Sequence record: OR757434.1
DNA length: 64,000 nt
Source of the DNA: Escherichia phage vB-EcoP-XT18
Direction: 5' to 3' (one strand)
Below, in pieces: positions 1 through 64,000 of the stretch. The notes under the pieces were generated by a model that was not told the DNA's origin, made no database searches, and worked only from the letters and a program-made list of their open reading frames with translations. Each line of letters starts with the position of its first letter. Position 1 is the first letter of the stretch. A program made the translations under genes and the position numbers.

Positions 1-885
1 GTGTTGCGGCTTCTGTTGAACATTAAGATTCCATATCCGTGGAAGACTCTGAATGAGATGACCTTCGGTATTCGATGGGGGGAGGTGGTAGCAATCGGTG
101 GTGGTGTAGGTAGTGGTAAAACACTAATTGCTCACGAACTGGTTGCTCATCTGTGCTTAGAGCATGGTTTTAATGGGGGTGGCTTCTTCTTGGAAGAGAA
201 GGTAGGCATGTCTGTTAAGAACATCGCTGGTAAGTCAGCATCAATTCCTTTCCACCGACCTGATGTTGAATATGACGAGGAAGATTTGCGTAATGAAGCA
301 CTTCGTTATGCAGACAAATTCTTCTTGTATGACAACTTTGGGCAGAACGAATGGGAAGACATTAAACAGTGTATCCGTTTCTGGGTAGTTGAAAACCAGT
401 GTAAGTTCATCATTCTTGATAACATTACCGCTCTGGTATCTCATTTAACACCTTCAGAGATTAACACTGAAATCAGTAAGATTGCTTCCGAGCTTGCTGG
501 TATGTGTAAAGAATTAGACTTTACCGCTTTCGTGCTATCTCACCTTAATGCTCCGGCAGGTGGTGCTCCTCACGAAGAAGGTGGACAGGTACGTGAAGTA
601 CAGTTCACTGGCTCTCGTTCTCTTATGCGTTGGTGTCAGTGTATCATTGGCTTTGAGCGTGATAAGCAAGCTGACGGCTTAGCTAAGAACCTCTCAGTCA
701 TTCGATTATTGAAAGAACGTAACTACGGTCAGACTGGTGTCTGTTATACTAAGTATATCAGTGAAACCGGTAGACTTGTAGAAAGGGAAGACTTTGAAGT
801 TGATGAAGATAATCCATTCGTTTTAACTAACGGAGAGGATGCAGCTTCTCTCGTCAACCAAGCAGATGGAGCTTCACCGTGGTAA
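1..885 (+). CDS. DNA primase/helicase, C-terminal DnaB-like helicase domain (5' end lies outside the window)
   Basis: Walker [10 protein letters not shown]; ORF open from base 1; layout like the helicase half of T7 gp4. Confidence 0.8.
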
Positions 886-1433
886 AGAAAAAGAAAGTGT
901 TTGCATTTGATATCGAAAGTAATGCACTATACGATGACATAACTAAAGTATGGTGTATTTACATTTTCGATGTTGAAACTGGTGAAAGGTGGGGCTATCG
1001 GCCTCACCAAATTGAAGATGGGATTCGTAAACTTACAGAAGCTGATGTGCTCGTTGGTCATAACATTATTGACTTTGACTTACCTGCTCTGAAAAAGATG
1101 TATCCCTCTTTGATTAAATATAATTTTAACGTCTTTGACACTTTATGTCTTAGTCGATATCTTAAACCTGACCGTATTGGTGACAGTCCTGAGTACCCGA
1201 AAGGTGACCCTAGACATGGCCCAAGAGGTCATGGCTTGAAGCAATGGGGTGAGTTCTTAGAGGAACTTAAAGGTGATTACGGTGAGCAAGAGGAAGCATG
1301 GGATGCTTTCACTGAAGATATGTTTACTTATTGTGAGCAGGACGTTAACTTAACCGTTAAGGTTTATAAATACTTGTGTGAACTCACAGGATTTGATCCT
1401 TACGACCCACCTTCATTATATTGGAAAATGTAA
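879..1433 (+). CDS. Family-A DNA polymerase, 3'-5' exonuclease domain only (part 1 of a split polymerase)
   Basis: [19 protein letters not shown] and YCEQDV resemble Exo I/II/III motifs and the T7 gp5 N-terminus; ORF stops at the exo/pol boundary. Confidence 0.8.
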
Positions 1434-1434
1434 A

Positions 1435-2796
1435 ATGATTGTTATCCCGATTAACCAAATTGAAGATAAGGTTGCTCAACAACCCGATATCACTGTTGGT
1501 CGTCATTTCATTGAACAGTTGATTAACAACAACTTGGTTCCAGACGGTATCTGTCCCATCATTACTGGTGGGGCTGTTCGTGATGCTGTTATTAATAATA
1601 CAGCTCCGCACGACATTGATATCTTTATCGTCAGAGGGCAAACACCAAGAACACAAAACACTTTCACTTCAGTGGGCCGTTGGCAAGCTCTTGGGAGTGA
1701 ACTTGAAAGCAATGTGAAAGAGTGGCTTGAGTCACAAGATATTGAGTATTCATCTCTTCTTGCTGAAGCTACAGATGAGCCATACGCAGGGACTTCTCGA
1801 TTAACATTCACTGATATCATTGAATTTCAGTGGCATGGAACGCGAATCCAATTCATGTTTAACTATCCCACCTCTATCGAAGAGGTTCTAGATAATTTTC
1901 CTATGATGTGTCGTGGTGCTATGACTCTTGATAAGCTATTCATGACCATTCATGGATATTTGGCTATGACTTCTCCAATTCCAGTGGTTGTGACTGATCG
2001 AGAGATTAAATATGTCCACAAGAAGTGGCCTAATTCACAGGTGCTAAGGTTCCAAACCCCGGGAGTTGCTTTTCATTATATGGCACATGCTCGGCAACAA
2101 CCCATACCTCAGATGGTCAGGGATCTGGTTAATAACCAAGGTCAAGTATATCTTATTGGCGACACAGCAAGTCCTCAATATTGTGTTGACCAAGACATGA
2201 GTCGATTCTTTGGAATCCCTTATGAAGAAATTCAGTTAATGTCAAGTGTTAATGGATCTAGTCGGATTAGTGCGTATTGGTCTGAAGGGTTGACAAACCT
2301 GACAACTAACACAGGAGGAGATCTCCTTGGTCGGGAAGAAGAACCTAACCGACACAATGCAATTGAAGGGGTTTTTGTAGCCCCTGCAATGCGCCGAGCA
2401 CAAGAGTCACGAAATCTAAGCTCTACTCGTAGAACATCTTTTGAAGAAACTCTTGGTGTTACTAGCGATTCATTTGAGCGGTGGTTGTCTAGACGTTCTA
2501 ATGGTCAATCAAATGGTTTGACTGTTAGCCGTCACCAGTTCTCTGGTCAGAGTTTAGCTGTTGGTGATAGCAACGCACCTGTTATGGCTGTGTGGACCGA
2601 TGAAGGTGTGGCCCAAGATGTGGTAAGTAGTCTTGATGTCCCTTCTCATGGTGAATTAGCTGAGACCGTCAGCCGCAATCTCGCTGATCGGTTTGTTGCT
2701 AACAACCCTGAAGTATTAGAGCCTCAAACCCGTACAGTTCGGTTTGCCGATGAAGCAGGTCGTGGAATCTCTTTTGACATGGAAACAAACAACTAA
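1435..2796 (+). CDS. Pol-beta superfamily nucleotidyltransferase, CCA-adding enzyme / poly(A) polymerase-like head domain
   Basis: GGAVRD followed by HDIDIF matches the class II tRNA nucleotidyltransferase signature; C-terminal half is S/T/R-rich and looks disordered; start ATG overlaps the exo-domain stop. Confidence 0.55.
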   Translation: MIVIPINQIEDKVAQQPDITVGRHFIEQLINNNLVPDGICPIITGGAVRDAVINNTAPHDIDIFIVRGQTPRTQNTFTSVGRWQALGSELESNVKEWLESQDIEYSSLLAEATDEPYAGTSRLTFTDIIEFQWHGTRIQFMFNYPTSIEEVLDNFPMMCRGAMTLDKLFMTIHGYLAMTSPIPVVVTDREIKYVHKKWPNSQVLRFQTPGVAFHYMAHARQQPIPQMVRDLVNNQGQVYLIGDTASPQYCVDQDMSRFFGIPYEEIQLMSSVNGSSRISAYWSEGLTNLTTNTGGDLLGREEEPNRHNAIEGVFVAPAMRRAQESRNLSSTRRTSFEETLGVTSDSFERWLSRRSNGQSNGLTVSRHQFSGQSLAVGDSNAPVMAVWTDEGVAQDVVSSLDVPSHGELAETVSRNLADRFVANNPEVLEPQTRTVRFADEAGRGISFDMETNN

Positions 2797-2805
2797 GGAA
2801 TAAGA

Positions 2806-3339
2806 ATGAGTTTACTAGGAAGTGTTGAACTGCATGATGTAATTGACAATGGCTATCTGGATGCGGAGCATAAGTATGTTAACGCTGCTAGTGTGGATAT
2901 CCGTATTGGTGATACTATCCTTGTTGAAGAACAGGCTGATGGCATCGTTGATATTGATGCGAAAGAGAATCTTCAGTGGAAGGAAGTAAAAATCCCTGAA
3001 GAGGGCTTGGTTATCACTCCGGGTCAGTTCTTCTTGGCTCACTCTATGGAGGAGTTTAATCTTCCAGATAACATCTCAAGTCTGTTTGTTCTGCGTTCGT
3101 CTATGGCTCGTTGTGGTTTGAACCACCTTCACGCCGGTTGGGCAGATGCAGGATTTAATAGCAGTAAGCTGACATTTGAATTCCATAACGTAACCAAGCA
3201 CCACAGTTTACGAGTTCGTGCTGGTATGCGTGTTGGTCAGATGGTGATGTTTGAGCACTCTCATGCAGGGGAACATTCCTATGCAGTGAAGGGGCGTTAT
3301 AATAACTCTGAAGGTGTAGTTGCATCTAAAGGTGTGTAA
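2806..3339 (+). CDS. dcd: dCTP deaminase
   Basis: ASVDIRIGDT, RSSMARCGL and YNNSEGVVASKG align by eye with E. coli Dcd motifs. Confidence 0.8.
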   Translation: MSLLGSVELHDVIDNGYLDAEHKYVNAASVDIRIGDTILVEEQADGIVDIDAKENLQWKEVKIPEEGLVITPGQFFLAHSMEEFNLPDNISSLFVLRSSMARCGLNHLHAGWADAGFNSSKLTFEFHNVTKHHSLRVRAGMRVGQMVMFEHSHAGEHSYAVKGRYNNSEGVVASKGV

Positions 3340-3546
3340 ATGACTGAAGAAGAGTTCCAAGAACTGAAAGGTTTGACTACCGAGGTTCAATTAAAAGCTA
3401 TGACATTTGGTCGAGCATGTCATCAATTTGATATATGCGTCGAAAGCAGTAAAGAAGCTTGTAAGAGCTATATGGATAAGAAGCACCTTGAATGGGGTAA
3501 AGCCTCTAACGATCTTTATAACTATATGAAGGGTTTAGTAAAATGA
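3340..3546 (+). CDS. hypothetical protein
   Basis: ORF in operon context. Confidence 0.4.
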   Translation: MTEEEFQELKGLTTEVQLKAMTFGRACHQFDICVESSKEACKSYMDKKHLEWGKASNDLYNYMKGLVK

Positions 3547-3740
3547 AAAAGTGGATTGTTCGTGTACATGATGATATGACTGGAGACTTGGTAGCTGTAG
3601 ATTTTATTAACACTCGAGAACACGCCCGTAGGGTCAAAAACCAATACAAGTCTACTTTTAGACTCAATAAGGTTACAATAGGAAAAGCTATTGTGAATAA
3701 CGAAGGTGCTCTTTTTGCCAACAGCAAGGTTTATTATTAA
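3543..3740 (+). CDS. small basic protein, paralog family A member 1
   Basis: shares W..V...TR.EAR..KK...VYY pattern with 3740-3949, 3959-4159 and 6501-6710. Confidence 0.45.
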   Translation: MKKWIVRVHDDMTGDLVAVDFINTREHARRVKNQYKSTFRLNKVTIGKAIVNNEGALFANSKVYY

Positions 3741-3949
3741 TGAGACCAATCACTATGAGACAGTTTTGGTTAGCAAAGATTAAGTGGGCATCAGGTGGTA
3801 TGACTATGACTGCACTTCCTACTCGTCAACAGGCTCGAGATTTTAAAAAGACTATGCTTACTGGTGACGTGGTCAATAGTATCAGTATCCATAAGGCCAA
3901 GGAGTATTCTTCTGGTCGTGTTTATATCAGCGGAAAGGTACATTACTAA
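3740..3949 (+). CDS. small basic protein, paralog family A member 2
   Basis: paralog pattern, ends VHY. Confidence 0.45.
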   Translation: MRPITMRQFWLAKIKWASGGMTMTALPTRQQARDFKKTMLTGDVVNSISIHKAKEYSSGRVYISGKVHY

Positions 3950-3958
3950 TGAAAAAAG

Positions 3959-4159
3959 ATGTGGGCGATTCGTGTTGTTTGGGATCTTGATCAACACACG
4001 AGAAAAGATAGCATCAAATTGTTTGACACTCGCAAAGAGGCTCGTATTGCTAAGAAACAGTTGAAGACTCTGGGCACAATAGTAAAAAGCGCTGATATAC
4101 ATCGCTGGTACGAAGACCCTAACTCGGGTTCTTTTATGTCTAAAGTAATTTATTACTGA
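3959..4159 (+). CDS. small basic protein, paralog family A member 3
   Basis: paralog pattern, ends VIYY. Confidence 0.45.
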   Translation: MWAIRVVWDLDQHTRKDSIKLFDTRKEARIAKKQLKTLGTIVKSADIHRWYEDPNSGSFMSKVIYY

Positions 4160-4183
4160 TTGGTAGTAGATATGGTAACTCTC

Positions 4184-4192
4184 AAATGTATA
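4184..4192 (+). promoter_or_regulatory. AAATGTATA, variant of the recurring TAATGTATA putative phage-sigma promoter motif
   Basis: motif about 40 nt upstream of the 4232 start. Confidence 0.3.
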
Positions 4193-4231
4193 TAGAGTAC
4201 AATAAGAATTTGTATTTTACAGGAGAGAGTT

Positions 4232-4558
4232 ATGTTAGATTTGAGTAAAGTGGCCCCGCCCACTGAAGAGATTACAAAATCCAAGGTGATGCAACAGTTT
4301 TATCATCGTGATATGCTTGGTCGCTTTATCAAGAATCGTGATGTTGTTGCTTGGTCTATTGGTAATCAAGGATATCTGTTGAAGGTTCTTCAGGTTACAG
4401 GTTCAACTGCTAAGCGAGTTAAGGTGTATGACCCTGAAATGGGGCGTTCTAAGTCAGTAGACCCGCAGAACTGCATCGTAATTACCCAGCAGGTGATAGC
4501 AAATCTAGAAAGAAATGTAGCAAACTCTACTGAGTTAGAAGGAGAAGACCCTAAGTGA
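4232..4558 (+). CDS. hypothetical protein
   Basis: ORF with GGAG-type RBS. Confidence 0.45.
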   Translation: MLDLSKVAPPTEEITKSKVMQQFYHRDMLGRFIKNRDVVAWSIGNQGYLLKVLQVTGSTAKRVKVYDPEMGRSKSVDPQNCIVITQQVIANLERNVANSTELEGEDPK

Positions 4559-5049
4559 TTCCAAAGGAATTGGAAGGGAAGATTGATGTAACAGAGGATG
4601 GTAGAGTATTTACTATAAAAAGTGGAAGGTTTTTAACCCTCCACACTAATGGTGCCTATTACAGAGTTACTATTTACTTTCCTGAAGGATTAAAGAATTT
4701 CTATGTCCACAGGCTGGTTGCTAGTAAGTACATACCGAACCCTGATAATCTTCCATGTGTCAACCATAAGGATGGCAATAAACTTAACAATCATAAAGAT
4801 AATCTTGAATGGTGTACCCACCGAGAAAACTCTCAACATGCATCATCATTAGGTCTGATGGTACAGAGGTTTGGAGAAGACAATCCGCAGTCTAAACTTA
4901 CTCTAGAAGATGTAGAGTACTGTAGGAGAGTTTATATCCCTCGAGATAAAGAGTTTGGAGGCTCTGCCCTTGCAAGACGTTTTGGTGTCTCTCAGCAAGT
5001 GATATCAAAAGTTCTACTTAATCAAACTTGGAGGGAATATAATGCATAA
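4555..5049 (+). CDS. HNH homing endonuclease with C-terminal HTH
   Basis: VNHKDGNKLNNHKDNLEWCTHRENSQH; paralog of 41312-41824. Confidence 0.8.
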   Translation: MIPKELEGKIDVTEDGRVFTIKSGRFLTLHTNGAYYRVTIYFPEGLKNFYVHRLVASKYIPNPDNLPCVNHKDGNKLNNHKDNLEWCTHRENSQHASSLGLMVQRFGEDNPQSKLTLEDVEYCRRVYIPRDKEFGGSALARRFGVSQQVISKVLLNQTWREYNA

Positions 5050-5605
5050 GAATGTTTTTGATTTACCTGAGATTGGTCGTGCCGAATATAATATGTTAGA
5101 CCGATCAGAGCTTTCAATCTCTCGCCTTGAAACAATGCAGGGTATGATTAGTGGAAACAGCCTAGAACACATCCTGAGCTGCTTACAAGCTAACATAGAA
5201 CTCTTGCATATCAAAGCTAAAAACTACCATTGGAACGTCTCTGGTGCAGGATTTCAGGGTGTTCATGGTATGTTTGATGAGCTGGAAGATTACGCACGAC
5301 AAGTAGGAGATCGTATTGCTGAACGTATGCGTTACCACTGTGTTAAAGTGGACGCCACAGCAGCCAATTATCTCTCCCATGCTTGGTTCTCAGAGGGTAA
5401 TGCTGACCTAGATATGGACGGTATGCTCTCTGATATGTGCATGACCTTGATGTGTATTATTGAGAAGATGGATGAGTTTGATGGTGATTTAGCCACTTAT
5501 CCAGTTGATCAGAGTATGCTTCAAGAAATTAATGAAGGTCTTGGCAAGTATTGCTACTTCGTCAAGAGCAACATGTCCCACTCAAGTGGCGATGTGTCTT
5601 ACTAA
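5042..5605 (+). CDS. Dps/ferritin-like protein
   Basis: KNYHWNVSGAGFQGVHGMFDELEDYARQVGDRIAER resembles the Dps core HWN..G..F..H..F.E....D.IAER. Confidence 0.6.
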   Translation: MHKNVFDLPEIGRAEYNMLDRSELSISRLETMQGMISGNSLEHILSCLQANIELLHIKAKNYHWNVSGAGFQGVHGMFDELEDYARQVGDRIAERMRYHCVKVDATAANYLSHAWFSEGNADLDMDGMLSDMCMTLMCIIEKMDEFDGDLATYPVDQSMLQEINEGLGKYCYFVKSNMSHSSGDVSY

Positions 5606-5666
5606 AAACCTCCGCCCTGTCTCCTAACCCGAGGTGGGGCGAACTTATTTATAAGGATATAGATAT

Positions 5667-5846
5667 ATGTTATCAGCAATCGTATGGGGTATTTGGGCTG
5701 TCTTTATTGGTGGTGGTATCTATTGGGCTTCTGGCAAGCTTATTGAAGAAACTCCTGACAAGAAAGGTGAGATTCAAACAGCATCAACCATCATGGTTGT
5801 CGTAGCTGTTGTTATCCCATTCCTGCTTCACCTCCTGACTGCATAA
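5667..5846 (+). CDS. small membrane protein (59 aa, below the ORF-track cutoff)
   Basis: ATG with AAGGA RBS; two hydrophobic segments; the overlapping track ORF 5551-5805 is in another frame and less plausible. Confidence 0.4.
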   Translation: MLSAIVWGIWAVFIGGGIYWASGKLIEETPDKKGEIQTASTIMVVVAVVIPFLLHLLTA

Positions 5847-5855
5847 GGGTTTGAT

Positions 5856-6041
5856 ATGATTTCACTGATTGTGTGGGCCGTGTGGTCGTTAATAGTTGGT
5901 ACTGTTATATATAAAGCTCGAAATTTAGCAATTAAAGAAAACCCAGCAGAAGAGGATGTTAAAGCTATCAAGCTAGGCAGTGTTGTTCTGGTACATTTTG
6001 CTATAACACTACCTCTTGTTATTATTCTTTGTATGCTATAA
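5856..6041 (+). CDS. small membrane protein
   Basis: two hydrophobic segments; similar to 5667-5846. Confidence 0.4.
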   Translation: MISLIVWAVWSLIVGTVIYKARNLAIKENPAEEDVKAIKLGSVVLVHFAITLPLVIILCML

Positions 6042-6231
6042 GGAAACCAAAGAGTGAAACTAAACCTACCTGAAGAATTACAAGCACATGCCATTATCGT
6101 TAGTGGCTGTGTGATGGGTCTTGGTCAAACAAAGAAGATTGCTCATGACTTAGCAAAAGGTCAGTATAAATCTTTTATTGTTGTTCCTGCTACCCAACGT
6201 CATATCAACCTGTTTATTAACAAGGAATAGA

Positions 6232-6504
6232 ATGTCTAAAGTGATTAAGTTTTATAGCGATCAGTGTGCTCCATGTAAAGCAATGGCTCCTACCTTTGAG
6301 AAGGTTGTTAAGGAGTTCGATGTAGAAGTAGAAGAGATTAACATCCTTGAAGGTGATGGTCGTGAACAAGCTGTTAAGTATGGTGTAAGAAGCATCCCTG
6401 CTTTCGTTGTACCTGACCGTAATAGTGGTGCACACTATAGTCTCTCTGGTATGCAGACCGAAGCAAACCTGAAAGCATTCTTAACTACTGCCCTAGGTGT
6501 TTGA
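6232..6504 (+). CDS. thioredoxin-like protein
   Basis: CAPC active-site motif in thioredoxin-fold context; ATG at 6232 has an RBS, track start 6178 is probably too far upstream. Confidence 0.65.
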   Translation: MSKVIKFYSDQCAPCKAMAPTFEKVVKEFDVEVEEINILEGDGREQAVKYGVRSIPAFVVPDRNSGAHYSLSGMQTEANLKAFLTTALGV

Positions 6505-6710
6505 TTATGAAAAAATATTGGACGGTGGTATATTACCTCTACCAAGACCCGGCTATACCTGTTACAGAGCACTTTGCTACTCGTAAAGATGCTCGCCGTT
6601 TTAAGAAGGCTCTTAAGATGTCTCCAAAGATTTATAGTAAAGTAAGCTTACATAAATCAACATTGTCAGAGAAGGGAACCTTAGTGGTTTGTTATGTAAA
6701 AGAATATTAA
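6501..6710 (+). CDS. small basic protein, paralog family A member 4
   Basis: TRKDARRFKKAL...VKEY pattern. Confidence 0.45.
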   Translation: MIMKKYWTVVYYLYQDPAIPVTEHFATRKDARRFKKALKMSPKIYSKVSLHKSTLSEKGTLVVCYVKEY

Positions 6711-6725
6711 TAAGGAAATTCACGG

Positions 6726-7217
6726 ATGAATGATATTGATCCATCAATAAAAGAAGCTCTTGATTATGACCCTTTGACTGGAGATTTCCGATGGGTTAAA
6801 ACTTATGGAAAAGGGCGCAAAGGGTCTATAGCTGGTTCTATAAATACCAACGGGTATTTGAGAATCGTTTATAAAGGTGTTAGGTATTATGCTCATCGAC
6901 TTGCTTACTGGTGGGACACTGGATTGCTTCCTGAAGAAGTGGACCATGTAGACCGCAACAGACTAAATAACAAAAGAGAGAACCTTAGAGGGACTACTAG
7001 GTCAGGGAATGGACTCAACAAAATAGCCCAAAGTAACAACTTATCAACCGGAGTGATTGGAGTAACTCTTCATAGAAGGAAAAGTGGCTCTATTGCTTAC
7101 CGGGCGGTATTCAAATCTAAGCACATAGGACTCTTCTCAACTATAGAAGAAGCCTCTAAAGCATATAATAAAGTCAAGGAGACTTATATAAATGACAATC
7201 AAAGCTTCACTAATTGA
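6726..7217 (+). CDS. HNH homing endonuclease
   Basis: VDHVDRNRLNNKRENLR HNH core. Confidence 0.75.
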   Translation: MNDIDPSIKEALDYDPLTGDFRWVKTYGKGRKGSIAGSINTNGYLRIVYKGVRYYAHRLAYWWDTGLLPEEVDHVDRNRLNNKRENLRGTTRSGNGLNKIAQSNNLSTGVIGVTLHRRKSGSIAYRAVFKSKHIGLFSTIEEASKAYNKVKETYINDNQSFTN

Positions 7218-7839
7218 TAACTTCGGTTCCGACCTTACTGTGGTCAATGCTGCTCGTGTGACTATGGGGGTAGAAAGAGAGGAGTTGAAAGAAAGTGATA
7301 CTCGGCTTATTAACTTCCTAGCTCGAGAGCGACACGTAAGCCCTTTTCGCCACCCACAAGCTAGCTTCAGATGCGAAGCCCCTATAGCAATTGCACGTCA
7401 GCTACAGAAGCATCAAGTTGGTTTTTCTTGGAATGAGATGAGTCGTAGATATAAAGATGGAGCAGTGGATATTTTTATACCTAAAGAAATCTTCTCTCGC
7501 CCCGATGATCTACATTCGGGTTCTGGAACACTCCTTGAAGGAGATGAAGAGGTAAAGGCTTTAGCTTTGTTTAACTCTGCATATGAGGCATCTCTTGCTA
7601 GTTATGATGAATTAATTAAGTTCGTAGCTCCTGAACAGGCTAGATTTGTTTTACCTCAAGGTATGGTAACTACTTGGTACTGGACTGGTTCTTTGTATGG
7701 CTGGTTTGAGTTGTGTCGTCAGCGACTATCCTCCCATGCTCAGTATGAAGTTCGAGTGTTTGCTCAATCTCTGGATGAAGAGATGGCTAAACTCTACCCA
7801 ATCTCGTGGGCAGCTCTGAAGAAAACTTTGGAGAGTTAA
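7192..7839 (+). CDS. thyX: FAD-dependent thymidylate synthase (ThyX-like) with variant active-site motif
   Basis: by-eye alignment to ThyX (VNAARVTMG, SHAQYE); canonical RHR-x7-S appears as KHQ-x8-S. Confidence 0.7.
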   Translation: MTIKASLIDNFGSDLTVVNAARVTMGVEREELKESDTRLINFLARERHVSPFRHPQASFRCEAPIAIARQLQKHQVGFSWNEMSRRYKDGAVDIFIPKEIFSRPDDLHSGSGTLLEGDEEVKALALFNSAYEASLASYDELIKFVAPEQARFVLPQGMVTTWYWTGSLYGWFELCRQRLSSHAQYEVRVFAQSLDEEMAKLYPISWAALKKTLES

Positions 7840-8024
7840 TGACACATAAAGTGTGTAGCTTCTGTAAGAAAGAGAAGACTATCATCAACTTCAAACCTAA
7901 TCCTGTAACTGGTCTGTCTCATGTTATGTGTCACTCTTGTAGGATATATCTTGAAACAAAGCACACCATTAACAGGTTGCATTATTATCACCCAACAACA
8001 TTCAAATTTAAGGTTGTTAAATGA
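7839..8024 (+). CDS. small zinc-ribbon protein
   Basis: CSFC...CHSC; ATG overlaps the thyX stop. Confidence 0.4.
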   Translation: MTHKVCSFCKKEKTIINFKPNPVTGLSHVMCHSCRIYLETKHTINRLHYYHPTTFKFKVVK

Positions 8025-8224
8025 AAACATTATGGACTCTTGACTGTCAAGATGATGACGGAGAGCGTTGGACTTGGAAATATTTCCTAGGGAAACCAAC
8101 ACCCGAGAACCCTGCTTTGGATTGTGCTTCATATGAAGATGCTAAGAAGCTGGTAAATGGAGAAAAGGTTTGGTCTCCGGATAATGAAGTTCAGTACTTT
8201 TTAACAGAACGGAAATTTTCATAA
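8021..8224 (+). CDS. hypothetical protein
   Basis: ORF, translationally coupled. Confidence 0.4.
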   Translation: MKTLWTLDCQDDDGERWTWKYFLGKPTPENPALDCASYEDAKKLVNGEKVWSPDNEVQYFLTERKFS

Positions 8225-8547
8225 TGATTGACGGTAATACATTTAGGACTTCAAATGGAAGTGAAATAAGTCCCGCTGAAGTGATTAATCGGCACAGAAG
8301 GCAATTGATCATCCATTCCTATTTGTATTACTGGTTGGATGACCCTATCTGGTCTGATGATAAATGGCAACAAGTTGCTAACGATTTGGTTGAGTTGCAA
8401 GCCTTGTATCCAGAGCCTACCGGAGTCTTTGACAATGAGTTCAAAGATTGGGATGGTTCTACAGGGATGCATCTCCCACATAACGAAGCTGTTGCTTGTA
8501 TGGCGACAGCTGTTTACAGACTTCATAAAGAGGTTAACTTCGCATGA
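8224..8547 (+). CDS. hypothetical protein
   Basis: ORF. Confidence 0.45.
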   Translation: MIDGNTFRTSNGSEISPAEVINRHRRQLIIHSYLYYWLDDPIWSDDKWQQVANDLVELQALYPEPTGVFDNEFKDWDGSTGMHLPHNEAVACMATAVYRLHKEVNFA

Positions 8548-8744
8548 GCGTAGTTTATGTTCTAGAAAGATATGCTGAAGATCACAACAGTATTGTTGCC
8601 ATATTTAAATATGCCCCAGATGTTGAGGATATTTTGAATGTGACTCACTTAACTAATGTTGATAAAATCAAAGACCTCATCAGGAATGACAATGCCCACA
8701 TAGGTGACTCTCTGTGGTCTCTTACCGAATGGACATTGTGGTGA
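8544..8744 (+). CDS. hypothetical protein
   Basis: ORF. Confidence 0.4.
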   Translation: MSVVYVLERYAEDHNSIVAIFKYAPDVEDILNVTHLTNVDKIKDLIRNDNAHIGDSLWSLTEWTLW

Positions 8745-8926
8745 AGTGCTCTAGGTGTGAAGGAACAAACCTTCATTTAAGTAACAAGGTTATCAGAGAG
8801 CTTGCCAAAGGCTCTCCAACCAAAGGGAAGAACAAACGATTTACTAACGTCAGGGTTTATACAGCAATCTGTAAAGACTGCTTAACTACTGAGTGTCATT
8901 ACGAAGAAATTGGAGAGCGTAAATGA
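8714..8926 (+). CDS. small Cys-rich protein
   Basis: CSRC...CKDC...ECH. Confidence 0.35.
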   Translation: MVSYRMDIVVKCSRCEGTNLHLSNKVIRELAKGSPTKGKNKRFTNVRVYTAICKDCLTTECHYEEIGERK

Positions 8927-9660
8927 GTCGTCGTCAATCACGGAAAGAATCACGGAAAGACCTTCGTCGGGAAGCACTTGTCACTCGTAAGGGTAAGCGC
9001 GAGTTTGAAGAGGTGGTTTTAGCAAAGCCTGTAGTCCCTCAGAACCAGTTCCAGTCTGAACTGCTCAATGCTATCAAGACTAAACAAGTTGTGTTCACAG
9101 ACGCTCCTGCGGGCTGCGGGAAGACCTTTGTAATCACTTCCACAGTTATTGATGCACTGAAGAGTGGTAAGATTCAGAAGATCATTCTGAGTCGCCCTTC
9201 TGTTGGCATGGGTAACTCACTTGGGTTGCTTCCGGGAGGAATGCGTGAGAAATTTGAACCATATCTGATGCCAATCATTGATGTTATTACTCAGAGATAT
9301 GGTAAGGGGTTCTATGAATGCCAGCTCGGTAATAGTAACATTGAGTTTGTACCTCTGGAGTATCTCCGTGGTCGTTCTTTCAATGATGCTATCGTTATCG
9401 TTGATGAGTTCCAGAACACCACTAAAGATGAAGCCTTCTCAATCATGACTCGATTGGGAGAAACCTCTCAGCTGTTCTGCATGGGTGATACAAACCAGCA
9501 TGATATGCGTGGTCGTGAGAGTGGTCTTACTTGGGCTACTAACTTTATTGATGAACATGATCTGTATGAGTTCGCTGAGATTGTAGACGGCGAATCAGAT
9601 GACATTGTTCGTTCTGGTTTCTGTAAAGCTATTGTTAAAGCAATGGAAAAGAAAGCTTAA
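8923..9660 (+). CDS. phoH: PhoH-like ATPase
   Basis: Walker A APAGCGKT, Walker B IVIVDEFQN. Confidence 0.8.
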   Translation: MSRRQSRKESRKDLRREALVTRKGKREFEEVVLAKPVVPQNQFQSELLNAIKTKQVVFTDAPAGCGKTFVITSTVIDALKSGKIQKIILSRPSVGMGNSLGLLPGGMREKFEPYLMPIIDVITQRYGKGFYECQLGNSNIEFVPLEYLRGRSFNDAIVIVDEFQNTTKDEAFSIMTRLGETSQLFCMGDTNQHDMRGRESGLTWATNFIDEHDLYEFAEIVDGESDDIVRSGFCKAIVKAMEKKA

Positions 9661-9671
9661 ACAGTAACTTA

Positions 9672-9680
9672 TAATGTATA
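9672..9680 (+). promoter_or_regulatory. TAATGTATA, putative phage-sigma-dependent promoter
   Basis: motif about 35 nt upstream of the 9717 ATG; same 9-mer recurs upstream of other genes on both strands. Confidence 0.45.
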
Positions 9681-9716
9681 CTCCTTAGTGTACACTGATA
9701 TATTAAGGAGTTTTAA

Positions 9717-10040
9717 ATGGCAGACCATGTAGGAAAGAGAGATTATGCACAAGAAAGACGTACCGCCATCGCAAGGGGTGAAACGGGAATTGGTAGCAAG
9801 AGCGGAGATGCTCAGCGCCACCGTGCACGTCGCATCGTTGAAAAGCGCGATGGAAAAGCTGCTGTCAGAGGTAAAGACGTTGGACACAAGCGAGCCATCA
9901 AGTCAGGAGGCTCTAATGCGTCAAGCAACTTACGTGTTGAAACAGTCAGCGGAAATCGTTCAGCTGGCGGCAAAAGTGGAGATCGAGCTGGGAAGGCAGC
10001 TGGCGCTGCTAAGCGAAAAGGAGCTTTAAGCTCCTCGTAA
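9717..10040 (+). CDS. basic Gly/Lys/Arg-rich protein, possibly nucleic-acid binding
   Basis: AAGGAG RBS 6 nt before the ATG; an alternative frame 9745-10029 is also open. Confidence 0.45.
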   Translation: MADHVGKRDYAQERRTAIARGETGIGSKSGDAQRHRARRIVEKRDGKAAVRGKDVGHKRAIKSGGSNASSNLRVETVSGNRSAGGKSGDRAGKAAGAAKRKGALSSS

Positions 10041-10044
10041 TATG

Positions 10045-10075
10045 AGGCTACCCAAATGGGTGGCCTTTTCTTTTA
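10045..10075 (+). terminator. rho-independent terminator
   Basis: 9-bp stem AGGCUACCC/GGGUGGCCU with one G-U, then UUUCUUUUAU. Confidence 0.6.
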
Positions 10076-10108
10076 TATAAACCGAATTAAACTTCTTAGG
10101 TAATAACT

Positions 10109-10357
10109 ATGTCTATTGTAAAAACTGTAACTATTATTGATGTAATGACTGTCCGTCTGGTTAAGTGGAAATTCACCAACAATCATGGCATTGCTAATCT
10201 CATTGCAAACCAGATTGGTCATAACCCAAAAACAGCTCGTACTAACGTAATCCTCCGTGGTGCTGATGGGAAGTTCATTTCTTATAAGAATAAAGATGTA
10301 GAGAAAGAATTCCGTGTTGCAGTAGAAAACCTCATCCCATTCCCTAAAGGAGTTTAA
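10109..10357 (+). CDS. hypothetical protein, tandem paralog 1
   Basis: shares KTART.V.LR...GKFISY....PFPKG with 10359-10634. Confidence 0.5.
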   Translation: MSIVKTVTIIDVMTVRLVKWKFTNNHGIANLIANQIGHNPKTARTNVILRGADGKFISYKNKDVEKEFRVAVENLIPFPKGV

Positions 10358-10358
10358 T

Positions 10359-10634
10359 ATGAATAAATTAGCTATGGTTCAGATTCGAGACATATACCCT
10401 AACCATCCGGAGAAAACTTGGTCTTATCTGTTGACTGAAAGCAAGACTATTGACACATATCTTGCAGGGGTTGACACTATCCCAACCAGTATCACATTGC
10501 TCCCTCACAAAACAGCCAGAACCCATGTGATGTTACGTGACAGCAAAGGTAAGTTTATCTCTTATCGAGATGCTCGAATCAATAGCGAAATTAAATCTGC
10601 TATGGAATCTTTAACGCCATTCCCAAAAGGTTGA
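10359..10634 (+). CDS. hypothetical protein, tandem paralog 2
   Basis: paralog of 10109-10357. Confidence 0.5.
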   Translation: MNKLAMVQIRDIYPNHPEKTWSYLLTESKTIDTYLAGVDTIPTSITLLPHKTARTHVMLRDSKGKFISYRDARINSEIKSAMESLTPFPKG

Positions 10635-10797
10635 GTGATGAAAGAATACATTTACGTAGGAAAGCGCTGGGTCGGTGATGAATGGGAAGGTGGATACAGC
10701 GTTGTGAAAGCTTTTAAGTCTGAAGAAGATGCTAAGGCGTGGGTCTTAAAAGATGACGTTGGTGAGAGAACTTACATTGAAGTAGAGGTGGAGTAGA

Positions 10798-11214
10798 ATG
10801 CCATTACCAGCTAGACATCAAAACAGATTCCTAGTTCTCAAGTGGGATGATATCGAAATGAATCTCACTGAACACGAACTTGATTTGTTCCATGAACTGT
10901 TGTCAGAGATTCGCTCTGGTATCCCTGATCGTCAGTATGTAGTTATCAGTGATAAGCACCCTCAAGAGTTTGAAGAAGTTTGGGGTATGAAGTTAGCTTA
11001 TATCCAGAGAGCTATTCGAGAAAGAGAAGAAGTCGCTAACCAAAGGGTTGTGGCCCATTTAGTACGAGAGCAACCTCGTGAAGCTGGGGCTAACCATGCA
11101 CCACCTCCTCCTCGTACAGTTATCAATGGGATGGTTAGGGCTTATAGTGACGAAGCTACCATGTTAGATGTGGTAGAAGATAACCAAGCATTTACAGATT
11201 TACTTTACCAATAA
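10798..11214 (+). CDS. hypothetical protein
   Basis: ORF immediately upstream of the polymerase-domain gene. Confidence 0.45.
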   Translation: MPLPARHQNRFLVLKWDDIEMNLTEHELDLFHELLSEIRSGIPDRQYVVISDKHPQEFEEVWGMKLAYIQRAIREREEVANQRVVAHLVREQPREAGANHAPPPPRTVINGMVRAYSDEATMLDVVEDNQAFTDLLYQ

Positions 11215-11230
11215 TTTAAAGGAGTATAAA

Positions 11231-13075
11231 GTGAGCAACCCGGACGCTCTCCCATTTTTGACAGAGATGACTGTCGCTGATATAATCTCTAAGCAAGCGA
11301 AGCACGGAGTGAGTTTCAACCGAAGAAATGCTCGGTGGTATGTTCACCTCCTTAAAGAGATTATTGTTAATATTGACAAAGAACTGATTCCTCTCTTACC
11401 TAAGATGCGATTAGATGGCTCTACTTACATGAAACCATTTAAGAAGTCTGGAGCTTTACAGAAATGGCCTCAAGCCTATTGTGATAGAGTTGGACTTAAG
11501 AGAGAAGACATTGGTGGAGCATTCACCTGTGTTGAATACGTAGACTTTGACCCATCGAAAGATGCACGAGTTAAAGAAGCCCTTATGGATGAGGGTTTTC
11601 TTCCTCCAGAGTTTAACGTATCAAAGAAACCTTGGAATACTTTTGAAATCAAGAAAGATATGCGAAAGTATGGAACATACCAAGCATGGTATTCAGCTTG
11701 GATGCGAGGTAATGCTAAACAGAAGCAGACAGCCGAGATGGTTGACGCTGATATTAGGAAGTTCTTAGAAAAGCATTTTAGGTTTAAGACTAAGAACTAT
11801 ATGAAGGCTTATGTATTTGGTTTAGGTTTAAATCCTAACCGACGTAGACCTATCACTTTTGACGAGATTAAGATAGCACTAGCTACCTCAAACAAGTGGC
11901 CTACAGCTCCTACAAACCTCGAGGAGACTCTTGAAGAAGGGTTAGGGGGTGAGTTAGGAAGTGTCGGAAGTTTGCTTAAGAGACGCGTTGTAGCGGCTCA
12001 CAGGCTAGGTCTTATCAGTGGACTAATAGCAAAGGAACGCGAAGATGGTAAACTTTCGGCAGAAGCTAACAGCTGCGCTACGCCGACTTTTCGATTCAAA
12101 CATCGTATCGTGGTTAATATTCCCTCCCGTGGTTTGTTTGGTCATGAGTGTCGCAGTTTGTTTGAGTCTGACTATAACTCAGATGATGATCACTCTCGTC
12201 CTTTCGTTATTACTAACGTTGTTCCTGATGGTTGTTATATACGAAAAGGTACTAACGTAATTTACGAGAAAGGTAAGCCGGGGAAGAAAGATAAGCCTGT
12301 AGGTGCTTACAAATATTACATACCCGCTGGTAAAGAAGTATTCTTAGGGTATGATGGTTCTGGGTTAGAGTTGCGTATGCTGGTACATTATCTAGTAAAA
12401 GAGTGCCTTGATATGATGGAGGAGGCTAAACTAGAAAATGACAAAGTTAAATATCTAAGAGCTGAGAAAGGCTTAGAAGCTGCCTATACATACAGAGATG
12501 TACTGCTGTCTGGTGATATTCATTCCCACAATCAGAAACTCGCTGGGCTTCCAACTCGTGACAATGCAAAAACCTTCATCTATGGATTCCTGTATGGAGC
12601 AGGAGCAGCTAAAATTGGGGAAATAGTTGGAGGGGGTGCTCAAGAAGGTGAAATTCTTAGAGAGCGATTCTTAGCGGAATGTCCTTGTATTCCTATCGTA
12701 CTGGAGAGAGTTCAGGCCCGAGCGGAATCAGGCACTTTGGAAGGTGTGGATGGTCGTAAGTTAACTATGAGACGAGATGCTACTGGTAAGGTTATGGTGC
12801 ATAAAGCACTGAATACTCTACTTCAGAGTGCAGGTGCCATTGTCATGAAGTACTCTATTCTGTTTACAAACAAATGGGTAGAGCAGCAGAATATTAGAGG
12901 AAACAAAGTGATCGATTATCATGATGAAGCACAGTGGTCTGTCAACCGTAACGACGTTGATAAAATGAAGAAGATAGCTGAGACTTGTGTTAAGAAGGCA
13001 GGTGAATATCTAAACATGCACTGTGAACTAGCTTCTGATTGTAAAATCGGATTGAATTGGATGCAAACTCACTAA
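11231..13075 (+). CDS. Family-A DNA polymerase, polymerase domain (part 2 of the split polymerase)
   Basis: GYDGSGLELRML, SGDIHSHNQKLAGLPTRDNAKTFIYGFLYGAG and DYHDEAQ correspond to T7 gp5 motifs A, B and C. Confidence 0.85.
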   Translation: MSNPDALPFLTEMTVADIISKQAKHGVSFNRRNARWYVHLLKEIIVNIDKELIPLLPKMRLDGSTYMKPFKKSGALQKWPQAYCDRVGLKREDIGGAFTCVEYVDFDPSKDARVKEALMDEGFLPPEFNVSKKPWNTFEIKKDMRKYGTYQAWYSAWMRGNAKQKQTAEMVDADIRKFLEKHFRFKTKNYMKAYVFGLGLNPNRRRPITFDEIKIALATSNKWPTAPTNLEETLEEGLGGELGSVGSLLKRRVVAAHRLGLISGLIAKEREDGKLSAEANSCATPTFRFKHRIVVNIPSRGLFGHECRSLFESDYNSDDDHSRPFVITNVVPDGCYIRKGTNVIYEKGKPGKKDKPVGAYKYYIPAGKEVFLGYDGSGLELRMLVHYLVKECLDMMEEAKLENDKVKYLRAEKGLEAAYTYRDVLLSGDIHSHNQKLAGLPTRDNAKTFIYGFLYGAGAAKIGEIVGGGAQEGEILRERFLAECPCIPIVLERVQARAESGTLEGVDGRKLTMRRDATGKVMVHKALNTLLQSAGAIVMKYSILFTNKWVEQQNIRGNKVIDYHDEAQWSVNRNDVDKMKKIAETCVKKAGEYLNMHCELASDCKIGLNWMQTH

Positions 13076-13451
13076 ATTCAGAACTGAAAGATTGGAATAC
13101 AAATGAACTAGTCTTATTGATTAGTTCATAACAAGGAGATTGAAGTGGAAGAGATGCAATCGGATTGGTGTTATCGTCAGAGCGCCATCTGTAATGAACA
13201 AGGACGTCCTGATGAAGCTGAGTTTTATTTAGAACTCGCTGAACTATGGAAAGAGAGAGAGGAAAAGAATGACTGCAACTGAATTGAAAGAAACCATGTC
13301 CACTGAAGAAGGTAAAGCTTTCTTCCTAACTCAAGTACACTCTATGGGTAAAGATGCCCTTCGCCAAGCAGTCGTTGAGCTTACTGGTGTAGTGATTGAC
13401 TTGAGTATTGAAAATGAAACACTTGAAGCTAAAGTAAAAAGTTAAATAAGA

Positions 13452-13476
13452 AGCTGCCTTAGGGCGGCTTTTCTTG
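13452..13476 (+). terminator. rho-independent terminator
   Basis: AGCUGCC-UUAG-GGCGGCU then UUUCUUG. Confidence 0.5.
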
Positions 13477-13491
13477 TCTAAAGGATTTGAC

Positions 13492-13884
13492 ATGAATATT
13501 GGTTTAGATTACGATGATACTTACACCTCAGATAAGAAGCTGTGGCGCTCTGTGGTGGCATTAATGCAAGCTAAAGGTTATGATGTACGTTTTGTAACTT
13601 ATCGCTTTGCAGAGCCTAATGGATATGATAATCACGACATTAAGATTGATGCAGAGTGTTTGCAAATTCCTATCATCTTTTGTAATGGTGTGCAGAAGGA
13701 TGAGGTTTGTCGACAGTTAGGTTTCTTTGTAGATATCTGGATTGACGATTTCCCTGTTGGAATCCCCAAAAAGGACCACCTAGATGGTATGCTGAAGGGT
13801 GTAAGACTTAATGACCTTAGGGCAGCACCTCCTGTAGAAATAGCCGCTCCTGTGTACTCTGAAGAGCCTCTGGTGATTCGATGA
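13492..13884 (+). CDS. HAD-like phosphatase or nucleotidase
   Basis: DYDDT fits HAD motif I (DxDxT); IWIDDFP fits the acidic motif; ATG at 13492 has an AAGGA RBS. Confidence 0.45.
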   Translation: MNIGLDYDDTYTSDKKLWRSVVALMQAKGYDVRFVTYRFAEPNGYDNHDIKIDAECLQIPIIFCNGVQKDEVCRQLGFFVDIWIDDFPVGIPKKDHLDGMLKGVRLNDLRAAPPVEIAAPVYSEEPLVIR

Positions 13885-14048
13885 AAAAGTATAGTGTATG
13901 GTTTAACGAGGTAGAAGAAGGTTTTGATGAAGTTGGTGGATGGGTTAATATCCTAAACACTGATGATATAGAAGAGGCCGAGAAGTGCGCCCTAAACTAT
14001 AACTCTGGATATTATGAAAGAAATTGGGAATACGAGGAAGAAGTATGA
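13881..14048 (+). CDS. small acidic hypothetical protein (55 aa)
   Basis: ATG overlaps the upstream stop (ATGA); below the track cutoff. Confidence 0.3.
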   Translation: MKKYSVWFNEVEEGFDEVGGWVNILNTDDIEEAEKCALNYNSGYYERNWEYEEEV

Positions 14049-14266
14049 TTTGGATTCACACTTATAGAATTGGAAAGAAAGGGCTTACTACTGTTCACAC
14101 ATCTGAAGACAGTGCTAAAGCATCTCAGGCTGTACTGAAAGGAAAGATCACACCTTATGTAGTCGCTGAAGAAAAGAAAAGTCCTCCGGTTCTAGAATAT
14201 CTAGGAACAGGTAAGGCTTACACAGCACTGGATGTTATTAACAACAAACAAGGAGATGTGGTGTAA
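14045..14266 (+). CDS. hypothetical protein
   Basis: ATGA coupling; ORF. Confidence 0.35.
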   Translation: MIWIHTYRIGKKGLTTVHTSEDSAKASQAVLKGKITPYVVAEEKKSPPVLEYLGTGKAYTALDVINNKQGDVV

Positions 14267-14483
14267 AATGGAATACATTGATAAATACTCAAGTGAAGAT
14301 TCAAAAGACGCTGAAGTTTTGTTCGTACTGAAAACAGACTGTTTAGAACATGGACAGCTTATCAACTTTATTGAATTGGCAAAACTTAAAGAAGAAATTG
14401 ATCAACTATACAGTGATGAGCAATCCAGATTACTTTCCTTGTCCCTGCTAGGTGACTTAACCTGTGATGGTTGCATGATATGA
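14232..14483 (+). CDS. hypothetical protein
   Basis: ORF. Confidence 0.3.
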   Translation: MLLTTNKEMWCKMEYIDKYSSEDSKDAEVLFVLKTDCLEHGQLINFIELAKLKEEIDQLYSDEQSRLLSLSLLGDLTCDGCMI

Positions 14484-14953
14484 TAGAAGATCTTCTGGAT
14501 GAGTTCTTTGTTTGTGATTTATCATCTGGGAAAGTGTTCTGGAGAATTCACAACGGAACAAAATGCAGGCGGGGTGACGAGGCAGGAACTTCAAAAAAGG
14601 ATGGAAGAGTGCTTATTCGATTGAAAGGAAGAGCCATTTACAGATACCACATCATTTGGTATTTTGCTAATGGTGTTTTACCTAAAGATCAAATAGATCA
14701 CATTGATCGAAACCCTTCCAACGATTCCATAGGCAACCTTAGAGAAGTTAACAACGAGAATAATTCTTGGAACAAGGGTTTGAACTCTAACAACACATCA
14801 GGAGCTAAGGGCGTATACCTCAATTCAAGAGGGAAGTACATAGCCAACATACATATTAGAGGTAAAACTAAATACCTAGGAACTTTCTCAACCCTAGAGG
14901 AAGCCGTCTCTGTTAGAAACAGAGCGGAGGAAGATCATAAATTAACTACCTAA
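14471..14953 (+). CDS. HNH homing endonuclease
   Basis: IDHIDRNPSNDSIGNLREV HNH core. Confidence 0.75.
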   Translation: MHDMIEDLLDEFFVCDLSSGKVFWRIHNGTKCRRGDEAGTSKKDGRVLIRLKGRAIYRYHIIWYFANGVLPKDQIDHIDRNPSNDSIGNLREVNNENNSWNKGLNSNNTSGAKGVYLNSRGKYIANIHIRGKTKYLGTFSTLEEAVSVRNRAEEDHKLTT

Positions 14954-14962
14954 GAGGTCTTT

Positions 14963-15601
14963 ATGGCTGAAGTTTATTTTGCAGGAGATGGTCACTTAGG
15001 CCATCGAAACATCTGTAGTTTTCGTAAGCAATTTAAAAACATCGAAGAACATGACAAAGCAATTCTGGCTGCTTTTGACCACGTAACCAAACGTGATAAA
15101 GTTTTCTTTACCGGTGATTGGGTGTTTGAAAAGTATGCCCTTGACATCATCGCTGAAGTTAGAGGAGAGAAGCATCTGGTCTTAGGAAATCATGACAGAT
15201 TAGAACTTCTCCCTGATATGATGAAAGTCTTCCGTAGAATCTCTGGTGACTTTAAATATAAAGAGTTTTGGGTAACTCATATTCCTATTCACTCTGATGA
15301 AATGAGAGGAAAGTATAATATCTATGCTCATACTCATAATTCTACTATCAGAGATTGGAGATACTTTTGTACTTCTATGGAACAGATTGATTACAGAGCT
15401 GTGTCTCTGCAAGAAATTCGTAAAGAGTTCGCTGCAAGAAAAAGCATTTTAGAAACTACATTATTTCCAGTGGGAGATAAAAGTAGAGAGCAATTGGATG
15501 AAATCCGAAAGAAGATTCAATTAGAATCTCAAGCAGAATCTAACTTACTTTTTCAGAGAACAGTAGAACAAACTAGTTTTAAAGGTCTTTTAGAATGGTA
15601 G
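14963..15601 (+). CDS. calcineurin-like metallophosphoesterase
   Basis: GDGHLGH, FTGDWV, LGNHD and HTH metal-ligand motifs. Confidence 0.6.
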   Translation: MAEVYFAGDGHLGHRNICSFRKQFKNIEEHDKAILAAFDHVTKRDKVFFTGDWVFEKYALDIIAEVRGEKHLVLGNHDRLELLPDMMKVFRRISGDFKYKEFWVTHIPIHSDEMRGKYNIYAHTHNSTIRDWRYFCTSMEQIDYRAVSLQEIRKEFAARKSILETTLFPVGDKSREQLDEIRKKIQLESQAESNLLFQRTVEQTSFKGLLEW

Positions 15602-15867
15602 AAGTTATTGTTTTAAGTTAAGTTTTCTTTTGATTTTAATAGAGAATCAAAGTCCTAGGAGTCCTCAACCTAAATCAAGGATTTCCTCAATTCTCTATTT
15701 TTATCTCGCAGGTGTCTCCTGCCCTTCGGTACTTGCAAGGGTTACGATGATTGCCCAATATACAAGCCTGCAATAGCTTTACTAGCTATACAATATATAC
15801 ATTACTAGTGTGTTATATCTACTACCAAAGATACTTATATTATATAGTACCCTTATCGGTATAAGCG

Positions 15868-15876
15868 TAATGTATA
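15868..15876 (+). promoter_or_regulatory. TAATGTATA, putative phage-sigma-dependent promoter
   Basis: in the 330-bp intergenic region upstream of 15935; an inverted copy lies at 15795-15803. Confidence 0.45.
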
Positions 15877-15934
15877 CTATACATAACCGCTCAAAGAGAG
15901 CAACAATCTTTCAAATTAAATAAGGAAATTAATA

Positions 15935-16681
15935 ATGAGCATGATCCCAACTATCGCAACTTCTTCTCGTAAATCCAACTACGATATTATCCCTGATGGT
16001 GAATATGAAGCACGTATCGTTCGTGTAGTAGGTTTGGGTGTTCACAATCGTGATCCTTGGGTTGACCCGAAGACCAAAGCAGTAACTCCTAAGAATCCAG
16101 CTTTCCGTATGGATTTGGCTTTCGAGCTGATTGGTGTTGATGCTACTGGTAAAGATTCCGATGGTAAGGCATTAGAACCACGTCCTGCTTGCCAGTTCAA
16201 GAGTTATGATGTAAACCCACGAGCTAAGAACTCTGGTATTCTTGATCTCTGCAAGATGATTGACCCAAGCATTCAAGCACTGAAAGGTGATCTGTCTTGG
16301 TTTAAGGATGTGTTGTTAGGTCAGCCTGTTAACATTCTGGTTAACTCCTACACTAACAAAGCTGGTGAAGTTAAAAACTCCATCAAGACCATTTCTCCAA
16401 TCCCAACCAAATATCGTGCAGCAGTTGGTGAAGCTCGCAGTCCTCTGGTATTCTTCGAACCGTATGCGGAAACCGATGAGAACGTAGCATCCTATCAACT
16501 GATGTTCCCGTTCCAGCGCAACCTGCTTACTCAAGCTAATGACGCTAAGAACATGCCTCTGGCTGGTCGTGAAATTACTCGTGCTTCTGAAACAGAGCAG
16601 AAAGAAGCTACTCCTTCAATCCCTACGATTGATAAAGAGCCTGCTTCTACTTATGAAGATGACAACGACAGCCCATTCTGA
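15935..16681 (+). CDS. hypothetical protein, possibly ssDNA-binding
   Basis: acidic C-terminal tail ending in Phe (YEDDNDSPF), as in T7 gp2.5; promoter-gene-terminator cassette. Confidence 0.3.
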   Translation: MSMIPTIATSSRKSNYDIIPDGEYEARIVRVVGLGVHNRDPWVDPKTKAVTPKNPAFRMDLAFELIGVDATGKDSDGKALEPRPACQFKSYDVNPRAKNSGILDLCKMIDPSIQALKGDLSWFKDVLLGQPVNILVNSYTNKAGEVKNSIKTISPIPTKYRAAVGEARSPLVFFEPYAETDENVASYQLMFPFQRNLLTQANDAKNMPLAGREITRASETEQKEATPSIPTIDKEPASTYEDDNDSPF

Positions 16682-16702
16682 TAACTCTCCTTGTTATAGC
16701 TT

Positions 16703-16726
16703 AGCCACCTTCGGGTGGCTTTTTTC
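16703..16726 (+). terminator. rho-independent terminator
   Basis: perfect stem AGCCACC-UUCG-GGUGGCU then UUUUUU. Confidence 0.75.
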
Positions 16727-16738
16727 GTTGGAGTCAAT

Positions 16739-17089
16739 ATGCAAAGCACTTTAAGTGATAATCTAGGATTTGTTATCTTCTCTGCTCTGGTGTTCTTTGG
16801 TGGTATGAAGTTTAATGAGTACAGAACAGACAGTAACAATCTGGATAAAGAAAAGCATCAACAAGAGTTAGAGATTGAAAGAAGTAAGGCAGCTGATGAA
16901 GTTGCTCAGAGAGTTCTTACCGGTTTATCCAACTGGAAGAAGAACACGGAAACCGTTTATAAAGAGATGCATTATGAGAAAACTAAACCAGTTTTTTATA
17001 ATGTCTGCGCTAGTGATGACTACATCCGCATGTTCAACGAGCGACAGCAGCAGGCAATCGATGCCCTTACCAACAAACCTAAAAGCTGA
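16739..17089 (+). CDS. i-spanin (Rz-like)
   Basis: N-terminal TMD LGFVIFSALVFFGG, periplasmic coiled coil, single Cys; overlapped by the next gene. Confidence 0.55.
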   Translation: MQSTLSDNLGFVIFSALVFFGGMKFNEYRTDSNNLDKEKHQQELEIERSKAADEVAQRVLTGLSNWKKNTETVYKEMHYEKTKPVFYNVCASDDYIRMFNERQQQAIDALTNKPKS

Positions 17090-17230
17090 ATGTAGGGTTG
17101 ACCTGCCTCTTTTAGAGAGTGCTCAAGGAAAGGCACTAGCCACTACGTTGGAGTGGTATCAGGACCAGTACACAGAATGTGCTGCTAATCACAATGGATT
17201 GTTAGAAGCTCTGAAAGAGCGTGGAGTAGA

Positions 17231-17234
<4 letters not shown>
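16974..17234 (+). CDS. o-spanin (Rz1-like lipoprotein), overlapped architecture
   Basis: starts inside the i-spanin gene in another frame; lipoprotein-like signal ending TSAC; Pro-rich with conserved Cys. Confidence 0.5.
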
Positions 17235-18720
<1,486 letters not shown>

Positions 18721-18730
<10 letters not shown>

Positions 18731-19335
18731 GTAATGAGCCTAAACCTTTAGTAGTAATTCTTAATGGGCCTCCGGGTTGTGGTAAGGATACGATAGCTGA
18801 GGAGTGGTTACTAAAATCCCACATTGCGTCTTATTCTCGTTATATTAAATCATTTAAAGAGCCTATGTACAAAGTCGCCTCCGCAGCATTAGGTTTGAAC
18901 TTGGAGGATTTTCTGGAGTTTTATAAAGATCGAAACTGGAAAGAAAAACCTAGGCCTGAATGGGGAGGTAGGTCTGTCAGAGATTTAATGATTTCCACAA
19001 GTGAAGATTACTTAAAACCTATGTTTGGTAAGAACTACATGGGAACCCAAGCAGTAAATAGTATCAAGTCAGAAGGAAGGAATCACAATGATGTTATCCT
19101 GTTTACTGATGGTGGGTTTGAAGCAGAGGTGAGAGAGCTAGAAAAGTCTTTCAATGTAGTAGTAGTTCAAGTTCACAGGAATGGTTGTGATTTTTCTGGA
19201 GATTCTAGGAATTATATTGAAGGGGAGCAGTTAGAAACTTGTACATTATCCAACAATCGAACTATTTCGGAAGCTCGGTACTACTTGGATTGGATTATAG
19301 CTGAAAATAGAGATAAAGTTTATGGAAGAAGTTAA
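18721..19335 (+). CDS. P-loop kinase, probably deoxynucleoside monophosphate kinase
   Basis: Walker A NGPPGCGKDT; resembles T4 gp1 dNMP kinase by eye. Confidence 0.55.
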
Positions 19336-20140
19336 GCTCCCTGAAGTAGCTATAGTGGATGCTGACGTTCTTCGATATGAAGTGGGTGCTCTTACTCAGG
19401 AGCATCCCTTCCTTGACACAGGACGTGTTCCAGTTGATTACAATTTCATGATTGAACGACTTCAGTACAAGATAGATACTATAATTGCTCGATCAGGTTG
19501 CAGTAAGGTTGTGTTCTACTTCAGCGAAGGTGGTAACTTCCGTTTCGATGTTGCTAAGCAGCAAGACTACAAAGCAAACAGACCTCCCGGAGAAAGACCT
19601 TTCCACTGGCAAAACGTTGGTGATTACATTAAAGGTAAGTATGAATACATAGATGTATTTGGGAGAGAGGCTGATGATGCACTAGCTGAAAGGCAACGTA
19701 GGGATAAGAACACTATCATCTGTACTAGAGACAAGGATTTGTTGATAACTCCCGGATGGCACTACCGTTGGGCTTGTGGAGAAAGACAGAAAGAAGTTCC
19801 TCCTCACTATGTATCTGATTTAGTTTCATGGCAAAACTTCTTCTATCAGATGCTGATTGGAGATGGTACAGATAATATCCCCGGATGTGGAGAACGTAAA
19901 GAAGTTATGTGGGGCGGTAAGCTTCAGCTTCGACGTCAAGGTGTTGGGAAGAAGGCAGCAGCTAATCTATTGGCTGGTGTTACAGATAAGTGGACCATGT
20001 ATCATATAGTACGAATGGAATATTATAAGAGATTTGACATTGAAGATGAAGAGAAGATGCTTGAAAATGCTCGTCTGCTCTTTGTTGGTCAGACTCCGGA
20101 AGACCTGTTCGACTGGACATGGTTAAACAAATCTTGGTAA
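19322..20140 (+). CDS. 5'-3' exonuclease / flap endonuclease
   Basis: VAIVDADVLRYEVG, YKANR, READD and TRDKDL match the FEN/T7 gp6 family. Confidence 0.7.
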   Translation: MEEVKLPEVAIVDADVLRYEVGALTQEHPFLDTGRVPVDYNFMIERLQYKIDTIIARSGCSKVVFYFSEGGNFRFDVAKQQDYKANRPPGERPFHWQNVGDYIKGKYEYIDVFGREADDALAERQRRDKNTIICTRDKDLLITPGWHYRWACGERQKEVPPHYVSDLVSWQNFFYQMLIGDGTDNIPGCGERKEVMWGGKLQLRRQGVGKKAAANLLAGVTDKWTMYHIVRMEYYKRFDIEDEEKMLENARLLFVGQTPEDLFDWTWLNKSW

Positions 20141-20153
20141 TAAGGATATTATA

Positions 20154-20345
20154 ATGGGTAAATTTGATTATCGTTCATATGATGAAAACTCCTCCAATCG
20201 TGAATCTCGTAAAGAGCAGCGTATTAAATACAGTCATGAATTAGGAAATCGCTATATTAAAGAAAAGCGTGAAAAAGTATCACATCGAGTAGATAAACGT
20301 GTATGGGAAGAAGATGATATGAGTATAGGTTATGGCGAAGGCTGA
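20154..20345 (+). CDS. hypothetical protein
   Basis: ORF. Confidence 0.35.
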   Translation: MGKFDYRSYDENSSNRESRKEQRIKYSHELGNRYIKEKREKVSHRVDKRVWEEDDMSIGYGEG

Positions 20346-20733
20346 GAAGACACGCTGTAGTGGAATGTGGACTGAAGCTCGTTACAACTCTTTCATCAAG
20401 TCAGGGATTCGTTCTCTGACTAGAAAGTGGAAGCCCATGTTCGATGCACTAGCAGACGCCAAGACAGAGCAGAAGGTTAATCCAAAGACAGGAAGACTGG
20501 CAATGCACTTTAAGTGTGCCATGTGTGGTTCTGACCACCCTGTAAAGGATATGGCTATTGACCACATAGAGCCTATAGTTCCTCTTGACCATGAAGCAAC
20601 TTGGGATGAAATCATCTCTCGTGCTCTGTGTGAGAAAGAAGGTTTTCAGGTTCTGTGTAAAGACCCTTGTCATAAGATTAAAACAAAAGAAGAGAATGAT
20701 GCAAGAAAACAATTCAAAAAAGGAAATGAGTGA
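20332..20733 (+). CDS. HNH-type endonuclease
   Basis: CAMCG...IDHIEPI...CKDPCHK. Confidence 0.55.
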   Translation: MAKAEKTRCSGMWTEARYNSFIKSGIRSLTRKWKPMFDALADAKTEQKVNPKTGRLAMHFKCAMCGSDHPVKDMAIDHIEPIVPLDHEATWDEIISRALCEKEGFQVLCKDPCHKIKTKEENDARKQFKKGNE

Positions 20734-20953
20734 TGATCAAAAATCTACGCAACAAGTGCTTCGCTTTCGCTATCGCAATTGGAGAGGCGAGGTTGCTGAC
20801 CGGTCCGTTATTCCACTCCGAACCTCCGTTGCTAGCTCCCGTTTTCATAACGGTGGCAAACCTTGTTGGATTATGACAGCGATAGATATAGAGAAAGATG
20901 AGATTCGAGAGTTCAAACTCTCTGACATTATTCAGTATTACGATTTAATCTAG
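20729..20953 (+). CDS. hypothetical protein
   Basis: ATG with AAAGGAA RBS inside track ORF 20585-20953. Confidence 0.35.
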   Translation, partial: SDDQKSTQQVLRFRYRNWRGEVADRSVIPLRTSVASSRFHNGGKPCWIMTAIDIEKDEIREFKLSDIIQYYDLI

Positions 20954-21390
20954 GAACTGACATGATCACACAAGCAGATAAAAATAAACTCTTCGACTTA
21001 ATCCACGATCTATTAGAAGCTCAGAGCTTTATTGATAATGTCGAGACTTGGGAGATGGAAGCAGCTGGAAAAGCTTTTGATGAAAGCGAAGAGAAACTTA
21101 CTAATTTTATAAACACAATCTAGGAGGGTGTATGAATGAAGGAGTTGTTATTCTTGGCAGTAAATCAGATTGGTTCTACGGAGGCATCTCAGGATGCTTT
21201 GAAGATGAACATCCAGACTTCTGAAGAGAATTGGGATGTATGACGAATTTGATGGTTTTTGAAAAGATAAAACAGAGCAAAATTGATATGATGAAAAAGT
21301 TCAAAGCGGCTTATGATAAAGCTGTTAAAGAAGGAACTATCACTTACAAGAAAATCTAGAAATAAATAAAGCCCCTTCCAAGGAGGATTA

Positions 21391-21756
21391 ATGGGAACAT
21401 GGAGGTTTAGAAAAACAGAGCCATCTAATGTTCGTGGTCTTTGTGTTTTGTGCAACAAGAACCCTCAGAAATCAAAGGGTGGTGGAAAGTTTGCACCCTT
21501 GTGCTCTCCTTGTAATAAAAGAGAGTATGAGAATATGGATGCACACAGAGAGCGTACTAGAAGGTATAAATCACCATATGTAGACTTTAAGAAAGAAGTG
21601 TGCGAGATGTGCGGTTTCATCCCTAAACACACTTGCCAATTAGATGTAGATCACATAAATGGTAACCACAAAGATAACAGAGAAGAAAACCTTCAAACAC
21701 TTTGTGCGAACTGTCACAGACTGAAAACGTTTACCAATAAAGATTGGGGACGTTAA
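21391..21756 (+). CDS. HNH endonuclease
   Basis: CEMCG...DVDHINGNHKDNREENLQTLCANCH. Confidence 0.75.
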   Translation: MGTWRFRKTEPSNVRGLCVLCNKNPQKSKGGGKFAPLCSPCNKREYENMDAHRERTRRYKSPYVDFKKEVCEMCGFIPKHTCQLDVDHINGNHKDNREENLQTLCANCHRLKTFTNKDWGR

Positions 21757-21762
21757 ATAATA

Positions 21763-21800
21763 AAGCCCTCTTGGATTTCTCCTTGAGGGCTTTTCTTTTA
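21763..21800. terminator. bidirectional terminator at the convergent junction of the plus and minus modules
   Basis: 8-bp stem AAGCCCUC/GAGGGCUU flanked by an A-run and a T-run. Confidence 0.5.
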
Positions 21801-24800
21801 TCACTCCTTAGGTCGAACTCTTACACGGAGTCTCGATTGACGCTTACTGCGTTCAAGCTTCTCTGACAATGAGCCACGTTTAATCTTCGGCTTCCCTTCG
21901 TCATTAAACTTCTCCAAGAACTGCAAGTACTCAGTACGATTCGTTGTCTTGTAAGAAGGAATCTTAACATCAGGGTTCTCTTCAATCACACGTCTCATCT
22001 TCGCTACATCATCCCTGCCAAGCAACTTACTCTTAGCCTGTTCAGCTGTAGAACCAAAGATCTTCTCCAGTGCTCTGGATTTGTTACCACCTGCGGAAGA
22101 AGCACCAAGTTTAGCAATAGCAGAATAATCATCAGCACTAAACCAAGCTACCGGATTATCGCCATACTTCTTCTTGTTTTCAGCAGCAGTCTGCAATGCA
22201 CGTACAAAGCGACGGTTGTTACCAGCCTTATCTGCACCATGAACCCTGTCTAAAACTTCAGCCACACTAGCTAACTCATCCAAGCTCTTCCCACTCAAGA
22301 AAGCTTTCTCTACTTTATCAGCAAAGACTTCTTCCTGCTGCTTAATACTTTCCAAGATATCAGAATTTGCTTGAGATTTTTCATCGTCAGGCAGAGCAGA
22401 ACGAATCTTCTCCATCTCCATCTCTTCCTCTTGCAGTTTCTTAATATCAGAGTCAACCTTCTGAGCTTCCTCAATAGCCTTCCTAGTATCCGAATCCAAA
22501 TTATCAATCTTACCTTCAGTATCTCCAGTAACCTTAACAATCTCTTTCTCGATAGGAGTCATTGATTCGTACTTCTTAGCAAACTTCTCAACATCAGCCT
22601 CGATACGAGAACGAGCATTCTGATGTTCAGTTGGAGTCATAGGCTTCTCAAGAAGTGCATAACGGTTATCCATGTAGGAACCAGCAAACGCTTCAGCATC
22701 CTCTCTAGATATGCCCTTATCTTCCATAGTACGCACCAGACGGCGATGAATGTCATCACGTTGACGTTGTACTGCCATAAGGTCATTCTCACGCTCTTGG
22801 GCCGCTTTAAGCTCTTCACTGCGCTTAACTCTCTTGTCCACATCAAACTTACGGTTCATCTCTTCCGCTTGCTCATACATCTTGTTCCACTTGGCCTGAC
22901 GAGCATCTTCCTCTGCATCAGTTAAACGACGCTGACGATCAAGGTAATCTGACTCGGCGTTGTGGATACGTTCAATGTAACTACGGAACTTCTCTGGAGG
23001 AACTGGAGAGTTCTTGTCATGGTGAGCAGCCAACTGTTTCAATGTACGAGATTCCTGAGCCTCACGAACAGGTTTAGGTAAACCTTCCATCATCTTCTCA
23101 ATCTCACTCTTCTGAGCTGCAATAGCCTCTAGAGTTTTACGTTCATTCTCAACAGCAGCCTTAGCATCTGAACGAGCCTGAGCTTTGTTTTTCAGAGTGG
23201 CAAGACGTTCTTCACGAGCCTGTAAATGCTTAGCAGCAGCTTCATACTGAGAGTTCTTGTTAGCTTTGTTGAAGGCATTCACTTCTCTGTTATAGGTGTT
23301 AATAAACCCATCCCAAACATCCTTCATCTGACCAACTTCCAAAGCCTCTTCTCTACCAGCCTTCTCTGAAGATTTAAACTTCCCATCTACATAATCATTC
23401 ATCAGCTTACGCATAGCATCTTTCTGAGCAGGACGTAAAGGTTCTGAATCAATCAAAGTGTCAATCTCAGACTGAAGCTCTTTCTTCTGGTCAACCAGTT
23501 TAGGAGCATCTTTCTTATCAAAAGCTTTGTTCTCTTCTAGAGCTTGTTGATACAGTCTATCAAACTCATCCTCACGCTGCTTCTGATACAATCTTTCAGC
23601 ACGACGTTTCAGACTATCCAAGTTAGTAACGTTCCCACCTAAACCTTTCTCTTCAGCACGTAATGCCTTAGTAGCAATATCTTCTGGCAGACCACGTTCC
23701 TTAACCCATTCAGCAAAATTAGTTCGTACAGTGTTGTTCTTAGCAGTAGCAATACCTTGCTGAGAAGACAACTGGTTACGAGCCATTTCTTCATGACGTT
23801 CAGTGTTGATAGCATTATCTTCCTGACGAATACGACGCATCAATTCCTTAGGATCACCTTTATAAGCCAAGAAGTTTTCAGCAGTAGCTTTAGCCTTAGC
23901 AGCCTTAGAGTACAGAGAACGAGCAAAGCGTTCTGCACGATCTTTAGTAGCCTGACGAGCAGCACTAGACATAGCAGCTAAACGTTCTACACCACTTGCC
24001 GGTTTAACGTCCTGTACAGCTTCCTTAGGAGCTTTAGGAGCACGGGCAGGTAATGGCTCAGCTTTGACTGTTGGTTCCTCTACGGTTGGTTCTGGAGCCT
24101 GTGCGGCCTCTTCTTGAGCACGTTGCTGTTCCATTGCACGACGTTCCTCTAAAGGGTTACGAGCAGGGAGAGGTTCAGCCTGTGGAGCTTGTTCGACCGG
24201 AGCTTCTTGAGCCTGTGCTGCCTCTTCTTCAGCGCGACGCTGTTCAGCCTGACGGATAGCACGTCTTTGCGCAACTAAATCACGAGCTGTAAGAGGGGTT
24301 TCTTGAGGAGCAGAAGAAGAAAGATTTTCTTCCGTCACAGTACTAGAAGAAGGCTCCCGAACCGGTTCGGTTTCTACGTCATTTTGCGTCTTAAATTTAA
24401 TGTCACCAACAACTGGTTCTTCTTCCATTTTAGCACGAGCTTCATCAGCAGTAGACTTAGCACGAGCAACTTCCAAATCACCACGAGCCAGAGAGCGGAT
24501 AGCTTCACTGTTAGATTCTTGTTGCTTAACACGTTGAGAGCGAGCACGCTGAGAAGAGAAGCGATTCAGAGCATACTTAGCAGCACCGAGTGTGTTCATA
24601 ACCAGACTAGGAGAAGAAGCCTCACGGAATCCATCATCAGTCAGGGACGTCCAACCACGGTCTTGGTTGCTCATGAACTTAGCTGTATTATTCAGAGTGT
24701 AAGCATCTTGAATAGGATTAAAACCTTCAGGCATACCTTTCAGTTTCTTCAACCCACCAATAGCTTTCTTCATCTCTGGAGAAACATTATCAGCCATCTT

Positions 24801-26222
24801 CTGTAGTTCAGCAGCTTTCTCTACAAAGTTATTAAAGTCTTCACCATCACGAGCTTTGAATCGATTTGCTTCATTGTAGAAAGTCTTGTAAGCATCAATG
24901 AAATCACGGTCAGCTTGTGTACGGTTCTTAATGTCAATCGGACTACCAGTAAAATCACCAGAAGCTCGGAGAGAAACTAACTCACGATCAAGATTATCCA
25001 GAACATCTGTAAGAGCTTTAGTGTTATCCTTTGTGTAATCAGCCATTGCATCTTTCATAGCAACAGCTTGCTTCTGGTTGTGCTCGTTATCAGCGAATGC
25101 TTTACCACGAACTTTAGAAGGAGAAGCCAAAGGATTGAGGCCAGGAATGTTAGAATGTTCTTTCTGAACAGAAGCAGCTTTCTCGGCACGAGCTTGGTCT
25201 GTATTAAGGATGCGCTGAGCAGCAGGAGAGTCTACAGCAACAGCATCTGTGATACGGAATCCGTTCTCATCCAGAAGGTTAAGGGCAGAAGCGGCGTTAG
25301 CAGTTTCAGCTTTAGAGTATGCTTCTTTCAGCTCATCAATGTTCTTAGCACTACGAATTAATTCATCATCAGCAGCAATGTCAGTCTTTGCATACTCTGG
25401 AGTATTCTTAAAGACAGCAGAATCTGGACGACTAATCAAACCATGGACACCACCAACTGCACCACCGAATGCAGCACCCATAGCGCCTTCTTCAATAGCA
25501 CCTTCTAAGACATTAGAAAAGGTTGTGTCATCACCATGTTTGTTCTGAGCTTCAGCAGCACCTACAAGAGCACCACCTTTAGCACCAGCCACTGCGTTAC
25601 TAGCAACGTTCTGACCAATACGACCAAGTGTAGACTCAGCTGTACCAACAGCACCCGGAAGGATTCTCTGAGCTGCATAGTTAGCACCACCAACTAGAGC
25701 GGCATCCAGAACAGACTTATCTTCTCCCTCTTCAGGAGTTTGGTCTGCATATGCACGACCTGTCTCACGACCTGCAATGATAGCAGCGGCAGCTAATGGG
25801 TTAGCAACAGTCAAACCAATATCACCAACAACGCCAGCATATTGCCCAGCAGTTTTACCAATCCCATCCTCAATCTTATCCATACGATCTTTCAGAAGGT
25901 TCTGAGAGTTCTCTTGGATACGCTTACCATAACTAGTTTGTGCTCCAGCTAGATTCTCACCAATCTCAACTAAACCACCAATACCTTTAGCAGCACTAGC
26001 TGCAATGTTTGCACCACCAGATTGAAGAGCATTTGACACACCTTGAGCAAACTCACCTATAGCACCACGTTCTTCTTGTTGTGGTTGTGCTACTGGTTGT
26101 TCCTCAGGAATAGAGCCACCTGCTGCCTTATATTGTTCTCTCATTTGAGCTTGACGCTCCGGAGAGGCATTCAGATACGCAGGAGCTTTGGAAGCTTCTT
26201 CCCACGGTTTAATGTTAGCCAT
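21801..26222 (-). CDS. large internal virion / DNA-ejection protein (about 1473 aa)
   Basis: long Ala/Gly-rich N-terminus then extended coiled coil; start reassigned to the ATG at 26220-26222 with AAGGAG RBS (track start 26267 lies inside the promoter motif). Confidence 0.5.
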   Translation of the reverse strand: MANIKPWEEASKAPAYLNASPERQAQMREQYKAAGGSIPEEQPVAQPQQEERGAIGEFAQGVSNALQSGGANIAASAAKGIGGLVEIGENLAGAQTSYGKRIQENSQNLLKDRMDKIEDGIGKTAGQYAGVVGDIGLTVANPLAAAAIIAGRETGRAYADQTPEEGEDKSVLDAALVGGANYAAQRILPGAVGTAESTLGRIGQNVASNAVAGAKGGALVGAAEAQNKHGDDTTFSNVLEGAIEEGAMGAAFGGAVGGVHGLISRPDSAVFKNTPEYAKTDIAADDELIRSAKNIDELKEAYSKAETANAASALNLLDENGFRITDAVAVDSPAAQRILNTDQARAEKAASVQKEHSNIPGLNPLASPSKVRGKAFADNEHNQKQAVAMKDAMADYTKDNTKALTDVLDNLDRELVSLRASGDFTGSPIDIKNRTQADRDFIDAYKTFYNEANRFKARDGEDFNNFVEKAAELQKMADNVSPEMKKAIGGLKKLKGMPEGFNPIQDAYTLNNTAKFMSNQDRGWTSLTDDGFREASSPSLVMNTLGAAKYALNRFSSQRARSQRVKQQESNSEAIRSLARGDLEVARAKSTADEARAKMEEEPVVGDIKFKTQNDVETEPVREPSSSTVTEENLSSSAPQETPLTARDLVAQRRAIRQAEQRRAEEEAAQAQEAPVEQAPQAEPLPARNPLEERRAMEQQRAQEEAAQAPEPTVEEPTVKAEPLPARAPKAPKEAVQDVKPASGVERLAAMSSAARQATKDRAERFARSLYSKAAKAKATAENFLAYKGDPKELMRRIRQEDNAINTERHEEMARNQLSSQQGIATAKNNTVRTNFAEWVKERGLPEDIATKALRAEEKGLGGNVTNLDSLKRRAERLYQKQREDEFDRLYQQALEENKAFDKKDAPKLVDQKKELQSEIDTLIDSEPLRPAQKDAMRKLMNDYVDGKFKSSEKAGREEALEVGQMKDVWDGFINTYNREVNAFNKANKNSQYEAAAKHLQAREERLATLKNKAQARSDAKAAVENERKTLEAIAAQKSEIEKMMEGLPKPVREAQESRTLKQLAAHHDKNSPVPPEKFRSYIERIHNAESDYLDRQRRLTDAEEDARQAKWNKMYEQAEEMNRKFDVDKRVKRSEELKAAQERENDLMAVQRQRDDIHRRLVRTMEDKGISREDAEAFAGSYMDNRYALLEKPMTPTEHQNARSRIEADVEKFAKKYESMTPIEKEIVKVTGDTEGKIDNLDSDTRKAIEEAQKVDSDIKKLQEEEMEMEKIRSALPDDEKSQANSDILESIKQQEEVFADKVEKAFLSGKSLDELASVAEVLDRVHGADKAGNNRRFVRALQTAAENKKKYGDNPVAWFSADDYSAIAKLGASSAGGNKSRALEKIFGSTAEQAKSKLLGRDDVAKMRRVIEENPDVKIPSYKTTNRTEYLQFLEKFNDEGKPKIKRGSLSEKLERSKRQSRLRVRVRPKE

Positions 26223-26260
26223 AACGTCTCCTTTTATAAATAAAAATGTCCTACCCCCTA

Positions 26261-26269
26261 TATACATTA
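26261..26269 (-). promoter_or_regulatory. TAATGTATA, putative phage-sigma-dependent late promoter
   Basis: minus strand reads CTATAATGTATATAG about 35 nt upstream of the 26222 ATG. Confidence 0.45.
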
Positions 26270-26289
26270 TAGAAGGCAGGACTTAGGTC

Positions 26290-27945
26290 TTATTGAGCGA
26301 ACCAGCTGGTGTCTTCAACAGCTGATAAAGCACCGTTTAGTTTAGGATTGGTTGCTGCACCACCAACTGCCTCTTCTGCCTGTTCAGAGAAAACACCGAG
26401 TGGGTCATAGAAACCACCAGAAGGAATTGCACGGTTAACCAATGCAGTAGCCCTCTTCTTATCCATACCTGAACCAATGTACGCTTCGATAGTAGCTCTC
26501 TTAGCATCAGCAACACCTTTCATTGCAGATGTATGACCAACATTAGCCTGCTTACGGGCATAAGAAAGAGCAGAGTCAGTAGGACGCCATCCTGACTTAA
26601 GAGCAAACTTGTTGCCAACACGAATGAAGATTGATGGGTCTTCTGCGAAGTGTCCCAAGTCTTCTTCGGTAAGGGAACGAGTAGCACCGATTTCAGCCCT
26701 TGCGGAGTTCATGATAGCCTGCATGTAAGCAGAACGAGCTGTCTGGTAGTCTTTATCTTTAACTGCTTTGTCAGCCAAATCCAAGTCTTTGTTGGACTGG
26801 TTAAACAGACCACCTTTCTCTGCCCACTGCTTAGCAACTGTACCTTCAGCTGTGTTCTGAGCAAGACGAACTTCTTTCGGGTTAAAGTTAAAACTCTGAG
26901 CAACTTGTTCAGCACGTTCAGCCTTAACTTTATCACGATAACCAATCAACTCTTTCTGACGTTCAAAGTTCATGTCAGTTCTCTTTTCAGCAGCACGACG
27001 AGTTTCCTCAGCACGTTCACGCATAGACTGCTCTTGAATCTGTTGACGTCTATCCCATTCAGCATTCTGACGTTCTTCACGAGCAGCATACAGAGCTTCC
27101 TGTTGAAGAGGGTCTTTAGCTTTCATCTTCAGAAGAGAAGGATCACCCTGAGCTATAGCAGCTGCAATTGAGTCTTGAGAGAAACCTTGTTCAATCAGAG
27201 CATCACGGTTAGCTTCCAGTTGCTTTTTAGTCTCATCTTGATTAGCCATCCCCTGACCAATCTGGAATGCTTCGATAGGAGATTTACCTGACATGATAGA
27301 AAGACCTACACCCATTAAACCTGTATAGAAACTAGAGTTCTGATAGAAAGGTTCTTTCTGTAACTTCTTCCAAGCTTCTGAAGGATCTTTAGCTTTTGCA
27401 ACTTGCAAGATATCATTGTTAACACGCTCTTGATCTTTAGTACGAGTAGCAGCAGCCATTCCGTCACCGGTGTCTTGTCCTTGAGCAAGAGTATTAACAA
27501 CACCTTGTGCTTGTTCAACCTGAGAAGGAGTAAACTCCATAGGACCAGTTTCTAGTGGCTTGGCAGGAGGTGTCACCGGAAGAGGGTCACTAGGCATAAG
27601 TCCAGCATCCTGCAAACCTTGATCAGTAGATAAATTAGGATTAGCTGCTACAGGGGCTGGTGCTCCAATGTCAATACCCTGAAGACTTGTTGGGGTTCCT
27701 TGATTCTGTTGTTCCATAAGACGTTGCTGGAATCCCGGATTCATCATAGCATTCTGATCTTCTTCTGCCTGAGAGACAAGACCTGCGAGAGATGAAGGTA
27801 CAGCAGGACGCTGGTACATAGAAACATCCGCTGTCTGAGTAGGTCTAGCCATATAAGGAGAGGCCGAAGCCGCTCCCGGATTAACACCGTAGAAAGTATT
27901 TCTCGGGTCACGACTTCTGACCTGAGCGTAAGTTGTCTGTTGCAT
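26290..27945 (-). CDS. internal virion protein
   Basis: 551-aa ORF in the late operon, coiled-coil rich. Confidence 0.4.
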   Translation of the reverse strand: MQQTTYAQVRSRDPRNTFYGVNPGAASASPYMARPTQTADVSMYQRPAVPSSLAGLVSQAEEDQNAMMNPGFQQRLMEQQNQGTPTSLQGIDIGAPAPVAANPNLSTDQGLQDAGLMPSDPLPVTPPAKPLETGPMEFTPSQVEQAQGVVNTLAQGQDTGDGMAAATRTKDQERVNNDILQVAKAKDPSEAWKKLQKEPFYQNSSFYTGLMGVGLSIMSGKSPIEAFQIGQGMANQDETKKQLEANRDALIEQGFSQDSIAAAIAQGDPSLLKMKAKDPLQQEALYAAREERQNAEWDRRQQIQEQSMRERAEETRRAAEKRTDMNFERQKELIGYRDKVKAERAEQVAQSFNFNPKEVRLAQNTAEGTVAKQWAEKGGLFNQSNKDLDLADKAVKDKDYQTARSAYMQAIMNSARAEIGATRSLTEEDLGHFAEDPSIFIRVGNKFALKSGWRPTDSALSYARKQANVGHTSAMKGVADAKRATIEAYIGSGMDKKRATALVNRAIPSGGFYDPLGVFSEQAEEAVGGAATNPKLNGALSAVEDTSWFAQ

Positions 27946-27958
27946 ATTTATCTCCTAA

Positions 27959-28927
27959 TTAAGAACTAGCCATCCCGCCAATCACCCCTCCAGCCAAGGC
28001 ACCCCAAGGACCAAAAGAAGAGCCAGCTGCTGCACCACTCATAGCTCCACCAAGGAAACCACCTTTGCCACCAGATGTTTTAGTAGTTGTAGTTTGTCCG
28101 AGAGCACCGTTAAGTACACCTGCTGCACCTAGTTGGTTGTTAATGTCCTGCCATCCCCAGTTAGCTGCGTTCTGAGCATTCTGGTAGGCATTATCATATT
28201 CATTCTGTTGTTGCTGTTGTTGCTGCAACCCTGCATTCCATTGATTCATCATTTGCTGTTGAGACAAATTAGCACCTTGCTGGCCTAAGTTAGAAAGATT
28301 AGAACCGATAGTAGAAAGACCTGAGAGAGCAGCTGCCTGATTCTGCCTATTACCAGAGAGGATGCTTTCAGCTTGACTAATAGCTGAGTTATAGGCGCTA
28401 TTGGTAATATCTGTTGCTTGTCCTTGCATCTGATTCAGAGCATCGCCTTGAGCGAAAGATTTAGCCATACGAGCACCTGAACCCTGCTGACCAGCATACT
28501 GTTGAGCTAACTGAGGCAAAGCATTACGTGCTAGGTTCTGTTGAACTTGTTCGTTATTAGCTGTAATAGCTGCTTGCACAGCATCGTCATCATACAATTG
28601 ACCAGCAAGAGCACCAATCTGTTCTCCAGTAACCCCACCTTGTCCAGAAAGGCTCTGGTAGCCTTTATAGGCATTATCTAGATAACCCAACCCTTGGCCT
28701 GCTGCATCCATGTATTGTTGTGAGAGAGTCCCTAGAGCACCAGATTGTGCCAAGTTGTTAAGAGCTTCTGTCTGGTTGTTATTAAACCCTACATTGTCAC
28801 GATAAACATAATCCCCTGAACTAGTATTACCAATCTGCTGGTTAAGCTGGTCAATATACTGTTGAATGTATTCAGGGCGAATCATTTGAGAAGTAGTCTT
28901 ACTACCCCCGCCTCCGAAAAGTCCCAT
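27959..28927 (-). CDS. Gln/Asn/Gly-rich virion protein
   Basis: low-complexity Q/N/G-rich ORF in the late operon. Confidence 0.4.
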   Translation of the reverse strand: MGLFGGGGSKTTSQMIRPEYIQQYIDQLNQQIGNTSSGDYVYRDNVGFNNNQTEALNNLAQSGALGTLSQQYMDAAGQGLGYLDNAYKGYQSLSGQGGVTGEQIGALAGQLYDDDAVQAAITANNEQVQQNLARNALPQLAQQYAGQQGSGARMAKSFAQGDALNQMQGQATDITNSAYNSAISQAESILSGNRQNQAAALSGLSTIGSNLSNLGQQGANLSQQQMMNQWNAGLQQQQQQQNEYDNAYQNAQNAANWGWQDINNQLGAAGVLNGALGQTTTTKTSGGKGGFLGGAMSGAAAGSSFGPWGALAGGVIGGMASS

Positions 28928-28939
28928 ATTAAATCTCCT

Positions 28940-29992
28940 TTAGTTTGCTCCGAATGCCCCTAAGACCCCACCTAAGATATTATTACCCGTTGTGGATAAC
29001 CAGTTAGACTGACCTTTCTGTTGAGAAAGATTAGAACCTCCAATCATAGGACCAGCCATTCCAGATTGCCCACCTGAGTTGTTATAGGAACTCCAAGCAT
29101 TCTGAGTCTGTTGGTTAGGAGAGAAAACTCCCATACGACCTGCAATACCCAAACCAGTGATACCAGCACCTAGGAGCTGTTGTCCAGTATTAATCCCCGG
29201 AGCAGCATTCTTAATCGTGTATCCAGCCATAGGACTTACACTATTTAGTACATTAAGCTGATTGTTAAGCTGATTCCATCCATACTGCTGAGAGCCGATA
29301 GCATTCTGCCAATTAATATCAGCCTGAGCTTGGGCTTGTTGCTGTTGCAGATTGCCAGCCATGAGTTGATTCTGAATGGCCTGTTGAGTTGCCTGAACAC
29401 CTTGAGCACCTAGGTTGAGGTTCTGTCCAGCTAGACCGGATTGAGCACCAAGTAACCCTCTCTGGAAGTTCTGATCTTGTTGCAAAGCACTTACACCCAT
29501 ATTCTTGCCACTGATAGTACGAGACAGGTTTGTATTAGCACCATTCAAAGCAGCCCCTTGAGCCGCAGCCCTACGGAGAGAACCAGAATCAGAGCCATTG
29601 CCAAGAGAGACATTAGAAGCTGCTTTGCTAGTAGCTTGTGCAAGAGCTGAGTTGTTTAGTCCTTTACTAAAGTTATTAACACCCTCAGCCGTAACTCCAC
29701 CACCATTGACAATATTCTGATACTGTTGAGCAAGAGAGTTGAGTTGGTCCAAACCTTGCTGTGTACGAGGTGTGTACATATCAGCTAATTGCTTTTGAGT
29801 TGTAGAAGCTGCTAAGTTATTCAGAGCACCTTGTTGGTTGCCATTAAACCCAGCCAGCTGTTGGGAAATAAATCCCTGATCGTTGTTCTGCATATTCTGA
29901 GCATTAGCAACAATCTGCTTCAGCAGGGCATCAACCTGAGAGGAAGGAGCCACTGTGGTTTTGCTAGAAGCTGATTTTCCAAATAAAGACAT
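28940..29992 (-). CDS. Gln/Asn/Gly-rich virion protein
   Basis: low-complexity Q/N/G-rich ORF in the late operon. Confidence 0.4.
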   Translation of the reverse strand: MSLFGKSASSKTTVAPSSQVDALLKQIVANAQNMQNNDQGFISQQLAGFNGNQQGALNNLAASTTQKQLADMYTPRTQQGLDQLNSLAQQYQNIVNGGGVTAEGVNNFSKGLNNSALAQATSKAASNVSLGNGSDSGSLRRAAAQGAALNGANTNLSRTISGKNMGVSALQQDQNFQRGLLGAQSGLAGQNLNLGAQGVQATQQAIQNQLMAGNLQQQQAQAQADINWQNAIGSQQYGWNQLNNQLNVLNSVSPMAGYTIKNAAPGINTGQQLLGAGITGLGIAGRMGVFSPNQQTQNAWSSYNNSGGQSGMAGPMIGGSNLSQQKGQSNWLSTTGNNILGGVLGAFGAN

Positions 29993-30011
29993 AAGTCCTC
30001 CTTAACGATTA

Positions 30012-30794
30012 TTACTTAACACCAATGCTAGCCAAACGTCTGAGCACTGCTTGTGTTTGTGGACTGTACTGAGAACCTGCTGCATGAGGTGTACTCACTC
30101 TCTGAACTGTTTGAGAAGTAGGAGGTTTACCAGCAAGCATAGCAGCTACTCCTAATACTGCATTACCAAAGTTCTGTTGAGGCTTCTGGTCTTCACCTTC
30201 CTGTACTTCATCAGAGTAAAACTCTACCGGATTACCACCTAAAGCACCTGTCTTAGAAGCAGAAATCTCTGCCTGAGTTGGAGCTTGTGCAGCCTTCTCT
30301 CTATTTAGATTTTCTGGATTAAACTGGTTGACCGGTTGGACAGCTTGCAAAGCTCCAATAGGGTTAGCAATCTGAGAAGCTGCATCACCATAGAAAGGGA
30401 GAAAATGTTTGTTGTTCATTGAATCAAGAGCCTGAGGGGTAAACCCTCTTTTACCAGCGAACATCTGCTTAGCACCACCTATACCTTCTGAATAACCAAC
30501 CATTGCTTTCTTAACATCACCATTAAAAGCCTTTAAGTTATCTCTAATATAACGAGCACCCATGTCAATATTTTTTGCTGGGTCCAGTCTATCTTCCAGC
30601 TTATATCCATAGTCTTTAGCCAACCCTTTACTGATCTGCATTAAACCTACAGGACCAGTTCCAGAGGCCACTTTAGGACGTCCACTAGACTCTCTTTGGA
30701 TTACAGCATGAATCAAAGCAGCTGGTATTCCATACTTCTTTGAAGCCTGTTGAACCATTGGGTCTAGTTCTTCAATACCCATTTTAATTGCCAT
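30012..30794 (-). CDS. virion-associated lytic transglycosylase (SLT domain)
   Basis: ESSGRP...GLMQI resembles the SLT catalytic motif. Confidence 0.65.
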   Translation of the reverse strand: MAIKMGIEELDPMVQQASKKYGIPAALIHAVIQRESSGRPKVASGTGPVGLMQISKGLAKDYGYKLEDRLDPAKNIDMGARYIRDNLKAFNGDVKKAMVGYSEGIGGAKQMFAGKRGFTPQALDSMNNKHFLPFYGDAASQIANPIGALQAVQPVNQFNPENLNREKAAQAPTQAEISASKTGALGGNPVEFYSDEVQEGEDQKPQQNFGNAVLGVAAMLAGKPPTSQTVQRVSTPHAAGSQYSPQTQAVLRRLASIGVK

Positions 30795-30806
30795 AATATC
30801 TCCTTG

Positions 30807-31838
30807 TTATAGTCCAGCAAAAACCTTAGCTGCATTCATTACAGGAACTGATAGATTAACTACAGTGTCAGCTCCTAGGTCGTAATTTTGATCCCACTGA
30901 AATAGGTATCTTCCATAGCCAGTTCCTATGCTAGAGCCGCTCATTGTGTGAGATCTCATTTGCTGATATCTCCATCCACTACCTTGGCCTTTTATTGCAC
31001 CTATTCCAGAAGTAAGAGGTATCATAGGATACGACATTCCAGTGTTACCACCACCTGAACCTATAAAAGTATCTACAGTGAAAGGTGTTCTGTTAGTAGA
31101 GAAGACGCACTGAGTGGTGCCCGGAGAGTAGATATTCAAACCCCCGTTATGCTCAGGAACGCCAGCTCCGTTGCAGAATACGGCAATCCTCACAAAGACG
31201 GACCCTCCTTCATTAGTGTTTCCGTTGACATAAGGCCTATTCTGATAGACTCGAATAATCCTGTCATCAGATGTGTAAGATAAACCAACCCCTCCATCAG
31301 ACCAATTAGCAAATACAACAGCATTGGTCATATTGAACCCACCAATATTTGGTATCTGAAGGGAGTTGTTTATGGTCCCCTGCCAAGCCCAAATACATTG
31401 ACCAACAACCCCACTATCCGATATTGAGAAGTAGTCTGCTGTATTGGAAAAGGTAATTCCATAATTCCTATCCGCTCTAGGCCATATTTGGTATACGTTG
31501 AACCCACAGTCGAACAGAGGGTTACTACCTGGGTTCTGATTCAGAGTGACTCTAAAAGAGGAGTTGTTTTCTACGTAGATATCATTCACACAATAAACAT
31601 CAGGAACTAGGTTAGGAGGGACTTCCCATTGCCAGCATAAAGAACCAGTAGGAACAATAACTATCTGACCACTGCCATCCCACCCACTAATAGGGAAAGA
31701 CCTCCCTGCCCCGTTAAAGTTAAAACTTCCTCTTATACTATTCTTGAACTGAGGGAAAGTACTTCCACTGTCTATGAAAAGAGGGGCTGGTGTAGCTGGT
31801 CCCGGCCCTACCGGTTGTGTCCAAATTCCATATGCCAT
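30807..31838 (-). CDS. structural protein
   Basis: ORF in the late operon. Confidence 0.4.
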   Translation of the reverse strand: MAYGIWTQPVGPGPATPAPLFIDSGSTFPQFKNSIRGSFNFNGAGRSFPISGWDGSGQIVIVPTGSLCWQWEVPPNLVPDVYCVNDIYVENNSSFRVTLNQNPGSNPLFDCGFNVYQIWPRADRNYGITFSNTADYFSISDSGVVGQCIWAWQGTINNSLQIPNIGGFNMTNAVVFANWSDGGVGLSYTSDDRIIRVYQNRPYVNGNTNEGGSVFVRIAVFCNGAGVPEHNGGLNIYSPGTTQCVFSTNRTPFTVDTFIGSGGGNTGMSYPMIPLTSGIGAIKGQGSGWRYQQMRSHTMSGSSIGTGYGRYLFQWDQNYDLGADTVVNLSVPVMNAAKVFAGL

Positions 31839-31839
31839 A

Positions 31840-32808
31840 TCACCAACTCCCTATCCTAATTCTCAGAGCACCACTTCCATCATAGAAGTCTATCCTGTTT
31901 CCATTCATCCATAATTGTGCCCCACCTGTGCCACCCATAACGAAATCACCTCCAACAGTAAACCTCCAGTTAGTACCTGACATTGTACCAGCAGTTATTT
32001 TATCAGCAGACAAACTTTGAATCTGAGCATTGGTGATTGATACGTTGGTAATCTGCCCCCACTCAATAGTAGCAGTTGCAATTTGAGCAGAGGTGATAAC
32101 TACGTTAGTGATATCAGCAAACTCCATAACAGCTCTACCGTTCTCAACTCTGAATGGGGTACTTCCTGACGTGCCATCAGATACCACAAACTTATCAGCT
32201 GTTACTTGGAACTGGCTTATAGTGCCATTGTTTGTTAGCTTTACCCCTGCTGTCTTGCCGTTTACTGTGGAATTAACACCCCAAGTAGCCTCATACTCGG
32301 TGAGCTTCATATACTGAGATGCACTTCCTGTGCCATTAGTGAGATCAGATTGAATAAGAGCTATCTCTTGTCCTTGGTCGTTAACAATCCCTTCGACAGT
32401 TTGGATAGATGCTGTATTTCCTTCTATAGACGTTTTGATACCGGACACAGTTGAATCCAGCTTGACAGGAGGACTAACAGAATTATCCCAAATGTCATCA
32501 GTGGATAGATTACCCATTTGTGTTATGATATCTGCAATGGCAGTCTCAATCTCTGTAGTAACACGGTTCTCTAGTTCATCGAATTGTAAATTCATAGCAT
32601 GAAGAGCTTTAATACGAACATCAATCTCCTCATGGATTTCATCTATAGCTTGGAACATTTGATTAGTTGCAGTACTGATATTCTGGAGTTCATCATATAT
32701 TGCAACGTTGTTAGTTTCTACACTCTCAGAGGTGTTTAGAAAACCCACACTATAAGGTTGTGTTGTGTTGTTTCTTCCGGTATTCTTACGAAAGCCACCA
32801 GCACCCAT
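31840..32808 (-). CDS. tail-fibre-like structural protein
   Basis: ORF in the late operon; C-terminal Thr/Gly-rich repeats. Confidence 0.4.
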   Translation of the reverse strand: MGAGGFRKNTGRNNTTQPYSVGFLNTSESVETNNVAIYDELQNISTATNQMFQAIDEIHEEIDVRIKALHAMNLQFDELENRVTTEIETAIADIITQMGNLSTDDIWDNSVSPPVKLDSTVSGIKTSIEGNTASIQTVEGIVNDQGQEIALIQSDLTNGTGSASQYMKLTEYEATWGVNSTVNGKTAGVKLTNNGTISQFQVTADKFVVSDGTSGSTPFRVENGRAVMEFADITNVVITSAQIATATIEWGQITNVSITNAQIQSLSADKITAGTMSGTNWRFTVGGDFVMGGTGGAQLWMNGNRIDFYDGSGALRIRIGSW

Positions 32809-32820
32809 ATAACCTCCTTC

Positions 32821-32852
32821 TTATAAACAAGAAAAGGGAGCACGAAGCTCCC
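32821..32852 (-). terminator. rho-independent terminator (minus strand)
   Basis: GGGAGC-UUCGU-GCUCCC then UUUUCUUGUUU on the minus strand. Confidence 0.55.
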
Positions 32853-32858
32853 TTAGTA

Positions 32859-35816
32859 TTATCTTCGCCCGCCAACAGCAAATTCAATAGTTAGGCCATT
32901 GATAGCTGCATTACTGTTAACATCATTATCTATAACATTATAGAATAGATACGGATGGTTCAGTCGGACACCTACATGTCTGTCCACACCAATCGTATAA
33001 GACTTTTCACTGTGAATATGTCTATCTTCCTGATCAGAATACTGACTACCGCCAGCTTGGAATATATAGGTACCTGACCCTGTTACTTGTGGACGGAATC
33101 GGTTTATGTGCTTCTGATTCCATTCGTTAGTTACATTGTCAAAATCTATACCAGTTCTTTCCAGTTTCATCTCTAAAGGCTTCCTGACAACAATATCATT
33201 CAACCTATCGAATGAGTAGTCATAAGGACCTACATCCACTTGGTAAAAGCCTTTCATCCAAGAACCTACTACAGTGACTCTCTGACGGAAGTTAGTAGAA
33301 TCCTTTCTCCACACAAGTTCACTGATTGAAGGGTCATCCCAAGTATACTCTTGGAAATCCACCCAAGTAGGACCTTTCTCTAGAGTTGGAGGATCAACTA
33401 AACCGATACAATGAGAGAATGGGATTGTACGGAAAGACCATGTATCAAACTCATAGTTCCATACAGCGGCTTTAGTACAAGCAAAACTCCCAGCAGGCTC
33501 TCCGGGTCCAACATAGAGAATCCACACTTCCTTCTTATCTTGATGTAAGTGAACCTTAGTGGCTAAAGGGTTTACTAAACAGATTTCGTTGATAAGCATG
33601 TTCTTGACCCTGTTGGATGCAATAGATTTCTTAGTTGCACCATTGTGTAGAATAACATCATTCTGAGTAACAACAAAGTGACTGCTCTCAACTTCAACCA
33701 CACACTCAGGAGCTAAGATTCCAGAATCGTTGAAGAGCTTCTTGAACATTAGTGGTTGATATGTGTTGTTAGTTGGGGATCCGATGTAAGTCTCAAACTC
33801 TGTGTAGATAAATAAGTAATCCTTAAGAGGAAGAATCTCAACTAAACTACCGTTTGAGTCAGCTAAATCTATATACCCAGCATATCCATTTTCCAGAGCC
33901 TCAGTCTGACCTACAACGTTTGCCGCTAAGTCTGAAGTCACATATCTATCGTAAGCAAAATCATCCCATAAAGTAGGTGCCTTATTCTCATTAGCGTAAT
34001 TAGACCAGCGAAGGCGAAGAGGATAGTGAGTGGTAACCCCTGATGCATTAGACTCTCGCATATTAAGAGCAAATAGGCGATTATTAAATGCACGAATCCT
34101 TTCGCACTTCCAGTTATATTTTACAACAGATGGGTTTCCGTTAGCATCAACTATCGTCTGCTCCCCCCACCCCGGAAGATCTGTGAAGTACTCAGAGGCA
34201 AACTCTTTTACTTGAGGGGTTTCGTAGTGAGTGGTGAATACTGCGCAGTTAGAAATAATCGTATTGTACCAAGGATATTCCTCAAACGCTTCATAGTCTC
34301 TACGAGCTACCTGACTAGCAGTACAGGTTATCTTCACTTTGCCAGTCTTAATAGCAGTTAAGGTAAAGGAAGGCCCAGTAGTGGAAGTAGAGGATACATA
34401 TCCCGGCTGATCTACCACCCAATTATAAAGATAGTCTCCTTCAGGGAATGCCGTTGCAGTTATTACTAATTCATCTCCAACATCAATTTCAGTATCCACA
34501 ATGTCAAGAGTTAAAGTTTCAAGTTGAGCTGACCTTGACATAACTGCATTTAAAGAATAGGCTTCGACTCCATCAACCATAGAATAGTCATAAAAAGGGT
34601 TGCCCTCTGACATAGCCGAAGTGTCGATACCTGAATCCGTAGAACTCGGTTCTTCAGGAGGAGCTGATGCAGCAGCAAAAAGGGTTCTACTTGACAGCTC
34701 AACTCTAACACTACAGGTAGCTGTCCTCTCACCTTCTTCCGTAGTTGCTGTTATAACTGTGAACCCAGCTGTGAGTCCAGAGATAGTACCTTGAAGACCT
34801 GTTCCAGAAACAGTAGCAATATTTGGATTAGAGGAGGTCCAAGTTATTTTCTGATTTGCAGCATTTGATGGGATTAAACTAGCATACAAGACATATGACG
34901 CCCCACGGTTAATTTGTAAATCTGTTTGACTCAAAGATATACTGTCAATTTGATTAATAACACTAACAGAACATTCTGAGGTCTTAGACCCATTGCTTGC
35001 AGTTATTAGTGCATTACCTACTCCTTGAGCGGATAAAACTGCTGTAGTAGTATCACCGTTAGGAGCTACAGAAATAATGGCTGGGTTAGAAGAAGTCCAT
35101 GTTAGAGGGGTCTTACTGGATGTTGCTGTAAGTGTGGTTGTTCCGCCTTTACGGAGTTGGACAGAGTCCCGGTTAAGGAAGATACCAGAATCAGAATCAA
35201 CAACCCTTACGGAGATGCTGGCAGTCACAGAATCATCTTCATTAGAGACAGTGACAGTAAAGCTGCCCTCATTAGATAAGACACTCAATGTAGCTTTCTT
35301 ACTATCATCAGGATCAACTAGTATTGAACCATAAGAAGGATTACTAACCTCCCACACAAGAGATGGTGTAGTAACACCCTCCGGAAGAAGAGATACCTCA
35401 AGAGTCTTGCTTTCATTAAAATTCATAATGACAGACGTTTCTTTAGGGATGATCTCCGTTAGTACAGGATTTATCTTAACATAAGACACAGCTTTTTTGG
35501 TGACTGTAGCCACTCTTCGACTAACATCAATCATAGATTCGTTGTTCAGTCTAAAAATACTCTTATCTGTACCTACCAGCAAGAAGCTATTGTTAGCGCT
35601 AAAGTAGTCAAAAGGCATTGAAGCGAATGATAATGGTTTTATTTCTTTATCACTCTCAACGTAAGAAAGAGGGGCAGAGCCCCCCGTTTTAAACACACGC
35701 TGTTCTACAAACCGAGCATTGATTGCATTAGTGAATGCATTAGGAGCCAGATCTGTAGGAGATTGGTCGGCAATAACACCAACCGCACCCAAAGATTTTA
35801 TTGGGTAGAGAGCCAT
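32859..35816 (-). CDS. large structural protein with three Big_2-like Ig domains
   Basis: repeats of the form ITWTSSNP..ATV......G...ITA typical of bacterial Ig-like group 2 domains. Confidence 0.5.
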   Translation of the reverse strand: MALYPIKSLGAVGVIADQSPTDLAPNAFTNAINARFVEQRVFKTGGSAPLSYVESDKEIKPLSFASMPFDYFSANNSFLLVGTDKSIFRLNNESMIDVSRRVATVTKKAVSYVKINPVLTEIIPKETSVIMNFNESKTLEVSLLPEGVTTPSLVWEVSNPSYGSILVDPDDSKKATLSVLSNEGSFTVTVSNEDDSVTASISVRVVDSDSGIFLNRDSVQLRKGGTTTLTATSSKTPLTWTSSNPAIISVAPNGDTTTAVLSAQGVGNALITASNGSKTSECSVSVINQIDSISLSQTDLQINRGASYVLYASLIPSNAANQKITWTSSNPNIATVSGTGLQGTISGLTAGFTVITATTEEGERTATCSVRVELSSRTLFAAASAPPEEPSSTDSGIDTSAMSEGNPFYDYSMVDGVEAYSLNAVMSRSAQLETLTLDIVDTEIDVGDELVITATAFPEGDYLYNWVVDQPGYVSSTSTTGPSFTLTAIKTGKVKITCTASQVARRDYEAFEEYPWYNTIISNCAVFTTHYETPQVKEFASEYFTDLPGWGEQTIVDANGNPSVVKYNWKCERIRAFNNRLFALNMRESNASGVTTHYPLRLRWSNYANENKAPTLWDDFAYDRYVTSDLAANVVGQTEALENGYAGYIDLADSNGSLVEILPLKDYLFIYTEFETYIGSPTNNTYQPLMFKKLFNDSGILAPECVVEVESSHFVVTQNDVILHNGATKKSIASNRVKNMLINEICLVNPLATKVHLHQDKKEVWILYVGPGEPAGSFACTKAAVWNYEFDTWSFRTIPFSHCIGLVDPPTLEKGPTWVDFQEYTWDDPSISELVWRKDSTNFRQRVTVVGSWMKGFYQVDVGPYDYSFDRLNDIVVRKPLEMKLERTGIDFDNVTNEWNQKHINRFRPQVTGSGTYIFQAGGSQYSDQEDRHIHSEKSYTIGVDRHVGVRLNHPYLFYNVIDNDVNSNAAINGLTIEFAVGGRR

Positions 35817-35825
35817 ACTTCCTCC

Positions 35826-36629
35826 TTAACTAATACGTCTCCAGATATATGCTGCACGGAAAGGTGGTAGCGTATTTATAGGTTGACGAGATACGTCATC
35901 ATAGCCAAATGTTGCATTGCCAGTGATAGAGTGGGTGTGGGTATCAGAACTTGTTACAGCAGAATATCCACTACCTGGACTGTACCAGTTAGGTGAGCTA
36001 TTATGACCACTTGCATCTCCACGTCCAAATGATGTAGTGTGTGAGTGTGTATAGTTAGAAAGAGAAAAACTTGAACCAGAGATTGTAGTCAATGGCAGGT
36101 TCTCTGTCTTAACTGTGTTGTAAACACGACCACCTGTAGCACCAGCAGTAAACTCCACACGCTGAGCATTAGGGACTGTCCCATCAGGGTTCACAACCCC
36201 AGCACCCATGATAACACCAGTAACTGCTGTCCAGATACCAAACCCTAAAGATGTAGAATCTCCAGGGTTAATATCTTCCTCAGTGATGTAATAAGACCCA
36301 ACCCTGTAAATCTTATTCTGCATCCAGTTGAGCATAAAAGATTCCATTTGAGCTTTGGTGGTAAAGTCGCTATTACCAGTACCTGCTGTACCGTTCTTAA
36401 TCATCAGACCACCAACATCCATATAGTCACCAGCAAAAGAGATCTTGTCAGAGATGGCGGCTAGTGTATCAGAATCTACTGTCATAGGCTCAGTTAAGTT
36501 GGGGAATGTGTTCTGTAATACTTGCTTAACTAGGCGCAGCTGGGCTGCACCTTCATAGATATAATCTCTATCACGAGGATAGAGAGGGTTTAAGTCGGTA
36601 ACTACTACCGCATTAGTTTCAATAGCCAA
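35826..36629 (-). CDS. tail-fibre-like structural protein
   Basis: ORF in the late operon; Gly/Ser/Thr-rich C-terminus. Confidence 0.4.
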   Translation of the reverse strand: MAIETNAVVVTDLNPLYPRDRDYIYEGAAQLRLVKQVLQNTFPNLTEPMTVDSDTLAAISDKISFAGDYMDVGGLMIKNGTAGTGNSDFTTKAQMESFMLNWMQNKIYRVGSYYITEEDINPGDSTSLGFGIWTAVTGVIMGAGVVNPDGTVPNAQRVEFTAGATGGRVYNTVKTENLPLTTISGSSFSLSNYTHSHTTSFGRGDASGHNSSPNWYSPGSGYSAVTSSDTHTHSITGNATFGYDDVSRQPINTLPPFRAAYIWRRIS

Positions 36630-36641
36630 GAGGCACCTCCA

Positions 36642-37133
36642 TTAATATTTACCTTCGGTATAAAGATCAGCTTCTGCAACCCTTCTGTTATGAAGACCCT
36701 GACTTCTCTGCTTCACTCCCTTGACCGTTATCTTATCCCAACGAAGAAATTCAGAATATACATCCCCTTTAACGTCTCCATTGATAACCTTCCTTAACTT
36801 AGATGTGCTCAAAGCCCCACTACCAACATTAAAGTTGAAAGAGGTGAGTGCATCAAACTCATGAACTAGCAAAGGAACCTTTATGTTCTTCTGAGTAGCA
36901 CGAACAGAGTCTTGTGTGTCTCTATCTAGCAGAGCTAGACAATCCTCTATAGAATACGTTAATCCTTGTCTAACCGGATAACCATTCATATCGCGCGTAG
37001 CCCCTACACATATCGTCCAGATACCTGCGGAATCTTTATAAGCCTTAGTTCTCATACCCTCATGCTTCATGATAAATTCAATTCCAGCTGGGCTTAAGTT
37101 TAATTGTACAGGTGGCAATGCGGCGTTATCCAT
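36642..37133 (-). CDS. lysozyme (T4 lysozyme-like, GH24)
   Basis: FIMKHEGMRTKAYKDSAGIWTICVG matches the GH24 catalytic region. Confidence 0.75.
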   Translation of the reverse strand: MDNAALPPVQLNLSPAGIEFIMKHEGMRTKAYKDSAGIWTICVGATRDMNGYPVRQGLTYSIEDCLALLDRDTQDSVRATQKNIKVPLLVHEFDALTSFNFNVGSGALSTSKLRKVINGDVKGDVYSEFLRWDKITVKGVKQRSQGLHNRRVAEADLYTEGKY

Positions 37134-37162
37134 TTCTAACCTCCTTTTGTAGTCCCTTTAGA

Positions 37163-37381
37163 TTAAGGTAATATCTTTCTCAGAGCGTTAGATTCAGCAT
37201 CAGGACAAATAACAACTAAGTTATTTTGAATTATTCTCTGCTTACATTGAGAACTAAGTTTCTCTACTGGAGCAGGGATATTTACTAATGGGTGAACTGC
37301 ACCTACAGGAACTGCGGTCGACACCACAACACCTGCACCTAAACACACCAAACCATATGCAGCTTGTTTCATCATTTTCAT
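37163..37381 (-). CDS. small membrane protein, possible holin
   Basis: single 23-aa hydrophobic segment; directly upstream of the lysozyme. Confidence 0.3.
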   Translation of the reverse strand: MKMMKQAAYGLVCLGAGVVVSTAVPVGAVHPLVNIPAPVEKLSSQCKQRIIQNNLVVICPDAESNALRKILP

Positions 37382-37496
37382 TTAAGTGTCTCCTATATAT
37401 TAACCTCTTGAGATATATTAGTTTCATTACCCATCAAGAAAAGGTACTGCTAAAAATTCTTGATGGGCTGTTCTTATCACATATAGAGTATCAAGA

Positions 37497-39569
37497 TCAT
37501 ATCAATCCATAGATGATGTTGTGAAGAACACACCCCCCAACTGCGCCACCTATGTTGAAATTAATTTCAGCCTTACTGGACCCTGGAGGAACTGAATCAA
37601 TAACAGCATAGAAACTGAACGAGTTGTTACTAGGTATGTAATATCCAATAGACTCAGAAACTGCATTACCTGCTGAATCTAGAAACCTAATAGATGCTAG
37701 TGTAGTGGTTGTATTCTTAGCCCAAAAACCAAACTGAAAGTATCTTCCGGGATGACACTCACTCACTGATTGGGTGAAGTTTGCCGAGCTAGTCGTATCT
37801 GGGACACCAAAAGAGAATGATGTGTTAAACATAGGAGACGAACTCGGAACATCATTGGGTTGAGAAACTGACACTACCCCTGATCCTGTTTGACTAAATG
37901 TCCAGTTAGATGTATTTAAGAATTGCCCGGAACCATTACTAAGACTATTAATGTAAGGGCTTACAATAGATCCAAGATCCCACCTACTTAAGACAAAACC
38001 AGCTCTAGGGTAACATCCGTTAGACACAACTCTCTTACTATCACCGCCGATGAGTTGGCGAGTAGGGAAACCAGTGGCTAGAGTATTGTTGCCATACAGA
38101 GGTAGAGAGCAGTTTGTCAGAGAAACAAAACCATCCCCATTACTTACTATAGGGACAGAACTAAAACCTACAGGGACCAAAATTGTCGAATCTTTTATGC
38201 TCAATCTCGAACTACCATTAACAGAAAAAGAAACAAAAGACTGATCCGGTTGATACTCAATGTTCCCATTAGAAAAAACAACTGTGGCGTTGTCTGTCAT
38301 TATAATGGTTGGGTCAAAATATCCAGACTTTTTCCCAGCAGGAAGTGAACACGTATCAAAGATGAATTGTCCATTCTCAAAAGTAAAAGGTCCTCCGTTA
38401 TCCACGCACCAGCAGTGATTGAACTTTATAACTTCTCCAGAGTTCGCTCTTGATTTAAAAACAACCGTGTCCGTAAAGCTTCTACTTATTGCACATTTGT
38501 CAAAAAGGATCCTATATGAATTATCAAGGAATTCAAGACCAGCTGTTGAGATAAAACCACAATTTTCTATCCGAACTTCCGACACCTCCCCACTATCAGT
38601 CCCTCCAATTACAACCTTTCTGGCACCTAGACCAACAAAGGACACTCCTGATATCTTAGCTGTTGAAGAAATCGAATCTCTAAGCCCATAATCTGTGTTT
38701 GAATTTATAATCTTCAAGAAATATTGACCTGTTGCTCCAGCCCCTTCCTGAAGCTTACAATTATTATAGCCTATCAAGGCTCCTTTAGAAACGTCAATAG
38801 CTATCTCAGATAATACGGATCCAGAAGTTGGAACTATACAATCGTAACCAGAGGAGTTCACTTTGTTGATATAAACAGCAATATCCCCGCTGCCAGTGTA
38901 GCCTGCATCAAACACAGAAGCTTCTCCAGAGAATAGCAACCTCTTCCATTTTACAGAAACTCCACTGAAAACCACCACCCCATCAGCTGTTTCTGAATTG
39001 TCTATTGCTACAAACACACCCCCTCCCATATTAGCCCCTTCGACATAAGATCTTACAAAGACTTTGTCACCTACAGAAGCTCCCTCTAAGGTCTGAAGTT
39101 GTTCAATAGAGGGGAGATCTCCAATAAGATTAAACCCTGTAGGCAGGCCTAGTTCTTGAGAGACCACATTAGATACCTGACCTAATGCCACTGCTTCGTC
39201 ACTCTCAACGGCGTTTGGTATACGTATAGGTTGAGAAAAAGTTACCTTATTTGTCATCGAAGTAATATCTGAGTTAGCCCCACTCTTAGCCGCAACCAGT
39301 GCGAGCCTTGCCGTGTCCGGAGAAGAGGCTCCTGTACCACCTTTCGAAATAGGAACAATATTTTCTACAGAAACATCACCTAATCCTAAATTAGATCTAG
39401 CAATAGTAGTATTAATTGCTCCTGTACCACCTTTCGAAATAGGAACAATATTTTCTACAGAAACATCACCTAATCCTAAATTAGATCTAGCAATAGTAGT
39501 ATTAATTGCTCCTGTACCACCTTTCGAAATAGGAACAGGCTCCTGTACCACCTTTCGAAATAGGAACAA
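37497..39569 (-). CDS. tail fibre, C-terminal portion (gene appears split by a frameshift in the repeat array)
   Basis: begins with identical 30-aa tail-fibre repeats (SKGGTGAINTTIARSNLGLG); overlaps the upstream ORF by 68 nt. Confidence 0.6.
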   Translation of the reverse strand: MFLFRKVVQEPVPISKGGTGAINTTIARSNLGLGDVSVENIVPISKGGTGAINTTIARSNLGLGDVSVENIVPISKGGTGASSPDTARLALVAAKSGANSDITSMTNKVTFSQPIRIPNAVESDEAVALGQVSNVVSQELGLPTGFNLIGDLPSIEQLQTLEGASVGDKVFVRSYVEGANMGGGVFVAIDNSETADGVVVFSGVSVKWKRLLFSGEASVFDAGYTGSGDIAVYINKVNSSGYDCIVPTSGSVLSEIAIDVSKGALIGYNNCKLQEGAGATGQYFLKIINSNTDYGLRDSISSTAKISGVSFVGLGARKVVIGGTDSGEVSEVRIENCGFISTAGLEFLDNSYRILFDKCAISRSFTDTVVFKSRANSGEVIKFNHCWCVDNGGPFTFENGQFIFDTCSLPAGKKSGYFDPTIIMTDNATVVFSNGNIEYQPDQSFVSFSVNGSSRLSIKDSTILVPVGFSSVPIVSNGDGFVSLTNCSLPLYGNNTLATGFPTRQLIGGDSKRVVSNGCYPRAGFVLSRWDLGSIVSPYINSLSNGSGQFLNTSNWTFSQTGSGVVSVSQPNDVPSSSPMFNTSFSFGVPDTTSSANFTQSVSECHPGRYFQFGFWAKNTTTTLASIRFLDSAGNAVSESIGYYIPSNNSFSFYAVIDSVPPGSSKAEINFNIGGAVGGCVLHNIIYGLI

Positions 39570-39701
39570 TATTTTCTACAGAAACATCACCTAATCCTAA
39601 ATTAGATCTAGCAATAGTAGTATTAATTGCTCCTGTACCACCTTTCGAAATAGGAACAATATTTTCTACAGAAACATCACCTAATCCTAAATTAGATCTA
39701 G
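39328..39701 (-). repeat. perfect 90-bp tandem repeat array (about 4 full units plus a 31-nt partial unit) inside the tail-fibre gene
   Basis: units at 39328, 39418, 39539 and 39629; truncated 30-nt unit plus one G at 39508-39538. Confidence 0.85.
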
Positions 39702-40563
39702 ACCCCTCTGCCGTGGAAGAACCCGTACCGCCTTGGAGCAGAGAGAGAGGTGTGGTTAGACCTGAGAGGGAGGTAATATCTGAGTTAGAGCCACTCTTAG
39801 CTGCACCGGTAATCTGCTCAACAGTATAGTCTCCGGCCTGCGGTGATACAACACCTGTCCGTGAGTTAAAACTGGAAACCACCTGTAAAGAAACTTCTCC
39901 TGTTTGAGCAACACCTCCATTAAGAGATACTGACCGAACAGAGGGGATTAGATTAGCAATGTCAACCATTGAGGTTCTATACAGCCCACCAGAGTCCTTA
40001 TCTACGAAAAAACCATAATCATCCGACACAGGAATACCAACAGGAGTTTCCCCAATGTCTGAAATTGTACCATCTGTTCCGTCACGACCCGGCTTCCCTT
40101 CTGGAATACCAAAAGAGAATACACCAGTTGTATTGTCATAGGAACCCGTTGCCAAACTACCTGGGGGTAGTAGCGTCGTCTGTACCGTCATATTAGAAAT
40201 AATATCAAGCTGTTCTAGGACTTGCTGCGTTGCTTCTCTTGAAAGATCTGTAGCTGCATTTGTATTGTCAATAGCCTGTCCCGTAGACTGAATAAGACCT
40301 AGAAGAGTCTGATTCTGTGCTTCAAAGTCTTCTTTAAGTTGCTTAATGTCAGACTCTAGCAGGAACCCTTGAGCGTATAGACGTTCTACCTCAGCAAGAA
40401 TCTCATCTACTGAAGAATATTTAGTCTGGGATAACAGCGCCCAATATTTAGCATCAGCTGCATACTCAGCCGCTGATTTATAAGCACCAATTGATCCTTC
40501 TGTAGCACCAAATTGGCCTACATTATTCACCGCTGTAGGTGCTGAATTGTTGTAACTGATCAT
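39502..40563 (-). CDS. tail fibre, N-terminal portion (ends 20 codons after the partial repeat)
   Basis: same 30-aa repeats at the C-terminus; reading frame leaves the repeat frame at 39538. Confidence 0.6.
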   Translation of the reverse strand: MISYNNSAPTAVNNVGQFGATEGSIGAYKSAAEYAADAKYWALLSQTKYSSVDEILAEVERLYAQGFLLESDIKQLKEDFEAQNQTLLGLIQSTGQAIDNTNAATDLSREATQQVLEQLDIISNMTVQTTLLPPGSLATGSYDNTTGVFSFGIPEGKPGRDGTDGTISDIGETPVGIPVSDDYGFFVDKDSGGLYRTSMVDIANLIPSVRSVSLNGGVAQTGEVSLQVVSSFNSRTGVVSPQAGDYTVEQITGAAKSGSNSDITSLSGLTTPLSLLQGGTGSSTAEGSRSNLGLGDVSVENIVPISKGGTGAINTTIARSNLGLGDVSVENIVPISKGGTGACSYFERWYRSN

Positions 40564-40572
40564 ATTATCTCC

Positions 40573-41349
40573 TTATACACGAGAAGTACGAATACCATAA
40601 ATATCAGGCAAGCTGCTCTGAAGCCGAGTCATGTTATTCGGAATTGCGATAGGTGAACCTGAGTACTCTTGTTTCTTATTCTGCTCTACCATTTCATCAA
40701 GGATAGCTTTTCCTAATGCTGACCATTTCTGAACTCCGTTGTCATCTTGAACAAACAAGCAAGCATGACGTAGAGTAAAGTACAGAAGAAGTTCTGGTGC
40801 GATAGTAAGAATAGCACTAGTGTCTGTGTCTTCATGGAATTCCGGTGGGTCTGCATAATAACTAAGAATTACTGAGTTTTCTGCTGGAATCAAAGGACTT
40901 CCATCATCAGGGTAATACGGAGTGTCTGCTTCGATGCTAGGATAGAAAATGAAACGACTACCGAAACGAGCAAAGTTAACAGGTTGATTGTTCCAATGAG
41001 ATGGGTTAATTGTTCCATGCTGTCTACGATAGCTAATCTCTTCAGGAGATGTTACTTGGAAGATTGTACCATCTTTGGCTCTCATCATCCATTGAGCTTC
41101 TAAGTAATCAGGAGGAATGTAAGCTACTCCATCTTTAATATCTAAATACACTTCTTTTTCCAGAGGAGGGATACGTAAATTACGATAAATCTCTTTCTCT
41201 GCAAAGTTAATAAAGTTTGGAATTTGATTAACAAATTCGTCATCGTCCCTATCTGCCCAGAGGGCCACGGCCTTCTTTAGCCACCCATAGGTATTGATGG
41301 GGTATTGAACGTCAGGCAACATAGGATACCTCCTTCCAGTTTGTGCCAT
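40573..41349 (-). CDS. structural protein, possible head-tail adaptor
   Basis: ORF between the capsid region and the tail fibre. Confidence 0.35.
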   Translation of the reverse strand: MAQTGRRYPMLPDVQYPINTYGWLKKAVALWADRDDDEFVNQIPNFINFAEKEIYRNLRIPPLEKEVYLDIKDGVAYIPPDYLEAQWMMRAKDGTIFQVTSPEEISYRRQHGTINPSHWNNQPVNFARFGSRFIFYPSIEADTPYYPDDGSPLIPAENSVILSYYADPPEFHEDTDTSAILTIAPELLLYFTLRHACLFVQDDNGVQKWSALGKAILDEMVEQNKKQEYSGSPIAIPNNMTRLQSSLPDIYGIRTSRV

Positions 41350-41824
41350 TGATTATCAGGCTTATTGTACTTGAAGAGACTCCAAACTTCCTAGCTAAAG
41401 CTCTAGCTCCGAACTGTCTGTCCCTCGGTTTATAGTTCTCTAAACAGAAAAGAACTTGTTCTTTAGTAAGTTTGGAATTAGGGTTATCCTCAAGATTTCT
41501 TGGTGTTGAGAGTTTTGTTTCATAAGCATGTACACAGTTTTCTTGTTGAGTACACCACTCTAGATTCTCAATCCTGTTATCATCTTTTATTCCATTCTTA
41601 TGGTTGACATAATCCTTCCCTTCTACTTTAGGAAGAAAGAGTTCAGCTATGACCCTGTGCTCTAGGTACGATTTCTTCTTGAAGGTTAGTACACGATATC
41701 CCTTATTATTAATACATCCAGCACGTTGCCCTTTCTGTTTATTGAATATGTTACTCATAGACCAGAAAAGATGCCCTGTATTTGGGTTATATGTAAAAGC
41801 TCCTCTGAAATCTGGCATTGCCAT
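41312..41824 (-). CDS. HNH homing endonuclease with C-terminal HTH, free-standing inside the late operon
   Basis: VNHKNGIKDDNRIENLEWCTQQEN; own promoter motif upstream. Confidence 0.75.
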   Translation of the reverse strand: MAMPDFRGAFTYNPNTGHLFWSMSNIFNKQKGQRAGCINNKGYRVLTFKKKSYLEHRVIAELFLPKVEGKDYVNHKNGIKDDNRIENLEWCTQQENCVHAYETKLSTPRNLEDNPNSKLTKEQVLFCLENYKPRDRQFGARALARKFGVSSSTISLIINGTNWKEVSYVA

Positions 41825-41857
41825 AGGTTGTCCTCCTTGTTATATGTAGACAAAGAA

Positions 41858-41866
41858 TATACATTA
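41858..41866 (-). promoter_or_regulatory. TAATGTATA, putative phage-sigma-dependent promoter
   Basis: minus strand reads GTGTAATGTATATTC about 35 nt upstream of the HNH start. Confidence 0.45.
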
Positions 41867-41889
41867 CACACTAGCTTGTATAGGTCTTA

Positions 41890-41920
41890 AAACGAAAAAA
41901 CCCCGCCCGAAGGCAGGGTC
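41890..41920 (-). terminator. rho-independent terminator (minus strand)
   Basis: CCCUGCC-UUCG-GGCGGGG then UUUUUUCGUUUU on the minus strand. Confidence 0.65.
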
Positions 41921-41925
41921 TAATT

Positions 41926-42474
41926 TTAAGCAGCAGGTGTTACACCTGTGAATTCACAAGTGGCTGTTACAAGAGGTTTAGTCTCGTGTGTAGCTGTAAC
42001 AGAGACTGCACCCGTAGCAGTATCAGCAAGAGTCAAAAGACCAGCTGCACTAACAGTGCCCGCTTCCGGAGGAGTTACCTCAAAAGTATAGTCACTTCCG
42101 GTAGAGTTTGTTGCTGTAAACATAGTAGAGAATGCGGTTGTTGATCCACCCACCTTCCCTGAAATCGGACCTCGGCTAACAAGGGTAGGTTCAGGGTCAG
42201 CAATAGCTGAGATCGTAGATGTACCGGATTTACCACCTTTAGTAGCTTTCACTGTAATCGGGGTTTCTTGCGACGCACTCGGTGCAGTATACAGTCCAGA
42301 AACAGAAATAGCCCCACCACCCTCAACGGACCAAACAAATCCAGTTGTTGATGTGGAGCTATCACTCATTTGTGCTGTAGCTGTAAACTGCTGAGTAGCC
42401 CCCGTCGGAAGGCTTGCAACCGACGAAGGACTAACAGTTATGGTATCTACTGTTACGCCGCCACTGCCTTTCCC
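41926..42474 (-). CDS. Ig-like (Big_2) C-terminal extension of the capsid protein, reached by -1 frameshift
   Basis: -1 frame is open from the slippery site to the stop at 41926; the Big_2-like sequence VTVDTITVSPSSVASLPTGATQQFTATA begins upstream of the first Met. Confidence 0.6.
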   Translation of the reverse strand, partial: GKGSGGVTVDTITVSPSSVASLPTGATQQFTATAQMSDSSTSTTGFVWSVEGGGAISVSGLYTAPSASQETPITVKATKGGKSGTSTISAIADPEPTLVSRGPISGKVGGSTTAFSTMFTATNSTGSDYTFEVTPPEAGTVSAAGLLTLADTATGAVSVTATHETKPLVTATCEFTGVTPAA

Positions 42475-43514
42475 GCAGCAGTGAACAGAACACCGGAAGC
42501 ATACGGGTTGCGGTGACGCAGACCAACTTCCATCTCAATCATCCATTTTTCGTAAGAACCATCTTTAGCCAGTTCAGTACGTTTCGGAGCACGCAGAACC
42601 ATCTGAGTCCAGTCAGCGCTACGGAAGAAGTAAACTGCATCGGTAGGCATCCAACGGTTAACGATGATTTTGTAGCTCTGGCCCAGCGGGTCAGTGATGC
42701 TGTTAACTTCGTAAATGAACTGCTTGGTGTTTTCAAAGATACGCTTACGTGAACCCTGAGTATTTTCTTGCAGACCAGCGAAGATCTTAGCATGAGCCGG
42801 GTTAATCATGATGATATCTGCTTCAGAACCAGCGGTGTACAGTTGCAGAGTCATATCAAAGATATCTGCTTCATCAAAGCCGATGTTAGTAGCCGGGTTA
42901 GAAGCGTTCTGTGCAACTTTAACAGTGATTGCACCAGTATCCGGGTCAGCAGGACCATTCTTGGTCTTGTCAACAACGCCGCCAGCCAGACCACCGTGAG
43001 CACACAGGAACTGGAATGCACCAGTCTTACGAGCTGCATGGGTGTCGTTCTTGCCAATCTGATCTGGGTCAGCGGCAGAGTTAGTCAGGTATTGGTCAGC
43101 CAGAACGTCGGTACGAGCCTGACCAGACAGAAGGATTTTCTCGAGGTCACGCTTGATCTCTTTACCTTTCTTCTCCAGCTGGTACATCAGTTCGCGACCA
43201 CGACCGTAGTTAGCGGTGGTGTTAGCAGTGTCAGAAACACGAACAACCTTACGCAGAATCTGAGTAACGTTAGACTTGATAACAGTCGGTTTCATTTCGC
43301 CGTCTTCAGCACGAGAGCCTTCGACGTGTGCGTTATTACCATCAACGCTTGCCAGTGCATCGGTCTGCCAGCTAAAGATAGTCTGGTTGATAGACTCTTT
43401 ACCGGTCATGGATACGAACGGGGTATCCTGAGGGGACAGAACAGAAATCCAGTTAGCAAAAGAAAGTTTTTTACCATTCTGGTCATACGATACAAATAAA
43501 GTTGGATTAGCCAT
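42453..43514 (-). CDS. major capsid protein
   Basis: 353-aa ORF directly after the scaffold gene; gene order and size. Confidence 0.7.
   Translation of the reverse strand: MANPTLFVSYDQNGKKLSFANWISVLSPQDTPFVSMTGKESINQTIFSWQTDALASVDGNNAHVEGSRAEDGEMKPTVIKSNVTQILRKVVRVSDTANTTANYGRGRELMYQLEKKGKEIKRDLEKILLSGQARTDVLADQYLTNSAADPDQIGKNDTHAARKTGAFQFLCAHGGLAGGVVDKTKNGPADPDTGAITVKVAQNASNPATNIGFDEADIFDMTLQLYTAGSEADIIMINPAHAKIFAGLQENTQGSRKRIFENTKQFIYEVNSITDPLGQSYKIIVNRWMPTDAVYFFRSADWTQMVLRAPKRTELAKDGSYEKWMIEMEVGLRHRNPYASGVLFTAAGKAVAA
42468..42474 (-). promoter_or_regulatory. -1 ribosomal frameshift slippery heptamer G_GGA_AAG
   Basis: GGGAAAG lies 5 codons before the capsid stop; same heptamer as the lambda G/GT frameshift site. 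Confidence 0.55.
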
Positions 43515-43555
43515 GTTATGTTAGCTCCTATACTATTAAATAATTAATTTGTCGA

Positions 43556-44641
43556 TTAATCTACGAGGAATTTGAATGCGTCTTCGTGACTAACGCGACC
43601 CTCTGCGAATGCCTTGGCAACCTTAGCGTTGTCTGGCTTATTGGAAGTACGAGACTTTGCAGCATCAGACTTCACAACCTTGCGTGGAGCACCGGGACGT
43701 TTAATCTTAGCCATCACCTGCTGCTTACCTTTATCAAATTGGTATGCTTTATGGAGAGCTAGGAAAATAGACGGACGGTTTTCCTTCAATACTTCTTCTT
43801 CAGTAGCACCTAAGTCAATTGCATATTGCATTAAGTTTTGATATAAGTTTTCATCCCAATTTGGAATCTCACGTTTCAGAATATTAACGCACTCAATACT
43901 TTTGGCTTGGAAAGCTTCCTGTTCTTTAGCTGCTGCTTCCTGCTTAACACGCATCTGAGCCTGTTCAAGCTGGTTACGACGAGCTGTGTACTTCTCTAGG
44001 AAACGTTTGTTTTCAACATATGCTTGAGGATCTTCTACTGCAAGCTTGTCCCAATCAAATCCGTTGTAATCTTCAATTACTCGGTCTGCTTCTAAAGACG
44101 CTAATTCTAATACATCCTTCAAACCTACTACACGTTCCTCAAATGCTTCCATGTGACGCTGAAGAGTTGATTCTCGTTCGGTCATGTCAGCACCAGTAAG
44201 ATAGCCATTGGAGAGTTCTTCAATAGTCATCTCACGTCCATCAGGAAGGGTGATAACGGTTTCGTAGTCTACATCAAAGACCTCACCATCACCGTCAGCA
44301 GAATCATCTTCATACCCTGCATCGCTTGAGTCTTCCTCTTCTGCTTCAGTGTTTTCATCACCTTCATCAGAGTCATCCCCATCTTCTTCGACTTCGCCTT
44401 CCTCATCATGATCTTCCCAACCATCTTCATCTTCGAACTTAAGCTCATCGCTTTCACCGAGAAGGTCGGTATCAAAGTCGAAATTGTCACCGGTATCTTC
44501 CGGGAACTCATCGTCAATGTCCACTTCTGGTTCTTGTTCAGATTCTAATCGACCAAGTTCTTCTTTAAAAGAACCTTTCAGGTCATCCAGTTGGAGGAAA
44601 GATTTAAAATCGTTCGGGTCAATATAATTATCTTGTGGCAT
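43556..44641 (-). CDS. scaffolding protein
   Basis: highly acidic Asp/Glu-rich N-terminal half, helical C-terminus, between portal and capsid. Confidence 0.6.
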   Translation of the reverse strand: MPQDNYIDPNDFKSFLQLDDLKGSFKEELGRLESEQEPEVDIDDEFPEDTGDNFDFDTDLLGESDELKFEDEDGWEDHDEEGEVEEDGDDSDEGDENTEAEEEDSSDAGYEDDSADGDGEVFDVDYETVITLPDGREMTIEELSNGYLTGADMTERESTLQRHMEAFEERVVGLKDVLELASLEADRVIEDYNGFDWDKLAVEDPQAYVENKRFLEKYTARRNQLEQAQMRVKQEAAAKEQEAFQAKSIECVNILKREIPNWDENLYQNLMQYAIDLGATEEEVLKENRPSIFLALHKAYQFDKGKQQVMAKIKRPGAPRKVVKSDAAKSRTSNKPDNAKVAKAFAEGRVSHEDAFKFLVD

Positions 44642-44877
44642 TATGAAACATCTCCTGCACTATTGATAGCAGCTTTTATGACCTCTTTTAAGCTACCCAC
44701 CATTTTATACTTTTGATAACAATCTTCGCGTTTCTTATTCTCATGAGGTTCAGTTTGAACTATCTCTGTCATGAGTCTTTCTTTCAATGCCTCTAATGCT
44801 GCGTCAAGACTGCCGTTAAGATTGAGAGCCGCCAAAGCGGCGGCGTGCTCTTTATTGAATTGATGCCTAATGTTCAT
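44641..44877 (-). CDS. hypothetical protein
   Basis: small ORF between portal and scaffold. Confidence 0.35.
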   Translation of the reverse strand: MNIRHQFNKEHAAALAALNLNGSLDAALEALKERLMTEIVQTEPHENKKREDCYQKYKMVGSLKEVIKAAINSAGDVS

Positions 44878-44886
44878 TCGACGTCC

Positions 44887-47130
44887 TTACTTTTTACTTC
44901 CAAGACGTTTGCCTGGAATCCGTGAATCTTTGAGAGAAGCTTGTTGCTCTTTCTTAGTTACATTTGCTTCTTTCTTCTGGAGTTCCAAAGTTTTATCCTG
45001 AACACGAGATTGCTGAACAATCTTCTCTTGGTCAACCTGATGTTCCATAACCATCTGCAATTCTTTCAGTACAGACTCATACTGACGGACCTGCTGTTGC
45101 ATAAGAGCTAACTTGTGCTTAGCTTGTTCCAGAGTTGCATTGTTATCTTCTTTACGGTTTTCCAGAGTCATAGCATCTGCTGCATTTTCTTGCTTGAACT
45201 GCAACTCTTCCTGACGCAGACTTAATTCATCCGCAGCTTTCTGCTGTTCGAATGTAGTACGTTCACGCTGGTCGAATGCATCAGCAATCATCTTCTGAGA
45301 AGAAGCCTGTACGTTCTCAACCTGTGCTTTAGTCATCTCGAGCTGGAGGATTTCCATCGGAGACGGCTCAGGAGGCTGATACTGTTCCAGAGGCAGTAGG
45401 TATTTGTGAGTGTCTTTAATACCCATCAACTCAAAGATCTGTGCAGTCATGTAACGGTCTTGCTCCAAACCGAAGAGAGGTGCTAACTGTGCATCTGCTG
45501 CAATCAGCTGCTTCAAGCTAATCAGTTTCTGTGCACGTTCTGCTTTTTCATTAGGAGAGATAGCTACAACAACTTGAAGATTGTGACGAGCTGGTAATTG
45601 TTTCGGATTTACCTGAACCATACCACGAGGGGTTTGTACCTCAATAGGAACTTCACCATTTTCTCTGATAAGGCTATAAATACCACGCATCAATTCAACC
45701 ATACCATTGTGAGCAATGTTACGACATACCATACGGAGACGGTTCTGTGCAGCATTCATCATCAAGCCTACGGTTGCATAAGCGTTATCGTTCTTAAACA
45801 CATCAGGGTTGATACCCATGCCAAGTTTAGTTACACCAGTACGTGTCTCTTTAAGCTCCTCAGACATACCTAGGAGGCCATCAATACCTTGAGGTAGGTT
45901 ATGGTATGGGAACAGGTCGATAGCGTCCTGACGTTCCATTTCAACCACTCCACCGGGACGGTTATCAAGCAGAGAGCGACGATCGTATGCACCAACAAGA
46001 GCTTTGTATCGACCATAGTTAGCATTGTTGACGTTATCAATATAACCACGAACTAACGCGGTACGTAAATCCTGAATATCTTTCGTAATGTCATAGACTG
46101 ACTGACCATAGAAGGAACCCGGAATCGGATACGGACAGAAGGTTACAAACGGAATGTGAGTTACTTCTTCAGTGTGAAGGATATGCTCACCAGCTTGAAT
46201 AACCTGATAGAGTTTAGATTCTTTATTCTTATCTAGAACACCAGTACGGATGTAGTGCTCATAAACCCAAACCATAGTAGCGATATCTTCAGTATCTGTG
46301 CCAATGTCAGCATCAATGTCCTGACGCCAGTCAGTACGAGACCAAGCAACTGTAGATTGAGTGGTATCCATCGTGTCTGTCCAGTCATTAAATGCTTCAA
46401 TCTCATCTTTAGGGAAGCCCATAGCAACCAGATCTTCTTTAGAACGACGTACACGATGACAGAAATATTGTGCATCTGCAAAAGAGGTAGCATGTTCATC
46501 AACAAAGATTTGCTCTGAAGGAACATATTCAACTTTCACACGTTTAACAGTTTGTTCATAAGTAACTTTAACATCTACTGTACCGTCTTCATTTTCTTCA
46601 GTGAAGATTTCCAGATTCTTGAGTCCACCAGCTTCTAATCCCTGAACATATGCAGCCAACGCTTCCGGTGGTACACCTTCAGCTTCTTCAGTTTGAGTAG
46701 AAGTGTGCTCATCCCAATAATACTTGATAAAAGAGTTACGAGTAACTAGACATTCTTGTGCAGCAGAGGAGATAATATTGTATCCCGGATTGTCACGCAG
46801 AAGAATTTGGTTAACTAGTTTAGTTGCTACATCAGCAGCATCAGAGTCCTGTTGGTTATCAGCTACAAAAGTAACTGCTTCATCACCAGAACAGAATACG
46901 TTAATAATATCTTGCAATGTACCGTTAACGGATTCCCAAACAGTACGATCTACCCAACTAGAGCTGCCAGCAGTTACTGGTGCAGGTAAGTTACCATAGA
47001 AATATTCCCAAGCTTCACGAGCATAGCCCTTAACAGCCATGTCAACGTAACCTTGAGCGTAATTAAAACGACGTTGAAGGTCAACACGTAACTCGTCCAA
47101 CACCTCTTCACTATATTTTTGCTTAGCCAT
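44887..47130 (-). CDS. portal protein
   Basis: 747-aa ORF after the terminase; long C-terminal coiled coil as in the P22 portal barrel. Confidence 0.7.
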   Translation of the reverse strand: MAKQKYSEEVLDELRVDLQRRFNYAQGYVDMAVKGYAREAWEYFYGNLPAPVTAGSSSWVDRTVWESVNGTLQDIINVFCSGDEAVTFVADNQQDSDAADVATKLVNQILLRDNPGYNIISSAAQECLVTRNSFIKYYWDEHTSTQTEEAEGVPPEALAAYVQGLEAGGLKNLEIFTEENEDGTVDVKVTYEQTVKRVKVEYVPSEQIFVDEHATSFADAQYFCHRVRRSKEDLVAMGFPKDEIEAFNDWTDTMDTTQSTVAWSRTDWRQDIDADIGTDTEDIATMVWVYEHYIRTGVLDKNKESKLYQVIQAGEHILHTEEVTHIPFVTFCPYPIPGSFYGQSVYDITKDIQDLRTALVRGYIDNVNNANYGRYKALVGAYDRRSLLDNRPGGVVEMERQDAIDLFPYHNLPQGIDGLLGMSEELKETRTGVTKLGMGINPDVFKNDNAYATVGLMMNAAQNRLRMVCRNIAHNGMVELMRGIYSLIRENGEVPIEVQTPRGMVQVNPKQLPARHNLQVVVAISPNEKAERAQKLISLKQLIAADAQLAPLFGLEQDRYMTAQIFELMGIKDTHKYLLPLEQYQPPEPSPMEILQLEMTKAQVENVQASSQKMIADAFDQRERTTFEQQKAADELSLRQEELQFKQENAADAMTLENRKEDNNATLEQAKHKLALMQQQVRQYESVLKELQMVMEHQVDQEKIVQQSRVQDKTLELQKKEANVTKKEQQASLKDSRIPGKRLGSKK

Positions 47131-47164
47131 CTATTCTCTCCCTCGGTTGATAGCTTAAATAAAA

Positions 47165-47200
47165 GAAGGGAGGACAAACCTCCCCTCTTGTTTTTCTTTC
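47165..47200. terminator. hairpin terminator between terminase and portal genes
   Basis: GGGAGG-ACAAA-CCUCCC with U-rich flanks on both strands. Confidence 0.45.
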
Positions 47201-47356
47201 TAGCTGCACTTAAGGTAGCAAATCACCTGAATTTCTTAACCATAAGACTAAAAGGGAGGTCGTAGCCTACTCTCCCCAACAAGCCGCCAGAATGCTTGTC
47301 CCCTACACTAGAAAGACCAATTTCTGGCCTAAGTCTCTCTAGAAACTCTTAGGATT

Positions 47357-48898
47357 TTAGTAGCTCTGATTCCATCTGCTTACGTTTGCCTCATACAAAG
47401 AAGCGCTTCCGTAGCTAACATCATGCTTAGAGCGACCACGATGTGTAACAGAGCACGCTGAATAGCGCATTGCATCCATTAAGTCATCATGTTCTTTAAT
47501 AATCTTACCAACCTTACGGTGATATCTAGCTTTCTCTTCGAATAGCTTAGCGTTAGCGGCTGTGTTAAAGACTTTAAAGCGTCCACTCATCATTCTTTCT
47601 CGGATATCTGTGATTCCCGGTTCTACAAAGAAGTTCTTTTTACCATCCATTCCAATTTTGTTGTAGAAGGTCTCACTCTGTACGTTAACTCCTGCATTCT
47701 TATAGAATTGAGCAACAGATGAGCCACTACCTTTCTCAGTATTGTCCGCATCATGCGGTAGGATGACAGGAATCCACTGACCACGACCATTAATAGCTGG
47801 AGCATGATACACTGGAGTAAAGCCACCTTCTTTATATGAGTCGTAAACATAGATAGTATCCGTGTTTGCATCGTAAGCTGTCCAAACAGCAGCAGTTGGG
47901 TGATCAATACCAATATCAATTGCACAGACACGTTTCCACGTATCAGGAATTTCGAATGGTTCACATTTAATTGTGTCATCCGATACATCATATATCAAAC
48001 CACTTCCTAACAATGGCATACCTTTTGAACGCATCTCTAACTGCCACGCTGGAATACCTTCAGTCATATCTTTTATATCTTGGTCAGTGATGTGTCCACC
48101 TAGGTCTGCATGAGCATCCCACCAAGAAGCATTCTGGAAATACAGAGAACCTGTGTTCTCATCTCCTTCACCTTTCATAAATTTATCTACCAGTTCAGTT
48201 AAACCGTTCTCTGGTGTAGCTGTAATTGTAACTAGACCTTTAGTTGTGAGTGTACGTGTGACGCACTGTGCGAATATAGCCATAGACTCGTATGGATCTT
48301 CTTCGTCTAACCAAATGTAGTCAACTGTTGCACCCATCAATGTGTGTTCACCCTGTTGGGTTGAACGGAATTCTAATGTACTTAAACCGTCAAACTCTCC
48401 TCTCTCATTTTGATGTTTGATTTGTACGATTTGAAGTTTGTTACCATCTCGTTCTATCGTATCAATGACGATAGCATCACGAGGAATGACACCTGTCCCT
48501 AATAAATTTGTATCCTTTCCGATAGGTGTACCAAACAATTCCTTTTGCAATACTTTCCTTGTGGAATCCCCTGTAATACCAACTGCCCATGCTAAGATAG
48601 GTCTTTTAAATTTATATCCTGTCCACCAAGTTGGGTAGCGACCTGTGACATGACAAGCAAACTCGTATGCCTCGCTATAAGATTTACCAACACGGTTCGC
48701 TGCACACAAGAATCTAAAGCGATGCTTCAATCCTGCTGCATAAAATTTCTTTTGGAAGTCATACGCCTTGAAAGACAAAATCTTATTATACTTCCTCCAT
48801 TGGTCACGCTCTTTCAACATATTCAATAGTGCTTTCTTTTCGTCTACACTAAGGTTGTTACCAGTTAGAGCTTCATAAATTTGTTTATCTAATGACAT
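47357..48898 (-). CDS. terminase large subunit
   Basis: Walker A-like AANRVGKS; size and position upstream of the portal. Confidence 0.75.
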   Translation of the reverse strand: MSLDKQIYEALTGNNLSVDEKKALLNMLKERDQWRKYNKILSFKAYDFQKKFYAAGLKHRFRFLCAANRVGKSYSEAYEFACHVTGRYPTWWTGYKFKRPILAWAVGITGDSTRKVLQKELFGTPIGKDTNLLGTGVIPRDAIVIDTIERDGNKLQIVQIKHQNERGEFDGLSTLEFRSTQQGEHTLMGATVDYIWLDEEDPYESMAIFAQCVTRTLTTKGLVTITATPENGLTELVDKFMKGEGDENTGSLYFQNASWWDAHADLGGHITDQDIKDMTEGIPAWQLEMRSKGMPLLGSGLIYDVSDDTIKCEPFEIPDTWKRVCAIDIGIDHPTAAVWTAYDANTDTIYVYDSYKEGGFTPVYHAPAINGRGQWIPVILPHDADNTEKGSGSSVAQFYKNAGVNVQSETFYNKIGMDGKKNFFVEPGITDIRERMMSGRFKVFNTAANAKLFEEKARYHRKVGKIIKEHDDLMDAMRYSACSVTHRGRSKHDVSYGSASLYEANVSRWNQSY

Positions 48899-49059
48899 AC
48901 TTCCTCCAGTTTAAAAATAGAAAAGGGAAAGTCCCTTCGTCAAAGAACCTCCCCTCTCCACTACAAGGGTACACTGCAAAAGAACATCGTGGCAATAAAA
49001 CTATAACAACCCTTAGATTGCTAATCAGATGATCTTCGACAGCTCCCTGTTTCCTTTAA

Positions 49060-49533
49060 TTAACTCTCGTCCGCTTCCTCCCCCTTTTCAGCGTCCTCAG
49101 AGTTGTCTTCTTCTGGAGGCATAACGTCGATACCAAGTGCTCCAGTCAAGAAGTCCTTGATTTGTGCATTCAATGATTCTTCGTTAATTACATTCTCTTC
49201 CTCAATCTTAACTTCAACAGAGGCCGCCTTAGGATATACCAGATCTGCAACTTTTGATGCAGCCTTGAATCTAAGATCAGGTGGAATATTAGGATCTTCG
49301 TAAATTTGAATTAACACTTCATCAGGAGACAAATGACTTGCAGCAACACGGTCCAACATTAATTGTGTCAGTTTACCTCTACTACCTCTGGGTCGTCCGA
49401 ATTTATTTCCCTTTTGAAACTTCCCATTGCTTGGGTTCATACCACGGCCTTCAAGTTCTTCCGTTACTCCGGGTAATCTTCCTGTAATCTCAGCTACCTG
49501 TGCAGGTGTGAGTTCTCCGTTTTCTCCAAACAT
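49060..49533 (-). CDS. putative terminase small subunit
   Basis: directly upstream of the large subunit; basic GNKFGRPRGSRGK segment and acidic C-terminus. Confidence 0.4.
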   Translation of the reverse strand: MFGENGELTPAQVAEITGRLPGVTEELEGRGMNPSNGKFQKGNKFGRPRGSRGKLTQLMLDRVAASHLSPDEVLIQIYEDPNIPPDLRFKAASKVADLVYPKAASVEVKIEEENVINEESLNAQIKDFLTGALGIDVMPPEEDNSEDAEKGEEADES

Positions 49534-49555
49534 TTTATACTCCTTCTACATTATC

Positions 49556-49585
49556 AACAACACAAAAAGCCTCCCAAGGGAGGCA
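49556..49585 (-). terminator. rho-independent terminator (minus strand)
   Basis: GCCUCC-CUUG-GGAGGC then UUUUUGUG on the minus strand. Confidence 0.55.
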
Positions 49586-49589
49586 AACA

Positions 49590-50222
49590 TTACTTACAAT
49601 CACCAACGGACAGGTTAAACATCTTACCTAAAGTAACTATCTCACCCTCCCACGGAAGTTCTACACCCTTCTCTTCCTCTAAAAGAATAGAGCCGTCGAC
49701 CAAAAATTTTTCGTAGTCTCGCAGTGCGTCGTCTACTAACTCACTCTTGTGAATCCACGTAATTGTTTCTGTACCATCTTCTTCGATTCGAACATCACGA
49801 TGCCATTCATCTTTAGAGGTAATGTAATCATGGAGCATTTCATATTCAGCTTCTTCAATCATCTCAATCATTGCACGAGCATAGTCAGGAAGGTGATCAT
49901 GTTTAGTAGATTCATATTCAACTACTTCCAGAGTAGATGGTTGTGTTTTAGTTTTAGAGTTAGGGCGAGTAGTATGAATCAAATCTAACATGTTTTTGTT
50001 CTCCGTAATATTTGGTTTAAGAATACTTCCACTATACAAATCTTGTACAGCCAGTCCTGAGATGTTTCCCATAGTTTCTAAATGTTGTAAGCTACAACCA
50101 GAGCGACATAGCTGTGAATTATACTCGTTAAGGTCCATCGCTTGGGTGTGGAAAGGAGAGCCAGAAGGGAAACTACCTCCATAAATACCTTCCATGTTAC
50201 GTGCGATTATTTGATTATTCAT
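49590..50222 (-). CDS. hypothetical protein
   Basis: ORF at the head of the late operon. Confidence 0.45.
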   Translation of the reverse strand: MNNQIIARNMEGIYGGSFPSGSPFHTQAMDLNEYNSQLCRSGCSLQHLETMGNISGLAVQDLYSGSILKPNITENKNMLDLIHTTRPNSKTKTQPSTLEVVEYESTKHDHLPDYARAMIEMIEEAEYEMLHDYITSKDEWHRDVRIEEDGTETITWIHKSELVDDALRDYEKFLVDGSILLEEEKGVELPWEGEIVTLGKMFNLSVGDCK

Positions 50223-50469
50223 CTGTCTCTCCCTTGCTGTAATCTTTATACGTTTCTACTTTGTAAGTGCAGAATGCTCTAAAGAAGAGCCAACCTAAGC
50301 TACTCACATCAATGGTAATATCGAAATCTGTTTCATCATCTAGGTCAACAAGACGACCTAAGCATGTAGCTTCCATCCCATCTTCAGAGTCACTATTGAC
50401 TACGAAAGCGTATGTCTCCGTTCTGAACCGAGGCACTATCTCTGATAAAAAGTCTAATACTAAATTCAT
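50215..50469 (-). CDS. hypothetical acidic protein
   Basis: first ORF of the minus-strand operon, with AGGAG RBS. Confidence 0.45.
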   Translation of the reverse strand: MNLVLDFLSEIVPRFRTETYAFVVNSDSEDGMEATCLGRLVDLDDETDFDITIDVSSLGWLFFRAFCTYKVETYKDYSKGETDE

Positions 50470-50495
50470 AACTCTTCTCCTCTGAATAAGAGTAT

Positions 50496-50622
50496 AAAGG
50501 GCTAGTCATATCTAACCCGTAAAGGCCACGTCATCAAAGATGACTACCTCATACTAACAACCCGTGTACTCTGAAGTAAAGGGCATGTCATAAAGGCACC
50601 CTCATGTTAAGGCCATGTCATT
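50496..50622. repeat. four iteron-like direct repeats, AAAGGSCAYGTCAT
   Basis: copies at about 50496, 50521, 50578 and 50608, just upstream of the late operon. Confidence 0.6.
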
Positions 50623-51009
50623 AGTCATACTTGATACATCTTGCTATAGAGAAGCAGATGAATAAACAGAAGACTATTACTAACCAAAAGATTATTTCCA
50701 TTAAGACCTATCCACCCACGTACTGAATCTCAACTTACCACATTCCTTACACTTCCATGTTGATAGGTAGAGACCGTGTATTCTTTCATCCCCGTAAGCT
50801 TTACGAAGAAGGTAGTAATTGTGCTTACACTTCATCCGTCTAAATACTTTAATTAGATTCATTAAGTTCTCTCTTAAGCTTATATATAACAGTTCAAAAT
50901 TCTGATTTGACCGAGTGGGGCTAGGCCCTCTGCGGCGAATTGTTAAAAAGGGGGAGTCCTCAAATAAAAAATGGTTATTGGCAATGCCTTTACACCTTCT
51001 TCCACGTTC

Positions 51010-51450
51010 CAACCTTTCCCCGTGCCTACTCCCCGTAATTATTCCCCCGTGTATACTACCCAATACATTACCTACCCGTTTATTTAGTTCCCCTTTACTG
51101 AATGGATGAAAGGCTAGCACTGTATAGGCCAACTGATTAGTCTGCTAATAATGCCATTAATGATGGTCACCACTCCCCATAGTTTGAGTGTAAATAGTTT
51201 CAATAGTGATTGTTATGAGTGCAATAATGATGTATGTATTAATTAAGTGGATGATTGTGTTTCTTTTAATAATTTCTTTTAATTACTTTCTTTTTCAGCG
51301 TGCATGAGCGTAGCGAATGGTCTTTGATGTTTGAGTTATACAATTATTTAAGTGGTATATTATTACCGCACTATCTGGCAATGTTCCCCCGTGGTCTGTC
51401 CTGCGGTTGTATGTTCCCCGTCCTATAGAGATAGTAGAAATATTTTACCC
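51010..51450. repeat. dispersed YCCCCGT short repeats in an ORF-poor AT-rich region
   Basis: at least seven copies (51014, 51028, 51041, 51070, 51393, 51415, 51443). Confidence 0.45.
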
Positions 51451-51725
51451 GTAGGACTTGCTTTCTTTATTAAGAAGTAGTAAATTGTATTCATCGAAGC
51501 GAAGCAGTGATGCAAAGTAGCTAGATGGTAGTAAGCTCCATGAAGGATAATCGTCCTAAGTAGTGGAGAATGTTTAAAGATAAGGACTCTGCGATTGACT
51601 GGTGAAAGCTGGAACACTATCGAGTCAGTGAAGAGGCCAACTGAGCAATGGCCCTACGTATAAAAGAGAAATACGTGCTATCTTGTGAAACATGAAACCA
51701 AATACACATCAATGAGGATTCACAA

Positions 51726-52217
51726 ATGGCTAAGGTAATGCAGGTAGTTAATCTGGCAAGCTATGTACTGGTTGCCGCGATCGGTGTTAGTGCACTGGTA
51801 ACATCTCTTTCTGATAAGGCTATCGCTAGTCCAGCTCCTGCAACTAATGCCGCTGATGTTTTCGCTAGTTCCATTAATAAAGGTTGGATGATTTGCAACG
51901 GTGCGGATAGTGACGGCAATACCATCGCGTTAAAGATGAAATTTAGTAACGTAACAAATGAAGGCGTTCTCTTTCAATCTAAGACGTTGGACGGTCAGCC
52001 TAACAGTGATCTGGTACTCAAGCGTGCTGATAATGATGCGGATATGGTGACGTTCGGCACTGTACAACGTTATGAAGACGTTAAAGCTGTTACCAATCTT
52101 GTGAGCTACGGTCCGGTCAATGAGTCGATGATTGCTACCACTGTTTACAATAACGCTGATAATGCTGTTTACACTGTTCACGTTAATCTAGCCAACTGCA
52201 TCAAGGCCAGTAAATAA
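51726..52217 (+). CDS. secreted protein with signal peptide
   Basis: hydrophobic N-terminus followed by an A-x-A-like cleavage context. Confidence 0.45.
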   Translation: MAKVMQVVNLASYVLVAAIGVSALVTSLSDKAIASPAPATNAADVFASSINKGWMICNGADSDGNTIALKMKFSNVTNEGVLFQSKTLDGQPNSDLVLKRADNDADMVTFGTVQRYEDVKAVTNLVSYGPVNESMIATTVYNNADNAVYTVHVNLANCIKASK

Positions 52218-52243
52218 ATAACCTATTCTTGGGAGTGTAAAAC

Positions 52244-52495
52244 ATGGCTATCAAAGAAGTTAAATTATCTAGCGGGTTTTCTTGTTTTGTTTGTGATACT
52301 TTTATTGCGTTCAGCTTGAAAGAAGATGATGTGATAATCCCTGCCGTTGCTTTTTGTTCCATGAGTTTTAACGAGGCCAAAAAATGGCTTCAATTGGTGC
52401 GCATTGATATTAATCGCGATGACTTCCGATCAATCTATGTTGACGGTGATTTGTCGCTTTCTGGTCTTCTTGAGATTGATTTGCCTAAATGGTGA
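52244..52495 (+). CDS. hypothetical protein
   Basis: ORF. Confidence 0.35.
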   Translation: MAIKEVKLSSGFSCFVCDTFIAFSLKEDDVIIPAVAFCSMSFNEAKKWLQLVRIDINRDDFRSIYVDGDLSLSGLLEIDLPKW

Positions 52496-52506
52496 GGGAT
52501 TGATTC

Positions 52507-52716
52507 ATGGTCAATGGCGTTGTTGTTAATGATAGCGTAACTATCTTTGATAATGTTGTGTCAGTTGCAAGTAGTCGCGGTGAAAGTCGTGTACCGCTTG
52601 CCATATTGTGCAACCTTTCGGAATTTAGCGCACGAATTACGGTTGCTTATTTAGGCGGCACTTTATCCGGCCCTGAATATGTATCTATGCTCAAATACAA
52701 TAAGGAGTGGTCTTAA
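52507..52716 (+). CDS. hypothetical protein
   Basis: ORF. Confidence 0.35.
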   Translation: MVNGVVVNDSVTIFDNVVSVASSRGESRVPLAILCNLSEFSARITVAYLGGTLSGPEYVSMLKYNKEWS

Positions 52717-52979
52717 TGGCTAAAGAGTACAGCTTTACCATCCCGACTCATAACTATGGTGAGATTGATTTCTCATACACTGATAACTCTGACATGTGTT
52801 TAATCCTGTTTACTAGTGGCGATAAGACTAATGCGGTTGAATTTCCTGCCGTTGCTCTAATCATGGATGACGTTATAGCAGGTCAGTATCTGGCGCAACG
52901 TGGGATTCTCCTTTCTCTGGAAGAGATCGAACTACTTAGCGTAGCAGTTTTTGGTGAGGGTAACAGTGATGATTCATGA
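52707..52979 (+). CDS. hypothetical protein
   Basis: ORF. Confidence 0.35.
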   Translation: MVLMAKEYSFTIPTHNYGEIDFSYTDNSDMCLILFTSGDKTNAVEFPAVALIMDDVIAGQYLAQRGILLSLEEIELLSVAVFGEGNSDDS

Positions 52980-53159
52980 CTATTTTTGGCGGTGCTTATT
53001 CGTTGTTACAGTGGCGTCATTCGTCGCTGATATGCTTTATTCTTACATCCTTTGAGGTCCGGTTGTGTTATTTCTGTTTTTGTTTGTCGTTGGCTTCATT
53101 TCTTTAAACTATTTATTGATTGTTGCCGCTTTCGATATTCTTAAACTTATTATTGAAGG

Positions 53160-53534
53160 TTGATTACTATGTGGTTTATTAAATTCGTCGTTAAAACGGT
53201 TGTAGGCTTTTTTCTGGTTGTTCTTCTGTTGGGTGTCCTGCTATCAGCTATGGGTAGCGTTAAGGCTGCAACATTTTCCCCTGCTACGGTTGACGGCTTG
53301 CAATGTACCTACCTTGTAGAAAACTATTCGACTGGTAAAAAGTCACCTAAGGTTATTATTTTACATGTAAATGATTTCGAGCATGTACAATCATACGCTA
53401 AGACTATTCAGCTAGTGAATGAAACCACTGGCAAACAAATCACGGTCGATCACTTGATGCGCTCGTCGTTGACGCTCTTTGACGAGTCTATGAATGAAGT
53501 AGAATCCGGTAACGGTCAGTGTGTAAATCCTTAA
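53160..53534 (+). CDS. membrane-anchored or secreted protein
   Basis: N-terminal hydrophobic segment. Confidence 0.4.
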   Translation: MITMWFIKFVVKTVVGFFLVVLLLGVLLSAMGSVKAATFSPATVDGLQCTYLVENYSTGKKSPKVIILHVNDFEHVQSYAKTIQLVNETTGKQITVDHLMRSSLTLFDESMNEVESGNGQCVNP

Positions 53535-53613
53535 TCCTTGTGGGCCTGTTCTTTTTGACCATTGTCGGTGCAATGGGCCTTTTCTATGCTGTCATAATGT
53601 TAGGAGTTTAAAA

Positions 53614-53937
53614 ATGAAGAAGTTAATCGTTGGCTTGGCTGTTGGTTTGTCTTTGTTTGCTGGTAGTGCTAGCGCATACATGAAATGCGGAAGCATTGGA
53701 GTGGTCACAGCCTCTAATGGTGCTAAAAATCTCACCGCTTTAGGTAAGACTTGGTCCGCTACTGAGGTTATCACTTTAGAAAATGGCTTAAAGGCTGTAA
53801 TCTATGATAACCGGAAAGATGGTTCAATTCTTCGGGTTGTTCCTACGGAAGATGGGAAAACGGTTGCCATTATCTATTATCGAGATGCGGAATCTAATCT
53901 TAATGGTAATCCTGTGCTTTCCGGTATGTGCCGATAG
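53614..53937 (+). CDS. secreted protein with signal peptide
   Basis: MKKLIVGLAVGLSLFAGSASA signal peptide. Confidence 0.45.
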   Translation: MKKLIVGLAVGLSLFAGSASAYMKCGSIGVVTASNGAKNLTALGKTWSATEVITLENGLKAVIYDNRKDGSILRVVPTEDGKTVAIIYYRDAESNLNGNPVLSGMCR

Positions 53938-53965
53938 TCTATCTGATGCTCTAAATCCTTCCTAT

Positions 53966-53990
53966 AAGCCTCCTAGTGAGGCTTTTCTCA
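53966..53990 (+). terminator. rho-independent terminator
   Basis: AAGCCUC-CUAGU-GAGGCUU then UUCUCAUUU. Confidence 0.55.
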
Positions 53991-54149
53991 TTTCTAAGGT
54001 GATTGTATTCCTTACCCTCCTTTAGCTCATTGTGATGCGTCTGAGAGCGTCAAATAGTGCTTTACAAGCCTGTTTTAGTATGTTATTCGCGTGCGCGTTC
54101 CTTTACCTACTCCTCTACGAAAAAGTTTAAAATAATTTGCTTTGCCCTA

Positions 54150-54177
54150 TTGCATTACTCACTGGTTGGCGTATACT
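54150..54177 (+). promoter_or_regulatory. sigma70-type early promoter (TTGCAT-16-TATACT)
   Basis: -35 at 54150-54155, -10 at 54172-54177; boxA-like element about 50 nt downstream. Confidence 0.45.
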
Positions 54178-54224
54178 TCAATTCATCGGGTACGATGAAA
54201 AACATACAAGGCAAGAAATTGCCC

Positions 54225-54234
54225 CGCTCTTTAA
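54225..54234 (+). promoter_or_regulatory. boxA-like element CGCTCTTTAA
   Basis: identical to the core of rrn and lambdoid nut boxA. Confidence 0.5.
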
Positions 54235-54273
54235 AAATCAGGCTAGAAAGTGAAAAAATACTTGAAAAAGTAT

Positions 54274-54301
54274 TTGACAACTGGAAAGCCTAACCTATAA
54301 T
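54274..54301 (+). promoter_or_regulatory. strong sigma70-type early promoter (TTGACA-16-TATAAT)
   Basis: consensus -35 at 54274-54279 and -10 at 54296-54301; A/T-rich upstream region. Confidence 0.7.
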
Positions 54302-54333
54302 GAGCATAAGTCAGCGATGACGTGAAACATCCC

Positions 54334-54343
54334 CGCTCTTTAA
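54334..54343 (+). promoter_or_regulatory. boxA-like element CGCTCTTTAA
   Basis: about 35 nt downstream of the promoter. Confidence 0.5.
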
Positions 54344-54420
54344 AAACTTATCATCTTGCCCTTTCGCATAGATTCAAGCGAGATAAGGGAAAAGAATAAA
54401 AGAAGATGATAAAAAAGAGG

Positions 54421-54449
54421 TTGCAAACGTGGTTAAGGTAGTTCATACT
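54421..54449 (+). promoter_or_regulatory. sigma70-type promoter candidate (TTGCAA-17-CATACT)
   Basis: -35 and -10 hexamers with 17-nt spacer. Confidence 0.35.
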
Positions 54450-54610
54450 AACCACAAGTTAACAAAACAACGTTAACTAGTTCCCAAGTCAACGTATCGC
54501 GGGAAAGGTGGCACATAGTGCAGCGAGTAGTTCGGGAGTAGGCGCCCCGTTAATGAATAAGTAAGCCTTTAATGATGCAGTGATTAGCAGACACTATAAA
54601 AGGCTAAAAA

Positions 54611-54620
54611 CGCTCTTTAA
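54611..54620 (+). promoter_or_regulatory. boxA-like element CGCTCTTTAA (full context ACGCTCTTTAACAA)
   Basis: closest of the four copies to the rrn boxA sequence. Confidence 0.55.
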
Positions 54621-54726
54621 CAATATGGATCATAAGTTTAAGCCTTATCGCTTAATCTTCAATCAAATAAAGCTGGTTGATATATCCTCCCAATAGCGGG
54701 AACGACGAAAAAGATTAAAAAAGCGG

Positions 54727-54755
54727 TTGACAGCAAAAACATCATGGTCCATAAT
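54727..54755 (+). promoter_or_regulatory. strong sigma70-type early promoter (TTGACA-17-CATAAT)
   Basis: -35 at 54727-54732 and -10 at 54750-54755; A-rich upstream region. Confidence 0.65.
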
Positions 54756-54847
54756 GAGCGTACTCACTAGGCAAATCACCGCTTCAGTGAAAAGCGAAAC
54801 AACGGCTTACAGTTGCGTAGCGTGAGAAAGCACGCTGACAGATTTAC

Positions 54848-54857
54848 CGCTCTTTAA
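54848..54857 (+). promoter_or_regulatory. boxA-like element CGCTCTTTAA
   Basis: about 95 nt downstream of the promoter. Confidence 0.5.
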
Positions 54858-55530
54858 TAATTTAAACGTCCCCATATATCGGTTAAATATGCTGGAAGAT
54901 AATAACCATCGGAAAGCATACCAGATAAAACGGCGTAAAACTCCCTAAACCATCAGGGTAAACAGTTTTACAATCCCTTAACTGGAAACGTCACCACTGA
55001 TAAGCGGATTCATTGAGTACACGCAACGGTTTAAGCTAATCGCCCACGGTTAAGGGTAGCGGCGGCCATCGCTAACACGGTGCTACAGTGAAATAAGTTA
55101 ATCAGGGCAGACAAGTCCGACGAAATAACGCTCAATTGAGAGCGGCGGGGGATGGTTAAAGGGTAGCAAATTGCTATTTAACAATAAGGTTTAGTGTGAA
55201 CGTTTACGATGCGAACGGCTTGAGATTCGTCTTATGATGAAAGTACATAGTCGGTTTATGTAGTAAACTCGCCGAAAGATATAAAACGCCGGAATAATAG
55301 GCGGTTAGTGACTCTTTCGCAATAGTATCCCATAGTGGGCGATGACTAGCGAAAGAGAGCTGATATAAAAGGATAGGCGGGAGCGAAAGCAAAGTAAACG
55401 ATATTGCCGACGGTTACATCAATGTAACTAATTAGAGTCGGACGCACTGCCTTATTGTGGTGATTGATCATCGCTATCAGGTCGGCTTGGTTTATAGCGA
55501 CTAATTAAAGATACCAGTTGAAACACCACG

Positions 55531-55578
55531 GATAAGGGGGCGGCAAGGTTAACTCCTGACAAGACCGCCCCCCTTATC
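55531..55578 (+). other. long GC-rich hairpin (13-14 bp stem, 21-nt loop) in the early leader, possible RNA processing site
   Basis: GATAAGGGGGCGG ... CCGCCCCCCTTATC inverted repeat. Confidence 0.4.
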
Positions 55579-55679
55579 AATAATTACTTAACAATGAGTG
55601 ATTATCGATAAGTCAATGGCGACTTAAAAAGCTCATAGAGAGCGGGGCATAGTGCCCTTACAATTGAAAGGTGAATATC

Positions 55680-56579
55680 ATGGCTAAAATTTTTAATCTG
55701 GTTAAAGAATCTGGTTTTAACGCACTGGCTAACAACATTCGCAGCAATAACGCGGCGATCAAACAAGATGTTTCTAATTTTCTGTTAGGGCACTTGCAGC
55801 ACTTCCGTAGCAATGGTAAAAAGCTGGACGTATTGCAGGCGGCGGTCGATTTTCTGTTAACCGAACGTTTCCGCGATATGGATGTGATTGCCACTGCAAT
55901 TACTTTCCTGACTCCGATCAAGTTTAACACCGATGCGGCAAATGGGCGTAAGAAGTGGATTAATCTGGAAGGTGAAGCGAAAGCGAAAGAAGATGCGAAA
56001 GAAGCGCAAATTAAGGCCAAAATGGAACAAAACCGAGCTCGCTGGTCAAATGCTTTCGAAAATTTTGCCCTCGGTCGTGAAATTGAAGTCGATAATCCTA
56101 ACTTTTACAAAGGTTGCAATGACAACGTGGCGGCCCACCTTCAAATCCCGGCGAAAAATAAGGAAGATTTTAACCAAGATATTTACGCCTTAGTTGAACG
56201 CTTGAATGCAATCCGTATTGAAGCCAAATTGCTGGCTGATGAGCGCAACGGCGCTACCAGTGATAATACTATTGCCTTGAGTGAAGAAGTGGGGAAAGTT
56301 AAAAAGTCCTTTGATTCACTCATCAAGAAAGTCACGGCTTCAACGGTAGCGATCTCTGACGACTATCTGATGAACGCATCAAGCAAGGAGCTGGAATCAC
56401 TTGATTCATATGCCGATGAAATGGAATCAACCATCGCAAAAATGCAGGAAAAATTGGATAATCTGCGCGGTCGTATCTCTTCAACAGTTGCAATCCGTAC
56501 CGAACAAGCTGCGAAAGAAGAAGAGGAAGAAGTATTGCGTAAAGCGGCTGAGATTATGGCGGCACGTCAGGCGGCATAA
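55680..56579 (+). CDS. first early protein, helical, unknown function
   Basis: ATG at 55680 with AAAGG RBS; E. coli-like codon usage; terminator follows. Confidence 0.5.
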   Translation: MAKIFNLVKESGFNALANNIRSNNAAIKQDVSNFLLGHLQHFRSNGKKLDVLQAAVDFLLTERFRDMDVIATAITFLTPIKFNTDAANGRKKWINLEGEAKAKEDAKEAQIKAKMEQNRARWSNAFENFALGREIEVDNPNFYKGCNDNVAAHLQIPAKNKEDFNQDIYALVERLNAIRIEAKLLADERNGATSDNTIALSEEVGKVKKSFDSLIKKVTASTVAISDDYLMNASSKELESLDSYADEMESTIAKMQEKLDNLRGRISSTVAIRTEQAAKEEEEEVLRKAAEIMAARQAA

Positions 56580-56601
56580 GTAAGACAATCTAAATAAACA
56601 T

Positions 56602-56636
56602 AAGGCGCTATCTTAACGGGTAGCGCCTTTTCTTTT
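56602..56636 (+). terminator. rho-independent terminator
   Basis: 9-bp stem AAGGCGCUA/UAGCGCCUU then UUCUUUUAU. Confidence 0.6.
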
Positions 56637-56681
56637 ATCAGTGCATTGATTCAGTGCATTAATCAAAGAATCTAATCAAAG

Positions 56682-56909
56682 GTGATGATCATGTTAATTA
56701 CGCATACCACGATTTATAGGAATCTTGTCAACGGTCAACATTACCGCCTATCTAAAAAGTATGGCGTTGAATGTAAATGTGTTATTACCGGTGAATGGTA
56801 TCCGTCGCCAATGAAGATTGAAACGTTGGAACGTGACGCTGTTAGTTATGTTATCACGCAAGAAACAACGTTAGGCCGTATCTTAAGAAAGCTGGGATTA
56901 AGAAAATGA
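56682..56909 (+). CDS. hypothetical early protein
   Basis: ORF. Confidence 0.4.
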   Translation: MMIMLITHTTIYRNLVNGQHYRLSKKYGVECKCVITGEWYPSPMKIETLERDAVSYVITQETTLGRILRKLGLRK

Positions 56910-57130
56910 TATTCAGTAGCAATTTTGGCAAGTGTCCTATTTGTGAGAAACATCGCAGCACGGGAAATCATCGAAAATGTAGTAAGATATTACAGCGTCA
57001 ACGTGATAACAATCATTGGGATACTGTACACACTAATCAGCGTAAAGAAGAAGTTAGAAAAATGGCTGTTAAAGCATCATTTGCTCAATCCACCCGTATT
57101 GAACACATTCAAAGGTATCAAGCATTATGA
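56906..57130 (+). CDS. small Cys/His-rich early protein
   Basis: CPICEKH...H..C; overlapping frame 56925-57137 is less likely. Confidence 0.35.
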   Translation: MIFSSNFGKCPICEKHRSTGNHRKCSKILQRQRDNNHWDTVHTNQRKEEVRKMAVKASFAQSTRIEHIQRYQAL

Positions 57131-57336
57131 TCACTAACATTTCAGAATTTAAGAAAGCACCTTCCCGCTTGTTAGGCCGTCGTGTAGTATATCTTTATAG
57201 CAACAAAGGTAAATGTACAACCGGAAGAATTACAACGGTGAGTAGTGCCAATAAGAAACTACTAAAATTATGTGTAGCTATGGATGACGGTACAATCCTG
57301 CTACGCAGTTGGAAGTCATTTAGTTTACTCGATTAA
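57127..57336 (+). CDS. hypothetical early protein
   Basis: ORF. Confidence 0.4.
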   Translation: MITNISEFKKAPSRLLGRRVVYLYSNKGKCTTGRITTVSSANKKLLKLCVAMDDGTILLRSWKSFSLLD

Positions 57337-57405
57337 GTTATTTGTTCAAGCCTATCGACTTGATGGGCTTGCCCGATATAACTTATCACTGAAAGGAATA
57401 AGATT

Positions 57406-57849
57406 GTGGCTAAATCTAAAATCAGCATGAAGGGCGGGCGTTGTTTTTCTATCTCTGAACTGGAGAAAGAGAAGCCGAAGGCAACCAATCACGTCAGTAA
57501 GCGCAGTTTAAAACGTCGTGCTGCAAAGGCTGAAGCTGAATCTCATATCCCTTCTAGTGTGGCAAAACGTGTAGGCCATCGCGTCCATCGTGCTGATGCG
57601 TTATTGTTAGCCGATCACAAACGTTCTTTATTACAGAGCGGGGGAGCTAAAACAGAAGAGGAGAAGAAGTTAGAAATCTTCTGTAATGGTCGCACCCGTG
57701 GTAAACAGAAATTTAAAGGTAGCACGAAAGACCCGCAGGCTTTTCCTAAGACAAGTCAGTGTGCACCTGATGTATTCTACGCAGATAGCAAACACAAATG
57801 GGGAGTTGAAAAATACATTGACCCCATCAAAGAGGCAAGGGTTAAGTAG
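57406..57849 (+). CDS. basic early protein
   Basis: Lys/Arg-rich ORF with RBS. Confidence 0.45.
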   Translation: MAKSKISMKGGRCFSISELEKEKPKATNHVSKRSLKRRAAKAEAESHIPSSVAKRVGHRVHRADALLLADHKRSLLQSGGAKTEEEKKLEIFCNGRTRGKQKFKGSTKDPQAFPKTSQCAPDVFYADSKHKWGVEKYIDPIKEARVK

Positions 57850-57929
57850 TAGGAATATAGTCCCCTCTTTTAGTACTATGACGCTCTTTCTATCGCGTCG
57901 TGCCTTCTCCCCATTTGAAGCTTCCGCAT

Positions 57930-57955
57930 AGCCGCCTTTGAGCGGCTTTTGTCGT
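57930..57955 (+). terminator. rho-independent terminator
   Basis: AGCCGC-CUUUGA-GCGGCU then UUUGUCG. Confidence 0.5.
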
Positions 57956-58014
57956 TGCCGTAAGCGCATTTACGAGTGTTTTTACTGCAATAGTCATGTA
58001 TTGCTTTCAGGTTT

Positions 58015-58042
58015 GCCCCGGCTACGGCTGGGGCTTTTTTAT
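58015..58042 (+). terminator. strong rho-independent terminator
   Basis: 8-bp stem GCCCCGGC/GCUGGGGC then UUUUUUA. Confidence 0.7.
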
Positions 58043-58089
58043 GCCCGTAAAACAGGAGGTAGCAAGTTCTGATAACAACGGCCCAGCTA

Positions 58090-58479
58090 ATGTTGACATT
58101 GACTATTTATTATGAGGCAGGGGACCAGCCAACCGCATGTAAAGCTATGGTTGCGGATACCGTGATAAATAGAATGGCTCAACGAAAACTGACCGCTGAA
58201 CAGGTGATAAGACAAAAGAACCAGTTTGAGTGGATTCCGGTACTATTAAAACAGGAGAAACCTTATAAACGTTATGTAAAGCTGGTTCGTGATAAAAATC
58301 CGATGACTAGGCAAACCATTGGAGAAAGCGAGCGACTTGCTAAACGTGCCCTTAAGAAGAATTATGTTCCTCTGTATAGTGGGACTTACTTTCAGAGTAA
58401 GAGCGAAGGGGTGCCAAAATGGTATGCCAATCCTATGTATTGTGGTGATTTAGTGTTCGATAATAGCTCTAGGGAATAA
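58090..58479 (+). CDS. SleB/CwlJ-like cell-wall hydrolase domain protein
   Basis: YYEAGDQPTACKAMVADTVINRM ... QFEW resembles the Hydrolase_2 signature. Confidence 0.45.
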   Translation: MLTLTIYYEAGDQPTACKAMVADTVINRMAQRKLTAEQVIRQKNQFEWIPVLLKQEKPYKRYVKLVRDKNPMTRQTIGESERLAKRALKKNYVPLYSGTYFQSKSEGVPKWYANPMYCGDLVFDNSSRE

Positions 58480-58678
58480 TCACTAGTGCCAGATTTGACA
58501 AACTAAATTCCTTTATAAACCAACCACTTAGTAAATTTATTGAAAAAGATGGTAGTATTCTGGGACTATGGGTAATGCTCTGTATATAGACCCTTTGAAA
58601 ATTTCTTAGAAAATAAGTTTACTAAATATAACTTACTTAAATAATATTACTTTTAATCTCTGATAAAGGGTAAATAAT

Positions 58679-58975
58679 ATGACTTTAGAAGTATATAAAT
58701 TCCTTTTTGTAAGCTGTTTAACTATCAGCGTTATAGGATTTATTGTTCTCAGAAACAAAGCAGCAAGCTGGGAGAGAATGTATAGATCTCTAGTCCGAGT
58801 GGATGAGATGTATAATGAGAAAGTTAAAGCAACGCTTAATGATCTTATTATGCAAGTAGAGGACAGAAACAAGCGTCTTCAGAATCTCAACCATGAAGTA
58901 TTGCGCCTTGCTCGTGCTAATGAAGACTTGCGAGTAGCTATTGCTAAACAGCAGGAGATTAACAGTGAAAGTTAA
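58679..58975 (+). CDS. membrane-anchored coiled-coil protein
   Basis: N-terminal TMD then heptad-rich segment. Confidence 0.4.
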   Translation: MTLEVYKFLFVSCLTISVIGFIVLRNKAASWERMYRSLVRVDEMYNEKVKATLNDLIMQVEDRNKRLQNLNHEVLRLARANEDLRVAIAKQQEINSES

Positions 58976-59198
58976 TATTAAGCCTGATCATACTACACTT
59001 CGTTTAAATAACATGAGGCCGGGTGCTCTGTTTCATTTTAAAGGTTCTCTCTATATCAGAACCGGATTAACAACTGACTATCACGTCAATTGTGTTAACG
59101 TGGTTTCTGGAGAGCTTATTGTTATCAGCAAAAACGAAGTCTGCCAAGTGCGCAATGATCTCCACATAACTAACATCGAGGCTAAAGATGAAGATTGA
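58941..59198 (+). CDS. small early protein, paralog family B
   Basis: shares L..G(D/S)(V/L)F core with 59188, 59446, 60419 and 62457 ORFs. Confidence 0.4.
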   Translation: MLNSRRLTVKVNIKPDHTTLRLNNMRPGALFHFKGSLYIRTGLTTDYHVNCVNVVSGELIVISKNEVCQVRNDLHITNIEAKDED

Positions 59199-59445
59199 TC
59201 TTGAATTAAAAGACCCAGACCTTACAGTGGGTGATTTAAAGCTTGGAGATGTGTTCCAAGTTAAAGCTACACGCGTCGATCATTATTTGGTTGTTAGTTT
59301 ATTCACTCCACACGTAACCGAGTCGAACAGGAAAGATTCTGGAACAGTTGTGCTTGGTTTAAGAACTAATCAGGTTATGAAGCTCAATTCAAAACTTCCT
59401 GTAATCCTTATCCCAGATGCAGTAATTACTAATAAAGGTAAGTGA
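59188..59445 (+). CDS. small early protein, paralog family B
   Basis: DLKLGDVFQVK. Confidence 0.45.
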   Translation: MKIDLELKDPDLTVGDLKLGDVFQVKATRVDHYLVVSLFTPHVTESNRKDSGTVVLGLRTNQVMKLNSKLPVILIPDAVITNKGK

Positions 59446-59664
59446 ATGGAAATTAAAGTGGTTGATTATCCTAAATATGCAAATGCAGAAGACGTTAAGG
59501 GTGGTGATGTTTTCTCTTACGATAAACGTTTCTGGCTGATGCTAGAAGATAAAACCCTTGATGGTTTGTGTAAGGCTGCTAACTTGAGCAGTGGTTATGT
59601 TGAAGTCTTCGGTCTATCAACCACTATTATGCCACGTCCTGATCTGTGTTTATCCCAAAAGTAA
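59446..59664 (+). CDS. small early protein, paralog family B
   Basis: DVKGGDVFSYD. Confidence 0.45.
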   Translation: MEIKVVDYPKYANAEDVKGGDVFSYDKRFWLMLEDKTLDGLCKAANLSSGYVEVFGLSTTIMPRPDLCLSQK

Positions 59665-60171
59665 CACCGACTTATAGCCCTTGTGTTTACCAGAGGGCTA
59701 TGTGAGGGTGTTCCTCATTAACTTATTAATTCAGGCATATGCCACACCGCTAGGGAGAGCTTGCTCAAACATCCGGTGCTAGACTAAAACCTGTTAATTT
59801 TCGAAAGACTTTCCGGTATGTAGGGGTACGTATTGGTTTGGGATTCAGGAGACTTCCTAGGGGTAGGGAGTCTTCACCAGTTGGAATAAGAGATAGCTCT
59901 AGAACCTGAACTCTTAGGCAGAGAAGGTCGGCAATGAGTACGCGGTCAGGATTAGTCTACTGACTAGGGCTATCCCTTATATCAACTGGCAATAATGCCT
60001 CCACTAACAAAGAGAGATAGGTATGAAAGTATCAACCAAACGTATGAACCGCCCTGAGCGTATGGATGCAGTAGCTAACGGTGCTCTGAAACTGGAAGGC
60101 TTCTGGGTTCATGCAATGTCGGCTATTCGTAACAAGCAAGGTAATTGGACATATAACAGTTAATAAATAAA

Positions 60172-60200
60172 AGGCTGCCTTCGGGCGGCCTTTGTTGTTT
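60172..60200 (+). terminator. rho-independent terminator
   Basis: AGGCUGCC-UUCG-GGCGGCCU then UUGUUGUUUU. Confidence 0.65.
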
Positions 60201-60245
60201 TAATTAAGGGACAACTCTTACTTAAACTAACAAGAGGAAGCTCAA

Positions 60246-60419
60246 ATGTCTAAGCAAACAATCAAGAATACACAAGCTGGTTACTCTTATGTTAACTCTC
60301 CTTGCTGTGGTGCTCGTGTTAATCTGGTTAAGGAAGAGGTTCGTATCGTTCAGCGTGGCGCTACTGTTGTTCGTTCATGCTGTGTCTGTGGTAATGATAT
60401 TTTTATCAAAGGTAAAGTA
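60246..60419 (+). CDS. small zinc-ribbon protein (57 aa, below the track cutoff)
   Basis: CCGA...CCVCG; RBS present. Confidence 0.35.
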
Positions 60420-60643
60420 TGATTATCGTCCACTCTGAACCTAAAGATAATACTTTTGGTAGTCTACGTAATGGTGATGTATTCTCTCTAGAAATAGACG
60501 GGGATACAAAACCTCCTTTATACATGAAGGTTATGCACAGACATGCTATCTGTATAAAGAATCCTGAAACAAGATTCACCTTTGATAGAACTTGCCCTGT
60601 CAAATACTATCAAGCTACCCTAAATGTTAGGAGAGTAGGATGA
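60419..60643 (+). CDS. small early protein, paralog family B
   Basis: SLRNGDVFSLE. Confidence 0.45.
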   Translation: MIIVHSEPKDNTFGSLRNGDVFSLEIDGDTKPPLYMKVMHRHAICIKNPETRFTFDRTCPVKYYQATLNVRRVG

Positions 60644-60891
60644 AAAACTTCCAAGCTGCACCAATAACTAAAGCGATCGCAGTTAGTGATGTGATGATGA
60701 CTGTTCCTCTGAACACTCGTTACATTGCAATTGACAAGATGGGTTATGTATGGGCTTGGAAGATTAAGCCTAGCTATAACGCATTGTTTGACGAGTTTGT
60801 TTGTACTGGTACTTACAGTCCTACATTCTTGGGTTTATTTGGAGAGTTTGAAGGTCAGTATAAAATCATTACTCTCCCTGCTTGTGTTTGA
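60640..60891 (+). CDS. hypothetical protein
   Basis: ORF. Confidence 0.4.
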   Translation: MKNFQAAPITKAIAVSDVMMTVPLNTRYIAIDKMGYVWAWKIKPSYNALFDEFVCTGTYSPTFLGLFGEFEGQYKIITLPACV

Positions 60892-60896
60892 GGTTC

Positions 60897-61132
60897 TGGT
60901 GAAGACTAAAGAGGTTAAATATTTTGGTGAAGTTATTAAAATAGGTAACTCTATAAGATATTTAGCAACTGATAGCAACGGCGAAGTGTATGGGTTTACT
61001 CATAAGCCAGAAATTCGTGGGTATGCTTGGGCACTCCCTTATGGAACTCCATTCGAGACTGGAGGGGCTGTTTATCTTAATGATAATGGACCTCTGTTTG
61101 GGTGGAAAACATCTCTCGTTGAGGTGGTATAA
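60897..61132 (+). CDS. hypothetical protein
   Basis: likely GTG start within track ORF 60725-61132. Confidence 0.35.
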
Positions 61133-61307
61133 TTATGTTCAAGTGGTTTAAATATCTCTTCCATCTCCATGAGTGGGAGACAATCAAAGCGGTTAGTTTA
61201 AATACATACAATGAGTTTGGTAAACTGGAAAGTACCGGAACTCGTTACATACTTCGATGTAAAACATGTGGTCATATCACTAAGCGGGATATGATCTAAG
61301 AGGTGTT

Positions 61308-61517
61308 ATGTTCTTTCGTAAGAAAAAGCCCGAAGATTCTGGATGTAAACATGAGTGGGTGATCACTGAAAACTTACATATCACTCACGCTAAAGACACT
61401 CCAGTTGAAGCGAAAGAGTCTCGTGTATCTCGTGTCTGTAAACGCTGTTTGAAAATAGAACAGCATAAAGTCCCCGGTCATATAGGTCATGATGTGGCCT
61501 TGCGTATCTTCAGTTAA
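61308..61517 (+). CDS. hypothetical protein
   Basis: ORF. Confidence 0.4.
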   Translation: MFFRKKKPEDSGCKHEWVITENLHITHAKDTPVEAKESRVSRVCKRCLKIEQHKVPGHIGHDVALRIFS

Positions 61518-61535
61518 ACAAATTCAGAGGTTAAT

Positions 61536-61844
61536 GTGAAACAAAAGCATTTTATCATCTCAACCTTACTACTAATGACAACCATTGGTATCATCTCTGT
61601 TAATAGTGCAGAGATTGGGGTTAAGTATCAGAGTGTTCAGCAATGCACTCTTAAAGAGCATAGCTTAACTGGTATCAAAGAATCTCATGGTATGGTAAGA
61701 GATGGGCTTCTGTTTGTAGAAACAACTTCTGGTAATCGTGTCATGGCTACTGATGGCAAAGAAACAAAGTATGCCTACTTCCCTGATACAACAGGCTACT
61801 ACACTTTTGAAGAGAAGGATTGTAAGAAGTCTTTCTCTTTATAA
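61536..61844 (+). CDS. secreted or membrane-anchored protein
   Basis: N-terminal hydrophobic signal-like segment. Confidence 0.45.
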   Translation: MKQKHFIISTLLLMTTIGIISVNSAEIGVKYQSVQQCTLKEHSLTGIKESHGMVRDGLLFVETTSGNRVMATDGKETKYAYFPDTTGYYTFEEKDCKKSFSL

Positions 61845-61853
61845 ATAAATCAA

Positions 61854-61928
61854 GTCCCTATAGTTAAAAGGATATAACAGATTTCTTCTAAAAATCCATT
61901 CTAGGTTCGAGTCCTAGTGGGGACGCCA
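61854..61928 (+). tRNA. tRNA-Arg (anticodon UCU) with encoded CCA
   Basis: hand-folded cloverleaf: 7-bp acceptor stem with one G-U, D arm GTTA/TAAC, anticodon stem GATTT/AAATC with loop CTTCTAA, T arm CTAGG-TTCGAGT-CCTAG, discriminator G. Confidence 0.8.
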
Positions 61929-61948
61929 AATCAAATAGGAGGTGTGTT

Positions 61949-62248
61949 ATGAGTTGGGGTGGTGTAATATCCTTAATCTGTATCTTCCTTGTCTGTGTGG
62001 CCCTTACAGGCTGCGTACAGAGCCGTCCTGATAGATGGTGTGCAGTAGCAGTGGATGGTATTTGTGTATCTCGCTGGCATAAAGGTGAGAAGGTTCCTTC
62101 TGGTGAAATTGATATGCGCTGGAACGGAGCAACCTGCTCTAATGCTAACCCTTCTATCAACGAAGAGAAGTCTACGCCAGACAATGTTGTGATTGATACA
62201 GCGTTGTGGTGTGGTGGCTCTACGACTACAACCGGTAAGGAGTGGTGA
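61949..62248 (+). CDS. lipoprotein, candidate superinfection-exclusion protein
   Basis: signal peptide ending in lipobox LTGC. Confidence 0.45.
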   Translation: MSWGGVISLICIFLVCVALTGCVQSRPDRWCAVAVDGICVSRWHKGEKVPSGEIDMRWNGATCSNANPSINEEKSTPDNVVIDTALWCGGSTTTTGKEW

Positions 62249-62249
62249 T

Positions 62250-62447
62250 ATGAATTACACGTCTACAAAGGTGTTAATTGATTCGATTAATAACACCTCA
62301 GAAGCTGTACAGGAGCGTTTAATACAAGATGTAAGCAATGATATTAAGTTCTTTGTTAAACGCCGCCTGTTAGGTTCTAAGGCTTATTACAGAGCTAAAG
62401 CTGAGTTAACTAAGAGAGTGTTTCTCTTACACGGCTTGGTGTATTAA
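62250..62447 (+). CDS. hypothetical protein
   Basis: ORF (track 62193-62447, first plausible ATG at 62250). Confidence 0.35.
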   Translation: MNYTSTKVLIDSINNTSEAVQERLIQDVSNDIKFFVKRRLLGSKAYYRAKAELTKRVFLLHGLVY

Positions 62448-62456
62448 GGAACTCGT

Positions 62457-62678
62457 ATGAAATTAGATTCTAAACAATCCCTTAAAACTGTTGAACTGTC
62501 CACACTGCCAAACGGAAGTATTTTTGGTCATGATAAACACTTCTGGATTAAAACAGACTACTTGAACGATGGGTATATTACCTGCGTCAACCTTTGGAAT
62601 GGTTCAGTGGATGGCTATCGCCCTAGTGCAAAAGTAGTCCCTCAGCCTGATGCAAAGGCTATAGGTTTAGTTTATTAA
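62457..62678 (+). CDS. small early protein, paralog family B
   Basis: TLPNGSIFGHD. Confidence 0.45.
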   Translation: MKLDSKQSLKTVELSTLPNGSIFGHDKHFWIKTDYLNDGYITCVNLWNGSVDGYRPSAKVVPQPDAKAIGLVY

Positions 62679-63213
62679 GGAGTTTATATGAGCTGTTTTG
62701 GTGGTGGTGAAATAGATGACGATTATGACATGGAATCCAACGGTACATGTCCTGATTGTGGGTGTGAAACATTTGATGGAGTGTCAGTATATCCTGCCTG
62801 TAGTTATTCACCAGTAGTTTGTAAAACATGTGGAGATCAACCTTGTGATCAGTCCTGTTAAGAGGTTTTATGACTGAAGAATTTTTAAAGTGGTTTGGAA
62901 ATACCTTCAAAGAATATCTATTCTCTCCAGAAGACTTTGAAGAGCTGAAAACCTACACTTGGTTGGCTTGGAGAGATAGCCGACGAGAGATGAATAAGTA
63001 ATATCGTGAAGGATTCTTACGAGAGTCCTTTGAGATAGGACTTCAGATCTCCTATCAAACTAACATTCACGTAACTAGCCCATAAGGGCGTTACCCTTTA
63101 ATAACCCAGCCCACTAAGGGGGCGGGAGTTTAGTGCTGGATTTAGCATAACGCTTATTCCTACAAAGGCATCCGATTGTTAGATCTTACATGCAATATTA
63201 ATTAATAGGATAA

Positions 63214-63240
63214 GGGAGGATTCGTCCCCTCCCCCTATTT
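63214..63240 (+). terminator. weak hairpin terminator
   Basis: GGGAGG ... CCUCCC then CUAUUUAU. Confidence 0.3.
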
Positions 63241-63650
63241 ATAAATTATCAGGAGGGTGCATTAGCTGATTAGCTGTAGAAGGGAGGCTGATATCTACAG
63301 CGTGGCCCAGAGTTAGTGTACTCTCCTGATGAGTAGATACCTCATCACGGTAAGCTGTGGAATAATCTTTACAGAAGTTACTTAAAGTAGCCTGTACGGC
63401 CCTCAGCAAAGAGTCCGGACGATATCTGAGTGACTTTAAAAACAGATGGAGCCAGGTGGAATCCCTGGCAATCAATTACAGGTATAGCTTATGAGGCTAA
63501 TTAATGCAGAGCCTATGGTAAAGCAGTCGCCCGTGGTCAAATGACCGTATGCCCATTGGGTGCATCCCTTTGGTGATGGCTAGGGAGTCCGAGCGTAGGT
63601 CCGAACCCTACACCTGTAACCAAATCAAACAATATCTAATTGGAGGATGT

Positions 63651-63962
63651 ATGAAAGCTCGAAGAACTATATGGACTCCGATGCAGATTGAAAATCTTCG
63701 GAGACTAATCAAAGAGTACTCTGTTCAAGAGGTTGCTCAGATTATGAATGTAACGGAGAATGCAGTTAATACAGCTTGCACTAAGTTTGGTATATCAAGA
63801 GCTGCAATCCGAGTCAAGTGGTCTAAAGAAGAAGACCAGTTCCTTATCCGTAATGCTGGGTTCATGTCTATTCAGAGAATGGCTGACATGCTCGGTAGAA
63901 GCTATGCTGCTGTACAGAACAGGGCATGTATGCACCTTAACATTAGCCTTAAACTTAAATAG
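63651..63962 (+). CDS. Myb/SANT-like double-HTH DNA-binding protein
   Basis: two W...EE/Q..L.......Q.MA..LGRS..AVQNRA-type repeats; ATG at 63651 with GGAGG RBS inside track ORF 63549-63962. Confidence 0.45.
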   Translation: MKARRTIWTPMQIENLRRLIKEYSVQEVAQIMNVTENAVNTACTKFGISRAAIRVKWSKEEDQFLIRNAGFMSIQRMADMLGRSYAAVQNRACMHLNISLKLK

Positions 63963-64000
63963 GAATCAATATGAAAGTTAACGAGTTAAATAGAACTACC

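What the first reader, a model, noticed from the sequence alone, without database searches (positions are those of the whole stretch)
63000..63650. 650-nt non-coding region upstream of a Myb-like regulator, with a tRNA-like 3' module
The ORF-free region has multiple hairpins and ends in a T-arm-like stem-loop (GTAGG-TCCGAAC-CCTAC) followed by a 7-nt strand, one base and CCA. A complementary 7-mer lies 146 nt upstream, too far for a normal tRNA. It could be a tRNA-like structural element, a pseudo-tRNA or a leader controlling the HTH gene at 63651.
Basis: seen in the sequence. Interest (0 to 1): 0.4.

Follow-up and report, generated by a model that had tools for sequence, protein, structure and literature searches.

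The report
Portable tRNA-like RNA gene cassette
The gap upstream of the regulator gene is a patchwork of small structured-RNA modules that unrelated gut-bacterial phages swap among themselves, and its 3' end is a 146-base tRNA look-alike of unknown function, similar in kind to the 'species 1/2' RNAs of phage T4.

Summary
Window 63002-63650 has no conserved ORF, and 63477-63622 has a 7-bp acceptor stem, a T-arm, a discriminator A and an encoded CCA. Random sequence would give 0.003 such combinations per 64 kb. The window is a Kuravirus (phiEco32/SU10 group).

The gap is not one leader. It is a mosaic of four portable modules:
- A1 (63002-63240) is found in all kuraviruses and ends in a terminator-like hairpin.
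- A2 (63243-63335) is a 20-22-bp helix.
- B (63331-63473) includes a pseudoknot plus a T-loop hairpin found in 103 phage records.
- C (63474-63625) is present in only about 10 kuraviruses.

Module C also occurs at 91-93% identity inside tRNA arrays of Klebsiella N4-like phages, packed between tRNA-Tyr and tRNA-Ser. All copies are exactly 146 nt, and three helices show compensatory changes. It has no anticodon arm, and Rfam and default ARAGORN do not detect it.

Best reading: a tRNA-mimic stable RNA gene, matured like a tRNA. It is analogous to T4 rnaC/rnaD and is not a regulator of the HTH gene. Its function is unknown, and some copies show decay. Modules A2 and B flank an unannotated tmRNA-like tag-encoding RNA in other phages.

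The parts
63002..63240 (+). Module A1: a non-coding block found in all kuraviruses. Hairpins at 63008-63031, 63034-63056 and 63071-63094.
   Evidence: blastn finds 230 phage records, most covering query positions 1-240 at 95-98% identity. The block is also present at the head of the ncRNA/tRNA region of Gamaleyavirus N4-like phages. The hairpins come from the fold. Hairpin 2 covaries between the window (GAUAGGA/UCCUAUC) and Mimir124 (GAUAAGG/CCUUAUC).
63214..63243 (+). GC-rich hairpin GGGAGG-ATTCGTCC-CCTCCC followed by a U-rich tail. It looks like a terminator and marks the end of A1.
   Evidence: The terminator-like scan finds it. In phiEco32 and NJ01 it is followed at once by TTGAAT-18-TATATA, an RBS and a gene. 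It is conserved in Bp4, Mimir124 and pSb-1. The SU10 paper does not call it a terminator (PMC4281155).
63243..63335 (+). Module A2: a long irregular helix (5' strand 63246-63267, 3' strand 63311-63332) enclosing an inner hairpin (about 63273-63301) with a conserved AGGNAGGCYGAU loop.
   Evidence: All six sequence types fold into a 20-22-bp helix, with GG/CC changing to AA/UU at its base. It is present in the window, SU10, ShigP1, IME267, Mimir124 and JZBo1. It is absent from phiEco32 and NJ01. In Mimir124 and JZBo1 it lies directly 5' of a tmRNA-like tag region.
63331..63411 (+). Module B, 5' part: a small hairpin (63331-63350), then the leader GGUAAGCUGUGGAAUAAUCUU and the hairpin UACAG...CUGUA (63371-63396).
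   Evidence: It is missing from ShigP1, ev_rybdy3 and SU10. Positions 63344-63402 match jumbo phages (RaK2, PBECO4 group) at 83-85%. In RaK2 the matching sequence follows a TTGAAC-17-TATAAT promoter-like site. ShigP1 keeps the homologous leader directly in front of module C, which suggests B was inserted at TTACAG.
63412..63470 (+). Module B, 3' part: an H-type pseudoknot (S1 63412-15 with 63432-35; S2 63424-28 with 63443-47) plus a hairpin at 63451-63469 with a T-loop-like UGGAAUC loop.
   Evidence: 103 phage records carry it: N4-like phages including N4 itself, DS8, 9NA and Klebsiella siphoviruses. So do 14 E. coli prophages. Across 8 lineages 98% of cells are paired and there are 3 compensated pairs, including AGUC/GACU changing to AGCC/GGCU in the pseudoknot stem. 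No shuffle out of 500 reaches the observed score.
63477..63622 (+). Module C RNA: a 146-nt tRNA-like RNA. The transferred unit is 63474-63625.
- Acceptor stem: 63477-83 with 63612-18
- Hairpin I: 63494-63514
- Hairpins: 63535-46, 63548-78 and 63579-94
- T-arm: 63595-63611
- Discriminator A: 63619
- CCA: 63620-22
   Evidence: - Twelve phage records carry it at 91-100% identity, as do 3 metagenome contigs and 1 IMG/VR contig.
- In GADU21, HS106 and L010 it sits between tRNA-Tyr and tRNA-Ser, with 3- and 6-nt spacers.
- The six distinct copies aligned in A2, and the metagenome copies, are all 146 nt long with no indels.
- Six of the 15 variable columns form 3 compensatory pairs.
- The chance expectation for the motif is 0.003 per 64 kb.
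63640..63962 (+). RBS (GGAGG, 63643-47) and the HTH gene (63651-63962). This is a neighbour, not part of the RNA element.
   Evidence: Relatives annotate it as 'transcriptional regulator, D5-like'. Pfam gives Sigma70_r4_2 at 31.3 bits and Myb below its cut-off.

Best explanation
The gap is an island of portable structured-RNA modules sitting in the early operon of a Kuravirus. Its 3' module (63477-63622) is a gene for a 146-nt tRNA-mimic RNA.

Shown:
- It is a discrete unit that moves between unrelated phages.
- It has the format of a tRNA gene: a 7-bp acceptor stem, a T-arm, A73, an encoded CCA and the same AAT trailer as neighbouring tRNAs.
- Its helices are kept by compensatory change.
- It lacks an anticodon arm.

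Inferred:
- It is transcribed as part of the long early transcript made by host RNA polymerase.
- RNase P cuts its 5' end at 63476/63477, recognising the acceptor/T-arm minihelix plus CCA.
- Host exonucleases trim its 3' end to the CCA.
- It accumulates as a stable small RNA, as T4 species 1 and 2 RNAs (rnaC, rnaD) do next to T4 tRNA genes.

Because it cannot decode, the most likely role is as a tRNA look-alike that occupies or diverts a host factor that binds tRNA. Candidates are a tRNA-directed defence nuclease, or the CCA, aminoacylation, EF-Tu or SmpB machinery. This last step is speculation.

The upstream modules are independent elements of the same exchange pool: the A1 hairpins with a terminator-like stem, the A2 long helix (a plausible RNase III-type processing site), and the B pseudoknot with its T-loop hairpin. 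They are not a regulatory leader for the HTH gene.
For: - Identity and context: the window is 100% identical to Escherichia phage vB-EcoP-XT32, a Kuravirus. The gap corresponds to the gp100/gp99 spacer of SU10. That spacer lies within early genes 69-125, which are transcribed from sigma-70 promoters further upstream, and no terminator is reported there (PMC4281155).
- Mosaicism: SU10 lacks 63331-63627. ShigP1 and ev_rybdy3 lack 63327-63473. phiEco32 and NJ01 keep only 63001-63240.
- Module C sits in tRNA arrays of Efbeekayvirus phages with 3-6-nt spacers, and every array member ends in CCA followed by AAT.
- Relatives have the canonical T-loop TTCGAAT or TTCGAAC.
- The length of 146 nt is invariant. 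Compensatory pairs occur at positions 6/137, 20/36 and 84/90. In all, 99.5% of cells are paired, no shuffle out of 500 matches this, and slid controls give 27-43%.
- The motif combination is expected 0.003 times per 64 kb.
- Precedent: T4 rnaC (139 nt, with T-arm CCGGG-UUCGAAU-CCCGG) and rnaD (119 nt, ending ACCA) lie 1-6 nt after tRNA-Arg. They are expressed, and their function is still unknown (PMC9697503).
- A different 124-nt tRNA-like RNA with the same acceptor start (UAC) and ACCA end exists in Gamaleyavirus arrays.
Against: - There is no expression or end-mapping data for any copy.
- The 146-nt RNA is not more stable than shuffled sequence (z = -0.61).
- All known copies are at least 91% identical. 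The covariation therefore rests on only 15 variable columns and perhaps three or four independent events.
- Only about 10 of roughly 170 Kuravirus-group records carry the module, so it is dispensable.
- The window copy has C at T-loop position 55, where its relatives have U.
- One metagenomic lineage has CCA changed to UCA and two disrupted pairs in hairpin I. This looks like decay.
- No anticodon-like loop, identity element or complementary target was found. There is no 12-mer match, sense or antisense, elsewhere in the window.
- The proposed decoy role has no direct support.
Confidence: 0.55

Rival explanations
1. Decaying passenger. Module C, and perhaps B, is a fragment of a foreign tRNA/ncRNA array that recombined into the Kuravirus early region. 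It has no function there and is eroding. Its structure was inherited from a functional RNA in N4-like phages.
For: - Closely related kuraviruses differ in whether they carry it.
- The window copy has the U55-to-C change.
- The L097/L099 lineage has CCA changed to UCA and two broken pairs in hairpin I.
- The junctions fall in AT-rich tRNA-trailer-like linkers (AATTAAT, CCAAAT) and at a shared TTACAG, as expected for illegitimate or short-homology recombination.
Against: - Length is strictly conserved, with no indels in any copy.
- Compensatory changes also separate Kuravirus copies from each other. Positions 20/36 differ between window/FH3 and ShigP1, and 84/90 differ between the window and FH3.
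- The module is retained in at least three Kuravirus sub-lineages.
Confidence: 0.27
2. tRNA-punctuation signal (t-element-like). The tRNA-like fold serves mainly in cis. Cleavage by RNase P and 3'-end enzymes releases the downstream HTH mRNA with a defined 28-nt 5' UTR and separates it from upstream early RNA.
For: The CCA ends 28 nt before the ATG and 20 nt before the GGAGG. tRNA-like t-elements define mRNA ends in plant mitochondria (PMC1920247, which I saw only by title and abstract). The A2 long helix could be a second processing site.
Against: Most kuraviruses express the same gene without the module. In Klebsiella phages the module is flanked by tRNAs, not by an mRNA.
Confidence: 0.1
3. 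A real decoding tRNA that carries an intron. ARAGORN, with introns allowed and lowered thresholds, calls tRNA-Leu(CAG) with a 58-nt intron and a long variable arm.
For: ARAGORN -i -ps calls it at 63477-63622. The 88 nt left after removing the 'intron' is the size of a class II tRNA.
Against: - There is no call at default or lowered thresholds without the intron option.
- The Rfam tRNA model gives nothing at E up to 10.
- The proposed D-stem is broken in GADU21, HS106 and ShigP1 (G20 to A). That same change is compensated in the alternative hairpin I.
- The proposed anticodon stem has two G-U pairs and no covariation.
- 58 nt is too short for a group I intron, the only intron type known in bacterial and phage tRNA genes (my own knowledge).
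Confidence: 0.03
4. A miniature tmRNA-like RNA. This would be a tRNA-like domain plus an internal short reading frame, ..GCAGUC GCC CGU GGU CAA AUG ACC GUA UGC CCA UUG GGU GCA UCC CUU UGG UGA, giving ARGQMTVCPLGASLW.
For: The AGUC-GCN context resembles the E. coli resume site UAGUC-GCA (from memory). Neighbouring modules A2 and B belong to a tmRNA-like system in other phages.
Against: - There is no G3-U70 pair; the acceptor is U1-A72, A2-U71, C3-G70.
- ARAGORN tmRNA mode and the Rfam tmRNA models find nothing.
- All four differences within the frame among copies change the amino acid (Q/R, V/I, G/D, S/F), and two of them are an RNA-compensatory pair.
- The peptide lacks the usual xLAA-type C-terminus.
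Confidence: 0.03

Closest known systems
Phage T4 species 1 (rnaC, 139 nt) and species 2 (rnaD, 119 nt) stable RNAs
   Same: - They are small non-decoding RNAs of 120-150 nt, encoded head-to-tail with tRNA genes and separated by a few nucleotides.
- rnaC carries a canonical T-arm near its 3' end, and rnaD ends in ACCA.
- Their function is unknown (PMC9697503).
- Module C has the same size class, the same position inside Klebsiella-phage tRNA arrays, a T-arm and a CCA.
   Different: - There is no detectable sequence similarity.
- Module C has a perfect 7-bp (possibly 8-bp) acceptor stem closing the whole molecule.
- In the window it is not in a tRNA array. It stands alone about 1.5 kb downstream of the single tRNA-Arg.
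- Processing and stability have been shown for the T4 RNAs (my own knowledge) but are untested here.
Canonical tRNA (Rfam RF00005)
   Same: Both have a 7-bp acceptor stem, a 5-bp T-stem with a 7-nt T-loop (UUCGAAU in relatives), a discriminator base and an encoded CCA. Module C also has the same genomic punctuation as true tRNAs in the array.
   Different: Module C is 146 nt, against 73-93 nt for a tRNA. Between the acceptor and the T-arm it has 111 nt forming four or five hairpins. It has no 5-bp stem with a 7-nt anticodon loop and no D-arm with G18G19. The covariance model does not detect it.
tmRNA (ssrA) and the tmRNA-like RNAs of enterobacterial phages seen here
   Same: Both are tRNA-like domains with extra structured RNA. 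Modules A2 and B of the window are the same modules that flank a tag-encoding tmRNA-like domain in N4-like, DS8-like and other phages.
   Different: The window has no tag frame and no conserved GUUUUCGU..GCGG element. There is no G3-U70 pair and no Rfam or ARAGORN tmRNA hit.
Gamaleyavirus 124-nt tRNA-like RNA (Bp4 L005 2154-2277; Mimir124 L087 1689-1812), unannotated
   Same: Both have an acceptor starting UAC/UAU, A73 and CCA, a UUCGAAU T-loop, a hairpin in the variable-arm position, no anticodon arm, and a place in the same kind of ncRNA/tRNA island.
   Different: The interior sequence and length differ, and homology is not demonstrable.

Membership tests
Canonical tRNA | 7-bp acceptor stem closing the molecule, with a discriminator and a CCA end | tested here: met
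   TACAGGT (63477-83) pairs with ACCTGTA (63612-18), followed by A and CCA. The 6/137 pair changes from G-C to A-U in the Klebsiella-phage copies.
Canonical tRNA | T-arm with a 5-bp stem and a UUCRANN loop | tested here: met
   Relatives have GTAGG-TTCGAAT/TTCGAAC-CCTAC. The window has TCCGAAC, a C at position 55.
Canonical tRNA | Anticodon arm with a 5-bp stem and a 7-nt loop, and an overall length of 73-93 nt | tested here: not met
   The RNA is 146 nt. The consensus structure has loops of 9, 4, 5 and 4 nt. The only ARAGORN model needs a 58-nt 'intron' and lowered thresholds.
Canonical tRNA | Score at or above the Rfam RF00005 gathering threshold of 29 bits | tested here: not met
   There is no tRNA hit in 62800-63800 even at E up to 10. 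The true tRNA-Arg scores 57 bits.
tmRNA | G3-U70 alanine identity pair in the tRNA-like domain | tested here: not met
   Position 3/70 is C-G in all copies.
tmRNA | Tag reading frame under peptide-level selection, ending in a hydrophobic degron | tested here: not met
   All four differences in the candidate frame change the amino acid. The conserved phage tmRNA-like 5' motif GTTTTCGTRAGCGAYTWTGCGG is absent from the window even with up to 3 mismatches allowed, and no tag frame was seen on reading the gap.
tmRNA | Detection by ARAGORN tmRNA mode or by the Rfam tmRNA models | tested here: not met
   Searches find nothing.
T4 species-1/2-type stable RNAs of phage tRNA arrays | Encoded within a tRNA gene array, a few nucleotides from flanking tRNAs | tested here: met
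   This is met in GADU21, HS106 and IMG/VR L010, with tRNA-Tyr 3 nt upstream and tRNA-Ser 6 nt downstream. It is not met in the window itself, where the nearest tRNA is 1.5 kb away.
T4 species-1/2-type stable RNAs of phage tRNA arrays | Accumulates as a discrete stable RNA processed from the tRNA precursor | not testable with these tools
   No transcript data are available. This needs a northern blot or end mapping.
T4 species-1/2-type stable RNAs of phage tRNA arrays | Sequence or structure homology to rnaC or rnaD | tested here: not met
   By eye, only the T-arm is shared. The MFE folds differ.
cis-regulatory 5' leader or riboswitch of the HTH gene | Consistent linkage of the element to the regulated gene across relatives | tested here: not met
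   The HTH gene is present without B and C in SU10, phiEco32 and NJ01. Module C is present without the gene in Efbeekayvirus phages.
Intrinsic terminator (63214-63243) | GC-rich stem-loop followed by a U-tract | tested here: inconclusive
   The stem has 6 bp, 5 of them G-C, but the tail CCUAUUUAUA is interrupted. NJ01 has CCUAUUUUAUUG followed by a promoter-like site.

The most novel reading that the evidence does not exclude
The window's modules may belong to a previously undescribed modular system of tRNA- and tmRNA-mimicking RNAs exchanged among unrelated enterobacterial phages.

In this system a tag-encoding mRNA-like domain (ANDDVVLMAA and variants, with purely synonymous codon variation) is combined with interchangeable tRNA-like domains. 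Module C and the Gamaleyavirus 124-nt RNA would be examples of such domains. The 146-nt RNA would then be an acceptor-type partner or a stand-alone effector that engages the host ribosome-rescue or tRNA machinery during infection, rather than an inert look-alike.
Probability: 0.12. Interest if true: 0.8.

Novelty: new member of a known kind. Interest (0 to 1): 0.5.

Why it matters
The non-decoding RNAs found in phage tRNA clusters have had no known function since the T4 species 1 and 2 RNAs were described. This work defines a second family with a clean tRNA-type frame. It also shows that such RNAs travel as cassettes between Kuravirus, N4-like and other phages, together with pseudoknot and long-helix modules that elsewhere flank a tmRNA-like tag-encoding RNA.

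This gives concrete and easily tested objects: one 146-nt RNA, natural isogenic phages with and without it, and a defined predicted RNase P site. They can be used to ask what tRNA mimics do for phages, for example in evading tRNA-directed host defences or manipulating ribosome rescue. For annotation, it shows that these 'empty' intergenic regions hold unannotated RNA genes and several spurious ORF calls.

Tried and rejected
- Rfam at gathering threshold over the whole window, and at E up to 10 over 62800-63800: only chance-level hits (miRNA, snoRNA and Clostridiales-2 at 15-19 bits).
- ARAGORN at default and lowered thresholds, and in tmRNA mode: nothing in the gap.
- Search for distant homologues of module C. 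A 20-mer and a 15-mer in IMG/VR gave one true hit and 71 chance hits. A 22-mer in metagenomes gave three Kuravirus contigs. A 22-mer in 185,579 species genomes gave none, so no bacterial source was found, though only an exact 22-mer was searched. blastn against phages at E up to 0.01 gave 12 records, all at least 91% identical.
- Host origin. E. coli genomes contain only the 59-nt pseudoknot element, inside prophages.
- Antisense target in the phage: no 12-mer sense or antisense match elsewhere in the window.
- Promoter scan: no sigma-70-like site on the + strand in 61500-64000.
- The idea that GCCTGTA (63390) pairs with TACAGGT (63477) to form a 95-nt tRNA-like RNA. I dropped it because CUGUA pairs locally with UACAG (63371-75), and RaK2 conserves that hairpin without the downstream partner.
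- The idea that AGUGUAC (about 63315) is a tmRNA acceptor strand. I dropped it because it is the 3' strand of the A2 helix.
- Literature searches for a phage tmRNA-like RNA, for the tag peptide, and for any description of this spacer in phiEco32 or SU10 found nothing relevant.
Full report
**Observation.**
- The upstream 43-aa ORF stops at 63001, and the HTH gene starts at 63651 behind a GGAGG.
- In between, the only ORFs of at least 30 aa are a 78-aa minus-strand ORF and an in-frame extension of the HTH ORF. Both are cut by module boundaries in relatives and have no credible Pfam match.
- GTAGG-TCCGAAC-CCTAC lies at 63595-63611, ACCTGTA at 63612-18, A at 63619 and CCA at 63620-22. TACAGGT lies at 63477-83, so the unit is 146 nt.
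- I scanned for this combination: a 5-bp stem, a T-loop consensus, a 7-bp acceptor complement 40-200 nt upstream, and NCCA. It finds two sites in the window, the true tRNA-Arg(tct) at 61854-61928 and this one. Random Markov-1 sequences give 0.003 per 64 kb.
- The whole gap folds better than shuffles (z = -4.05). The 146-nt unit alone does not (z = -0.61).

**Where the window comes from.** The region is 100% identical to Escherichia phage vB-EcoP-XT32, a Kuravirus of the phiEco32/SU10 group. It corresponds to the spacer between SU10 gp100 and gp99, the 'D5-like transcriptional regulator'. The SU10 paper places genes 69-125 in the early class, transcribed from sigma-70 promoters further upstream. 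It reports only four terminators, none of them here (PMC4281155). No + strand promoter-like site was found near the gap. The gap is therefore most likely transcribed as part of the long early RNA. This is an inference.

**The gap is a mosaic.** blastn against 50,697 phage records shows that different parts of the 650 nt have different relatives. Local blast against the fetched loci gives the breakpoints.
- 63001-63240 (A1) is in essentially all kuraviruses.
- SU10-type genomes continue to 63330 (A2) and then jump straight to the RBS of the HTH gene.
- phiEco32 and NJ01 lack A2. They go from the A1 hairpin to a promoter-like TTGAAT-18-TATATA and the next gene.
- ShigP1, ev_rybdy3 and relatives have A1, A2 and C but not B.
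- Only XT32, XT73, FH3, 1-6af and 1-6bf have A1, A2, B and C.
- The modules also occur in unrelated phages. A1 and A2 are in Gamaleyavirus N4-like phages at about 80-85% identity. Positions 63344-63402 are in jumbo phages such as RaK2, where they follow a good sigma-70 promoter-like site. Positions 63412-63470 are in 103 phage records, including N4, DS8, 9NA and Klebsiella siphoviruses, and in 14 E. coli prophages. Module C is in the Klebsiella N4-like phages GADU21 and HS106.

**Module C.**
- The transferred unit is 63474-63625.
- In GADU21, HS106 and an IMG/VR contig it lies inside a tRNA array. tRNA-Tyr ends 3 nt before it and tRNA-Ser starts 6 nt after it. Like its neighbours it ends in CCA followed by AAT.
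- The six distinct copies aligned here, and the metagenome copies, are all exactly 146 nt.
- Relatives have a canonical T-loop, TTCGAAT or TTCGAAC. The window has TCCGAAC.
- Of the 15 variable columns, six form three perfectly compensated pairs in three different helices. These are acceptor 6/137, hairpin I 20/36, and 84/90 in the 72-102 hairpin. A seventh change is A-U to G-U.
- On the consensus structure 99.5% of cells are paired. Slid controls give 27-43%, and no shuffle out of 500 reaches the observed covariation score.
- The same G20-to-A change that is compensated in hairpin I breaks the 'D-stem' of the only tRNA model that ARAGORN can be forced to produce, tRNA-Leu(CAG) with a 58-nt intron under -i -ps.
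- There is no 5-bp stem with a 7-nt anticodon loop. The Rfam tRNA model gives nothing at E up to 10. There is no G3-U70 pair.
- The RNA is therefore a tRNA-framed but non-decoding RNA.
- The depth of this evidence is limited. All copies are at least 91% identical. One metagenomic lineage carries CCA changed to UCA plus two broken pairs in hairpin I.

**Other modules.**
- A1 holds three or four hairpins and ends in GGGAGG-AUUCGUCC-CCUCCC plus a U-rich tail. Hairpin 2 covaries between the window and Mimir124.
- A2 folds in all six sequence types into a 20-22-bp helix whose base covaries, GG/CC against AA/UU, with a co-inserted base pair in the window. It encloses a hairpin with a conserved AGGNAGGCYGAU loop. 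A helix of that length is a plausible RNase III substrate, though this is an inference.
- B ends in an H-type pseudoknot plus a hairpin with a conserved UGGAANC loop, a T-loop-like pentanucleotide. Across eight lineages 98% of cells pair and three pairs are compensated, including AGUC/GACU changing to AGCC/GGCU in the pseudoknot stem.
- In ShigP1 the leader GGUAAAUGUGGAACAACCUUUUAAU runs straight into UACAGGU of module C. In the window a homologous leader runs into UACAGAAG of module B. B was therefore probably inserted by recombination at this shared TTACAG.

**How it most likely works.**
- Shown: module C is a discrete, mobile, structure-constrained unit with the format of a tRNA gene.
- Inferred: host RNase P cuts at 63476/63477 and exonucleases trim to the encoded CCA. 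This releases a stable 146-nt RNA from the early transcript, as happens for tRNAs and for T4 species 1 and 2 RNAs.
- Because it cannot decode, I take its role to be tRNA mimicry towards some tRNA-binding host factor. Confidence in the gene-and-processing part is moderate. Confidence in the mimicry role is low.

**Rivals.**
- A decaying passenger fragment. In its favour are the presence/absence polymorphism, the U55-to-C change and the CCA loss in one lineage.
- A t-element-like processing signal that defines the 5' end of the HTH mRNA, since the CCA ends 28 nt before the ATG.
- An intron-containing tRNA.
- A mini-tmRNA. All four differences in its candidate frame change the amino acid.
The gene exists without the modules, and the module exists without the gene.

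**Comparison with what is known.**
- The closest known objects are T4 rnaC (139 nt) and rnaD (119 nt). They lie 1-6 nt after tRNA-Arg in the T4 tRNA array. rnaC has a canonical T-arm near its 3' end and rnaD ends in ACCA. They are expressed late and still described as of unknown function (PMC9697503).
- Module C matches them in kind: size, array position in the Klebsiella phages, and tRNA-like 3' features. It does not match them in sequence, and its stability is untested.
- A further unannotated 124-nt RNA with the same frame exists in Gamaleyavirus arrays.
- I therefore file module C as a new member of a known but poorly understood kind.

**Side observation with wider reach.**
- In Bp4, JZBo1 and Mimir124 (N4-like), DS8 and Sa179lw, HK620 (inside the pR'-tQ late leader), Michonne (FelixO1-like, inside its tRNA array) and PWKp5 (Ackermannviridae), modules like A2 and B flank a conserved RNA.
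- Its 5' part resembles the 5' region of tmRNA. It encodes ANDDVVLMAA, ANEEMYLAVA, ANEEAYLMVA or ANDNVFLAVA after AUAAAU.
- Among the ANDDVVLMAA copies, the last two alanine codons are GCG GCG, GCA GCC or GCU GCU, and one valine codon is GUU or GUA. All of these changes are synonymous.
- blastn finds this piece in 405 phage records, none annotated.
- Rfam gives only sub-threshold hits to tmRNA_permuted (27-33 bits against a threshold of 47) and beta_tmRNA. ARAGORN finds nothing. I found no paper on it.
- The window itself lacks this domain.

**The downstream gene.** Pfam supports a sigma-70 region 4-type HTH (31.3 bits, cut-off 25.7). The Myb_DNA-binding hit (21.5 bits) is below its cut-off of 24.4.

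Noticed in passing
L005 1765-1850 (Bp4), L083 1653-1735 (DS8), L088 1516-1600 (HK620), L087 1520-1600 (Mimir124), L095 1281-1365 (JZBo1), L100 about 700-785 (Michonne), L101 about 680-775 (PWKp5): An unannotated tmRNA-like mRNA-like domain occurs in 405 phage records of very different families. After AUAAAU it encodes ANDDVVLMAA, ANEEMYLAVA, ANEEAYLMVA or ANDNVFLAVA, with purely synonymous variation among the ANDDVVLMAA copies. It is always followed by pseudoknots and then a tRNA or tRNA-like domain, and none of the acceptor stems I read had a G3-U70 pair. Rfam hits are sub-threshold only (RF04321, RF01850), ARAGORN is negative, and I found no literature on it.
   Followed up: partly
L087 1689-1812 (Mimir124); L005 2154-2277 (Bp4): A second family of long tRNA-like RNAs: 124 nt, acceptor TACCAGT or TATCAGT pairing with ACTGGTA, then ACCA, a UUCGAAU T-loop and no anticodon arm. 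It lies in the Gamaleyavirus ncRNA/tRNA region and is unannotated.
   Followed up: partly
L004 1566-1631 and 1603-1727 (N4-like phage AL25): A 66-70-nt tRNA-like gene (annotated 'tRNA-Undet', acceptor UCCGGUG/CGCCGGA plus ACCA) follows the pseudoknot/T-loop element. Further downstream, a 13-bp stem (GAAAGAACTCTTA/TAAGAGTTCTTTC) encloses a canonical T-arm and has no CCA; the scan also reports this T-arm as a 125-nt unit at 1603-1727. N4-like tRNA regions hold several non-canonical tRNA-like RNAs.
   Followed up: no
L092 700-1260 (Klebsiella phage SopranoGao); L082 2641-3506 (E. coli PT62 prophage); L083 1560-2404 (DS8): These are 850-nt non-coding islands built of repeated units. Each unit has ACAACAGG, a long hairpin, CCGUUGUGGUG, a tRNA-like domain and CACCACAAC, with the pseudoknot/T-loop element between units. 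In DS8 and the PT62 prophage the island sits among virion genes that read on the opposite strand.
   Followed up: no
window 63239-63475 (- strand); L085 1117-1302 (NJ01_114): ORFs annotated as hypothetical proteins in XT32 (WPK42032.1) and NJ01 overlap the RNA modules. They are not conserved among close relatives and are probably spurious calls.
   Followed up: partly
window 63600-63606; L097 and L099 (metagenome contigs): The window copy of module C has C instead of U at T-loop position 55. A metagenomic Kuravirus lineage has CCA changed to UCA and two disrupted pairs in hairpin I. Both are signs of relaxed constraint in some lineages.
   Followed up: yes
window 63651-63962: The downstream 'Myb-like' gene scores above threshold only for Sigma70_r4_2 (31.3 bits). 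Myb_DNA-binding is below its cut-off (21.5 against 24.4). Relatives annotate it as a D5-like transcriptional regulator.
   Followed up: yes
L090 1440-1600 (RaK2): The leader and hairpin homologous to window 63344-63402 start a few bases after a TTGAAC-17-TATAAT promoter-like site in this jumbo phage. This suggests the piece is the 5' end of an independent small RNA there.
   Followed up: no
window 61854-61928: A bona fide tRNA-Arg(tct) (57 bits, Rfam) lies 1.5 kb upstream in the same early region. It is the only canonical tRNA in the window.
   Followed up: yes
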